A DNA stretch of 60,995 nucleotides from an uncultured archaeon (GCA_964525635.1 CAZGJX010000010.1:1-60995), one strand, 5' to 3'. Counted from the stretch's first letter, positions 1 through 60,995 are shown. Numbers and translations: made by a program. The notes: a model not told the origin generated them from the sequence alone.

Positions 1-144
1 CATGTGCTAATAAAGATTATGATTTAAAATATGTGAAGAAAAAAAAAATAAAAAAAGCAGTTTTTTTAAATCAGAAATATTATTAAAAATATAATTTATA
101 GAATTAAATAATTATTCCAAATCTTAATTGTCTGAGATTTTTAA

Positions 145-822
145 ATGAGTATAATATATTCAATAAAAGATGAGAAGATTGTATACAATTTAATAAAAAA
201 ATATACAAAAAAAAAGCCAATCTCTCGTATCATGGATTTAACTCATTTTTTAAATTTCCAATTAAAAAATAATCAAAACTTTACTAAAGCAAAAATCTTA
301 AGGATTGTAAAAGATTTAATTAAAAAAAGAGTAATCATAATAGGTTCGAAACTTGTTAAAGATAACATATTAGAAAATCCTTTAAGACATAATATATATG
401 AATATATTGTAAATAATCCTGGTTCAACTATTTATGATCTGAGAAAAAAATTCAATGTAGGAGCTAATCAGGTAATCTGGCATTTGAACTTTTTAGTTAA
501 ATTTGAATTTGTAAAGACAATAATGATAGAAAAACATAAAGTTATATTTTCGTTTGAATCAGAACCCAAATATTATAAAATTTTTTATTATATTGCAAAT
601 GAAAAAGTAAAATTAATATTGAATGTATTTAAGGAAAAAAAGCATCCTATAAGTGCTTTAGATATTACTAATATACTTTCTATGCACTATAATACAGTAA
701 AGAAATATTTAGAGAAATTAATGGATTTTAAAATTGTGGAATTATCTAATAAAAAAAAAAAATATGTAATAAATTATGATATATATAATCAAATCATATA
801 TAGAAGAAGTAAAATTTCTTAA
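145..822 (+). CDS. Tandem winged-helix transcriptional regulator (ArsR/HVO_0163-like)
   Basis: 'LENPLRHNIYEYIVNNPGST...WHLNFLVKFEFV' and a second wHTH 'ITNILSMHYNTVKKYLEKL'. Confidence 0.75.
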   Translation: MSIIYSIKDEKIVYNLIKKYTKKKPISRIMDLTHFLNFQLKNNQNFTKAKILRIVKDLIKKRVIIIGSKLVKDNILENPLRHNIYEYIVNNPGSTIYDLRKKFNVGANQVIWHLNFLVKFEFVKTIMIEKHKVIFSFESEPKYYKIFYYIANEKVKLILNVFKEKKHPISALDITNILSMHYNTVKKYLEKLMDFKIVELSNKKKKYVINYDIYNQIIYRRSKIS

Positions 823-1038
823 CAAATTATGAAAAAATGACGTATCAAAAAAATAAATCAACTCTTATCAGAAGATGTAATACTATGGAAAATTCAATTT
901 TTGTTCAATTTGTTTATTATATCACTATTACTTTAATTATATTTATGACAAATCTATTAAAAAAAATATTTTTATATAAAATGGATTGAAAAAAGGATTA
1001 AATAAAATAAATTAGAGAAAATATAAGAAAAATATAAA

Positions 1039-4000
1039 ATGAGCGCTCCAAAACTGGATTCACGAAAAGTATTTAAGAATGGTCCATTTATCTTAGTTTT
1101 AATACTCATTTTATATATAGTTATTACCCTTTTTTTAAATTCAGGATTTTATATTTCAAAAAACTATTCTGTAAATAATTCAAGTAATATTGATAATAGA
1201 TCAATAAAAAATTCAGATTATTGGTATCTTTCACCTATTTTTATTAATGGAAGTGCAACTGGTATAGGAGCACATAACTGGACATGGGCAGTAAACCAAG
1301 AATGGTGTAATGGTTCTGGTTTATGGAATGATCAATATATAATTGAAAATATCACCATAAATGGAATGAATAATATGATTCCAATCCATATAACCGATTC
1401 TGATAAATATTTTACTATCAGAAATTGTACTCTTTATAATTCATTTTCTTATATAAATCAAGAATATTCTACCGGGGGAATTCTTTTAGAGAATGTAAGT
1501 AATGGAACAATAGAAAATAATGACTGCTTTGAAAATCGTGGAATAGGAATTATTTTAAAATATAGTAGAAATTGTACGATAAAAGAAAATATAGTTTATC
1601 TAAATGTTAGACATGGTATTACACTTTATCATAGTAATAATTGCACAATTAAAGAAAATACAGTTGATTCCAATAGATATGATGGAATAAAAATATACCA
1701 TAGTAATAATAGTATAATTAAAGAAAATACTATTGATTCCAATTCAAATGATGGAATTTCATTACAGTGGAGTAATAATATTGATGTGATTAAGAATAAG
1801 ATTAATAATATTGTGGAAAATGGGAGGGGTATCACAGGTAATACTCAGGATGCTTTTATATTTAAAAATAACATAAGTAATGTGGTAACTTATTTCGGGG
1901 ATGGTATTGAAATTGGTGGTTATAATAATCTTATTAAAAATAACATTATCTATAATTGCACTGGGGATGGAATATCTATAAAGTTCTATGAAATAATACC
2001 TAAAGTAGCTACAGAATCAATCAATAACACTATAATCGATAATAATTGTATTAATATAACAAATGATGGAATTTCAATCATGGATATGGCTCAAAATACT
2101 TTCGTAAGAAATAATAGTTTGATTAATTCCAATTCCATTGGAATAATCGATAGAGGTAATAATTCCACTTTATTTAATAATACAGTACTTTTTTCTAAAT
2201 ATGGTATTTTTATACATGGTTATGCTGAAAATGGTAATTATTCATATAATCTCATAAAAAGATGTGAGTTTGGAATATATTTTACTGGAAATGGGGAGAG
2301 TCATATAATTAAAAATAATGATTTAAAAATGTGTGGAATATTTTTGAATCAAGAAGATTCTTTAACAGAACTAACATCCTATGAAATTGATACTTCAAAT
2401 AAAGTGAATGATAATTCTATTTATTATTTTACTAATTCTACAAATTTAAGTACGGTAAATTTTACAATTTATGGTTCTCCAGGACAAATTATATTAATTA
2501 ACTGTAATAATTCAACAATTTCAAATTTTAATATAAAAAATTCATCTTATAGTATAATACTCTTATATTCAAATAATATTACTCTTAGAAATAATAATGT
2601 TCTGAATAATACACTCAGTAGTGTCTTTTTATATAATACCACTAATAGCCATTTCATTAATAATAATATTTCTTCTAATAATGGCGACGGATTAATTGTA
2701 GATAATTGTTTTAATCTTTCATTCGAATATAATTTATTTCAAAATAATGATATTAGTGGTATTTATTTAACAAGAAGTACCCTAGTGAAAATTGTAAATA
2801 ATACCTTTTCTAATAATATAATTTATGGTATTAATTTTGACGGATTATGTACTGATAATGAAATTATTAATAATACAATTACACACTATCATCAAATTGG
2901 AATAAATATCATAAATTCAGATAATTTTAATATTATAAATAATAAAATAAATGAAAGTACTTTTATTGGGCTTAATTCAGATTCTAGTGAAGATATATTG
3001 ATAAAAGATAATATAATTAACAAATGCAGTGTTGGGATCAATTTTAATCTTATCAATAACTTAAAAATAGAAAATAATATAATCTCAGATAACTCATACG
3101 ATGGAATTATAATTGCAAATTCAAAAGAAATTGAGATTATAAACAATATTATTAAAGATAATTCCTATAATGGATTACATCTAAGTAATACAAATACTAC
3201 TTTTCAATTATATAATATCATCATATATAATAACACATTCGAGAATAATCTATATTCTATATTTCTTGGATTAAATACATTTAATATTACAATTGATTCT
3301 AATTTTATTAGTTTTAGTGTTAATGGTATTCATATAGAAAATTGTTATAATTCAACTTTTAAGAGAAATAATTTTACAGACAATTTTGTTGGAATTAAAG
3401 TAATGGAAAATTCAGGAGGTAATTTATTTTATATTAATGAATTTCATAATAATATTGTACATGCGAGGGATGATGGAAGTAATAATAATTGGGATAATGG
3501 GACAATAGGTAATTATTGGGATAATTATAAGGGTGTTGATCAAAATAAAGATGGTATTTGTGATGGATATTATTATATTTCTGGAAATGCTAATTCTGTA
3601 GATCATTATCCGATTTATAAACCAGATAATGAAAAACCTGATGATGAAAATCCCTTCTATGCTATAATTACTGCTTTAATTAACAATCTTTTATCACCTA
3701 TTAGTATAATAAATGCGTCTATTATTATTAGTTGTTCAATATTGATTTACTCTCTAAACAGGAAAAAGTATCTCCCTGATTATTTTATAGGAAAGCCTGG
3801 AAGTAATTATATTTTTAAGAGTAATAATCATATATTAAATAACTTCATTAATTCAGATGAATTATTAGAATTTAGTCCTACTATTCAAAATTTTCTTGTT
3901 TCTTCTTTAAGTTCTGGAGAACTAAAAAAATTAGATCAACTAGATCTACCTATAAACGAGAAAAGTATTTTTATTGAAGAATTAACAAATCTTACTTCAA

Positions 4001-4059
4001 AAGAAAGGAAGAAAATCCTCAATGAAATGTTAAAAAGCCAAAAAAAAAAGTTTAATTGA
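1039..4059 (+). CDS. Membrane-anchored right-handed beta-helix (NosD/CASH/PbH1 repeat) protein with a short C-terminal cytoplasmic domain
   Basis: N-terminal TM; many 'N.TI.NN....N..GI.L' repeats; 'NNWDNGTIGNYWDNY.G.D...DGI.D..Y' NosD-type terminal motif; second hydrophobic segment near aa 875-905. Confidence 0.8.
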   Translation: MSAPKLDSRKVFKNGPFILVLILILYIVITLFLNSGFYISKNYSVNNSSNIDNRSIKNSDYWYLSPIFINGSATGIGAHNWTWAVNQEWCNGSGLWNDQYIIENITINGMNNMIPIHITDSDKYFTIRNCTLYNSFSYINQEYSTGGILLENVSNGTIENNDCFENRGIGIILKYSRNCTIKENIVYLNVRHGITLYHSNNCTIKENTVDSNRYDGIKIYHSNNSIIKENTIDSNSNDGISLQWSNNIDVIKNKINNIVENGRGITGNTQDAFIFKNNISNVVTYFGDGIEIGGYNNLIKNNIIYNCTGDGISIKFYEIIPKVATESINNTIIDNNCINITNDGISIMDMAQNTFVRNNSLINSNSIGIIDRGNNSTLFNNTVLFSKYGIFIHGYAENGNYSYNLIKRCEFGIYFTGNGESHIIKNNDLKMCGIFLNQEDSLTELTSYEIDTSNKVNDNSIYYFTNSTNLSTVNFTIYGSPGQIILINCNNSTISNFNIKNSSYSIILLYSNNITLRNNNVLNNTLSSVFLYNTTNSHFINNNISSNNGDGLIVDNCFNLSFEYNLFQNNDISGIYLTRSTLVKIVNNTFSNNIIYGINFDGLCTDNEIINNTITHYHQIGINIINSDNFNIINNKINESTFIGLNSDSSEDILIKDNIINKCSVGINFNLINNLKIENNIISDNSYDGIIIANSKEIEIINNIIKDNSYNGLHLSNTNTTFQLYNIIIYNNTFENNLYSIFLGLNTFNITIDSNFISFSVNGIHIENCYNSTFKRNNFTDNFVGIKVMENSGGNLFYINEFHNNIVHARDDGSNNNWDNGTIGNYWDNYKGVDQNKDGICDGYYYISGNANSVDHYPIYKPDNEKPDDENPFYAIITALINNLLSPISIINASIIISCSILIYSLNRKKYLPDYFIGKPGSNYIFKSNNHILNNFINSDELLEFSPTIQNFLVSSLSSGELKKLDQLDLPINEKSIFIEELTNLTSKERKKILNEMLKSQKKKFN

Positions 4060-4218
4060 ATATAGAAAAACATTCTGTTAAATAGTTGGAAATAATATAG
4101 CTATAAACTCAACTTTCTAAAATTATATTCTATTTTATTTTTTTATAAAATCTGCACAAAAATGATAGAAAATTTCTGCTGAATTTACTACATTTAATGG
4201 TAAATTTTACCAATCTTG

Positions 4219-4242
4219 TCAAAATTTCACTTTTTGTCCATA
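4219..4242 (+). promoter_or_regulatory. Upstream motif shared by the scaffoldin and GH5 genes (copy at 6723-6746)
   Basis: TCAAAATTTCACTTTTTGTCCATA vs TCAAAATTTCAATTTTTGTCCATA, each followed by an AT-rich TATA-like stretch; function inferred. Confidence 0.5.
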
Positions 4243-4313
4243 CGGCTTTATAAAATATATTCTCTTCACATTAGTTAAATAAATATATAAAAAAAAAAAT
4301 AGAATAAAAATAC

Positions 4314-4404
4314 AAAAAAATTAGAGGAATTTTTAAAAATGAAATATCGGAAAATTACAACTATTCTAATATTAAGCACTGTATTTATGGGATTCTACTT
4401 AACA
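4314..4404 (+). repeat. Duplicated RBS + signal-peptide cassette, copy 1 (copy 2 at 6794-6884)
   Basis: 91 bp with 2 mismatches to 6794-6884; both encode MKYRKITTILILSTVFMGF. Confidence 0.9.
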
Positions 4405-6621
4405 ATGAATATTAATTTGTCAACGCCAGAGTCTTCTATTTCTAAAACACTTAATCTATCTGGTCAAGATGGAGATGTATGGTTCAGCTCAGTATCAACT
4501 CAAACCGTTGGTGATACTTTTGAGACTGAGATCTATGTCAATACAAGTAGTCGCAAATTAGGTGCTTATGGATTTGATATTGCTTACAATGAATCCGTTA
4601 TTCAAATAGCAAATGTTAATGATGTAGTGGCTGGTGCTGAAGGATTTGTTTCTGTCGTCAATCTTCATAATGGTGATGGATTGGTTACGATAGCTGGATT
4701 TGAAGCAATGGGTACAGGCCCAAGCTTTCAACTTCACTTATTAACTATTACCTGGACCGCAGTTGGTGCAGGTAGCAGTCCATTAGATTTATCCATTCTA
4801 GATTTAGCAGATACAATTATAGAAACAATAGGTACTCCTACCGATATTGATGGTAGTGTAGTTGTAGAAGGAGGTCCTGCACAAGCTCCAGTTCTTAATT
4901 CTCTATCAGATGTTTACTATCAAGAAAGTACTACAGGACATTCAATTACTTGGACAGCAACAGATGACAATCCTACAACCTATACAGTTACTCAAGATGG
5001 AACTCAAGTAGCTTCAGGTTCATGGAGTTCTGGTGTTGGAATCACCGTGAGTGTTGATGATCTATCAGAAGGTTCTTATAACTATACCTGTACCGTTAAT
5101 GATGGAGATGGATTATCTGATTCAGACTCAGTTACTGTAAATGTAACTGTCGATCCTGTTATTGGTGGAGATGTATGGTTCAGCTCAGTATCAACTCAAA
5201 CCGTTGGTGATACTTTTGAGACTGAGATCTATGTCAATACAGGTAGTCAGAATTTAAATTTATATGCATTTATAATTGCTTACAATGAATCCGTTATTCA
5301 AATAGCAAGTAATAATGATATAGAGGCTGGTAATGAAGGGTTTGTTTCTATGGTCAGTATTGATAATGATAATGGATTGGTTGAGATCGCTGGATATGCA
5401 ACATGTACAGGCCTAGGCTCTCAACTCCACTTATTAACCATTACCTGGACTGCATTTGGTGCAGGTATCAGTTCATTAGATTTAACCATTGACGATTTAC
5501 AAGATTCAGATACAGACACAATTGGTACTCCTAACGATATTGATGGTAGTGTAGAGGTTGAAGGAGCACCTACACAAGCTCCAGTTCTTCATCAAGAAGG
5601 TACTACAGGAAATTCAATTACTTGGATAGCAACAGATGACAATCCTACAACCTATACTATAACTCAAAATGGTACGATAGTTGCAAGGGGTTCATGGAGT
5701 TCTGGTGTTGAAATCACCGTGAGTATTGATGGTCTATCAGATGGTTATTGGATCATTAACTGTACTGTTTATGATGGAGATGGATTATATGATTCAGACA
5801 CCGTTAATATAAAAGTCACTTCTACTGCTGTTGGAGATGTATGGTTCAGCTCAGTATCAACCCAAACAGTTGGAGATACTTTTGAGACTGAAATCTATGT
5901 TAACACTGGTAGTCAGAACTTAGCCGCTTATGGATTTGATATTGCTTATAATGAAGACGTTATTCAAATAGCAAGTGATGATGATGTCGAAGCTGGTAGT
6001 GAAGGATTTGTTTCTGCTGTCAATATTGATAATGATAATGGATTGGTTACAATAGCTGGATTTGAAGCAACGGGTACAGGCCCAAGCTCTCAACTTCACT
6101 TGTTAACCATTACCTGGACCGCAGTTGGCGCAGGTAGTACTTCATTAGATTTATCCATTCTAGATTTAGCAGATACAATGATAGAAACAATAGGTACTCC
6201 TAACGCTATTGATGGTAGTGTAGAGGTTGAAGGAGCACCTACACAAGCTCCAGTTCTTAATTCGCCTTCTAATGTTAATTATGTTGAAGGAGATACTGGA
6301 AATTCTATTACCTGGACAGCAACAGATGACAATCCAACAACCTATACTATAATTCAAAATGGTAGTCAAGTAGCTTCTGATTCCTGGAGTTCTGGTAATG
6401 CTATCACAATAAATGTTGATGGATTATCCCCTGGGCTATATATTTATACAATTACCGTATATGATGGAAGTGGAAACAATGCAACTGATTCTGTTTATGT
6501 TATAGTAAATAAGGTAATACATGGAGGCGGAGAGATTCCTGGATATGATTTATTTATATTTCTAGGAAGTTTATGGATTACGGTCCTTACTATGATAAAT
6601 CTAAGGAAAAGAAGACAATAA
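4339..6621 (+). CDS. Scaffoldin-like surface protein: signal peptide, 3 x (cohesin-like + Ig/PKD-like) modules, Loki-CTERM-like anchor
   Basis: Three repeats 'GDVWFSSVSTQTVGDTFETEIYVNT...AYGFDIAYNE...LLTITWTA.GAG.S.LDL.I' alternate with 'ITWTATDDNPTTY...' Ig-like units; C-terminus 'EIPGYDLFIFLGSLWITVLTMINLRKRRQ'. Confidence 0.75.
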   Translation: MKYRKITTILILSTVFMGFYLTMNINLSTPESSISKTLNLSGQDGDVWFSSVSTQTVGDTFETEIYVNTSSRKLGAYGFDIAYNESVIQIANVNDVVAGAEGFVSVVNLHNGDGLVTIAGFEAMGTGPSFQLHLLTITWTAVGAGSSPLDLSILDLADTIIETIGTPTDIDGSVVVEGGPAQAPVLNSLSDVYYQESTTGHSITWTATDDNPTTYTVTQDGTQVASGSWSSGVGITVSVDDLSEGSYNYTCTVNDGDGLSDSDSVTVNVTVDPVIGGDVWFSSVSTQTVGDTFETEIYVNTGSQNLNLYAFIIAYNESVIQIASNNDIEAGNEGFVSMVSIDNDNGLVEIAGYATCTGLGSQLHLLTITWTAFGAGISSLDLTIDDLQDSDTDTIGTPNDIDGSVEVEGAPTQAPVLHQEGTTGNSITWIATDDNPTTYTITQNGTIVARGSWSSGVEITVSIDGLSDGYWIINCTVYDGDGLYDSDTVNIKVTSTAVGDVWFSSVSTQTVGDTFETEIYVNTGSQNLAAYGFDIAYNEDVIQIASDDDVEAGSEGFVSAVNIDNDNGLVTIAGFEATGTGPSSQLHLLTITWTAVGAGSTSLDLSILDLADTMIETIGTPNAIDGSVEVEGAPTQAPVLNSPSNVNYVEGDTGNSITWTATDDNPTTYTIIQNGSQVASDSWSSGNAITINVDGLSPGLYIYTITVYDGSGNNATDSVYVIVNKVIHGGGEIPGYDLFIFLGSLWITVLTMINLRKRRQ
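4471..6510 (+). repeat. Three intragenic DNA repeats encoding cohesin+Ig modules (starts 4471, 5167, 5833)
   Basis: GGAGATGTATGGTTCAGCTCAGTATCAAC recurs at 4471, 5167 and 5833 (periods 696 and 666 nt). Confidence 0.9.
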
Positions 6622-6629
6622 TAATAATA

Positions 6630-6640
6630 TTTTTTTTTTT
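6630..6640 (+). terminator. Oligo-T archaeal-type terminator after the scaffoldin gene
   Basis: 11 consecutive T shortly after the stop codon. Confidence 0.4.
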
Positions 6641-6793
6641 CAATATTAAAATTTTAAATTATTTTTTCGTATTTAATCTGTGATAGTTTAGAAAAAATAT
6701 AACCTAATAGTGGTAAAGATTTTCAAAATTTCAATTTTTGTCCATATGCATTTATTAAAAGACTTCTCTTCAGAATTATTAAATAATTATATA

Positions 6794-6884
6794 AAAAAAA
6801 TTAGAGGAATTTTTAAAAATGAAATATCGGAAAATTACAACTATTCTAATATTAAGCACAGTATTTATGGGATTCTTCTTAACA
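6794..6884 (+). repeat. Duplicated RBS + signal-peptide cassette, copy 2
   Basis: Matches 4314-4404. Confidence 0.9.
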
Positions 6885-8534
6885 TTAAAAATTAGTGTAC
6901 CAACATCAAACATTTCTACTTCTCAACATGTAAATGCAGAACCAACTCTTCCGGCTTTAACGGTGCCAAAGATTACAGATCCTAATGATCCCCAGTATCC
7001 TTTTGAATATTCTCGCTGGATTATTGATTCAAACGGGAATAAAGTTCAATTACGTGGAGTAAGTTTGACAGATATCCATGCAATTTGGCAAGGTCATCGC
7101 TCTCATGCGGGACCTATGGATATTGAGGGTATAATTGATCTAATTGATGAAACTGGATTTAATATAAATGCAATTCGTTTACCTATTCACCCTCGGGTAA
7201 ATGATGAAACAGGACCACATGGATGGTGTTATGATGAAGATAGTCCTTTTCTTTCGCCAAGATCGACTCTTATAATGTTGAATATGACACATGCAGAGTT
7301 TTTCTCTAAAGTCATTGATCGTGCCATTCAATATTGTATCGAAAAAGGATATTATGCAATCATTGATTGGCATGGAGTAGGATATTTATTACAAGATAAT
7401 AATTTGGCAGAAACAATCGAGTTTTGGAATTATATGGTCGAACATTATGCAAACCACTCAAATGTTATTTTTGAATTATTGAACGAACCTTATTTCCCTG
7501 CTAGTGGTGGAAGAACGGGATGGGATTGTTATATAGATGTAGCTGAAGGGATCGTTAATGCAATAAGGACAGGGGATTGGAGTCCATATGTAGATCTAGT
7601 AAATCAATATAATAATACAAATTTAAGTTTTCCAAAAACCGATCCCGCAAACAATTTAATCCTTATTGCCGGACCTGATTATGCTCACTCATTACCTTAT
7701 TGTTTTAAACCCAATCCTGATGAAATACCATATGAGAGTACAAAATTTATTGATAGTCCCAATATAGCTTATGTAGCTCATATTTATCCTGCCAAATGTA
7801 CATTGGAACCAGATATACAGCTTATACCAAAATGGATGGATTATACCTTAAAATATCGTCCAGTTATTATGACAGAATGGGGATATGAAACGACCGGACC
7901 AGATCTATTGGATTGTTTTCTACAATTTGAAGAAAAAAATGCTGTTTATGGAAAAATAATGAAATCATATCTACAAAAAAATCCTAATTTAGGATGGACT
8001 GCGTGGTGTTTCGATTATTGCTATCATTCACTAATGTTTGATTGTGAATGGAATTTACTTGGCGAAGGTAAAAGTACACCAGAAACTCGTTGGCACAGTA
8101 TTGAATCTATTTATCACATAGATGTGGGGGGATATAATTGTGAAAATTATTCTGAACAGATAATTGTTGGTGGTGAGGTTGTATGGAATAATTGGACTAA
8201 TCCTTTTATCAAACATATACAGATAAATGCAGAGGATACATATGATAACTATATGGGCGCTTATTGTCGTGATTTCACTCAAGAATATCCCGATTACAAC
8301 GATGCTGCATTTATACTCGGAGATGTTAACGGGGATAGAGACGTTGATATAGTTGACGCTTTATTAATCGCTCAAGATTACTTTGGAGTGGAAAAATATG
8401 TACCCTTCTATAAAGGACAAGCGGATGTGAATATGGATGGAAACATAGATATTACTGATGCTCAATTGATTGCAGAATATTATGTAGGTATAATTGATGT
8501 GTTTCCTAGTGTTAGTTACGTACCTTTAGTATAA
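6819..8534 (+). CDS. Secreted glycoside hydrolase family 5 (cellulase-like) with C-terminal dockerin
   Basis: GH5 motifs 'QLRGVS', 'NAIRLPI', 'IIDWH', 'FELLNEP' (acid/base), 'HIY', 'MTEWG' (nucleophile), 'WTAW'; duplicated dockerin loops 'GDVNGDRDVDIVDALLIAQ' and 'ADVNMDGNIDITDAQLIAEY'. Confidence 0.88.
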   Translation: MKYRKITTILILSTVFMGFFLTLKISVPTSNISTSQHVNAEPTLPALTVPKITDPNDPQYPFEYSRWIIDSNGNKVQLRGVSLTDIHAIWQGHRSHAGPMDIEGIIDLIDETGFNINAIRLPIHPRVNDETGPHGWCYDEDSPFLSPRSTLIMLNMTHAEFFSKVIDRAIQYCIEKGYYAIIDWHGVGYLLQDNNLAETIEFWNYMVEHYANHSNVIFELLNEPYFPASGGRTGWDCYIDVAEGIVNAIRTGDWSPYVDLVNQYNNTNLSFPKTDPANNLILIAGPDYAHSLPYCFKPNPDEIPYESTKFIDSPNIAYVAHIYPAKCTLEPDIQLIPKWMDYTLKYRPVIMTEWGYETTGPDLLDCFLQFEEKNAVYGKIMKSYLQKNPNLGWTAWCFDYCYHSLMFDCEWNLLGEGKSTPETRWHSIESIYHIDVGGYNCENYSEQIIVGGEVVWNNWTNPFIKHIQINAEDTYDNYMGAYCRDFTQEYPDYNDAAFILGDVNGDRDVDIVDALLIAQDYFGVEKYVPFYKGQADVNMDGNIDITDAQLIAEYYVGIIDVFPSVSYVPLV

Positions 8535-8738
8535 ATAGAGGAAATAAGTGAAATTGACTAAAAGCTAAAATAATATTTACCTTTTTTTTTTCATTTTTGA
8601 TAATAATTACTCAAGAAAAGTGTTGGTGTAGGAGGAATTGTAGTTGTAAGTATATGATTACCTAATGATGAGTTAAAATTGAACATTTTTATAAGAATAT
8701 TGAAAAATATATAAATAAAAATTATAAAGATTACAAAT

Positions 8739-9002
8739 ATGAATAATTTAAAGAAAAATGTAAAGATAGATATAGATAACAATCATATTATTCATATAAT
8801 TGAAGAAAATCCAGTTCTTGAGAATTTAAGTAAAGTGAAAGATATAAAGCTATCTTTATTGGAGGAAGATTTCTTTGATAAAGTGAATCTAATTCAATGG
8901 CAGGATGAAGAAGAAAAACAACTTTTTATTAAAGAAATGCTTAGTTTATCGCCAGATGAGAGAGAAGAAATATTAGAGGATATAAGGAGATTTCAATATT
9001 AA
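8739..9002 (+). CDS. Small protein resembling the C-terminal cytoplasmic domain of the 1039-4059 protein
   Basis: 'EEKQLFIKEMLSLSPDEREEILED' aligns with 'NEKSIFIEELTNLTSKERKKILNE'. Confidence 0.6.
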   Translation: MNNLKKNVKIDIDNNHIIHIIEENPVLENLSKVKDIKLSLLEEDFFDKVNLIQWQDEEEKQLFIKEMLSLSPDEREEILEDIRRFQY

Positions 9003-9124
9003 CCGAAATTACATAATTTTAAAAAGAAAAAGGTGAAAGATTACCATTATTCTTTAACAAATCTTTATATTACATATCTTTTATAGGGATAGAAAACAAG
9101 TCTTTTTTTTATTTATAAATTCCT

Positions 9125-9880
9125 ATGATTTTCAAGAAAATAACGGTTGGTCCATCAGATACGAATTGTTATATTATTGGCTCCAATATCACAAATGAAA
9201 TAGCTTTAATTGATCCTGGTTTTGAACCTGAAAAAATCATTAATGAAATAAACAAAATTGGAGCGGATCTAATAGTAATATTGTTGACTCATGGACATTT
9301 CGATCATACAATGTATTTAAATAAAATCTCAGAAATTTTCCCTGACACAAATCTAATGTATAATGAAAAGGAATATAATCCACTTCAAACTGATTTAAGC
9401 GAAAGCGATCTTAAGATTTTAATCAATTTAATGGATGGAAGAAGTAATAATAACCTTGAACAAAATAATCAAGAACAACCTATGGAATTTTTACTTGAAA
9501 AAGGTTTATATACAAATATAAAGGCAGATAGATGGTTGAATGAAGGAGATATTATAAAGATTGGTGAGCTTAGCTTTACTACTTTGGAAACACCGGGCCA
9601 TTCTCCAGGAAGTTTATGCTTTTATTCTAAAGATATTAATGAAATCAGAGGTCATTTAATTGATGGCGTTATTTTTACAGGAGATCTTTTATTTAAAGGA
9701 AATGTGGGCGAATTCAATATTCCTGGTGGAAATGAAGATATCCTTTATTTAAGTATTAAGAATAAAATTATGAACAATCCTGAATTAACTGACCGCTTTA
9801 AGGTTTGTGCAGGTCATTTCGGATATACAACAATAGGTGAAGAAAGAATTCTCAATCCATTTAGGAACTATTTTACTTGA
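9125..9880 (+). CDS. MBL-fold metallo-hydrolase (glyoxalase II-like)
   Basis: 'LLTHGHFDH', 'TPGHSPGS', 'FTGDLLF', 'AGH'. Confidence 0.9.
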   Translation: MIFKKITVGPSDTNCYIIGSNITNEIALIDPGFEPEKIINEINKIGADLIVILLTHGHFDHTMYLNKISEIFPDTNLMYNEKEYNPLQTDLSESDLKILINLMDGRSNNNLEQNNQEQPMEFLLEKGLYTNIKADRWLNEGDIIKIGELSFTTLETPGHSPGSLCFYSKDINEIRGHLIDGVIFTGDLLFKGNVGEFNIPGGNEDILYLSIKNKIMNNPELTDRFKVCAGHFGYTTIGEERILNPFRNYFT

Positions 9881-10046
9881 TTTTTCTTTAAAAACATTTA
9901 ACTATCTGATAAAGATGATTTATAAATATATAAATTTTATATATAGAAAAAAAAAATATATAATAATTTTAAAAACACTAAGATATATTTATAAGTATAA
10001 TAATTATAATTATAAAATTTCAAATTCAAAAAACAAGGTGATTAAA

Positions 10047-10526
10047 ATACCTATAATAGAAGGTTGGGAACTTTCTCCAGATAGAGATGATATGTATCAG
10101 AAAATAGTGAGTAAATATCCTGTAGGTGATCCATTAATTACTTCAAAATGTAAACTTAATAATGATAATGGTTTACTTGTAGCTAGCGAAAATGGATTTG
10201 CTTGGAGATTAAAAATGGGAATGAATACTCCAATGATGTCCGCTGGAAAAAGTAAATGGATACGGTGGCATGATTTAGCTGAGATAATTCCAAAAAAACC
10301 TGGGCAAATATTGGTTAAAATCAAAGTTCGGAAAAATGGACAATTAAAACTAGATGGAAAAGGTAATGCAAAAATAAAGAAATGGAAATTCACATTAGCA
10401 AGAAATAAAGATGAAGATAAAGGCCATTTTACTAATAGAAGAGAAAAGTTCCTCAATCTTATAACAGAAATTTATAACAGTAATAAAGGTCAAGGAGATC
10501 CTCCTACAAGTGATTCAGTAATGTAA
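10047..10526 (+). CDS. Hypothetical protein (possibly PH-like); probable ATA start
   Basis: The ORF-track N-terminus from 9837 is low-complexity intergenic sequence; AGGTGA SD at 10036-10041 precedes in-frame ATA at 10047 (PIIEGWELSP...). Confidence 0.6.
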   Translation: MPIIEGWELSPDRDDMYQKIVSKYPVGDPLITSKCKLNNDNGLLVASENGFAWRLKMGMNTPMMSAGKSKWIRWHDLAEIIPKKPGQILVKIKVRKNGQLKLDGKGNAKIKKWKFTLARNKDEDKGHFTNRREKFLNLITEIYNSNKGQGDPPTSDSVM

Positions 10527-10665
10527 TAATTTTTTAACTATAGTGTTTTTTTTTTTTATATTTATTTCTCTTTTCAAATCTTCTCAAAACATAAATCTAA
10601 TAATTTAAAAAATAAAAATATTAAAATCAACATAATAAGTAAATATAACCAAAATTTATTATCAT

Positions 10666-12120
10666 CTAATTATTCCTTGTTGATATTATTTTACGTGAAA
10701 AAGGATCATAATGGTTAGAATCATGTTTAGAAATTATTTTTTCAAAAAATTTTTGAGATAGTTTAAAAAATACATTTTCATATCCAGCTCTAAATATTTC
10801 TTTTTTCCATCTAAGATACGCTGGAGATCTAATTAATTTAAAAATTGGTATTTTTTTTTGGGTAAATATTTTCTTACCTACAATAGAACTAATAAGTGTA
10901 ATCATTTCTAACTGATTTCTATGTTTTAAATAATTAGGTGCACGTTGTCTTCGAATTTTAGACCAACTATAAAGGTTGGTGGGAGGTTTGAAACCGCTTT
11001 TAATAGCGCGTTCATAAATTAAAGTTTTAGGATAGGGAAAAAGTATTTTTATTGAAAAATCACAATCTGGATTGATCTTTTTTATTTTTTTTATTAGAGT
11101 TATAGTCTTTTGTAAATCCTCTTTAGTTTCATCAGGAATCCCAATCATCCAACTATAATCTGCTATAATATTGATATCCTTAGTTATTTTGGCACTTCTA
11201 ATTATATCTTCCAATGATATTTTTTTATTCAGTATATTTAATATTTTTTGAGAACCTGATTCTACTCCAAAAAACATTTGACTGCAGCCATGCTTTTTTG
11301 CTTCTTTAGCTAATGAGTAGGTTAATTTATCGACTCGTAACTCTGCTTTCCATTCTAAACTTTTATTTTTGAAATATTTAAAGAGAATTTTAATTCGTTC
11401 CGAATTTGCAAAAAAATTATCATCATAAAAATTGATTTTTTGAATATCAAAATTTAATACTCTATTGAATTCTTGAATACATTTCTCAGCGGTCCATCCT
11501 CGCCAATAATTATTTAAAAAAGTATTATAACAAAAACTACATTTAAAGGGACATCCACGACTAGTTATCAAATTAAGAGTATTATTTTTTATATATCTCA
11601 TTGGATTTACTAAATCCCAAGGAATACATAATTTATTTAACTCAGCACTATCTAATAGCTCTCTATTAGGATTATGAATAATTTTATTATTTTTTTTATA
11701 AGAAAGTCCATTTATTTGACTTTTTTTTTTACCACTCACTAATTCAAAATAAGAAAATTCACCTTCTCCTCGAATTACAAAATCTATTAGTTGATTTTGA
11801 AGAGTTTGGCCAGGAAGAATTGTTGGATGGACACCCCCCCATACAATTTTGATATCTTTAAATTCTTTTTTTATGATTTTACTAATTTTCAATGCATGAT
11901 AGATTTGAGGACCAGTCATTACTGATATTCCTATATATTCTGGTGCTGTTTCATAAATAATACTTAATACTCGATTTATTTTATCAAATCGAAGATCTAA
12001 GGTTTTTACATCAATATTTCGTTTTCTTAGATAATCAGCAATAAATAATATAGAATAAGGAGGTGTTGCTAGCTGAGTACCCATAAATTCAAGTTGAGGA
12101 TAGATTAATACTGTATTCAT
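10666..12120 (-). CDS. B12-binding domain radical SAM protein
   Basis: 'IVWGGVHPT', 'RGEGE', 'TSRGCPFKCSFC', 'FGVESGS'. Confidence 0.92.
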   Translation of the reverse strand: MNTVLIYPQLEFMGTQLATPPYSILFIADYLRKRNIDVKTLDLRFDKINRVLSIIYETAPEYIGISVMTGPQIYHALKISKIIKKEFKDIKIVWGGVHPTILPGQTLQNQLIDFVIRGEGEFSYFELVSGKKKSQINGLSYKKNNKIIHNPNRELLDSAELNKLCIPWDLVNPMRYIKNNTLNLITSRGCPFKCSFCYNTFLNNYWRGWTAEKCIQEFNRVLNFDIQKINFYDDNFFANSERIKILFKYFKNKSLEWKAELRVDKLTYSLAKEAKKHGCSQMFFGVESGSQKILNILNKKISLEDIIRSAKITKDINIIADYSWMIGIPDETKEDLQKTITLIKKIKKINPDCDFSIKILFPYPKTLIYERAIKSGFKPPTNLYSWSKIRRQRAPNYLKHRNQLEMITLISSIVGKKIFTQKKIPIFKLIRSPAYLRWKKEIFRAGYENVFFKLSQKFFEKIISKHDSNHYDPFSRKIISTRNN

Positions 12121-12510
12121 CTTATAACCTTATTTGATTAAAATCAACCAATGTTTATATGTTCAAATTCAATCTATTTTTAATTATGATTTTGAGATTT
12201 ATAATCTATTCATTTAATTTTTTTATTTCTTATATCTTAAAAGTGTGTGTAAAGTTTCAGTTTTTTATTAAATCTAAACATTATCAGATATAGTAAAAGG
12301 GAGATAAATTAAAAATTTTTACTATAAAATAAAAAATGAGACCTTTTATTCTTTATTTATGTTCTAAAATTAGATTAAATTTAAAATTAAGCAATTAATA
12401 AGATAGTAATTTAACCAATAAGGAAGATCATCAATCAATATATAAAATATTTAAATTAATAGTTTCTATTAATTATTATTAAAATTCTAATTAAATAAAA
12501 TTTGATATCT

Positions 12511-12912
12511 ATGAAGGAAGTAAGAATTATATCTATTGATGAACGAGGTCGTCTAGTTTTACCACAAGTAATACGTAAAAGTCTTGGAATAACAATAAAT
12601 ACGCAATTAATGATGGTTGCAGATTCAGAATTGAAAGAAATTAAAATCGCACCAGTTGGATTAGATAAGGATCAAAAACCAATTAAATTAAGAATTACTA
12701 TGGATGATGTCCCTGGCTCATTAGCAAAGATAGCAAAAACTTTTGGTAATTTAGGAATCTCCTTGATGTATGGAGAATCTGCAATATTAGAAAAGAATAA
12801 GACAGCTTTGTGGACGGTTATAACACCCACTCCTAACATACCTTTAGAAGATTTAGAAAAGCGTTTGAAGAATGAGGGAGATGCACTTAAAGTAGAAATC
12901 GTTCCTCTTTAA
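12511..12912 (+). CDS. AbrB/SpoVT DNA-binding + ACT domain regulator
   Basis: 'SIDERGRLVLPQVIRKSLGI' (AbrB); 'MDDVPGSLAKIAKTFGNLGISL' (ACT). Confidence 0.8.
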   Translation: MKEVRIISIDERGRLVLPQVIRKSLGITINTQLMMVADSELKEIKIAPVGLDKDQKPIKLRITMDDVPGSLAKIAKTFGNLGISLMYGESAILEKNKTALWTVITPTPNIPLEDLEKRLKNEGDALKVEIVPL

Positions 12913-13107
12913 ATGAGAAAAATTAATATCTTACTTTTTTCAAGATCATTTCTTAATACTGACCAAAATATTATATTTTCGATATTGATTTTTATTTATA
13001 GAAAAATCTAATTAGAACGATATAAATAAAGGTATTATTTTTATTATATTTATAAGATATTTCTTTAATATATAACCAATTAATATAAAAGAAGTGTTGG
13101 AAAGTCT

Positions 13108-13809
13108 ATGGCAAAAAAAAAACGCCAAAAAAAGAAAAAAGAATCAGAATCAACCGTCTACTCATTAGATGAAGCACTCAAGTCAACAATAAAAACTGAG
13201 AGCGATTTACAAGGCCTTTTAGGATCATTATCTAATGGAACTGGAACTTACCAAAGAAAAACAGATTCAGAGTCAAAAATAGAACCAAAATTATTTTATG
13301 ATACAGAAAAAGCAAAAAAAATTGCTGAAGAATATGCATTAGAAGGAGTCCCTTTAATACAACGAGAACGAGTAAAAGAAAGAAAAAAAATAGTCGCAGA
13401 GAAACCGACCATTGAGAAAAGCCCCGTTCCTGTTTCAGTGGAAAAGGAGATAAAGAAGGAGAGTAATCTTTATGATAAATTAGGTATGTTTTTTAAGGAA
13501 ATGTTTGAAGGAAATGGAGAACGATATAATCAATGGGAAACCTCAATTTCTACACTTTTAACTATCTTAAGAAAAATGAGGAAAATTACTAAAAAAAATA
13601 CAGAAGAATTAGTTCTTCGGATAAGTCAGGCATATGCAGGGGTACAGGACCATTTAGAACAGTTTAAGACGAAAAGAGATGAAATTGAAAGTATAGCAGG
13701 AGTTAATATTGAAAATATGTCAATTGATTTCAAAAAAGTTTTGGGATTATTGGAATTACAAGTAAAAGAATATCAATTAAAACGATTTTCGGATGAGTTA
13801 TTCCATTAG
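13108..13809 (+). CDS. Hypothetical protein with basic N-terminus and helical/coiled-coil C-terminus
   Basis: 233-aa ORF, first gene of a closely spaced cluster with the actin-like gene. Confidence 0.7.
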   Translation: MAKKKRQKKKKESESTVYSLDEALKSTIKTESDLQGLLGSLSNGTGTYQRKTDSESKIEPKLFYDTEKAKKIAEEYALEGVPLIQRERVKERKKIVAEKPTIEKSPVPVSVEKEIKKESNLYDKLGMFFKEMFEGNGERYNQWETSISTLLTILRKMRKITKKNTEELVLRISQAYAGVQDHLEQFKTKRDEIESIAGVNIENMSIDFKKVLGLLELQVKEYQLKRFSDELFH

Positions 13810-13852
13810 AGATAATTATATCAAATAAATTTATTACAGGATATATATTAAT

Positions 13853-15019
13853 ATGTCGTCCAATGAAGATAATTACCTTAGACCTTTAATTTTAGATATT
13901 GGAAGTAATACATTTAAATTGGGATGGGCAGGTGAAGATTTTCCAGAAATTATTGCTCCCAGTATTTATGTAGATAAAACAGATTATATATTTAGTTCAG
14001 ATATTATTGAAGGTCTTGAAGATATATTTATTGATAATGATGATGATGAATATAAATATGGACATGAGGCTTTAAAATATCAAAACATTTTAAAGATTCA
14101 TGAGTTTAAAAAAGAGAATAATTTTAACATATTTAAAAAATACTTTATCTATCAATATGAAAAACTAAATATACCTTCTGAATTTTTATTCATGCAACCG
14201 ATTATTATAATAACTCCTTTTATTTTAACTGATATTGACAGGGTTAAAATTCAAAAAATCTTATTTGAAGAATTTCAATATCCCTATATATTATTTTTAC
14301 CAGATGATAAGGCGATAATATCGACATTAAAGAAAGCAGATGGTGTTATAGTAAATATGGGAGAATCTAATACATATATATCCTCAATTTATCATGGATT
14401 TACAAATATAATGGCAAGAGATATATTTCCTATTGCAGGTAAAGATCTAACAAATTATTTTCTTAATATAATTTTAAAGGGTCGAGGAGCCACAAAAAAT
14501 TTTTATATAGATAATTATTTAGCAAAGGAAATTAAAGAAAAAATGGGTTTATGTGTTTTAAATACAAAAAAAGAAAAAGCTCGAATAAAGGAAGGCTTAA
14601 CAAAATATAATAGAATCATAAATTTACCTGATAATTCCCAATTTGAAATAAATTTTGAAAGATTTCAGCTCGTTGAACCAATTTTTGATCCAAAATTAAT
14701 TCATATAGATTATTTAAGTCTTCCTGAAGTAATTACTAAGATTATAAAATTTTGGGACAGAGAAAACTGGGGTGCTCTTTTGTCAAATATCATCCTTGCG
14801 GGAGGAGCAAGTCTTTTTCCTGGTTTAAAAGAAAGATTAATATTTGAATTAAAAAAAAACTTTTCAGAACAATTAGGTGAAAAAATACAAATTCTTGCTG
14901 TATCAGGTAGAGAAAATATGAGTTGGATAGGAAGCTCCATTTTATATTCTCAAGATAAATTAGTAGGTTGGGCTAAAAATCCTATTTTAAAAGAAAACTC
15001 TGTTCAGCAAAATGAATAA
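13853..15019 (+). CDS. Divergent actin-related protein (Asgard actin/ARP family)
   Basis: 'LILDIGSNTFKLGWAGEDFP', 'IAGKDLTNY', 'AKEIKEK', 'LPD...ERFQLVEPIFDP', 'NIILAGGASLFPGLKERL', 'SWIGSSIL'. Confidence 0.88.
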   Translation: MSSNEDNYLRPLILDIGSNTFKLGWAGEDFPEIIAPSIYVDKTDYIFSSDIIEGLEDIFIDNDDDEYKYGHEALKYQNILKIHEFKKENNFNIFKKYFIYQYEKLNIPSEFLFMQPIIIITPFILTDIDRVKIQKILFEEFQYPYILFLPDDKAIISTLKKADGVIVNMGESNTYISSIYHGFTNIMARDIFPIAGKDLTNYFLNIILKGRGATKNFYIDNYLAKEIKEKMGLCVLNTKKEKARIKEGLTKYNRIINLPDNSQFEINFERFQLVEPIFDPKLIHIDYLSLPEVITKIIKFWDRENWGALLSNIILAGGASLFPGLKERLIFELKKNFSEQLGEKIQILAVSGRENMSWIGSSILYSQDKLVGWAKNPILKENSVQQNE

Positions 15020-15051
15020 TTTAATTAATTATAATTAGGAGGAAAATCAAG

Positions 15052-17628
15052 TTGACTGACAGCTTAAAAAAAAAAGAAGCATTCCTCAATAATTTTCAAG
15101 AGAGTGTTATTCAGGGAAGAAAACTTCTTCAAGCGGGTAATCATCATTGGGCAACTCGAATATTTATAGATCTTTATTTTGAAATAGAAACTAAAGAATG
15201 GCTTGATGTTCAGAAAAAACATCAATTAATTATGATTTTATCGAATTCTTGGTGGATTTATCTTAATTCACTTAAAGGAAAAAAAAAAGATGGAGAATTT
15301 GACTTAATTAAATATATTGATGCATATAATAGATTTTTCTCATTTCTTTCAAAATTAGAAGATTTTGGTCTTTTTGATAATTTTGTAACAGATTTATTAA
15401 AAAATTTTATTAAAATCGAAAATCTATCTGTTGAAGGTATTACTAAATTTGTTAATTCTTTTTCTATTAAAGTAATTGAGAAAAATAAATCTCTAAAATT
15501 AATAGAATTGCAGATATTATTAATGTATTTAAGAAAATCAGTAATACCTACGGAATCCTTTAGATTTTCGATGGAACATTTAGGTAGAATTATATATAAA
15601 TTAGAACCTAGTAGAAGATCCTTATTTTTATTTATAGTATTAGAAAATGTTAATATAAAATTTAACCTTCTTGAAAATTCAGAAGAATTTATTAAATTAA
15701 TGAATAAAATATTAGTAAATAGAATTCCAAATTATCTTAAGACGGATTTCAGTAATTTAGGTCGAATATCTATAAATGAAAAAACTTTTAATTCAATTAA
15801 AGAAGATCTCATTAGTTTAATAGAATATCTAAATAATATTGGAGAAGCATCTTGGATAATTATTGTTATAAGAAGTCTATTTCAAAATATAAAAAGATTT
15901 CAATCATTAGGTGATGCAATAGTTCTAATTCGCCAATTTATTGATTATACTATTGATAGAAATCGGTTTCATATTGCATATGAAATTTATGATTTTTTGG
16001 AGGATTTATTTCTAATTCAATCAGACCTAGGTTATGATAATGTTTTAATTGAATTATGGGCTGAAGCATGTAAAAAATTCGTTAATATGAAAGAGAAAAA
16101 ATATTTATTACAATCAATTGAAAAATTAACTAATAACCTTAAAGTACCTCAAAAAAATCCACAGATCTTTCATTTTTTTTATACATACAATTACTTGTGG
16201 AAGTTTAAATCAATGTTTTTTTATTTAGAAAAACAAGATTTTTGGAAAATGTTATTTTATAGAGCATTATATGAAGACAATAATTTTCCACTTGCAAGAA
16301 AAATAACTTCTTTTTTAAGTAAGAGAATTAAATCTCTTTTAGGCGATCTTGAAGCATTATATAATGAGACAAAAGATTTACGGCATCAGATTTATTCCTT
16401 AGATGATGAAAAAAGTAATTTGATTAATGATGTTAATTTTGAGATAAAGAATATGATTATTAGAATAAACTCTAAAGGACAAATATCATATAGAATATTA
16501 TCAATCAATAATGAAACAATAGAAGGTATTATTCAAACTGAACAATGGAATGATACTCATATTATTGAAATATACAATGATCTTTTTTCGGATAAAAAGA
16601 ATAAAGATTATGATATAGATTTAAAGGAATTTGGATCAATATTATACCTTCTCTTACCAAAATTGATAAGGGACTTTTTAACACAATTTAAAGTTCGAAG
16701 TATAAATTTTATTCCACAGATATATTTCATATTAGACCACATGACAATTCCATTTGAACTAATCTATGATGGAAATTTCTTCTTTTTAAAATATTCAGGT
16801 GGTTATAAGATAGGAGAACCCCCAATACATGGAGTGAATTTTGAAGAAGAACGATTCAATTTAAATAAATCTGAAGATGAGATAAAAAATAATGTTTTGA
16901 TAATTAGTTCTACTAATGCCTTTGGACCGACTAAATGGAATGAAGATATAAAAAATAAAGAATTATTATTTCCATTTCCAGCAGGCGAAAAAGAATTATC
17001 CTTTATAACCAGTTTTTTTAATCAGCATGAAAAAGTAAATAATATTGAAATATTATCAGATAGAGAAAGTACAAAACAAAATATATTAGAAAAAATATCT
17101 CAAGGAACCTGTAACATAATATATATCGTTGGTAATATTTTTTATTCTAACCTGAATCCACAAAATAGTTATTTTATAACCAATGATAATAATATCATAA
17201 AATTTGTGGAATTATTTGATGTATTAAGGAGTAAAAGAAATAGAATTAAACCACTTATATTCTTTAACACTCAAATATATGATAGTATTGGAGATCGCAT
17301 AGAAGACGATCTCAGAAGTTTTGGAGAAATTATATCTAAATTCGAATTTAATGATATAATGGGTATTATTTGCAGGAGCTATCCAATTTTCAATGATGGA
17401 ACAAAGCAAATAATTGCAAATTTCTTTATAAATCTTTTTAATCATAATAGTCAAGGTATTTCATTATTAAAAGCTAGACAACAGTATATGGCAGATAAAA
17501 CCGCGCAATTAATTGAAAAACAAATATTAGAAAAAGCTGATGAGAAAGATGATACACATATAAATGTTGAAACTAGTCAAGCAATCTCAAGTTTTATACT
17601 TTATGGTGAACCATGGAAAAAATTATAA
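15052..17628 (+). CDS. Alpha-helical repeat protein with a C-terminal degenerate CHAT (caspase-HetF) domain
   Basis: CHAT landmarks 'IPFELIYDG', 'SLLKARQ', 'FILYGEP'; catalytic motif positions read 'IIYIVGN' and 'LIFFNTQ'. Confidence 0.65.
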   Translation: MTDSLKKKEAFLNNFQESVIQGRKLLQAGNHHWATRIFIDLYFEIETKEWLDVQKKHQLIMILSNSWWIYLNSLKGKKKDGEFDLIKYIDAYNRFFSFLSKLEDFGLFDNFVTDLLKNFIKIENLSVEGITKFVNSFSIKVIEKNKSLKLIELQILLMYLRKSVIPTESFRFSMEHLGRIIYKLEPSRRSLFLFIVLENVNIKFNLLENSEEFIKLMNKILVNRIPNYLKTDFSNLGRISINEKTFNSIKEDLISLIEYLNNIGEASWIIIVIRSLFQNIKRFQSLGDAIVLIRQFIDYTIDRNRFHIAYEIYDFLEDLFLIQSDLGYDNVLIELWAEACKKFVNMKEKKYLLQSIEKLTNNLKVPQKNPQIFHFFYTYNYLWKFKSMFFYLEKQDFWKMLFYRALYEDNNFPLARKITSFLSKRIKSLLGDLEALYNETKDLRHQIYSLDDEKSNLINDVNFEIKNMIIRINSKGQISYRILSINNETIEGIIQTEQWNDTHIIEIYNDLFSDKKNKDYDIDLKEFGSILYLLLPKLIRDFLTQFKVRSINFIPQIYFILDHMTIPFELIYDGNFFFLKYSGGYKIGEPPIHGVNFEEERFNLNKSEDEIKNNVLIISSTNAFGPTKWNEDIKNKELLFPFPAGEKELSFITSFFNQHEKVNNIEILSDRESTKQNILEKISQGTCNIIYIVGNIFYSNLNPQNSYFITNDNNIIKFVELFDVLRSKRNRIKPLIFFNTQIYDSIGDRIEDDLRSFGEIISKFEFNDIMGIICRSYPIFNDGTKQIIANFFINLFNHNSQGISLLKARQQYMADKTAQLIEKQILEKADEKDDTHINVETSQAISSFILYGEPWKKL

Positions 17629-17742
17629 AATTTTCCAATTTAAAACGTATATTTTTGGAATTAAATGTTAAATATAATATCTTTCTATAGAATTATAACT
17701 TAATAAGAAATAAAAAAAAACATAATTTATACAGTGATTATA

Positions 17743-18276
17743 ATGTCTGATAGACTGACTGAATTAAGAATTGAAAATAAAAAATTGAAAGAACAAATCG
17801 AAAATTTAGAGAAAAAAGTATTATCACTTGTAGGAAATATAGATATAAATACATCTGGAGGTCCAAAAAGCAAAGATCTGCTTAATAATGAAGTAATAGA
17901 ATTAATAAATACTACTGAAGATCAACTTAATATTTTATCTCCTAAAATAGACAGATTTTATACTAATGAAATAAAGAAAATTGCAAATAAAGGAATTAAG
18001 GTGCTTATAATAACCAATGAAAGAAGTGCTATTCCCAAAGAATACCGTGCGTTTTATGACGAATTGAAAAATTTGAAAGGAATTGATATTATAAACAATC
18101 CACGAGTAAAGTTTTTATTAATATTTAATACAGAAAATGCAATATATTCTGGAGGTAATTTAGACAAAACTGAATTAGAAAATTCAATTTTAATTGAAAC
18201 AAAGATAAGTGAATCATCTAAATTAAATAAAATTAAAGAGATCTTTAGTTTATTACTTCCATCATTTATGAGATGA
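17743..18276 (+). CDS. Coiled-coil + PLD-like/TrmB-C-type domain protein
   Basis: 'ELINTTEDQLNILSP', 'KGIKVLIITN', 'AIYSGGNL'; no intact HKD. Confidence 0.5.
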   Translation: MSDRLTELRIENKKLKEQIENLEKKVLSLVGNIDINTSGGPKSKDLLNNEVIELINTTEDQLNILSPKIDRFYTNEIKKIANKGIKVLIITNERSAIPKEYRAFYDELKNLKGIDIINNPRVKFLLIFNTENAIYSGGNLDKTELENSILIETKISESSKLNKIKEIFSLLLPSFMR

Positions 18277-18565
18277 TTAATATATTTATTTCTTTCATAT
18301 GTGAAAAAAAAACCGGATAATTTGAATTATAATATAAAGATATTAATTTCTTGTTAAAGATTATTCTTTAATATATAAATTAATAATGAGTTGAGGATAA
18401 GAATAGCATTTGCTTTAATATTTAATAACATATCAAATATTATTATTTAATAAATAAATTAATGAAATACAATTTATTCAAGATAATTGGAAACATAATA
18501 AAAATAATATACATGATAAAAACTAAATTAAGTAAATAATAAACAAAAAAACCTGTCCTTTTAAT

Positions 18566-20758
18566 ATGATAGTAGAAAAACAAATAGATACTAATGAAAT
18601 AGTTAAATTATTTGGAATTAATTCAACTATCTTTAAAAATTTCAGCGTTTTTTTTAAAAAAATAGGGGAATCGCAAAAATCTAATTATGATAATAATTTT
18701 ATAAAATGGAAGGAAAAATTCCTTAAAATTTATGATCAAGAATGCACACAAGAATTATTTTCAAGACATTTATATTATGTAACCATTTTGGAGCTTCTCT
18801 TAATTTCTAAAATAACTCATATTAAAAAATATGAAATAAAAGAATTATATGATATATATATTACAAATTCCATTGAATCAATATCTAATATTAAGGAATT
18901 TCACTTTTATAAATGGTTAAAAGTTAATCAGAAACTCTTTAAAGATATATATAAAGAAGTTAAAGATTTCTCATATAAAATAGGAGATTTATTTCATTCT
19001 TTATATCAGCACTTATTCTTTTTATCAGCCAGGCATAGAATTGGTGAATTTTATACCCCCTCAAATCTTGTAAAAAAAATGGTTAAAGATTCTTATGTAT
19101 TTGGTCAAAAAGTATTAGATCCTTCATGTGGATCAGGGAATTTTATTTTAGAAATTATAATAAAAATATTGAATTCAAAAGAAAGTGATCAATCTAAATT
19201 AAAAGCAATAAGAAACATTTATGGTTTTGATATCAATCCGCTAGCAACCTTAACTGTTAAAACTAATTTATCTTTATTATTTTATGAAAACTTTCCAGAT
19301 TCTGACAATAAAAATACCTATATCAATATTTTTCTAATTGATTCATTATTTGAAAATGAGGAAAAAAATATTGATAAAAAGATAAAGAATCTTTATAATT
19401 CTTTTGATTTAATTATTGGAAATCCTCCATGGTTAACCTATAAAGATTTAAATGATAAATCATATCAAAATAAAATTCGCCATTTAGCCGAAAGTTTAGG
19501 TATTAAACCAGATAGTCAATATATTACTCATATAGAATTGGCAACAATTTTCTTCTATAATATACCTCAAAGATTCCTAAAATTAAATTGTACTATTTTT
19601 TTTGTTATGCCCCAAAGTGTTTTAAATGGTGATCATTGCACAAAATTTAGAGCATTTACATATTTTAATGATTTAGAAATATGGGATTTTCCCAAAAAAT
19701 ATTTTTTTAATGTTAATCATATTTGTTTAAAAGCTAAATATATAGGAGATCAAGATCCTATCATTGGGAATAAATATCCAATAAAATCTAAAATATTTGA
19801 TAATGAGCTAAAATTAAAAAAGAAAACAAATTATTCGACACTAAAAATAAGTCATAATGGAGCTTTATTAATTTTACCCAAAGAAGAACTAAGGTATCTT
19901 CAAAATATCACTTACAGTGATTATAAAGAAAAGTTTTCTCAAGGAGCAACACTAGTTCCAAGAACCCTTGTATTTTTTCAGATTATTGACACAACAGATA
20001 ATCATTATATTATATCTTCTGATAAAGATATTCAATCAAGATCTAAGAATGAATGGATATACTCATTTAAGAACATTGAAATTGAAAAAGAATTTCGTTT
20101 TATAACATTTTTGAACTTAGATCTAGTGCCGTTTGTTTTAAAAAAGAAAAGAAATGCATTTATACCTATTAAAAAAGATGATTTTACTTTTGATCTTGAA
20201 TATTTAAAAAAATTCCCAAAAGCATTTGAATTTTATAAAGAAATAAACAAAATTTATAAATTAAAGAAAAAAAAAACAAGCAGAATTAATGATTTATTTT
20301 CAAATTTAAATTATTGGAATAAATTATTAAAACAAGGAGATTATAAGCTTTATACGGTTGTGTACAATGCAAGTGGTTCAAATATTAAATCAGCTGTAAT
20401 TAAACAATATGAGGAAAAAATCATAATTGGATCAGAAAATTACTATTATTCGACAGATTCTAAATATGAAGCTTATTATCTCTCAGCTATTTTAAATTCA
20501 CGACATTTAAATAGATATATTAATGTAATTAAAAGCTCACGCCATATTCATAAAAGACCATTTCATTTCCCTATTCCTATATACAGCGAAAATAATGAAA
20601 ATCATTACAAACTTGCTAAAAAAGGTATTAAATACACTACATATGTAGGTGATTTACTTCTTAATAATCCAGATATTACAACCAATAAAATTAGAACTGT
20701 TCTGAATGAAAATTTTAATCAATTAGATAATCTAACAAAAAAAATAGTTTTCAAATAG
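18566..20758 (+). CDS. N6-adenine DNA methyltransferase (type IIG-like M+S architecture)
   Basis: 'GEFYTP', 'VLDPSCGSGNF', 'FDINP', 'IIGNPPW'; C-terminal TRD-like 'YLSAILNS'. Confidence 0.85.
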   Translation: MIVEKQIDTNEIVKLFGINSTIFKNFSVFFKKIGESQKSNYDNNFIKWKEKFLKIYDQECTQELFSRHLYYVTILELLLISKITHIKKYEIKELYDIYITNSIESISNIKEFHFYKWLKVNQKLFKDIYKEVKDFSYKIGDLFHSLYQHLFFLSARHRIGEFYTPSNLVKKMVKDSYVFGQKVLDPSCGSGNFILEIIIKILNSKESDQSKLKAIRNIYGFDINPLATLTVKTNLSLLFYENFPDSDNKNTYINIFLIDSLFENEEKNIDKKIKNLYNSFDLIIGNPPWLTYKDLNDKSYQNKIRHLAESLGIKPDSQYITHIELATIFFYNIPQRFLKLNCTIFFVMPQSVLNGDHCTKFRAFTYFNDLEIWDFPKKYFFNVNHICLKAKYIGDQDPIIGNKYPIKSKIFDNELKLKKKTNYSTLKISHNGALLILPKEELRYLQNITYSDYKEKFSQGATLVPRTLVFFQIIDTTDNHYIISSDKDIQSRSKNEWIYSFKNIEIEKEFRFITFLNLDLVPFVLKKKRNAFIPIKKDDFTFDLEYLKKFPKAFEFYKEINKIYKLKKKKTSRINDLFSNLNYWNKLLKQGDYKLYTVVYNASGSNIKSAVIKQYEEKIIIGSENYYYSTDSKYEAYYLSAILNSRHLNRYINVIKSSRHIHKRPFHFPIPIYSENNENHYKLAKKGIKYTTYVGDLLLNNPDITTNKIRTVLNENFNQLDNLTKKIVFK

Positions 20759-20887
20759 ATTTTTTATTTGTCATTTTAAGAGTTGAAACAGTAAGTTTTT
20801 TTGGAAACCAAATTTTTAAATTTATTGAACGTTATGCAATTTATATATAATTTTTAATTTAATTATTTATCAAGGTTATATTATCAA

Positions 20888-21016
20888 ATGCCAAGTCGTC
20901 GTGGAGATGGGACTCTTGTATTTAAAATATGCTTTTATGGGCCATCATTAGGAGGTAAAACTACAGCATTAGAATGGGTATACCATAAAGAAGGGCTTGC
21001 TTCTTTTTTACCGTAA
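20888..21016 (+). pseudogene. Truncated, intron-less 5' copy of the MglA-like GTPase gene (42 aa)
   Basis: Translates to MPSRRGDGTLVFKICFYGPSLGGKTTALEWVYHKEGLAS-FLP*; residues 2-39 are identical to the predicted spliced product of 23466-24183. Confidence 0.85.
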
Positions 21017-21179
21017 ATACCAATTCATTGATCACTTTATATAATTCTTCTACTTCAAGTCTAAATTCAAAACCGCTGTAATCTGTTAATCCAATCGAAT
21101 CTTGATCGTACATGGTCTTTAAGGTAAATATCTTATCTATTTCAGTTCCTTTAATCTGTTCTGCTCTTTGATCATCTAT
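20961..21179 (-). CDS. Small or truncated ORF (72 aa, ATA start) running into the GTPase fragment
   Basis: GAGGGA SD then ATA GAT GAT CAA...: DDQRAEQIKGTEIDKIFTLKTMYDQDSIGLTDYSGFEFRLEVEELYKVINELVF...; the 3' end is the antisense of the GTPase fragment. Confidence 0.4.
   Translation of the reverse strand: MDDQRAEQIKGTEIDKIFTLKTMYDQDSIGLTDYSGFEFRLEVEELYKVINELVFTVKKKQALLYGIPILML
20972..20994 (+). repeat. 23-bp direct repeat (att-like core), copy 1
   Basis: GAATGGGTATACCATAAAGAAGG, identical at 23578-23600; contains the palindrome GGTATACC. Confidence 0.8.
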
Positions 21180-21196
21180 TTTTTTCTATCCCTCAA

Positions 21197-30414: not shown

Positions 30415-31191
30415 AAAAAATCCTATCTAATATGTGATAGTAAAAGTAAAAATAATCTTACTTAATTGAAATATTATGAAAATTTTACGAATTACAATAT
30501 ATATAAGACAATTCTAATTTATTAATCTTAGGTAATTTTTTATTCTCTGGATAAAGATAGAAATCTCATTTAATCAACTAAACTCTTAGGATAATACCAA
30601 ATATCACAGAAATTCCTTTGTTAATCCTATAATTCAACATAATTTATTTATTCGTCTCAAAATTTAAAAAGAATTTTCCTAAATAGAAATTAGTTTCTCT
30701 TTATTTTCCTCTATATTTTTAACTATAATTGTTATATTTAATCTCTGATGAATTATTTTATAAGTTCTGTAAGATTTTTTTTATTTTTCTTGAACTTAAT
30801 ATAATATATCATAGATTAAAAGATCAGAACTTAATTCATTAGGATTAGAAGTTTAATAAAATACTCATTTAAGAATTAAGTTTATTATATCTTTTATATT
30901 TGATATTTATATTCAAGAAGAATTATACTTATCTTTTTTTTTTATTATATTTATTATGAAAAAATCATGTTATTTCCTATTTAAATGGGTCATGAAAATT
31001 TATGCCATATTCTTATAATAAACCATAAAATGACGCTTCATTTGAGGATAATTTCTTACTTATTAATTAGTAGAATGAGTATGACTAAATTAAAGGATTT
31101 ATAAACTATTTTATACTGTTAAGATACTTGTTTTTAGTAAAAGGCTTCACTTTTTTATCTTAAGTCATAAAAAGTAAATTTTTATATAATA

Positions 31192-32061
31192 TCATTTATT
31201 TCTCCTTATTTCTTCAGCAATTTTTATTATTTCTATTAATTGATTATTTACATCATGTGTTCTAATGATATGAGCTCCATTAAATACTGAAATTGAAGTA
31301 GCAGATAATGTTCCATTATATCTTTTTTCAGGTGAATTTCTATATTTACCTAAGGTTGTTGCTATAAATGATTTCCTTGAAAGAGCAACTAAAATTGGTA
31401 GGTTAAAAACTCTTAATTTTTGAAGGTTTCCAATTATTTTTAGATCATATGTGTGATTCTTATTTTCAATCCATTTTCCAATTCCAGGATCAAGAATTAT
31501 TTTTTTCTCATCATACCCTTTTTCTTTCAAGGTCATAATAATTATACTAAATTCCTCGATAATTTCTTCAATTGTTAATAAATCCCCAGGAATCTTTTTT
31601 GAAGCCATTAAAATAACAGGTATATCATGTTTAATTATAAAATTCTGTAATCTACTATCAGTCTTTAAACAACTAACATCATTTATAATCAATTTCCTGT
31701 TAAATTTCAAAGATATATTATAAGCTTTTTGAGCAATTTTTTGATATTGAGTATCCAAAGATATGATTATATTCTCGGGTATTATTTCACATAATAATTC
31801 CATTGCAGGAATAATTCTATTAAGTTCTTCTTCAATACTTATCTTTTTTGACCATGGAGCTGTAGACCGGGCTCCTAAATCAATTATTTTTGCTCCATTA
31901 TTTATCATATCTTTTACTACTAATTCTATTGATGAAAATTCATTGTAAATAGAACCTTTGTAAAAGGATTCTGGACTTAAATTTATCACACTCATAATAA
32001 TAGTGGGAAAATCATCTCCAATTTCACAGAAATCAAATAATTTAGTGTAAATCTTATTCAT
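31192..32061 (-). CDS. folP: Dihydropteroate synthase
   Basis: 'INLSPESF', 'IIDLGARST.P', 'INDVS', 'ILDPGIG', 'SRKSFI', 'IRTHDV'. Confidence 0.88.
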   Translation of the reverse strand: MNKIYTKLFDFCEIGDDFPTIIMSVINLSPESFYKGSIYNEFSSIELVVKDMINNGAKIIDLGARSTAPWSKKISIEEELNRIIPAMELLCEIIPENIIISLDTQYQKIAQKAYNISLKFNRKLIINDVSCLKTDSRLQNFIIKHDIPVILMASKKIPGDLLTIEEIIEEFSIIIMTLKEKGYDEKKIILDPGIGKWIENKNHTYDLKIIGNLQKLRVFNLPILVALSRKSFIATTLGKYRNSPEKRYNGTLSATSISVFNGAHIIRTHDVNNQLIEIIKIAEEIRRNK

Positions 32062-32213
32062 ATTTATAAAAAAAACAAATTCAGATAAGTTTAATTAGCT
32101 TTTATCTATACATGTGTCAATATTTAAAAAACCTTTTTAATATTACATTTCTCATTTGTGTGAAAAAATGAATTAAAAATAGATTTAAAATAAGTTTAAT
32201 TCTCTTTCATAGA

Positions 32214-33044
32214 ATGCATTTATTTTCAGTAAAATTACCTATTATTGGAAAAAAAGATCCTCTTTTAGAGATTATAATTAAAACTATAAAAGAATCCAAT
32301 ATGATACTAAAAGAAGGAGATATCCTTGTCATCTCAGAAAAGATTGTTGCTATTTCTCAAGGAAGAATAGTAAATCTTTCTAAATTAGACAAAATTTCTG
32401 AAAAAGCCAAGGATTTAGCAAATAAATATGATATGGATGAAAGATATGTAGAATTAATCCTACGAGAAGCAAAAATGATTTTGGGAGGAATGAAACATGT
32501 CATATTAACAAAAGTAAACGATTTTCTTATTGCTAATTCTGGTATTGATCAATCTAATGCAGGAAAAGGAAATGTAGTACTTCTTCCTAAAAATCTTAAA
32601 AGAACAGTACTGGATTATTATAAAAAATTAAAAAAATCTTTTAATATTAATAAATTTGGAATAATCATAACAGATTCACGAGTTCAACCTCTTAGAAAAG
32701 GGACTATTGGTATTGCCATAACTACAGCAGGATTTGAACCAATAGAAGATTTAAGAGGACAACCAGACTTATTTAATAGGCCTTTAGAAATTACAATGAG
32801 AGCTATAGCTGATGATCTAGCAAGTGCTGCTCAATTTTTATTAAATGAAGGAAATCAACAAACACCAATTGTAATAATAAGAGGAGCAAATGTAAAATTT
32901 ACAGAAAATCCTCAAATGAAACCTGAGATGGATCCTAGAGAATGTTTATATATGAATATCTTTTCAAAATATCTACTTAAAACCACTAAAAAGTTGGAAA
33001 AAAATATGAATGAAGGGATAAAAAATAAAAATCTAACCTTTTAA
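32214..33044 (+). CDS. cofE: CofE-family gamma-glutamyl ligase
   Basis: 'GDILVISEKIVAISQGR', 'ANSGIDQSN', 'IITDS', 'DLRGQPDLF', 'ADDLASAA'. Confidence 0.8.
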   Translation: MHLFSVKLPIIGKKDPLLEIIIKTIKESNMILKEGDILVISEKIVAISQGRIVNLSKLDKISEKAKDLANKYDMDERYVELILREAKMILGGMKHVILTKVNDFLIANSGIDQSNAGKGNVVLLPKNLKRTVLDYYKKLKKSFNINKFGIIITDSRVQPLRKGTIGIAITTAGFEPIEDLRGQPDLFNRPLEITMRAIADDLASAAQFLLNEGNQQTPIVIIRGANVKFTENPQMKPEMDPRECLYMNIFSKYLLKTTKKLEKNMNEGIKNKNLTF

Positions 33045-33219
33045 GAACCTTCCTTTTTTAATTTCAATACTACAAAAATCAAAATCATTCCTAGAAGTAT
33101 AAAAAGGGCTAAATCTGAAATCCATGGTATATAAAATAAAAACCATGCTAGAATTCCGAGAATAATGAGGAATATTTCAAGAATTACTAATATATATATA
33201 CTAAAATTTTATTATTCAA
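33041..33219 (-). pseudogene. Small two-TM protein gene with a 2-nt frameshift in a (TA)n tract
   Basis: TTG start after AGGT; removing one TA unit at 33190-33200 gives the 58-aa MNNKILVYILVILEIFLIILGILAWFLFYIPWISDLALFILLGMILIFVVLKLKKEGS. Confidence 0.35.
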
Positions 33220-33450
33220 ATTTATAACCTATGTGTTTAATGAAACAATAATTTTTTACATTCTTAAATTAATTAACTATTTTTATCATTATTTTGATAT
33301 GTATTATAATAATCTATTCCTAAAAATTCTTAAGAAATATAAACAAATTCAGATTAAGATTTTGGATTTTACAAAATTTTATAGATTTTTAAAAATTTTA
33401 GACAAATAATTGAAAAAAAATTAAATTAATTATTTGGTTGATAGGGAACA

Positions 33451-34929
33451 GTGAAAATCTTAGATTCAATGGCATATGAACTTATTGAGAAAATTAGACA
33501 TAAAAAAATAAGTATCGTTGAAATTATTCAACAAACTATTGATAAAATAGAAGAAACCGAACAATTAGTCCATTCATTTGTCAATTTATCATTTGAAGAT
33601 GCGATAAAAAAAGCAAAAGTATTAGATGAGAAGTTAAACAAAGGACAACAATTAGGTAGGTTATATGGATTACCAATTGCTATTAAAGATGTAATATGCG
33701 TAAAAAATAGTCTAACAACATGTGGTTCAAAAATTCTTGAAAATTATAAACCCCCTTACCATGCTACAGTATCAGAAAAGCTCCTTGAAAAAGAAAGTGG
33801 AATCTGTATTGGTAGAACAAACATGGATGAATTCGCAATGGGGAGTTCAACAGAAAATAGTAGTTATGGGCCCACTTATAATCCATGGAATTTGGAGTGT
33901 GTTCCAGGAGGTTCTAGTGGTGGTGCTGCATCAAGTGTTGCTTCAGGACAAGTATCCCTTTCTTTGGGGACTGATACTGGAGGAAGTATTAGATGCCCTG
34001 CATCATATTGTGGTGTTGTAGGATTAAAACCAACCTATGGGAGAGTATCCCGATATGGTTTAGTTTCTTATGCTAATTCTTTAGATGTAATTGGCCCCAT
34101 AGCCAGATGTGTTAAGGATACAGCATTCCTTCTTGAGATAATAGCAGGTCATGATCCATTAGATTCAACCACAGTTAATATAAATATTGACAAATACACA
34201 GAATATTTAGATAATTCTATTAAAGATAAGACTTTAGGTGTTCCTAAAGAGTTTTTTGGAGAAGGAATAGACCAATCTGTAAAAATTAAAGTAAATGATG
34301 CTATTAATACATTAGAAAAACAAGGAGCCACTATACAAGAAGTATCATTTCCCCATTTAGAATATAGTATACCAACTTATTATTTAATAGCTATGAGTGA
34401 GGCAAGTTCAAATTTAGCTAGGTTTGATGGATTAAGATATGGGAGAATGGATGATAAAAATGATGGAGATGTCTTTGAAATCTTTAGTAGAACAAGAGGC
34501 AAAAAATTTGGAGAAGAAGTTAGAAGAAGAATAATTTTAGGTACATATACTTTATCAGCTGGATATTATGATATGTTTTATATTAAAGCTCTGAAAGTAC
34601 GTACATTAATAAAACAGGATTTTAAAAATGCTTTTGATAAGTGTGATGCAATTGTGTGTCCTACAATGCCCACAACTGCTTTTAAAATAGGAGAACTCAT
34701 TAACGATCCTTTACAGATGTATTTAATGGATATATTAACATGTCCTGTTAATTTAGCTGGATTACCTGCATTATCTATCCCGTGTGGATTTGATGGGAAG
34801 AATCTACCTATTGGATTTCAGATCATTGGAAACTATTTTAATGAAAAAATAATATTGAATATAGGTTATTTACTTGAACAAAAATTAAATATTTACAGAA
34901 AAATTCCAGAAATTAAAAGTAAAAACTAA
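33451..34929 (+). CDS. gatA: Asp/Glu-tRNA amidotransferase subunit A
   Basis: 'AIKD', 'NMDEFAMGSSTENS', 'PGGSSGG', 'GTDTGGSIR', 'SSNLARFDG'. Confidence 0.96.
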   Translation: MKILDSMAYELIEKIRHKKISIVEIIQQTIDKIEETEQLVHSFVNLSFEDAIKKAKVLDEKLNKGQQLGRLYGLPIAIKDVICVKNSLTTCGSKILENYKPPYHATVSEKLLEKESGICIGRTNMDEFAMGSSTENSSYGPTYNPWNLECVPGGSSGGAASSVASGQVSLSLGTDTGGSIRCPASYCGVVGLKPTYGRVSRYGLVSYANSLDVIGPIARCVKDTAFLLEIIAGHDPLDSTTVNINIDKYTEYLDNSIKDKTLGVPKEFFGEGIDQSVKIKVNDAINTLEKQGATIQEVSFPHLEYSIPTYYLIAMSEASSNLARFDGLRYGRMDDKNDGDVFEIFSRTRGKKFGEEVRRRIILGTYTLSAGYYDMFYIKALKVRTLIKQDFKNAFDKCDAIVCPTMPTTAFKIGELINDPLQMYLMDILTCPVNLAGLPALSIPCGFDGKNLPIGFQIIGNYFNEKIILNIGYLLEQKLNIYRKIPEIKSKN

Positions 34930-35193
34930 TTAAACGATTTTAAAATAGATCTTTTGTATATTTTAATTTTAATCTTTTATTTCTTTTGATTATAAGAAAA
35001 AATTGTAATTATATTCTCACTCTTCATTTAACCAATTCAAGAATTTCTATTTTAAATGCTTAAATTTAATAGAATGAAATTTTATATATTTTTTTGAAGA
35101 TAAATTGGATTTGATTTTAAACCAAGACATAATTAAACCCTATAAAAAATCATTTATTTATTATTAAATCAAATTCTTCATTTAGGGAGGTTT

Positions 35194-36342
35194 TTGGTGT
35201 TGGAAAAAATTGATACTAAGGAAATATTTGCCATCGCTCATAAATCAAAATGGAGCTTGATTAAGAGATTTATAAAAAAGATAATTCAAAAAACAATAAA
35301 CAAAAATTCAGGATATGAATTAGTAGGTTTAGATATTAGGATTAATAGTAGTATTAAGAATGAATTTAGTAAGAAATTTACAGATATTAATCAGTTAAAG
35401 ATCTTGGATAAAATAGATGATTTTAAAATTATCTCATTATACCAATCTGATGAATTTATCAATAATCATCTGAATCTATCTACAGAAAAAGAAATTATAA
35501 TTTTAATTGCAAAATTTATGGGTCCTGATCTAGAGTATGCTGGTACCTTTGATTTCTCAATAGAAGTTGATAGTATAAATCCTCCCTATTTTACAAATTC
35601 AGTCGGTCAAGTCCTAAGTCCTAAAGAATTTGTTGACCTTTTTAATAAAATATCCAATTCTAAATCTTTAAAAAATAACAATGAATCTATAACCAAACAC
35701 TATACCGAGATTGAAAAGCAAATATATGAGAAATTAAAGAATAAAAAAGCAGTATGGGGAGGTTCAGAAACTCAAGCATTTAAAAAATGGAAAAAAAAAA
35801 TCAATAATGACTATCATAAAAAGAACGGAAAAAATCCTTATTATAATGGAAATCCAACTAAAAATTATGAAATATTTTTAACTAATATGTTGAAAGGGAA
35901 AGTAAAAAGAATTATAATTAAAAACGATATCGAGACTGAAAAGCAAATATATGAGAAATTGAAGAATAAAAAAGCAGTATGGGGAGGTTCAGAAACTCAA
36001 GCATTTAAAAAATGGAAAAAAAAAATCAATAATGACTATCATAAAAAGAACGGAAAAAATCCTTATTATAATGGAAATCCAACTAAAAATTATGAAATAT
36101 TTTTAACTAATATGTTGAAAGGGAAAGTAAAAAGAATTATAATTAAAAACGATATCGAGACTGAAAAGCAAATATATGAGAAATTGAAGAATAAAAAAGC
36201 AGTATGGGGAGGTTCAGAAACTCAAGCATTTAAAAAATGGAAAAAAAAAATCAATAATGACTATCATAAAAAGACCGGAAAAAATCCTTATTATAATGGA
36301 AAACCAACTAAAAATTATAATGAATTTTTAGAAAATTATTAA
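35194..36342 (+). CDS. Hypothetical basic protein with C-terminal tandem 75-aa repeats
   Basis: 'EKQIYEKLKNKKAVWGGSETQAFKKWK...KNPYYNG.PTKNY' x3. Confidence 0.75.
   Translation: MVLEKIDTKEIFAIAHKSKWSLIKRFIKKIIQKTINKNSGYELVGLDIRINSSIKNEFSKKFTDINQLKILDKIDDFKIISLYQSDEFINNHLNLSTEKEIIILIAKFMGPDLEYAGTFDFSIEVDSINPPYFTNSVGQVLSPKEFVDLFNKISNSKSLKNNNESITKHYTEIEKQIYEKLKNKKAVWGGSETQAFKKWKKKINNDYHKKNGKNPYYNGNPTKNYEIFLTNMLKGKVKRIIIKNDIETEKQIYEKLKNKKAVWGGSETQAFKKWKKKINNDYHKKNGKNPYYNGNPTKNYEIFLTNMLKGKVKRIIIKNDIETEKQIYEKLKNKKAVWGGSETQAFKKWKKKINNDYHKKTGKNPYYNGKPTKNYNEFLENY
35706..36318 (+). repeat. Near-perfect 225-bp tandem repeat (~2.7 copies)
   Basis: Unit starts at 35707, 35932 and 36157. Confidence 0.92.
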
Positions 36343-36446
36343 TAATTATTATAAATCAAATCTAACTCTATTTAGTTTAAATTAAAAAAAATAAAAAAAA
36401 TTGAAAAATAAGAAAAAGAAAAATTCTATTTATATATCTCTGATAA

Positions 36447-37013
36447 TTATTTAATATCAATCTTTTTCTTTTCTGGCATGGATGGTTCGATCTTAGGTAT
36501 TTTAACTGTAAGTAAACCTTTATCTAGTTTTGCTTCTATTTTATCCTCATTAATATTCTCAGGTAAATTAAAGCATCTGTAGTATTTAGAGGAGTGATAT
36601 TCTCTTCTTATTAATTGTCCATCTTTCTCTTCCTTACTTTCTTCTTTTACTTCGCCTTTAATTTCTAAATTACCATCTTGGATGGTTATTTCAAGATCTC
36701 CTTTCTCTAATCCCGGTAATTCTGCTGTAATATTGAAAAAGTTATCATCTGCTTTAATATTTGCTAATGGGGTCCTAAAAATAGGTTCATTATCACTAAA
36801 TACTATAGATAATCCAGGTTTTCTTCGTCCACCAAAAGGCCAATACCAATCATTGAAGAAATTTCTACTTAAATCATCAAAGAAACGATCCATTTCCTGA
36901 AATAAAGAAAATGGATGTTCACGTCTCACACTTAATTCATGAGTTTTGGATTCTTCCTTATTCTTATTTTGTGTAGTTTCTTTTTTAACTTCAATCTTAT
37001 TATCTTCGGACAT
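36447..37013 (-). CDS. Hsp20/alpha-crystallin small heat-shock protein
   Basis: 'AELPGLEKGDLEI', 'FNLPENI', 'AKLDKGLLTVKIPK'. Confidence 0.92.
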   Translation of the reverse strand: MSEDNKIEVKKETTQNKNKEESKTHELSVRREHPFSLFQEMDRFFDDLSRNFFNDWYWPFGGRRKPGLSIVFSDNEPIFRTPLANIKADDNFFNITAELPGLEKGDLEITIQDGNLEIKGEVKEESKEEKDGQLIRREYHSSKYYRCFNLPENINEDKIEAKLDKGLLTVKIPKIEPSMPEKKKIDIK

Positions 37014-37286
37014 TTAATCCACCTCTTTATTATTATTGTTTTTTATATATCTAATTTTTCACTGTAAACAATAAGTTTACATCCACAATTTTACAAAAGA
37101 AAATTTCATATTTAAATATTACGGTTTTAAATTATAGTATGGGTCTCAGATGATTATTTTTTAGAAAAAGCGGGATATTAATTAAAAACATCCACCTTAT
37201 AAAATTAAATTTTTAAAAATGTAAACTTAAAATCTTATGAAAATTTCATACATAATTATAAATTAAGTTGATAATGGGGATTTATT

Positions 37287-38738
37287 ATATTAATCAGTAA
37301 TATTATTTTATTACTTTGTTTTATTCTTGTTATTTTACTAATATTAACAGAAAAATTAAATAGAGCTGTCGCTGCTTTAATGGGGGCTCTCGTTGCATAT
37401 TTTGTCTTAATTTTTATAGAACAAGAGGAATTTTCTATTATTGTTGATTTGATGTTTAGTACTGAAGCAGAAGATTTTGTAAACCTACATTCGCTTATAC
37501 TAATAATAAGTATGATGATAATTGTCCAAATTTCAAATGAAGCAGGATTATTTCAGTTTATTGCAATATATTTGATAAAATTATCAAAAGCTAAACCAAT
37601 TAAATTGATGATAATTCTATGTTGTGTAACTGTTTTAATTTCTGCGATCCTTAATAATATTTTAACTGTTATTATCTTAATACCACTTACAATAACAATT
37701 TCAAGAATTTTAAATACAAATCCAACACCATATATTCTTACACAAGCAATATTAGTTAATATAGGAGGAACTCTTTTTTCTATTTCCTCTATTCCAAATA
37801 TTTTAATTACTACTTATGCGAAAATAAGTTTCTTGGAATTTTTGGTGAATGTAGGAATACTTTCTACAATTGTTTTTCTTTTTACTTTAGTATTTTTTAT
37901 ATTATTATATAGAAAGCATTTAACTATTCCTGAAGTTGGCTCGAATGTATTAAAAGAATATAATGTATGGAATGTGGTGCAAAGTAAAAGACTATTATAC
38001 TTATCCATGGTTGGATTATTATCATTATTCATATTTTTTATTTTAATACCAAGCACCTTATTATCTCCAGATATTATTGCTTTAACAATTGGTATTATTT
38101 TAATTATATTAAGTAGGTTAGATCCAAAAGAAATAATTTCAAAGATTGATATAGAACTAATTTTATATTTAATAGGGGTTTTTATAATTGCCGGGGCTCT
38201 TCAATTATTAGGTGTATTGAATATAATTGGAGATTTCATTTCAAATGTTGGAGGAGGTGATACATATCTTCTGTTAATTCTTGTTTTATGGATTTCAGCT
38301 TTTTTAAGTAGTTCAATAGACAATATTCCAATTACTAAAGTTCTTATTCCTGTAATTGCAGATATAGATATATCTGGAATTAGTTCAGATATCATTAAAA
38401 AACAACTCTATTATAGTCTTTCAATAGGCGCTAATTGGGGCGATAATCTAACCCCCTTAGGAGATAATATTCTTGTGGTCAATATTGCTGAACAAAATAA
38501 GAGACCAATGTCAATTAAACAATTTTTAAAATTAGGTTTTATAACTACAATATACCAATTAATGATAATAACAATTTATTTCACTTTAGTTTTTAAATTA
38601 ATTATAGGATTATTTTTAATCTTTAGTATTATCTTATCCATTATTACTATAATTTTTATTATCAAATTAGGACCCAAAAAGATCCAAATATTTATAATTA
38701 AATTAGTATCATCAATCAGAAATTATATAATTAGATGA
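37287..38738 (+). CDS. ArsB/NhaD (SLC13/P-protein-like) ion transporter; probable ATA start upstream of the called ATG 37380
   Basis: 'SAILNNI', 'NIGG', 'PNILI', 'IDNIP', 'GANWGDNLTPLG'; the in-frame upstream region encodes TM1 and 'LTEKLNRAVAALMG'. Confidence 0.8.
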   Translation: MLISNIILLLCFILVILLILTEKLNRAVAALMGALVAYFVLIFIEQEEFSIIVDLMFSTEAEDFVNLHSLILIISMMIIVQISNEAGLFQFIAIYLIKLSKAKPIKLMIILCCVTVLISAILNNILTVIILIPLTITISRILNTNPTPYILTQAILVNIGGTLFSISSIPNILITTYAKISFLEFLVNVGILSTIVFLFTLVFFILLYRKHLTIPEVGSNVLKEYNVWNVVQSKRLLYLSMVGLLSLFIFFILIPSTLLSPDIIALTIGIILIILSRLDPKEIISKIDIELILYLIGVFIIAGALQLLGVLNIIGDFISNVGGGDTYLLLILVLWISAFLSSSIDNIPITKVLIPVIADIDISGISSDIIKKQLYYSLSIGANWGDNLTPLGDNILVVNIAEQNKRPMSIKQFLKLGFITTIYQLMIITIYFTLVFKLIIGLFLIFSIILSIITIIFIIKLGPKKIQIFIIKLVSSIRNYIIR

Positions 38739-38744
38739 CAACAA

Positions 38745-39377
38745 ATGGTTTTTAAAAGTATTGAAAGGATTAAAGTAGCATTACCTGAAATAACGGATAT
38801 TATAATGTTTTATAACAATGGAATTATTTTTCAGACAACCTTTAAACAGGAGATAAATATTCCCAAATTAGGAGAACATATGGCAGAATCCTTAAACCAA
38901 CTTCGAAAAGTCTATGAAATCTGTAATTTTGAATCTAAAGACTATATCAAATTAATATTTGAAACAGAAGATATTTCTGTTATTATTCTTAAACTTGGAG
39001 AAGATAGCAATATTGCACTCTTTTTCAAAAATGAAGATTCAAAAGAGTTAAAAATAAGATCAATTCAGAGATACCTCACTAAAATTGAAGAATTAATTGA
39101 CATGGATGCAAAAGAGTTGATTCTCCAAGATATAATCTCAGAAGAAAATGAGATTAAAGAATTAAAAAAAACTTTAGATCTAAAAAAGAAGGAATTAGAA
39201 AATATCAAGGTTGATTTTGAAAAAAACCTCAATATTGAAAGTAAAGATGATTTAAAGATTTCCTACGATAAAGCATGTGAATCCCTTGAAAAAGAATGTA
39301 ATCATTTAGATCAAGAAATTACAAATAGAAAGAAAAGAATAGATATTTTGAAAAATAAGATTGAAGAACAGCCTTAA
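38745..39377 (+). CDS. Roadblock/longin-like N-terminal domain + coiled coil
   Basis: 'IIMFYNNGIIFQTT...LIFETEDISVIILKLGEDSNIALFF' pattern, then heptad repeats. Confidence 0.5.
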   Translation: MVFKSIERIKVALPEITDIIMFYNNGIIFQTTFKQEINIPKLGEHMAESLNQLRKVYEICNFESKDYIKLIFETEDISVIILKLGEDSNIALFFKNEDSKELKIRSIQRYLTKIEELIDMDAKELILQDIISEENEIKELKKTLDLKKKELENIKVDFEKNLNIESKDDLKISYDKACESLEKECNHLDQEITNRKKRIDILKNKIEEQP

Positions 39378-39696
39378 GAATATAAAAAAACTATATACTA
39401 GTTAAAAAAAATATTTTTTAAATTCATTAAAAATAAGTATATATCAATTATATCTCTATTAAGCACTTTTAAATGTTTAAAAATATCCCAATTTTTATAA
39501 CACTCCTTATTATTTGATAACTATTTTATCCACTACGAAATTCAGATTTAATTAATTGAATTATTCATTTATATTTGTAGAAATTGAAATTATTTATCCA
39601 TATTTATCCTATCATCGAAATATATTGAAAATTTGGAAAATTTTATAATAATATTCATATATTTATTTTATAAAATATGAGGAAGTTATATTTTTT

Positions 39697-40851
39697 TTGA
39701 AAGGTTTAATTCTTTGCAGATTCGACCAAGTACTTGGACCAACTGTTTTATTAAAATATCCTAAAAGTTTAGAAGATAAAATTATTCAGAAATTCTCATC
39801 ATTGATGGATATTCATGATGAAGGATTTTTTATTCACTCATTTGAAAATTATAAAACTGCAAATATAACTTTTCAAATACAAAGTGAGTATGCAAGAGGA
39901 AAAAAAGAATTTCTTCAAATATCTTTAATTCTTAATAGAGAGAATAAAATTGATGAATCTATATTACAAAAATCTTTAGAAGAATTTGTAAATATTTTTT
40001 TAAAAATCGAAAATTTATATTATGCATTTTATACAGATAAATTTCATGGAAATAATAAAAAAATGGAGGAATTAAAAAAGGTTTTTTATACATTTTCCAA
40101 ATCTATTAGAACAGGAATTAAAGCACTTAATGAATCAGAAATTAAATATAAAACCCTATTTGAGAGTGCTAGAGATGCAATAATTATATTTAATTTACAA
40201 ACTGGAACCATAGTAGATTATAATAATTATACCAAAAAAATTATAAAATTAGATGAAACTTTACCTAATATATCTAATATTCGCACTCTTCTATCTATTC
40301 AAGATTATCAAAGATTCAAAAATAAAATTGACAAATTAATCTTGGATGATAATATAGATTTAATCGAATTAGAAATATTAAATTTAAATAATAGAGCAAT
40401 TCCTGTAGAAATTAATGCTAATAAATTATGTTTTGGTGAACAGGAATTGACTCAATTGATTATTAGAGATATATCCAAAAGGAAGCAATTAGAATTTAGA
40501 TTGAATGAACGAATTAAGGAATTAAAAGCATTATATAAAATATCAACATTGTTTGAAAAAAAGAAAATTTCTATAAGTGATCTTTTAAATGAATGTCTAG
40601 AAATAATTATATCTGCTTTAAGATATCCCAATATTGGTTGTATTAGAATTATTTATAATAATAATCAATGGAATTCAAAAAACTTTAAAGAGACAAAATG
40701 GAAAATAGCTACGCATATTAAAATTGAAGATAAAATCTTAGATATTGAAATATTTTATCTTAAAGATAGAGATTTTCTTGAAGAAAAACTTGATTTCATA
40801 TATGATATTGCTAAAAAATTAAAGATTTTTTTCCAAAACAAAATTAATTAA
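39697..40851 (+). CDS. Longin/uDENN-like N-terminal domain + PAS sensor protein
   Basis: 'LILCRFDQVLGPTVL...YP', 'YARGKKE'; PAS 'YKTLFESARDAIIIF...IPVEIN...IIRDISKRKQLE'. Confidence 0.65.
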   Translation: MKGLILCRFDQVLGPTVLLKYPKSLEDKIIQKFSSLMDIHDEGFFIHSFENYKTANITFQIQSEYARGKKEFLQISLILNRENKIDESILQKSLEEFVNIFLKIENLYYAFYTDKFHGNNKKMEELKKVFYTFSKSIRTGIKALNESEIKYKTLFESARDAIIIFNLQTGTIVDYNNYTKKIIKLDETLPNISNIRTLLSIQDYQRFKNKIDKLILDDNIDLIELEILNLNNRAIPVEINANKLCFGEQELTQLIIRDISKRKQLEFRLNERIKELKALYKISTLFEKKKISISDLLNECLEIIISALRYPNIGCIRIIYNNNQWNSKNFKETKWKIATHIKIEDKILDIEIFYLKDRDFLEEKLDFIYDIAKKLKIFFQNKIN

Positions 40852-40891
40852 TAAATAAAGAGCTTTTCAACGTAAATGAATAAATTCTTTT

Positions 40892-41419
40892 TCATATATT
40901 TTTATATTTAAATTCAAGGTTTATTAAAAATGGACTTGATTCTTCAATTTTAGCAATAAAGTCGAAATCAAAATGTTCTGATAATAACTTTTTGAAGAAA
41001 GCCAGAAAAAAAATTGAGAATTTTTCACCTAAATCATGTAAACCTCTGAAAATAAAAAGATCATTTTTAACTCTCACATCTAAATTATTAAACCATTTTA
41101 GTCCTTTTTTCCCAAAGAAATAAGATATAAAAGATGAATATTCTTTTAAGATCCTATTGTTTAAAGGTTTATTAAAAATATATTTTATAAAATCAGATAA
41201 TAGATTAGCCATATTTTCTGAAATTTTTTCCAGAGTTTCTTCATTAGGAGATTCAAGCAAATTAAGAAGAAATCTTTTTGGAATTGTTATCATTTCATTT
41301 GTTGATTCATATTGTTTTAAGTTTATCCATTGTCTCACAGCATCTTTAGCAATTGTGCCTCGTGTTTTATTTTCTTGTTGAGCAATCAGATCTAATTTAT
41401 GTAATATTTTTTCTGACAA
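40892..41419 (-). CDS. Ribbon-helix-helix regulator with C-terminal HNOB/V4R-like domain (true start probably further upstream)
   Basis: In-frame upstream 'FLGFRLSE' strand + 'KLDLIAQQENKTRGTIAKDAVRQW'. Confidence 0.55.
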   Translation of the reverse strand: MSEKILHKLDLIAQQENKTRGTIAKDAVRQWINLKQYESTNEMITIPKRFLLNLLESPNEETLEKISENMANLLSDFIKYIFNKPLNNRILKEYSSFISYFFGKKGLKWFNNLDVRVKNDLFIFRGLHDLGEKFSIFFLAFFKKLLSEHFDFDFIAKIEESSPFLINLEFKYKNI

Positions 41420-41634
41420 CCTAAATCCTAAAAAATTACTTCTATTTTTAGATTTTTCTTCTCCGATAATAATCCACTTTAAAAACCTAAATTATATATA
41501 TATATAATGATTAGTTTCTGATGTTTTTAAATCTATCGATCTATATCATTGTTTTCATATGAAAACATTTATATATAATGCATTGATCAATATCAATTAT
41601 AATTAATATAAAAAAAATAAAAGGTGAAGAAAAA

Positions 41635-42198
41635 ATGAGTGATAAGAAAATTGAAGTAAAAAAAAGGAATATGAATAAAGACAATGAAGATATAAAAGAA
41701 AGAAGAGAATTAATCCTTAGACGAAAAAATCCAACTTCATTATTTCAAAGTATGGACCAAATTTTTAATGATCTAAAAAGAAATTTTTTCAATGAATGGT
41801 ACTATCCCTGCAATAGAAGTATATCACCTACATTATCTATACTTGAGATTAATAAAGAACCAATATTTAGAACACCATTAGCAAATATCATTGAAGATGA
41901 TATTAATTTTAAAATAACTACAGAATTACCAGGTTTAAATAAAGGAGATATAGAAATTTCTTTATTAGATGATAATTTGGAAATTAAAGGTGAAACTAAA
42001 GAGAAAAAACAAGAAGGAAAGGAAGGAGAATTAGTTAGAAGAGAATATCGTTCTTCAAAATATTATAGATGTTTTAAATTACCAGAAAATATGGATGAGG
42101 AGAATATGGATGCTATATTAGAAAATGGTGTTTTAACGATAAATATCCCTAAAAAGGAAATATCTAAAAAAGAGAAGAAAAAAATTCATATAAAATAA
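41635..42198 (+). CDS. Hsp20/alpha-crystallin small heat-shock protein (paralog of 36447-37013)
   Basis: 'TELPGLNKGDIEI', 'FKLPEN', 'LENGVLTINIPK'. Confidence 0.92.
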   Translation: MSDKKIEVKKRNMNKDNEDIKERRELILRRKNPTSLFQSMDQIFNDLKRNFFNEWYYPCNRSISPTLSILEINKEPIFRTPLANIIEDDINFKITTELPGLNKGDIEISLLDDNLEIKGETKEKKQEGKEGELVRREYRSSKYYRCFKLPENMDEENMDAILENGVLTINIPKKEISKKEKKKIHIK

Positions 42199-42219
42199 TC
42201 AAAAAGGAAGTGAAAAATT

Positions 42220-42864
42220 ATGGAAGAAGTAGAAATAATAGAAAAAAAAGCAAATAATAATTTAGCAATATCTCAAAATGAATTAGAACATGCAAAGGAA
42301 GAAATGAAGATCGTAAAATTAAGTATTAAGAAAGCAAAAGCAAGTGAAAATTTAATTAAGAAAGAATTAGAATTATCTAAACTTAGAAAAGAATTAGCTC
42401 AAAAAATGGATGCTTTAGTAGAAAATAAGAAAAAAATTGGAATTATATTAGATTTTTCTGAAGAATCATTAAATCGGGAAAAAATGAAATCAAAATATAA
42501 TGAAAAAGTGGCAATAATTGATACATTAATCTCCCAAATTAATAAAAAAATAGCAAATACTGAGACCGAGATTGCAGAACAAAAGGAAGAAATAGTCAAT
42601 AAAAAAATAGATATTGCGAAAGAAAGACAAAAATTATCTAAAGATCAATTCAACAATATAAAAATCATAAAAAGCTCAGCTCCAAGAGAGAAAATTGAAA
42701 AATGTGATAAAATAATCAAAACTAGGGAAAAAGAACTAATGAAAGCTAATAAAAATCTCAATGAGAAAGAGGATGAAATAGTTAAATTACAGAAAAAATT
42801 AGCAGAACAGAAAGGAGAATTATCAAGAAAATTATCTGAACGAGAAAAAATTCAACCAGTATAA
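42220..42864 (+). CDS. Coiled-coil protein
   Basis: Continuous E/K-rich heptads. Confidence 0.7.
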   Translation: MEEVEIIEKKANNNLAISQNELEHAKEEMKIVKLSIKKAKASENLIKKELELSKLRKELAQKMDALVENKKKIGIILDFSEESLNREKMKSKYNEKVAIIDTLISQINKKIANTETEIAEQKEEIVNKKIDIAKERQKLSKDQFNNIKIIKSSAPREKIEKCDKIIKTREKELMKANKNLNEKEDEIVKLQKKLAEQKGELSRKLSEREKIQPV

Positions 42865-42896
42865 TAATTTCATAAAAGCTAAGTAAAAATAATTAA

Positions 42897-43091
42897 ATGG
42901 AGGGGAAGAAAATAGAACAATATAAATTTTTATTTATTTCTTTTGGTCTTTTATTTTTAATTTATTTTATGTTATTTATTTATAGTTTATATAAAGATTA
43001 TAAAAATAAGCCATTATTTCCTCTATGGTTGGTTTTTATATTAGGAGGAATAGCAACATTTATATTTACATTATTAATATCTTTATTTTAA
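42897..43091 (+). CDS. Small two-TM membrane protein
   Basis: Two hydrophobic segments; co-oriented within the gene cluster. Confidence 0.55.
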   Translation: MEGKKIEQYKFLFISFGLLFLIYFMLFIYSLYKDYKNKPLFPLWLVFILGGIATFIFTLLISLF

Positions 43092-43127
43092 ATTTAATTT
43101 ATAAAAAATATTATTAAAAGTTTAAAA

Positions 43128-44705
43128 ATGAATAAAAAAATATATGATATAGCTATAATTGGAGCAGGTCCAGGGGGATATCATGCGGCGATTCGTGCTG
43201 CTCAATATGATGCTAAAGTTGCATTAATTGAAACAGAAAAAGTAGGTGGAACTTGTTTAAACCGAGGATGCATACCAACAAAAGCATTTTATAGTTCAGC
43301 AAAACTAATGGAGGATATAGAAAAAAATGCTAAAAATTTTGGAATTGATATTATAGGGGAAATAAAACCTAATTTCGGTAATGCTGTAGAAAGAAAAAAT
43401 AAAATTGTAAATGAATTAATATCAGGTATAGAACTTTTAATAAAACAAAGAAAAATTGATTTATTTTATGGATTTGGAAGTATTGTTGAAGGATCGATTG
43501 AATCTGGTTTTTTTATTAAAATAGAAGGTAAAGAAATTACAGAAATTAGAGCTAAAAGGATAATATTAGCTACGGGTTCAAAGTGTACAATAAATCCTTC
43601 TTTTAATATTGATCATAAACATATTTTAACGAGTGATGATGTATTAGATTTTAATTTCAAGACTATTCCAAAATCACTTTTAATTATTGGTGGGGGAGTT
43701 ATTGGGTGTGAGTTTGCTAATATCTTTAGAAGATTTGGATCAGAAGTAACTATCTTAGAATATTTACCTTCGATCTTGGCAATAGAAGAAACCTTAATTA
43801 TAAAGGAACTAAAAAAAAAGTTTAATTTAATGGGAGTTAAAATATATGAAAATCAACAAATTGATAAAATTGAGACAATTGATTCAAGAGTAAAAGCATA
43901 TGCTCATAAGGCTGATATTAAATCAGAGAAAAGACAAGAAACAGAGAAAAATATGTATGAAGCAGACTTATGTATTGTGTCTGTTGGTCGTAAAGCTAAT
44001 ATACAGGGATTAGGATTAGAGAATGTAAATATTAAAACAATTCAAGAAAGAATTGTTGTTAATCCAAATAGTTTAGAAACAGATGAAAAAGGAATTTATG
44101 CGATAGGAGATGTAACTGGAGGTGTTATGTTAGCTCATGTTGCATCTTATGAAGGAGATATTGCAGTTTTTAATGTTTTAACTGATATTGGAGGTTTTGA
44201 TACTTTTCATGTTGAAACCGATTATTTTGTTGTTCCTGCTTCGATTTTTACCGCATTAGAAATTGGATCTGTAGGATACAAATCTAAATTTCTCGAAGAT
44301 AGAAATATTAAAATAAGAACAGGGAGATTTGGATATGCTGGGCTTGGTAAAGCTAAATGTATGGGTGAAGAAGAAGGTTTCTTAATGATAATTGTTGATG
44401 AAGAGACAGATGATATTTTAGGTGCCTCATGTATTGGGGTGGCTGCTTCAGAATTGATAGCTGAAATTGCTCTTGCAATGAAAAATAAACTAAAAATAAA
44501 TGAAATTACAAATACGATACATAGTCATCCAACTCTCTCTGAAATGGTTATGGAAGCTGCCGAAGATGTATATGGCTTATCAATTCATCGTAAAAGACGT
44601 CGAATTAAAGAAAAAATAGATCTTAAAGAAGATATGATTCAAAAATTTACGAAAAGTGAGCATTTAAAGAAATATGGTTTGATAAAATTAGAATTTACAA
44701 ATTAG
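43128..44705 (+). CDS. lpdA: Dihydrolipoyl dehydrogenase
   Basis: 'IGAGPGGY', 'GGTCLNRGCIPTK', 'GGGVIGCE', 'AIGDV', 'HSHPTLSE'. Confidence 0.93.
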   Translation: MNKKIYDIAIIGAGPGGYHAAIRAAQYDAKVALIETEKVGGTCLNRGCIPTKAFYSSAKLMEDIEKNAKNFGIDIIGEIKPNFGNAVERKNKIVNELISGIELLIKQRKIDLFYGFGSIVEGSIESGFFIKIEGKEITEIRAKRIILATGSKCTINPSFNIDHKHILTSDDVLDFNFKTIPKSLLIIGGGVIGCEFANIFRRFGSEVTILEYLPSILAIEETLIIKELKKKFNLMGVKIYENQQIDKIETIDSRVKAYAHKADIKSEKRQETEKNMYEADLCIVSVGRKANIQGLGLENVNIKTIQERIVVNPNSLETDEKGIYAIGDVTGGVMLAHVASYEGDIAVFNVLTDIGGFDTFHVETDYFVVPASIFTALEIGSVGYKSKFLEDRNIKIRTGRFGYAGLGKAKCMGEEEGFLMIIVDEETDDILGASCIGVAASELIAEIALAMKNKLKINEITNTIHSHPTLSEMVMEAAEDVYGLSIHRKRRRIKEKIDLKEDMIQKFTKSEHLKKYGLIKLEFTN

Positions 44706-44822
44706 AATTATAATCTTTGATTTAATAAATTCGTTATATAATATATTTGTTTTATAATCATAAACCTTTAATTCGAATTAATCTAATTAAATTTGATAAA
44801 AATCTATATAAGGTAAAAAAAA

Positions 44823-45374
44823 ATGGATGAAAAAGCTTTTATTAGAAGATATAAAACCTCAAATCTTTTAATTGGTTTATTATTGATTGCTTTCTCAATT
44901 TTAGCAATAATGTATCCAGAAGCTACAATAAATTCGTTAGCATTCCTTCTTTCTGTGGCTCTAATGATTATTGGAATAGCTCGTGTATTAAATGCTTCCT
45001 CTGATGAAAACTTAAAAAATATAAAAGTAATCGCTCGATTTCTTTCAGGAGCTATTGCCGTGATTATTTCTTTTGTAGCAATGTTATTAATTATTTCTGA
45101 TCCTGAAACTGCTCTTGACCTATGGTATATACTATTGGCTATTGGGATTTTGATTATTGGATTGGCAAGGATAATATTGGGAATTCAAGCTAAAGAATAT
45201 GATAAATGGTTTAAAATATATTTAATTGTAATAGGACTTTTACTTATTGTTCTTTCTATATTAGTAATTGTAATTCCTGATCTTGGTGATCCCGTTATAA
45301 TTGTGATGATTGCACTCACTTTAATTTTAAACGGTATTACAAAGATCATTCTTGGTATTCTTGGTCCAAAATAA
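44823..45374 (+). CDS. HdeD/DUF308 family membrane protein
   Basis: Six short TM segments with a repeated 'G.LL...I....P...L.I.G' pattern. Confidence 0.7.
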   Translation: MDEKAFIRRYKTSNLLIGLLLIAFSILAIMYPEATINSLAFLLSVALMIIGIARVLNASSDENLKNIKVIARFLSGAIAVIISFVAMLLIISDPETALDLWYILLAIGILIIGLARIILGIQAKEYDKWFKIYLIVIGLLLIVLSILVIVIPDLGDPVIIVMIALTLILNGITKIILGILGPK

Positions 45375-45380
45375 TATATT

Positions 45381-46478
45381 TTAAATCCAATTTTTTTTTT
45401 TAAAATAAATGATCATCAGAATGCTTATTAAAATCATAGCTATTATTAAAAAGGGGTAACCCAATGGAGAGGTTATTTCTGGCATGTGAATGAAGTTCAT
45501 ACCATAAAAACCTGCTAAAAATGATAACGGTATGAAAATAGTCGATATTATCGTGAGAACTTTCATTATATCATTCATTTTATTACTTACACTTGAAAGA
45601 TATAGATCCAGCATCCCTGATATAATATCTCTGGAATTTTGAAAAGAATCATCTATTCTAAAAATATGATCATAAATATCTCTTAAATAAAACTGCATTT
45701 TATCAGATATTAAAGTTGATTCTTCACGTTGGAGTTTATTTATCACTTCACGCATAGGCCATATTGATTTTCTAAGATCTATAACACTTCTTTTCAAAGT
45801 ATATATTGAATGTAAAATATCTAATTTTGGTTCAATAATAAGTTTATCTTCTATTTCCTCTATTATTTCCCCAAGAATTTCTTGTAAAACAAAATAATTA
45901 TCAAGTATTATATCAATTAAAGCATATGCCAAATAATCAGCACCCATTGTTCTAACTCGACCTTTTGATAATCTTATTCTTTCTAAAATAGGATCAAATA
46001 TATCCGATTCCTGTTCTCTAAAAGTTAGTACATAATTAGTACCTAATACTAAGCAAATTTGTTCTGTATCAAAATCAAGTTTATCTTTTCTCCATAATAA
46101 TTTTTTTAAGACAATAAATATATAGTCGGTATAATCCTCAAATTTTGGCATTTGATTTGTATTTAATATATCCTCTAAAACTAATGGATGAAGTTTGAAT
46201 TGATTTCCAATTTCTTCGATTACTTCAATTTCTGTTATTCCATCTATTATTATCCATCTTATATTAGATTCTTGTATGATTGATAAATTTCTATCTATTT
46301 TTGTTGTTTCTTCAATATTATAATTCTCTTTTTCATAATCTATTATTTTTATTTTAGGTTGTTCCATTTTTTTTTCAGCTGTAACAACTAGAGTTCCTGG
46401 AGGTAAACCTATATCTTTTAATTTCTTATTTTTTGTCTTTCTTTTCTTCTTAACATATCTATATTTCATTATTATCAA
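45381..46478 (-). CDS. corA: Magnesium/cobalt transporter
   Basis: 'GLPPGTL', 'LHPLVLEDI', 'GADYLAY', 'YGMNF..MPE'. Confidence 0.95.
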   Translation of the reverse strand: MIIMKYRYVKKKRKTKNKKLKDIGLPPGTLVVTAEKKMEQPKIKIIDYEKENYNIEETTKIDRNLSIIQESNIRWIIIDGITEIEVIEEIGNQFKLHPLVLEDILNTNQMPKFEDYTDYIFIVLKKLLWRKDKLDFDTEQICLVLGTNYVLTFREQESDIFDPILERIRLSKGRVRTMGADYLAYALIDIILDNYFVLQEILGEIIEEIEDKLIIEPKLDILHSIYTLKRSVIDLRKSIWPMREVINKLQREESTLISDKMQFYLRDIYDHIFRIDDSFQNSRDIISGMLDLYLSSVSNKMNDIMKVLTIISTIFIPLSFLAGFYGMNFIHMPEITSPLGYPFLIIAMILISILMIIYFKKKNWI

Positions 46479-46652
46479 AAATAGATTATTCTATGTTTTT
46501 TACAGAGAATATAATTAAATTAAAATGTAATATCTTTATATTTAAAATTAATTATAAATCATAATTTAATATAATAAAAGAAAAATCTTTTTAAATTTAT
46601 TTTTCATTTGTTATATTTAATTTAAATATAATAACTTAAAAAGAGAGATATT

Positions 46653-47609
46653 TTGAAAAAAATATATCAAATAGTAATTGCATTTTTCTTTTTAATAATT
46701 GGTATTTTAATAATAATCTATTATGAAGAAATCCTAATACATTTTAATCTAAATAGGTTATTAGTAGATACCATTATTATAAATGTTTTTGTTTATATAG
46801 GTAGAACACTACTAATTAGATTAACTAATTTCGTTTTAAAGGCGAAAATCTTACGATTTATAATAACTTTAATTATTAATATTATTTGGATAGGATTCTT
46901 ATTTGTTTTAATTTTTGTTCTATCTCCTGAATATGGAATTGCTATTGTATCTTTCTTAATTCTTGCTATTTCCTTAACTTTTAGGGATAGAATTAATAAT
47001 ATTGCTTCAGGTATTATGATATTATTATCAAATACAATTAAAGTCGGAGATTTAATTGAAACTAATGATGTACAGGGAATTGTATCAGAAATTACTCTAA
47101 ACTATACAAAAATAAAAAATTTTATGGGAATAGAGACTTACATTCCTAATACAAACGTGTATAATTCTTCAATAAAAAAATTTACTCAAAGTCTTTCTAC
47201 ATTATCAAATATAGAAAATGGAGAAGCTATAGAAGAAAAAGAAAAAAGTTTTGTAAAATATACGAAAAAAATCAAACAAATTGTTACTAAAGAAGGAATG
47301 TTTACAAGATATTTAATGATTGTTGAGGTTCCTTTTAATGTAAATCCTAATGATATTGATAATCGTCTGGAACCAGTTTTTAAAAAATATGAAAAAATAT
47401 TGGGGATAAGTCCATATTATTATATTAATAAAACTCTAAAAGATCGTGTTTCTATTTCGCTCCAGATTTTAGCAAGAAATTCTGAATTAATAGTAGTCTA
47501 TAAAAATAAATTTATGAAGGATATACTTTATCATTTAATCCCTGAAGAAATATTACTTGGTAGTGAATATAATTCAATAGAGGAACTTGAAAAAAATGGT
47601 GTTATTTAA
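46653..47609 (+). CDS. MscS-family mechanosensitive channel
   Basis: 'NNIASGIMIL...IKVGDLIE...GIVSEITLNYTKI...IPN'. Confidence 0.85.
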   Translation: MKKIYQIVIAFFFLIIGILIIIYYEEILIHFNLNRLLVDTIIINVFVYIGRTLLIRLTNFVLKAKILRFIITLIINIIWIGFLFVLIFVLSPEYGIAIVSFLILAISLTFRDRINNIASGIMILLSNTIKVGDLIETNDVQGIVSEITLNYTKIKNFMGIETYIPNTNVYNSSIKKFTQSLSTLSNIENGEAIEEKEKSFVKYTKKIKQIVTKEGMFTRYLMIVEVPFNVNPNDIDNRLEPVFKKYEKILGISPYYYINKTLKDRVSISLQILARNSELIVVYKNKFMKDILYHLIPEEILLGSEYNSIEELEKNGVI

Positions 47610-48468
47610 TTCTTTATTTCCAACTGATTTAGAAGCAGGTATATATATAGGTATTATATTCCTTATTGTTATATTTATAAATTGGTTAATTTCTTTCGTT
47701 TTAGAAAGAATTCAAAAATTAAGTGCTAAGATTCGAATTACTTCTATATTTATTCTTAAAATTATTTCAGTTATCTTTCTTATATTTCTAATCTTTTCAG
47801 GATTTCCAATTATGGATCAAATTGATCCAACATATAAAGCAATTCTCTCAACTTCGGTTAGTACTGCTATTGCATTTGCTTCAAGTGGTATTTTTTCAAA
47901 TTTAATTTCTGGAATTGCATTAATAATAATCCATTCATTTGAAATAGGAGATATCATAAAAATTAGAAATAATGTAGGAATTATCAGAAAAATAAATTTA
48001 ACTAAATTAACTATTGAAACATTTGATAATATCATAATAGAAAAATCTAATACTGAAATACTAACATCAAGTATTATAAATTATTCTTTAAAATACGAGA
48101 AAGTCAAGAAATTCGATGAATTCAAAAAGAAACTTCAAAATATTGAGATTGAATCTTCTCAAAATCAAGAAAACATATTTCATGATTTATATCAATCAAT
48201 TATTAAAAAGAAGAAATCTAAAAAAATACATAATTTCATATTTACGATGCAATATAATTATAAAGAATTCCATAAAAAGTTAGAAGAAACAGATAAATTG
48301 ATTGAAAAATATCAAGATATTTTTGGAATAAAACCAGTATACCATATCTTTGATTTTGGAATGAGAATAACTGTTAGATTTAGGATTCTAACTGAAAATC
48401 CAGAAATAATAATGAAATATCAACCAGAATTTGCCAAGGAACTGTATCAAATCATAGGGAAATTGTAA
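47587..48468 (+). CDS. MscS-family mechanosensitive channel (second, overlapping)
   Basis: 'AIAFAS...SNLISGI...FEIGDII...GIIRKINL'. Confidence 0.85.
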   Translation: MKKMVLFNSLFPTDLEAGIYIGIIFLIVIFINWLISFVLERIQKLSAKIRITSIFILKIISVIFLIFLIFSGFPIMDQIDPTYKAILSTSVSTAIAFASSGIFSNLISGIALIIIHSFEIGDIIKIRNNVGIIRKINLTKLTIETFDNIIIEKSNTEILTSSIINYSLKYEKVKKFDEFKKKLQNIEIESSQNQENIFHDLYQSIIKKKKSKKIHNFIFTMQYNYKEFHKKLEETDKLIEKYQDIFGIKPVYHIFDFGMRITVRFRILTENPEIIMKYQPEFAKELYQIIGKL

Positions 48469-48489
48469 TTCAAATATTATAATATTTAA

Positions 48490-48918
48490 TTAAATTACTA
48501 TATATGTATTTAAGATGATTTTTTTTTTTACAAGATAAAAAAAATAAATACCTAATATCATTGCTATAAAATGGATAAAAACCATTATTATATTATATAC
48601 TGCTAAATGACCAATAATAATCATAGATATAAGATTAAATCCACCTATTACTAACGAGAAAAATATTAATATTTTTACTAAAAACTTTAAAATCTCTTTG
48701 TCATTCAATATTAAAACATATAAAATAATAAATATCAATACAAAATTATAAATTGACAAGTAAAGTTTCCAACCTGGTGATTCTTCCCATAAAAATAAAT
48801 CAGGTGTTAATTCTGATAATGAAAATTGTATTAAAATAGAAAATATAGTGATAACCATCCAAATTATAACATATAGTCGAAATAGACTCTTTCTTTTAAC
48901 TGATACGTGTATACTCAA
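48490..48918 (-). CDS. Four-TM hypothetical membrane protein
   Basis: Four hydrophobic segments. Confidence 0.6.
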   Translation of the reverse strand: MSIHVSVKRKSLFRLYVIIWMVITIFSILIQFSLSELTPDLFLWEESPGWKLYLSIYNFVLIFIILYVLILNDKEILKFLVKILIFFSLVIGGFNLISMIIIGHLAVYNIIMVFIHFIAMILGIYFFYLVKKKIILNTYIVI

Positions 48919-49128
48919 ATTAATGAACTATTCTTATAAATATAAAAAGATTTATATTAAAAATTAAAAATAATGATTAAAATTATCATCTCTTCTAAAT
49001 TAACTATATTACAATCTTTTATCAGAAATTATAATTAAATTTTAATGCTTATTAGATTTTAATATTTAGTTTATTTTAAGAAGTAATAGACCAGCTAGTA
49101 CTTTAATGAAATTTGATATTCGTTATTA

Positions 49129-50256
49129 TTAAGATAAAGGAATTAAAAATTCTAATAAGACCACTATAAATTCCATTATGAATAAAATTACAATCAATAA
49201 CTCTAATATTACAAGACTTCTTTCATATTTATTAGATTTTGCTGTCGAATAAATATCATCTAATATTTTAAGACGGTGTTGTATACTATTCCTCCATTCA
49301 TCTATTTGAAATAAATCACTTAAATGTTTGTATACTTGAGCAAGAAAAAAATCTCCTATGATTTTTGATACATTTATTATCTTTTCCCAAATGAATATCA
49401 TATCATAGCGTAGTCTAAATAAATATCCAAGTCTTTTATTAATATTTCTATCATAAAATTTGCTTTTGATAAAAAGTTCCCTTATATCATATTCAGCCTT
49501 CTCAAGTTGATCATCTAGAAATCGGTCAAGAGTACGTAATTCTAAGAATTGAAATTTAATTAATTCAATTATTAATAAAATATCTTCATAATCTTTTTTA
49601 GAATCTAAAATTAAACATCTCTCATTATCAAATATAATTAGATCACTCTGTAAAAAAGAAAATGGATTTTTAAAAGTATTATTGATCTGACTTTCATGTA
49701 AATTTAGATTCGGATTTTCTCCCATTAATAATTTTGCTAGGTACTCTGAATTTTGTTTAATAAAGTTTTCAGGTATATTCATTTCATCATGAATACAAAA
49801 TATTGTATATTGTTCAGATTCAGGTGGTTCGAATATGTATGGTGTTTTTTTTGTAAAATTCTCAATTTTAGATATAATATTATTAAAATATAACGAAATT
49901 ACTTGATTTAATGATTTATCTCCTTCAATAGTAGAAAAAATTACATTTCGGATATTATGAAATTCATTTAATGGGTAATTCTCTAATATTAATCTTAAAA
50001 TAATTGAGATCACACCATCTCTATAAAGTTTCATCTCAAGTTTATAGAATTTAATATTCTTTGCTTTTGAGTTTATTTGATCAACTTTTTCAAGTATTAT
50101 TCTTTCAGGTATATCAATATAATCTGGAGTGTCTTTTGTTTTAATAATATTCTTATCTCTCTTTCCTTGAATGGTACCCTCTACTTTTTGAATATCGATA
50201 TATTGACCAACATCATAAAGTCGAATAAAAATAAATTCTCCATTCAAAATTATCAT
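49129..50256 (-). CDS. RMD1/DUF155-like protein with C-terminal TM
   Basis: 'LYDVG..ID', 'ELRTLDRFLD', 'IGDFFLAQVY...F.IDEW..SI...L..L', 'LELLIVILF'. Confidence 0.55.
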   Translation of the reverse strand: MIILNGEFIFIRLYDVGQYIDIQKVEGTIQGKRDKNIIKTKDTPDYIDIPERIILEKVDQINSKAKNIKFYKLEMKLYRDGVISIILRLILENYPLNEFHNIRNVIFSTIEGDKSLNQVISLYFNNIISKIENFTKKTPYIFEPPESEQYTIFCIHDEMNIPENFIKQNSEYLAKLLMGENPNLNLHESQINNTFKNPFSFLQSDLIIFDNERCLILDSKKDYEDILLIIELIKFQFLELRTLDRFLDDQLEKAEYDIRELFIKSKFYDRNINKRLGYLFRLRYDMIFIWEKIINVSKIIGDFFLAQVYKHLSDLFQIDEWRNSIQHRLKILDDIYSTAKSNKYERSLVILELLIVILFIMEFIVVLLEFLIPLS

Positions 50257-50555
50257 TTAAAGTGATTTAGATTTAATATTAAAAATTTTTTTCATTATTC
50301 TTAATTAGAAATCAAATTATTCTAATAATATTTTTGGACTTTAAAGAAAATTATAATTTCAAATATTAATCAATAGTAAATTAAATTACAATCATTAATT
50401 TAAAGTTATATTTTTTAAAATATTCATGACTATGAATATCTATTCGTCAAAAAAGTAAAATCAATTAGATAATCATAAAAAATATATTTTAAAACCAATT
50501 AGAATAATCACGTAATTTTAAATTTATACTTATATTATATTTTCAATTAGATTTT

Positions 50556-52004
50556 ATGTCTGCAACAGATATAGTTATTGGCCTTGAGGTTCATATTCAA
50601 TTAACAAATCTAAAAACAAAATTATTTTGTAGTTGTAATAGTGATTATCGTGGTAAAGAACAAAATACCCTTGTTTGTCCAATTTGTTTAGGTTTACCTG
50701 GATCTCTTCCTGTAATAAATCAAAAAGCTATAGAATTTGGTATTAGGCTTGCCCTTGCATTAAATTGTAAAATTAATGATGAGTTCTGGTTTTTTAGAAA
50801 GAACTATTTCTATCCAGATCTACCAAAAGGATTTCAAATTAGTCAATATAATAAAGCTGGGGGAAAAGCTTTTGGGGATGGGGGCAAAATACTTATAAGA
50901 ATAGATGGAAAAAGAAAAGAACTTTCTTTAAATAGAATACATCTTGAAGAGGATCCTGCAAGATTGGTACATAAAGGAAGTATTGCGAGTTCTCCCTATA
51001 CTCTTGTTGATTATAATCGATCTGGAATAACTTTAATAGAAATTGTTTCTGAACCTGTTATAAATTCTCCAGCAGAAGCAAGAGAATTTTTAAATCAATT
51101 AAAATCAATTGTACAATATACAGGAATTGCTGATTTGGAATTAGAGGGATCAGTAAGAGTAGATGCTAATATTTCGATTAAAGGACATCCACGATCAGAA
51201 GTTAAAAATATTAATAGTTTTAAAGAAGTGGAGCGTGCATTAAATTGGGAGATACAAAGACAACGAAATCTAATTAAAAGAGAGCAAGAATTAATACAAG
51301 AGACTCGTCATTGGGATGATAAAAGAAGAATCACAATTGGACTGAGAACAAAGGAATTTGAAAAAGATTATCGTTATTTTCCTGAACAAGACTTAGTTCC
51401 AATAAACATCGAGGGACCTTTTATAGAGAGGATAAAGGATGAACTACCAGAAATGCCAAATGCTCGTATGAAAAGATTTCAAAAGCAATATGAATTATCC
51501 GAATTTGATTCTGAGATATTAGTCCTTGATAAAAATATTGCTGATTTTTTCGAAGAAGGGATAAAATTGGATAATTCCTATGGTTCTAAAGAATATAAAC
51601 TATTCTGTAATTGGTTAATGGGAGATATATCTCGATGGCTTAATGATAATAATAAGAATATTAAAGATACCAAATTAAAACCTATACAAGTCAAAGATAT
51701 AATTCATTTTATTAAAGAAGGTAAAATCACGGGTAAAATCGCTAAAACTTTTGTAGATGATATGATGAAAGGTCTACCAATAAAAGATATTATAAAAAAA
51801 ACTGGAAAACTACGTATTGCTGATAAAGAAATTCTTTCTAAAATTGTAAAGGAGGTTATAGATGAGAATCAAGATATTGTTAAAGATTATAAAGGAAATC
51901 CGAGAGCATTAGAATCGTTAATAGGAAAGTGTATGAAAAAGACTAAGGGTCAAGCAGATCCTAAAATCACTCGAGATTTAATTTTATCATATATCAAAGA
52001 TTAA
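50556..52004 (+). CDS. gatB: Asp/Glu-tRNA amidotransferase subunit B
   Basis: 'IGLEVHIQL', 'CLGLPGSLP', 'RKNYFYPDLPKGFQISQ', 'DYRYFPE.DL'. Confidence 0.96.
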   Translation: MSATDIVIGLEVHIQLTNLKTKLFCSCNSDYRGKEQNTLVCPICLGLPGSLPVINQKAIEFGIRLALALNCKINDEFWFFRKNYFYPDLPKGFQISQYNKAGGKAFGDGGKILIRIDGKRKELSLNRIHLEEDPARLVHKGSIASSPYTLVDYNRSGITLIEIVSEPVINSPAEAREFLNQLKSIVQYTGIADLELEGSVRVDANISIKGHPRSEVKNINSFKEVERALNWEIQRQRNLIKREQELIQETRHWDDKRRITIGLRTKEFEKDYRYFPEQDLVPINIEGPFIERIKDELPEMPNARMKRFQKQYELSEFDSEILVLDKNIADFFEEGIKLDNSYGSKEYKLFCNWLMGDISRWLNDNNKNIKDTKLKPIQVKDIIHFIKEGKITGKIAKTFVDDMMKGLPIKDIIKKTGKLRIADKEILSKIVKEVIDENQDIVKDYKGNPRALESLIGKCMKKTKGQADPKITRDLILSYIKD

Positions 52005-52029
52005 AAAAACCTTATTTTATCTTTTGAAA

Positions 52030-52330
52030 AGATTCAATTTAAAAAATTTACCCTTATAATTTCCATCAGCAGTCCCGATGAATTTAAAATTAATATATTT
52101 ATGCAATTTTTCTGATGCTATGTTTGCTAATGGTGTATGAACAATAAATGAGATTATCGGTTGATTATTTTTTCAAGAATTTTATTTAATTCTTGAGATA
52201 CAATACCTTTATATTGATATTTAGGAATGATACTTAATTGATCTAAATAAGAAAAAGTTGATTTTTATTTAGTAAGTAAATCCTCATCAGATTTTTCATT
52301 AACATTTAAATTAATTGCTGTATTTAAAGT
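52030..52330 (-). pseudogene. Degraded GNAT acetyltransferase remnant (boundaries approximate)
   Basis: Minus-strand fragments 'FSYLDQLSIIPKYQYKGI' and 'IVHTPLANIASEKLHKYINFKFIG' are separated by a frameshift; in-frame TAA just upstream. Confidence 0.5.
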
Positions 52331-52594
52331 GGTTGATCTTATATTAGCATTAGCTTTTGATGATATAAAATATAGCTTTTGACCAGGAATTTTTACAATA
52401 ATTGTAGGGGTTTTGATTGTTTTACTAGCTTTACTACTCTATAGAATGCAAGAAAAAAGACTGTCTTGATTTTTAATTTATTATTCTCTTAATTCATAAT
52501 TTTATTTTTCTTTTTTACTAAATTGATTTATAATCCCATTAATTTCATTGAAAAAGAGCTGAAACTTATTTAAAAAGAATAAAATAAAAAAAAA

Positions 52595-52945
52595 TTATAT
52601 CAATTTCCCTAATGCTTTACTTGCCGCACTTAATTTAAGATTAATTATTCCCAATTTAGCATCTACAGTAGTGATAATACAAAGGATATTTCCTTTTATT
52701 TCTGAGAATAAGATTTTACCATTTTCACTTTCAATGGTAGCATTATTAAATTTACCTTGTTCTAATTCTTTTGTTGCTCGTTGGCTTGCTTTTAAAATAA
52801 GAGTGACCATAGCAGCTACAGCATCTGGATCAATCCATCCCGGAACTGCACTACCTTTAATTAAACCAAATTTTTCAATTAGAGCTGCTCCATGTACACC
52901 TTTAATTGATTTCAAGCTCTCAAGTACTGATCCTATTTGACTCAT
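52595..52945 (-). CDS. Roadblock/LC7 (MglB-like) protein
   Basis: 'IKGVHGAALIEKFGLI...VAAMV...ELEQG...IESENGKIL...AKLGII'. Confidence 0.88.
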   Translation of the reverse strand: MSQIGSVLESLKSIKGVHGAALIEKFGLIKGSAVPGWIDPDAVAAMVTLILKASQRATKELEQGKFNNATIESENGKILFSEIKGNILCIITTVDAKLGIINLKLSAASKALGKLI

Positions 52946-53129
52946 TTATCTCATTTTATATAGTTAATAATTTATATATTTCAATTAATTGTTATGTTTT
53001 AAATTCTTTTCTATCTTTCATTTAACTTTGAATTTAAATTTATTTTTATTTTTGTTAAAGTTTTTTGATTATGATATCAAAATCTTATTAAAAAGATTAA
53101 CATATATTTTATATATTTAAATATTAAAA

Positions 53130-53783
53130 ATGAAATGTGTTGAAATGAAGGGAAAAAATTCAAGAAATATAGAAGAAATCATTAAAGAATACAGAATTGA
53201 GCTTTTACATGGAGCGGAATTAATGCATAAGCTTATTCTTGATTTTATTAAAAATAAATTAAATAAGAAAGAACTTGATGGAGTAATTAAATCAGAGAAA
53301 AAATGTGATCATTTAAAGGATGAATATATTCAAGTTCTTTTCCAAAATAAAAGAGCACTTCCATTCTTAGTAGAGGATCGATATAAAATTATTACTTTAG
53401 TCGATCAAGTCTTAGGGAAAGTTGAATACTTAGCTAGATTTATAAAAATATATCCATTTGACTTATATAAAGATATTTCTGAAGATTTCAAAAAGATGTG
53501 TGATATATGTCAACAAATGATTACTGGTTTGTTAGAAACATTAGAATTGATAGAAACGAATTTTACTGCAGCATATGATAAGACTTTTGAAATAGAAGCA
53601 ATTCGAAGGCCCGCACGTAAAATGAAATTTGAACTCTTAGGTAATATTTATAAAAAGAAAGATGAACCCACTAGAATTCATTTAACTTCTGATCTAATAA
53701 ATAATTTATATAATATAATTGGTTTAATTGAAGATATTGCTGATTACCTAAGAGGATTAATAATAAAATATCCAACCAGATAA
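53130..53783 (+). CDS. DUF47/PhoU-like phosphate transport regulator
   Basis: 'SEKKCDHLK', 'LPFLVEDRY', 'IEDIADYL'; directly upstream of the PiT gene. Confidence 0.8.
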   Translation: MKCVEMKGKNSRNIEEIIKEYRIELLHGAELMHKLILDFIKNKLNKKELDGVIKSEKKCDHLKDEYIQVLFQNKRALPFLVEDRYKIITLVDQVLGKVEYLARFIKIYPFDLYKDISEDFKKMCDICQQMITGLLETLELIETNFTAAYDKTFEIEAIRRPARKMKFELLGNIYKKKDEPTRIHLTSDLINNLYNIIGLIEDIADYLRGLIIKYPTR

Positions 53784-53799
53784 ATAGAGAGGATTAAAT

Positions 53800-54783
53800 T
53801 TGGCGGTTGAATTTACAATAATAATTGTATTTATAGTCATTTCAATTTTTATATCCTTTGCTATAGGAGCAAATGATGAAACATTCTCTACTGTACATGG
53901 CTCTAAAACACTAAATATGAAAGAGATTCTCATATTTACTACTATCTTAGCAATTCTTGGTGCGTTTCTGCTTGGTAGAGGCGTAAGCGAGACTGTTGGA
54001 ACAAAATTGTTCGGTAGTAGTGTTTCGGAAGTATCTGAAGCGATGGTGTTAACCATATTAATCTCAACATCTATTTGGTTAATTATTTCATCTCTTCTGG
54101 GCGTACCTATCTCTACTACACACTCAACTATTGGAAGTATTATGGGTGTTGGAATGTTGGTTGGTGAGGGATTAAATGGAGTAAATTGGATTCAAATCGG
54201 AGAAATGAGTTTTTGGTGGATATTATCACCAGTTTTAGGTTTTGCTGCAACCTATGGAGTTTATAAGTTGATACATAGAACTGTTATTAATAAATTAAAC
54301 GGTTTTAAAGATTTTGAGAGATTAGAAAAGATTTTCTCGTATATTTTACTTGTAACAATTGCTATAACCGCATTTTCAAGAGCAGGAAATGATTGTTCTA
54401 ACGCTGTTGGAATTGTTATTGGTCTTGATGCTGGTATTGATATTAATTTAATCTTATTAGTTACTGGAATCAGTTTTTCACTTGGGATTATCGTTTTAGG
54501 AAGGACAGTTATTAAAAGTGTTGGAGCTATTACTGAATTAGTACCTAGTTCCGCATTTGCTAGTGAAGTACCTACAGCAGGTATTTTATTCGTAGGGACA
54601 TTTTTAGGGATTCCCTTATCAGGGTCACATATGCTTGTAGCATCATTAGTGGGACTTTCAAAAGCTCGAAAAGCACCAAGAAAAAAAGGATTATGGAAAA
54701 TTATTTTAATATGGTTACTCACTTTTCCTATGGCAGCATTATTAGCAATAACATTATATTTTCCGATTGCTTTAATTATATAA
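53800..54783 (+). CDS. Inorganic phosphate transporter (PiT/PHO4)
   Basis: 'GAND', 'GVPISTTH', 'AGND.SNAVG', 'GIPLSGSH'. Confidence 0.9.
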   Translation: MAVEFTIIIVFIVISIFISFAIGANDETFSTVHGSKTLNMKEILIFTTILAILGAFLLGRGVSETVGTKLFGSSVSEVSEAMVLTILISTSIWLIISSLLGVPISTTHSTIGSIMGVGMLVGEGLNGVNWIQIGEMSFWWILSPVLGFAATYGVYKLIHRTVINKLNGFKDFERLEKIFSYILLVTIAITAFSRAGNDCSNAVGIVIGLDAGIDINLILLVTGISFSLGIIVLGRTVIKSVGAITELVPSSAFASEVPTAGILFVGTFLGIPLSGSHMLVASLVGLSKARKAPRKKGLWKIILIWLLTFPMAALLAITLYFPIALII

Positions 54784-54914
54784 TTTTTTCTTTTTTTTTT
54801 AAGATGATGGTATATATAATCTGTGAAATTAGAATAATTTTAATTTCAATATAATAATCTTATAATATTATAAGTATTCAACATTTTTACCTTATATATT
54901 AATAATCATAAATA

Positions 54915-55250
54915 TTGGTTGTAATATTGAGTTCAAAACCAGATACAGAGAAAATAATATATTTATTAGCAGTTAGTGGTGGGATTATGGCTATTTTCGA
55001 GGCTGCAATAGGAATTTCTACGATTGATGTTTCAAATATGGATACTACTCTTGTTTTCCATCTAGTCGCCATAATAATCGCAATTCTTACGCTTTTAAGC
55101 GTTTTAAAACCCAATGAACCTATACCATATAATTGGATAATTTTATTTGTTTTTTCAATACTTTTAATTATATTTAGAAGTATTGCAGGTGGAATAATTG
55201 TTTTAGTAGCTGCTATATTAGGTTTATTATCAGAAACAGAAGTTATATAA
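54915..55250 (+). CDS. Small multi-TM membrane protein
   Basis: 3-4 hydrophobic segments. Confidence 0.6.
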   Translation: MVVILSSKPDTEKIIYLLAVSGGIMAIFEAAIGISTIDVSNMDTTLVFHLVAIIIAILTLLSVLKPNEPIPYNWIILFVFSILLIIFRSIAGGIIVLVAAILGLLSETEVI

Positions 55251-55362
55251 TTTTATTTTATCAATTTTATTTAATTAATTTTATTTTATTAATTTTATTT
55301 TATTAATTTTAATTTAATATCTATAATTTTAAAAAAATTTCATTTAAATGTTTAAATTTACT

Positions 55363-55776
55363 TTATTTCGATAAAATCAATTCAAGACTATTAGGAATTA
55401 ATTTATTAAAATAAAATAAATGACTTTTACATTTACAATCAGAACTTCCGAAATTTTTAATTGAATCCTCTGAACTTTTTTCTAATTCTTTTGCAATGGT
55501 GCATTCTAATTTAATTTTAGAGGGAATGAGATATATTTTTATAATTTCCACTTTTTTATTTTTTAAAAAAAAGTCTATATGCCAATGAAGTTTCTTTTCA
55601 GCAGAATCTTTTAAATGTCTCTTTACTCGATTTATTAATGATGAAGAGCCTTTATTTGCCATAGCAGATCCCACATAAATATAATTTCCTTTATTAAACT
55701 CTAGATTACCTAAGGCTGCTACTTCCAATTCTATTCTTTCCTTCAAAAGAAGACATAATAGATATGTTCCCTTCAT
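55363..55776 (-). CDS. GIY-YIG/DUF123 family nuclease
   Basis: 'KGTYLL', 'GNYIYVGSA', 'RVKRH', 'HWHIDF', 'FGSSDC.C.SHL'. Confidence 0.88.
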   Translation of the reverse strand: MKGTYLLCLLLKERIELEVAALGNLEFNKGNYIYVGSAMANKGSSSLINRVKRHLKDSAEKKLHWHIDFFLKNKKVEIIKIYLIPSKIKLECTIAKELEKSSEDSIKNFGSSDCKCKSHLFYFNKLIPNSLELILSK

Positions 55777-55936
55777 TTTCTTTTAGATTATCAGATTTTC
55801 TTATAGTATATAATTTTTAGAACGATCTTGAATAGAATAAAAGTTTAGAAATTTTAAAATTTAGTTTTTGCAAGGATTATCTTAATAAATTTTGAAGGAT
55901 TAATATTAATGTTAACCAAAAATAGGTGATGTAATT

Positions 55937-56131
55937 ATAAGAGCTAGAGCATGTATAAGATGTAAGAAATATATAACCATTTCCCCTAATAATCTTTCCA
56001 GTAAAGCATTAGTTCAAGAATTTGACGGTGCTCATCGAGGTCATACAGTAATTACTGTAGATGCTGATGAAATAAATGAAATATATGAAAATATTGAAGA
56101 TGAAGTAAGGTCTGCTTTTTTGGAATTATAA
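55937..56131 (+). CDS. Small CxxC...HxxH zinc-binding protein (64 aa, ATA start; absent from the ORF track)
   Basis: AGGTGA SD at 55924-29; RARACIRCKKYITISPNNLSSKALVQEFDGAHRGHTVITVDADEINEIYENIEDEVRSAFLEL*. Confidence 0.7.
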   Translation: MRARACIRCKKYITISPNNLSSKALVQEFDGAHRGHTVITVDADEINEIYENIEDEVRSAFLEL

Positions 56132-56193
56132 TAAATGGTTTTTTAAATATTATTTAGATATAAGATGATATTTTAAATAATTAATAACATATT

Positions 56194-56718
56194 TTATGCT
56201 GTTAATATCTTATTTTTTATTTCACGTACCATCTTTAAACCATCCTCGTTTATTTCTGATAAGATCTCACGAAGTATATTATTAATTTCAATACCCTTTA
56301 ACTCACATGAAATATAAAGTAATGATAAAATTTCCCTTGATAAAATTCTAAGATTTTTAATATCATCAATAGGAATTCGAATACCAAGAGATTTGAGATC
56401 TAAGTTTGTTTCTTTTTCCTGTTGCCTTATGGAAATTAGAAAATCATTTTTACGGCCTTTCCATTCTTCAAAAATAACTCTAATAGATAAAAGATATCTT
56501 TTAGTAGGGCTACCGATACCATTTACATCTTTTGCAAATTCTAGTGGAACTGAATTTCTTAGAGATTCTAGGCCAAATACTCGATTTATTTTATTAGATT
56601 TATCTAATTTATGTTTTATTTGAGAAACTTCATTTAAAAGTTGTTCTACTTTTAAAGATAATTTTTCAAACTTTTTAAGTAATAATTCCTCACTACTTTT
56701 ATTTTTTAAAGAACTCAT
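56194..56718 (-). CDS. Hypothetical protein (N-terminal coiled coil)
   Basis: 174-aa ORF with coding-like composition. Confidence 0.65.
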   Translation of the reverse strand: MSSLKNKSSEELLLKKFEKLSLKVEQLLNEVSQIKHKLDKSNKINRVFGLESLRNSVPLEFAKDVNGIGSPTKRYLLSIRVIFEEWKGRKNDFLISIRQQEKETNLDLKSLGIRIPIDDIKNLRILSREILSLLYISCELKGIEINNILREILSEINEDGLKMVREIKNKILTA

Positions 56719-56902
56719 AGGAACACTATTAATTTTAATATTGATTTAATTTTGAATACATATTAAAACTGCTTTTCAATAATACATTAATCTATGGCAA
56801 TTTATTAATTTATGAAATAAGTAAAGAATTAATGTTAAAAATATATATTACTATAGTGAATATAATTTTTAAATTTAGAATAGTTAATAGAGAAAAAAGA
56901 AA

Positions 56903-58420
56903 ATGGAGGATTTAGAGAGTACATCAATTGAACGTCATGATTTATATAATTTTGAAACTAAGATTAATTATAAATATACTCTTGAAACAGATAATAGAAA
57001 AAAAGCATCATATTTATTAGATATATTCTTTTTTATTCCCAAATCGCTTCAAATAAATAAAGATACCTATAATAAAGAGAAGTTTTTTTCCGACATAAAT
57101 AATCTTATTAGGTTTACAACACCAAAAATGTCTATAGGAGATATTTTAAATGATAAAAATGAACTTTCTCCTCTTAATATTATCGAAAAGAATATTAATC
57201 AAAATCTATGTAAAAATCTTAAACCAGATCTAATAAAAAGAATTCAAAGAGAATTCCGATTATTAGCCAGTATTCTAAAGACTTCATTAAAAGATAATTT
57301 TCTTTATATAAAAAATAATTATGAGGCTTTAATGAAGAGAAATAGTGTTAATGACATTCTTAACGAACATATAGAGAATATTACAAGATTTAAAATAAGA
57401 TTCTCTCTTTTAAAAAAGGAATTTGTATCTATTCAAAGAAATATAAAAATAAAAGAAACCTTTCAATATTCTGATGAGTATATTAGCTTACAAATAGAAG
57501 AGTGGTCAACTCAAATATTAAATCGATTAGATAAACGTCTAAATAATGATATTATTAATAGCATAATAAAGATAATTGAAGATGAGCAATCTTATAGAAA
57601 ATCTTTCAATAGTCGATTAATTCTGAGAGAAAATACTGATAATGAACAATATACGTATATGGAAGGAATTATGAAGAAATATGTACAAGGAGTTCTCTAT
57701 TTAAATAAGAAAAAGAAAAAACCTCAAACATCATCTTTAGAGATTCTCTATTCTATTGGCGCTGGTTTAGCTATGTTCATATCATTGTTTATAGGTTTCT
57801 TTTTGTTCTCTAATTTAGAAGCAAATTCAATTCCTTTTATTTTTGTAGCTGTAGTAATATATATGTTAAGAGATAGAATTAAAGATAATATTCGTGGAAT
57901 TTCACAAAAAGCAGTTGGATTATATTTTCCTGACCAAAAGATTGATATCTTAGATGGTTTTTTTGAGGAGAAAATTGGTATAAGCGAAGAAAAAATGTAT
58001 TTTATTGATTTTGATAAAATTCCAAAAACAATTCTTCAAATAAGAAAATCTAGTAATAAGAGTTCAATCGAAGAAGAAGGAAAACCTGAAGTATGTATTT
58101 TATTTAAGAAAAGAATTACCCTGTTTAATGAGAAAATTTCTAAATTGCATACAAGACACAAGGATATTCTTGATGTAACAAGGTTCAATATTCAAAATTT
58201 TTTACGATATGCAGATGATCCAATCCAAAAAGTTCTAACATGGAAAAAAGACCGACATCAACTAAATTCTTCTTCTGTATCAAAAGTTTATCATATAAAT
58301 TTAGTATTTAAATTATCAACTTTTCAAGGGAAAAAAATAAAGAGTATTTCTTATCAAAAATATAGAGTTATTTTAAACCAAAAAGGTATTAAAAAGGTTA
58401 GGAATGTTAAAATAAATTAA
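56903..58420 (+). CDS. Hypothetical protein with an internal TM hairpin
   Basis: 505-aa ORF; 'YSIGAGLAMF...IYMLRDRIKD'. Confidence 0.7.
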   Translation: MEDLESTSIERHDLYNFETKINYKYTLETDNRKKASYLLDIFFFIPKSLQINKDTYNKEKFFSDINNLIRFTTPKMSIGDILNDKNELSPLNIIEKNINQNLCKNLKPDLIKRIQREFRLLASILKTSLKDNFLYIKNNYEALMKRNSVNDILNEHIENITRFKIRFSLLKKEFVSIQRNIKIKETFQYSDEYISLQIEEWSTQILNRLDKRLNNDIINSIIKIIEDEQSYRKSFNSRLILRENTDNEQYTYMEGIMKKYVQGVLYLNKKKKKPQTSSLEILYSIGAGLAMFISLFIGFFLFSNLEANSIPFIFVAVVIYMLRDRIKDNIRGISQKAVGLYFPDQKIDILDGFFEEKIGISEEKMYFIDFDKIPKTILQIRKSSNKSSIEEEGKPEVCILFKKRITLFNEKISKLHTRHKDILDVTRFNIQNFLRYADDPIQKVLTWKKDRHQLNSSSVSKVYHINLVFKLSTFQGKKIKSISYQKYRVILNQKGIKKVRNVKIN

Positions 58421-58527
58421 TATAATGAACGTATTTTTGTTATTTTCTCATCAATTTATGATATAAAAAATTTGTAATAATATTCGATAAATCTTTAAGA
58501 ATGAGATAAGCTAATTTTAATATAAGT

Positions 58528-59628
58528 ATGATAAAATTAAATTGGGATAAAAAGAAAGATATTTCAGATACAATAGAATCAATTAAACTTAATTATAAAA
58601 ATAAATTTCGAGAGATTTCTTCTCTTTTAAATAATGGAGATACTTATAAAAATAATCAGATAAATAAGATAGCTTGGACGAACAAATTATTTTGGGGAGA
58701 GAATCTAGAGGTTTTGTATTATTTATTAAATTATTTTGAAAATAAAATTGACTTAATCTATATTGATCCTCCTTTTTTTTCTGGAACAGATTATTATATT
58801 CAAATCAAAGAACAAAATAAAATTTATGAAGATATAGCATATCTTGACCATTGGAATAAAGATTTGGATTCATATTTACAAATGCTATATGAAAGATTGC
58901 TTCTTTTTAAAAAATTGCTTTCGAATAAAGGATTATTATTTATTCATTTAGATTGGCATGCTATTCATTATGTTAAAATTATACTTGATGAAATATTTGG
59001 AAGTGAAAATTTCATAAATTCGATTGTATGGCATTATTATAACAAATACAGTGCTGGAAAAAACCATCTTCCAAAAGCACATGATAATATTTTGGTATAT
59101 TCAAATTCAACCAATTACAATCTTAATGAAATAAGAATATCGCGAAAAAAACCTATAAAACAATTAAAAAGAGTTATGATAAATGGTGTATTAAAAAACG
59201 CAAAGGATGAAAATGGAAAGGTAGTATATCGTATTGTAAAGGATAAAAAATTAGATGATGTATGGAACATTCCTTGTATGCAACCTGCTTCAAAACAATG
59301 GATGGGCTACCCAAACCAAAAACATCATAAATTACTCGAAAGAATTATTAAATTAGGATCGAATGAAGGTGATTTAATAGCTGATTTTTTTTGTGGCTCT
59401 GGTACTACTTTGTTAGTAGCAGAACAATTACGAAGAAAATGGATTGGGATAGATATTTCAAAATATGCAATATATTTGACAAGAAAGAGAATCATGGAGT
59501 ATCAAAAAAAGTTTGAAGTTCAATTACAATTTCCATTTGAAATATTCGCTAATTTGAATAAAGAAAAAAATGAAATTGTATCTTCTAACTTCTTTAATGG
59601 TAACTATATAATAAAGAGAAAAAAATGA
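58528..59628 (+). CDS. Site-specific DNA methyltransferase (beta class, Mod-like)
   Basis: 'IDLIYIDPPF', 'YPNQK', 'ADFFCGSGTT', 'WIGID'. Confidence 0.9.
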   Translation: MIKLNWDKKKDISDTIESIKLNYKNKFREISSLLNNGDTYKNNQINKIAWTNKLFWGENLEVLYYLLNYFENKIDLIYIDPPFFSGTDYYIQIKEQNKIYEDIAYLDHWNKDLDSYLQMLYERLLLFKKLLSNKGLLFIHLDWHAIHYVKIILDEIFGSENFINSIVWHYYNKYSAGKNHLPKAHDNILVYSNSTNYNLNEIRISRKKPIKQLKRVMINGVLKNAKDENGKVVYRIVKDKKLDDVWNIPCMQPASKQWMGYPNQKHHKLLERIIKLGSNEGDLIADFFCGSGTTLLVAEQLRRKWIGIDISKYAIYLTRKRIMEYQKKFEVQLQFPFEIFANLNKEKNEIVSSNFFNGNYIIKRKK

Positions 59629-60003
59629 TCTATATGATTATTCTCAAAAGAGTAATAAAAATTCTGAAAATTATATCTTTGAGATAAAAATAATTAGTTA
59701 AAATTGGTATATTTTAAATACCATTTATAAAGTAATATTATTGATTTATTCTATATAACTTCATGAAGAGAAAATAGAATAGAAAGAATTCTAAATTTAG
59801 AGGTTTATTAAAGAAAAATTAAGAATTAAATAAATTTATAAATTCTAAATTAAAAGTAAATAATTTTAATCATATTGATTATAAAAACATCAATATCCTT
59901 AATATCTATTACATAGTAAAAGTTTTAAGATTTCAAAGACTTTAATAATAAAGTAGATAGATCAAAAAATTAATTGTTTAATTATATCCTTTACTGATTT
60001 AAA

Positions 60004-60645
60004 ATGAATAAACAAGAGAAAAATAATCAAAATAATAAGGAAATAGAAGGAGAAGTGATTGATAATAAGGAACAAGAAGCATATAATCAGTTATCTAAAG
60101 ATGAACTTATTTTAAATCTAAAAGAATTTACCAAAGAATTATCAAGTATTAAAGATAAAAATCTTAACATTATAAAAGAAAAGGATGATTGGCAGGATAA
60201 ATATACACGATTACAAGCTGAATTCGAAAATACACAAAAAAGATGGGAAAAATCAAGAGAACATCTAAAACAGCAATATATAGGAATGATTTTGAAGAGT
60301 TTTCTCCCTTTATATGATTCATTTAAAAATGCTTTAAAGAATGAAGATGAAAATAGTCCGTTAAACCAGTTTTACAAACAATTTTTAAATATATTAAAAT
60401 CTCATGGTGCTGAACCTATGAAAGTTGAGGAATTAGAATTATTTAATTATGATCTACATGAGGCTTTAAGTACGATTGAAAGAGATGACGTTCCCAATAA
60501 TTCTATTATTGAAATTATTCAAGATGGGATAAAATTAAATAAAGATATATTAAGATTTGCTAAAGTAATTATTTCTCGAACACCTAAACCTCCTGAACCT
60601 GAAAGTAAAGAAATCAACGAGGAAGATATCATAGAAGAAGAATGA
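60004..60645 (+). CDS. grpE: Nucleotide exchange factor GrpE
   Basis: 'RLQAEFEN..KR', 'LPLYDSF', 'F...LHEAL', 'IQDG.KL...ILRFAKV'. Confidence 0.88.
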   Translation: MNKQEKNNQNNKEIEGEVIDNKEQEAYNQLSKDELILNLKEFTKELSSIKDKNLNIIKEKDDWQDKYTRLQAEFENTQKRWEKSREHLKQQYIGMILKSFLPLYDSFKNALKNEDENSPLNQFYKQFLNILKSHGAEPMKVEELELFNYDLHEALSTIERDDVPNNSIIEIIQDGIKLNKDILRFAKVIISRTPKPPEPESKEINEEDIIEEE

Positions 60646-60995
60646 TTTCCTTAGAAGTAAAAAATTAATAATAACTATATAACTATATTTTTATTAAATA
60701 TGTAAAAGATACTCCCAATTTTTAATAACTGTAAGTATTCAGTGAATTACCATCCCTTCAACAGTAGTTCGTTATTTTCTAATCTTACATTTCTATCACC
60801 TTTTCCTTTTCAAATTTTTATCATAAGAAAATATTGAGTAATAATTTGAGTCTTAGGGTTCTCGATTGCATAGAAGATACCCTAAATGTTCCATTTATGA
60901 ATTCTGGCAATCTTTCTTGATATCTGAATAACTGCAAAAGATTCCAAAGATATATGGCAATTAGAAAAAGAAATAGGCGTGTGCTTAAATTTACA

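What the first reader, a model, noticed from the sequence alone, without database searches (positions are those of the whole stretch)
4339..8534. Mini-cellulosome-like pair: anchored three-cohesin scaffoldin plus GH5-dockerin
Seen: the scaffoldin-like gene (3 cohesin-like modules spaced by Ig-like domains, with an IPGY-TM-basic tail) is directly followed by a secreted GH5 with both catalytic glutamate motifs and a two-loop Ca-binding dockerin. The region is visibly more GC-rich than its flanks. Established: cohesin-dockerin assembly of glycoside hydrolases defines bacterial cellulosomes; archaeal cohesins and dockerins (e.g. Archaeoglobus fulgidus) are known but regarded as non-cellulosomal. 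Inference: a surface enzyme-display system for polysaccharide breakdown in an Asgard archaeon, built from probably bacterial modules joined to native export and anchor signals.
Basis: partly seen in the sequence, partly recalled or inferred. Interest (0 to 1): 0.82.

Follow-up and report, generated by a model that had tools for sequence, protein, structure and literature searches.

The report
Asgard archaeal cellulosome-like scaffold and cellulase
An Asgard archaeon encodes a membrane-anchored protein with three sockets (cohesins) next to a cellulase-type enzyme carrying the matching plug (dockerin). The pair is one locus of a genome-wide enzyme-docking system of a kind I found described only for bacteria and fungi; docking and activity are untested.

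Summary
Window 4339-6621 encodes signal peptide, three (cohesin + Ig-like) units and an IPGY-TM-basic tail. Window 6819-8534 encodes a secreted GH5 with all eight family-invariant residues and a two-repeat dockerin.

A high-confidence AlphaFold model of the repeat (pLDDT 96.5) matches only cohesins in the PDB (TM about 0.8 to type I cohesins).

- It is not a self-contained "mini" pair. The genome holds 25 dockerin ORFs (GH5, GH9-CBM3, GH16, proteases, a solute-binding protein) and 18 cohesin modules in 10 open frames (9 genes, one frameshifted).
- The GC rise comes from codon positions 1 and 2, that is, from amino-acid make-up. GC3 is host-like, so it is no sign of recent transfer.
- The Loki-CTERM model is only matched below its cut-off.

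New here:
- In a sister species the orthologous GH5 is fused covalently to a four-cohesin anchored scaffoldin.
- Both genes carry the same promoter, leader and signal-peptide cassette, with a 21-nt element found only 9 times in the genome.
- The closest non-Asgard cohesins and GH5-dockerins are from Spirochaetales MAGs.

Other agents of this scan already reported the same system from other contigs of this genome. I found no paper describing it.

The parts
145..822 (+). TrmB-like winged-helix regulator gene (225 aa), candidate regulator of the cluster
   Evidence: Pfam TrmB scores 26.8 bits (cut-off 25.6) and HTH_24 24.5 bits. A 79% identical orthologue lies beside the scaffoldin cluster of sister genome G159. 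There it is preceded by the 21-nt element.
889..908 (+). Decayed copy of the 21-nt upstream element before the NosD-like gene
   Evidence: The window reads AAAATTCAATTTTTGTTCAA where the orthologous G159 site holds the intact element.
1039..4059 (+). NosD/right-handed beta-helix membrane protein (1006 aa), conserved neighbour of the scaffoldins
   Evidence: Pfam Beta_helix 1.8e-57 and NosD 2.2e-52. It is 54% identical to the G159 neighbour. A 1011-aa ORF sits amid the C110 scaffoldins behind the same element; I took it for a NosD-type paralogue from position and length only and did not scan it.
4222..4242 (+). 21-nt conserved element AAATTTCACTTTTTGTCCATA, 4 nt upstream of a TATA-like box (4247-4256)
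   Evidence: It is invariant in 7 aligned upstream regions from two species. The 4.45-Mb genome holds 9 copies at 2 mismatches or fewer and none at 3.
4339..6621 (+). Scaffoldin gene: signal peptide, 3 x (cohesin + Ig-like), IPGY-TM-basic tail
4471..4869 (+). Cohesin module 1
   Evidence: PF00963 scores 24.6 bits when scanned alone. My own-genome HMM gives 200 bits.
4870..5166 (+). Ig-like (PKD/K319L-like) spacer 1
   Evidence: Weak hits to several Ig families. ChitinaseA_N scores 24.1 bits in the whole-protein scan.
5167..5562 (+). Cohesin module 2
   Evidence: 80% identical to module 3 and 192 bits with my own HMM. No Pfam hit when scanned alone.
5563..5832 (+). Ig-like spacer 2
   Evidence: It is the second copy of repeat family D2. 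K319L-like PKD hit at E 0.016.
5833..6231 (+). Cohesin module 3 (the one modelled)
   Evidence: PF00963 scores 32.5 bits. AF2 pLDDT is 96.5. Foldseek gives TM 0.75-0.83 to type I cohesins 6kgd, 1aoh, 1ohz and 1g1k.
6232..6516 (+). Ig-like spacer 3
   Evidence: K319L-like PKD scores 29.7 bits, above the cut-off of 27.
6517..6618 (+). C-terminal sorting/anchor tail (GGGE-IPGY-hydrophobic-RKRRQ)
   Evidence: NF033507 Loki-CTERM scores 15.8 bits, below its cut-off of 19.9. The same tail type ends at least 33 ORFs of the genome, including all C110 and C29 scaffoldins.
6726..6746 (+). Second copy of the 21-nt element (1 mismatch) with a TATA-like box at 6751-6760, before the GH5-dockerin gene
   Evidence: (repeat D5).
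6819..8534 (+). GH5-dockerin gene; its first 19 residues are identical to those of the scaffoldin
   Evidence: repeat D4: 4314-4446 and 6794-6926 are 87% identical.
7026..8015 (+). GH5 catalytic domain. Acid/base E223 is at 7485-7487 and nucleophile E353 at 7875-7877
   Evidence: PF00150 matches at 3.8e-25. R120, H185, N222, E223, H321, Y323, E353 and W396 are invariant in alignment A3. The best structural matches are endo-1,4-beta-glucanases.
8316..8507 (+). Type I-like dockerin, two Ca-binding repeats (DVNGDRDVDIVD and DVNMDGNIDITD)
   Evidence: PF00404 matches at 6.5e-9. PDB dockerins 4uyp_B and 5m2o_B match at 2e-6 to 3e-5. It aligns with the other 24 dockerins of the genome.

Best explanation
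The two genes encode one docking station and one client of a cellulosome-like surface complex of an Asgard (Promethearchaeota/Lokiarchaeia-type) archaeon.

Shown:
- The 760-aa protein has an N-terminal Sec-type signal, three type-I-like cohesins held apart by Ig-like domains, and the genome's own IPGY-TM-basic C-terminal tail.
- The 571-aa protein has the same signal peptide, a GH5 with an intact retaining active site, and a C-terminal two-repeat dockerin.
- Both genes have their own copy of one promoter/leader cassette, with a 21-nt element that is almost private to the scaffoldin genes.
- The genome holds 25 dockerin ORFs (five GH5, three GH9-CBM3, one GH16, four peptidases, a solute-binding protein, a peptidase inhibitor and others) and 18 cohesin modules.

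Inferred:
- The scaffoldin is exported and held in the membrane by its tail, with or without processing.
- Each cohesin binds one dockerin in a Ca-dependent way, so up to three enzymes sit together at the cell surface.
- The neighbouring GH5 is one of them and cuts beta-1,4-glucan.
- Expression of scaffoldins and neighbouring enzymes is co-ordinated through the 21-nt element, perhaps by the adjacent TrmB-like regulator.
- The modules came from bacteria, with Spirochaetales-like cellulosomes the nearest named relatives. This happened long enough ago for codon usage to have equilibrated.
For: - Cohesin fold: AF2 pLDDT 96.5; the top ~40 listed Foldseek hits are all cohesins; PF00963 is above its cut-off for modules 1 and 3.
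- Dockerin and GH5.
- System size: 25 dockerin ORFs with their domain content; 18 cohesin modules in 10 open frames, i.e. 9 genes with one frameshifted.
- Domain-fusion link: in sister genome G159 the GH5 orthologue (42-49% identity) is the N-terminus of a 1521-aa protein. That protein continues as four cohesin-Ig units and the same anchor, next to a 1008-aa scaffoldin, the TrmB-like gene and the NosD gene.
- Shared cassette.
- Native anchor.
- Host context: actin and gyrase A/B lie on the same contig, and GC3 is host-like.
- Nearest non-Asgard relatives: Spirochaetales scaffoldins with a CBM3-like start and 8-9 cohesins, and Spirochaetales GH5-dockerins at 35-37% identity.
Against: - No binding or activity data exist, and I could not run a complex prediction.
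- This dockerin is among the most divergent of the 25: its Pfam score is the 18th of 25, and repeat 2 reads DITDAQL where the family reads DIVDALL. Its partner may therefore be another cohesin.
- The scaffoldin has no CBM, and no GH48 was found in this genome. Crystalline-cellulose attack is therefore not assured.
- Many dockerin proteins are not CAZymes.
- No exosortase/archaeosortase (PF09721) was found, so processing of the tail is open.
- The GH5 model is only moderate (pLDDT 72), and the substrate cannot be read from it.
- The cohesin tree is weakly resolved and most of its rows have no taxon.
Confidence: 0.75

Rival explanations
1. This is a general cohesin-dockerin surface organiser that is not a cellulose-degrading machine, as proposed for ANME and Archaeoglobus. 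It would tether proteases, binding proteins and assorted glycanases for scavenging soluble or microbial polymers (EPS, beta-glucans, proteins).
For: - Sixteen of the 25 dockerin ORFs are not CAZymes: S8 and C25 peptidases, SBP_bac_5, a chagasin-type inhibitor, a beta-propeller and proteins of unknown function.
- The scaffoldin has no CBM.
- No GH48 was found in this genome.
- Archaeal cohesin-dockerin systems described so far are regarded as non-cellulosomal, and dockerin-bearing solute-binding proteins occur in ANME (PMC9012536).
Against: - Three GH9-CBM3-dockerin proteins and a GH5-fn3-CBM3-dockerin have the classic cellulosomal architecture.
- GH48-dockerin proteins that also carry this cohesin type occur among the Lokiarchaeota-named and unnamed relatives.
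- A GH9-CBM3-dockerin gene and this GH5-dockerin gene share the scaffoldins' private promoter element.
- Bacterial cellulosomes also carry proteases and inhibitors (established knowledge).
Confidence: 0.2
2. The cohesin-like modules are adhesion or cell-envelope (S-layer-like) modules that bind something other than dockerins. The adjacency to a dockerin enzyme would then be incidental.
For: - The cohesin fold is a plain beta-sandwich, and sequence similarity to solved cohesins is weak (profile E 0.5).
- Module 2 has no Pfam hit.
Against: - All of the top ~40 listed structural matches are cohesins.
- Multi-copy cohesins and multi-copy dockerins occur in the same genomes.
- The GH5 is fused to the scaffoldin in the sister species.
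- Cohesin followed at once by dockerin occurs on enzymes of related genomes.
Confidence: 0.04
3. The locus is bacterial DNA mis-binned or mis-assembled into an archaeal MAG.
For: - The closest non-Asgard relatives are bacterial.
- GC is locally raised.
Against: - The same 61-kb contig carries an actin homologue, gyrase and other host-like genes.
- GC3 matches the genome.
- The leader and intergenic DNA are as AT-rich as the host.
- The tail is the genome's own sorting signal.
- The locus recurs in three other genomes of the genus from independent assemblies.
Confidence: 0.01

Closest known systems
Simple clostridial cellulosomes with type I cohesins (Ruminiclostridium cellulolyticum CipC, Clostridium acetobutylicum CipA, Acetivibrio thermocellus CipA)
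   Same: - A multi-cohesin scaffoldin; the best structural matches are 6kgd, 1g1k, 1aoh and 1ohz at TM about 0.8.
- Enzymes with C-terminal two-repeat dockerins.
- GH5 and GH9-CBM3 clients.
- Near-symmetrical dockerin repeats, as in dual-binding-mode dockerins.
   Different: - The host is an Asgard archaeon.
- The scaffoldin has no CBM3a and no X-dockerin.
- Cohesins alternate strictly with Ig-like domains.
- The scaffoldin is anchored directly by an archaeal IPGY-TM-basic tail rather than through SLH or sortase anchoring proteins.
- There are several small (1-3 cohesin) anchored scaffoldins rather than one large one.
- No GH48 was found in this genome.
- Sequence identity to solved cohesins is only 11-21%.
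Uncultured Spirochaetales MAG scaffoldins and GH5-dockerins (MBN2533187.1, MBN2737270.1 and relatives)
   Same: - They are the closest named non-Asgard relatives of these cohesins, at about 100 bits per module.
- They are also the closest named relatives of this GH5 (35-37% identity), and they carry the same DALLIAQYYVGL-type dockerin.
   Different: - They begin with a CBM3-like module and carry 8-9 cohesins.
- They end in a cohesin without the PGY tail.
- They have bacterial signal peptides, some with a lipobox-like Cys.
- In many of their GH5 proteins the dockerin is N-terminal.
Non-cellulosomal archaeal cohesin-dockerin proteins (Archaeoglobus fulgidus cohesin 2xdh; ANME scaffoldin-like proteins)
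   Same: - Archaeal host and cohesin fold; 2xdh matches at TM 0.81.
- Dockerin-bearing solute-binding proteins occur in both (PMC9012536).
   Different: In those systems no cellulases are attached and no cellulose role is proposed (PMC9012536). Here GH5, GH9-CBM3 and GH16 enzymes carry the dockerins.

Membership tests
Cellulosome (cohesin-dockerin multi-enzyme complex) | Scaffoldin with two or more cohesin modules | tested here: met
   There are three modules. The AF2/Foldseek model has a cohesin fold, and PF00963 is over its cut-off for two of them.
Cellulosome (cohesin-dockerin multi-enzyme complex) | Enzymes carrying dockerins with two Ca-binding repeats | tested here: met
   PF00404 matches P0002 and 24 further ORFs of the genome. 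The alignment shows both D-x-N-x-D loops.
Cellulosome (cohesin-dockerin multi-enzyme complex) | Cellulases among the dockerin enzymes (GH5, GH9, GH48) | tested here: inconclusive
   Five GH5 and three GH9-CBM3 are present. GH48 was not found in this genome. It is present with a dockerin in Lokiarchaeota-named and unnamed relatives.
Cellulosome (cohesin-dockerin multi-enzyme complex) | Cellulose-binding module (CBM3a) on the scaffoldin | tested here: not met
   No CBM is found in P0001 or in the C110 scaffoldins. CBM3 sits on the enzymes instead.
Cellulosome (cohesin-dockerin multi-enzyme complex) | Attachment to the cell surface | tested here: inconclusive
   No SLH or LPXTG-type anchor is present. 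An IPGY-TM-basic tail stands in its place, shared with at least 33 ORFs. Surface location itself is untested.
Cellulosome (cohesin-dockerin multi-enzyme complex) | Specific Ca-dependent cohesin-dockerin binding, and cellulose hydrolysis by the complex | not testable with these tools
   This needs a complex prediction or bench assays.
Glycoside hydrolase family 5 | (beta/alpha)8 fold with the eight conserved residues, including the NEP acid/base and the TEW-type nucleophile | tested here: met
   PF00150 matches at 3.8e-25. R120, H185, N222, E223, H321, Y323, E353 and W396 are invariant. Foldseek matches Cel5A-type endoglucanases.
Loki-CTERM sorting domain (NCBIfam NF033507) | Score over the curated cut-off | tested here: not met
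   The score is 15.8 bits against a cut-off of 19.9, E 0.013. Heimdall-CTERM scores 14.8 against 24. The motif, its position and its recurrence in the genome fit the class.
Loki-CTERM sorting domain (NCBIfam NF033507) | A partner sorting enzyme (archaeosortase/exosortase family) in the genome | tested here: not met
   PF09721 was not found at E 0.01 or better in a genome rated 100% complete. Only one model was tried.

The most novel reading that the evidence does not exclude
A genus of Asgard archaea builds a true cell-bound cellulosome. Its parts would have been taken up long ago from Spirochaetales-like bacteria, re-mounted on the archaeal C-terminal sorting signal, and placed under one sugar-responsive TrmB-type regulator acting through a private 21-nt operator. 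The same enzyme would be either plugged in (this genome) or welded on (the sister species). That would make these Asgard archaea primary degraders of plant or algal fibre rather than only syntrophic scavengers.
Probability: 0.45. Interest if true: 0.88.

Novelty: new variant of a known kind. Interest (0 to 1): 0.78.

Why it matters
- Every paper I found treats cellulosomes as a bacterial (and fungal) invention, and archaeal cohesins and dockerins are treated as non-cellulosomal (PMC9012536). A 2024 survey of cellulosome-displaying organisms covers bacteria only.
- A working archaeal version would widen the known hosts of this machine.
- It would give Asgard archaea an unexpected role as polymer degraders in anoxic sediments.
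- It would be a clear case of a whole bacterial extracellular system adopted and re-anchored by the lineage related to the eukaryotic ancestor.
- It would offer new, very divergent cohesin-dockerin pairs for designer scaffolds.
- The plug-in versus fused GH5 in two sister species is a natural experiment on why docking is used at all.

Tried and rejected
- The whole-protein Pfam scan of the scaffoldin gave no cohesin hit. Scanning single modules and the six-frame search did.
- Sequence and profile searches of the PDB did not reach cohesins (best E 0.5). Only structure did.
- GC island as a mark of recent transfer: rejected, because GC3 is host-like.
- GH48 and exosortase/archaeosortase PF09721 were not found in the genome.
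- The search for related loci with the cohesin alignment failed for lack of a conserved stretch. The single-module scan found only two sister MAGs.
I therefore could not check the binning or the neighbours of the Spirochaetales scaffoldins.
- The cohesin tree has 135 modules over 136 columns (FastTree). It puts all Asgard modules but one into a single group inside a mostly unnamed, partly Spirochaetales radiation. Support is 92 and not starred, and the root is assumed on Halovivax. I treat it as a hint, not a demonstration of donor or direction.
- I looked for dyad symmetry in the 21-nt element and saw none, so I make no claim that it resembles known TrmB sites.
- Six literature searches joining cellulosome, dockerin, scaffoldin or cellulose terms with Asgard, Loki or Promethearchaeota terms found no description of this system.

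Full report
**What is there**

The window is G000:C10, a 61-kb contig of a 4.45-Mb genome in 245 contigs with 26.8% GC.

P0001 reads as signal peptide, then three units of about 230 aa, then a tail that ends ...GGGEIPGYDLFIFLGSLWITVLTMINLRKRRQ. Three DNA repeat families with a period of 666-696 nt confirm the threefold unit.

P0002 has GH5 (PF00150, 3.8e-25, residues 70-399) and Dockerin_1 (PF00404, 6.5e-9, residues 500-554). By sequence it matches solved GH5 endoglucanases and solved dockerins.

**Are the repeats cohesins?**

The whole-protein Pfam scan listed only Ig/PKD-like families. PDB sequence and profile searches did not reach cohesins either. The six-frame genome search, however, gave PF00963 32 bits at 5851-6141. 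Scanned alone, module 1 scores 24.6, module 3 scores 32.5 and module 2 scores nothing, against a cut-off of 24.1.

I aligned 16 modules of this genome (A1) and folded module 3. The model has pLDDT 96.5 and pTM 0.88. The top ~40 listed Foldseek PDB hits are all cohesins. Type I modules of C. acetobutylicum, A. thermocellus and R. cellulolyticum match at TM 0.75-0.83 with 11-21% identity, and the Archaeoglobus fulgidus cohesin 2xdh at 0.81. The spacers are Ig-like (K319L-like PKD).

**The GH5-dockerin**

In an alignment with 21 relatives (A3) the eight canonical GH5 residues are invariant: R120, H185, N222, E223 (NEP), H321, Y323, E353 (TEW) and W396. The AF2 model is moderate (pLDDT 72). It has a good barrel and dockerin, and a disordered stretch at 428-466. 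Its best structural matches are endo-1,4-beta-glucanases such as Cel5A, CjCel5C and SdGluc5_26A, at TM about 0.6 per target. The substrate cannot be fixed from this.

The dockerin has two D-x-N-x-D loops and belongs to the one homogeneous dockerin family of the genome. It is among that family's more divergent members, with repeat 2 reading DITDAQL.

**Not a mini-system**

The genome has 25 Dockerin_1 ORFs over the Pfam cut-off. Their other domains are as follows:
- GH5 five times, with PKD, CBM4_9, fn3-CBM3, or a cohesin.
- GH9-CBM3 three times.
- GH16 with an F5/8 type C domain.
- Two S8 and two C25 peptidases.
- An SBP_bac_5 solute-binding protein, a chagasin-type inhibitor, a beta-propeller and several proteins of unknown function.

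An HMM iterated from the three window modules finds 18 cohesin modules in 10 open frames:
- C10: three modules (this locus).
- C110: three anchored scaffoldins with 3, 2 and 2 modules, behind a GH9-CBM3-dockerin gene.
- C90: three modules plus a dockerin on a C25 peptidase.
- C29: two single-cohesin anchored proteins.
- C57: one module.
- C47: one module split by a frameshift.

GH48 was not found.

**Distribution**

Among 400 genomes of the phylum, the cohesin profile hits 7 and Dockerin_1 hits 15. All four genomes of the genus, plus one genome of another family in the same order, have both in many copies. Elsewhere the hits are single. These genomes are related, so this is a pattern and not a statistic.

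**Host and context**

Sister genomes are titled Promethearchaeota archaeon (bin106, Zod_Metabat.578). Homologues are named Lokiarchaeota or Promethearchaeota. The contig also carries an actin homologue (13853-15016, 8e-43), gyrase A and B, a radical SAM enzyme and other ordinary genes.

The IPG[YF]-hydrophobic-basic tail ends at least 33 ORFs of the genome, so it is a native signal. The NCBIfam Loki-CTERM model is matched only below its cut-off (15.8 against 19.9 bits), and no PF09721 enzyme was found.

**The GC rise**

It is real. Against 2421 ORFs of 200 aa or more, the scaffoldin is at the 98.6th percentile for GC but only the 76th for GC3 (0.187; genome mean 0.172, sd 0.04). The GH5 gene is at the 94.8th and 89.6th percentiles. 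The excess sits in GC1 and GC2. It reflects the Gly/Ala/Asp/Thr/Val-rich proteins, not recent import.

**New links between the two genes**

(a) Fusion in the sister species. In G159 the orthologue of this GH5 (42-49% identity over residues 1-489) is the N-terminus of a 1521-aa protein that continues as four cohesin-Ig units and the same anchor. It lies next to a 1008-aa four-cohesin scaffoldin, a 79% identical TrmB-like gene and the NosD-like gene. A second such fusion is in the databases (P0111). Covalent fusion in one species and a dockerin in the other argues that the GH5 works on the scaffoldin.

(b) Shared cassette. Both genes are preceded by the same cassette of about 230 nt: a 21-nt element, a TATA-like box, a GAGG and the first ~30 codons (repeats D4 and D5; alignment A2). 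The first 19 residues are identical.

(c) Rarity and placement of the 21-nt element. It occurs 9 times in the genome at 2 mismatches or fewer and not at all at 3. It stands before the C10 scaffoldin, this GH5, the C110 GH9-CBM3-dockerin, the three C110 scaffoldins, the 1011-aa ORF on C110 (taken as NosD-like by position and length, not scanned) and two other sites. In G159 it precedes the two scaffoldin genes, the TrmB-like gene and the NosD gene. In the window a decayed copy stands before NosD, and the contig begins about where the TrmB copy would be. That the TrmB-like protein binds it is my hypothesis only.

**Origin**

The profile search of 1.84 billion representatives gives 1389 relatives, 93 of them at E 1e-30 or better, with up to 8-14 matched stretches per protein. 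The best named non-Asgard hits are two Spirochaetales MAG proteins. They start with a CBM3-like module, carry 8-9 cohesins and lack the PGY tail. Halovivax cohesin proteins are far weaker.

The nearest relatives of the GH5 outside the genus are GH5-dockerin proteins at 34-37% identity, the named ones again Spirochaetales.

A FastTree of 135 modules nests the Asgard modules in this radiation but is poorly supported. Transfer from bacteria to Asgard is the economical reading given the narrow Asgard distribution, but the direction is not shown.

**Comparison with what is known**

The system works like a simple clostridial cellulosome. It differs in five respects:
- The host domain.
- Direct anchoring of each small scaffoldin by an archaeal tail.
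- Strict cohesin-Ig alternation.
- No scaffoldin CBM.
- No GH48 in this genome.

Archaeal cohesin-dockerin systems described so far (A. fulgidus, ANME) are regarded as non-cellulosomal (PMC9012536). No paper in the library links cellulosomes with Asgard archaea, and a 2024 survey treats bacteria only. Other agents of this scan reported the same system from other contigs of this genome. I re-derived the architecture independently before reading those notes, and they are not independent evidence.

**Verdict**

The GC argument is wrong.
- Docking of this GH5 on this scaffoldin is likely but untested.

Noticed in passing
window 4222-4242 and 6726-6746; G000 C110:116, 2833, 5486, 7342, 10652; C31:35751; C82:2423: A 21-nt element AAATTTCACTTTTTGTCCATA lies just 5' of a TATA-like box. 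It occurs 9 times in the genome, almost only before scaffoldin genes and their neighbours, and it is conserved in two sister species. It is a likely operator of a small regulon.
   Followed up: partly
window 145-822: A TrmB-like winged-helix regulator gene is conserved (79% identity) beside the scaffoldin cluster in sister genome G159, where the 21-nt element precedes it. It is a candidate sugar-responsive regulator. The contig starts about where the window's own copy of the element would lie.
   Followed up: partly
window 1039-4059; L046 (G000 C110) 7457-10492: In the window and in G159, a large NosD/right-handed beta-helix membrane protein accompanies the scaffoldin genes behind the same element (decayed in the window). 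On C110 a 1011-aa ORF sits in the same position behind the element, but I did not scan it against Pfam. The role of these proteins in the system is unknown.
   Followed up: partly
L089 (G159:C214) 3726-8291, minus strand: The sister species encodes a 1521-aa protein made of GH5, four cohesin-Ig units and the anchor. It is an enzyme-bearing scaffoldin orthologous to the window's separate GH5-dockerin.
   Followed up: yes
window 13853-15019: An actin-family protein (Pfam Actin 8e-43), as expected of an Asgard archaeon. It is a useful marker that the contig belongs to the host.
   Followed up: no
proteins P0109, P0112-P0114, P0117 (Spirochaetales MAGs and unnamed metagenome proteins): These are large scaffoldins with a CBM3-like start and 4-9 cohesins of the same subfamily, together with GH5-dockerin proteins, in uncultured Spirochaetales. 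They suggest a spirochaetal cellulosome, which I did not look into further.
   Followed up: no
G139, G158, G159, G160 loci listed (e.g. G139:C782:1594-2181, G159:C209:12292-12894): Many enzymes of related genomes end in a cohesin followed at once by a dockerin. Such a tail could let enzymes chain onto each other. In this genome the C47 copy is split by a frameshift.
   Followed up: no
window 18566-20758: An Eco57I/MmeI-type restriction-modification methylase domain protein (730 aa).
   Followed up: no
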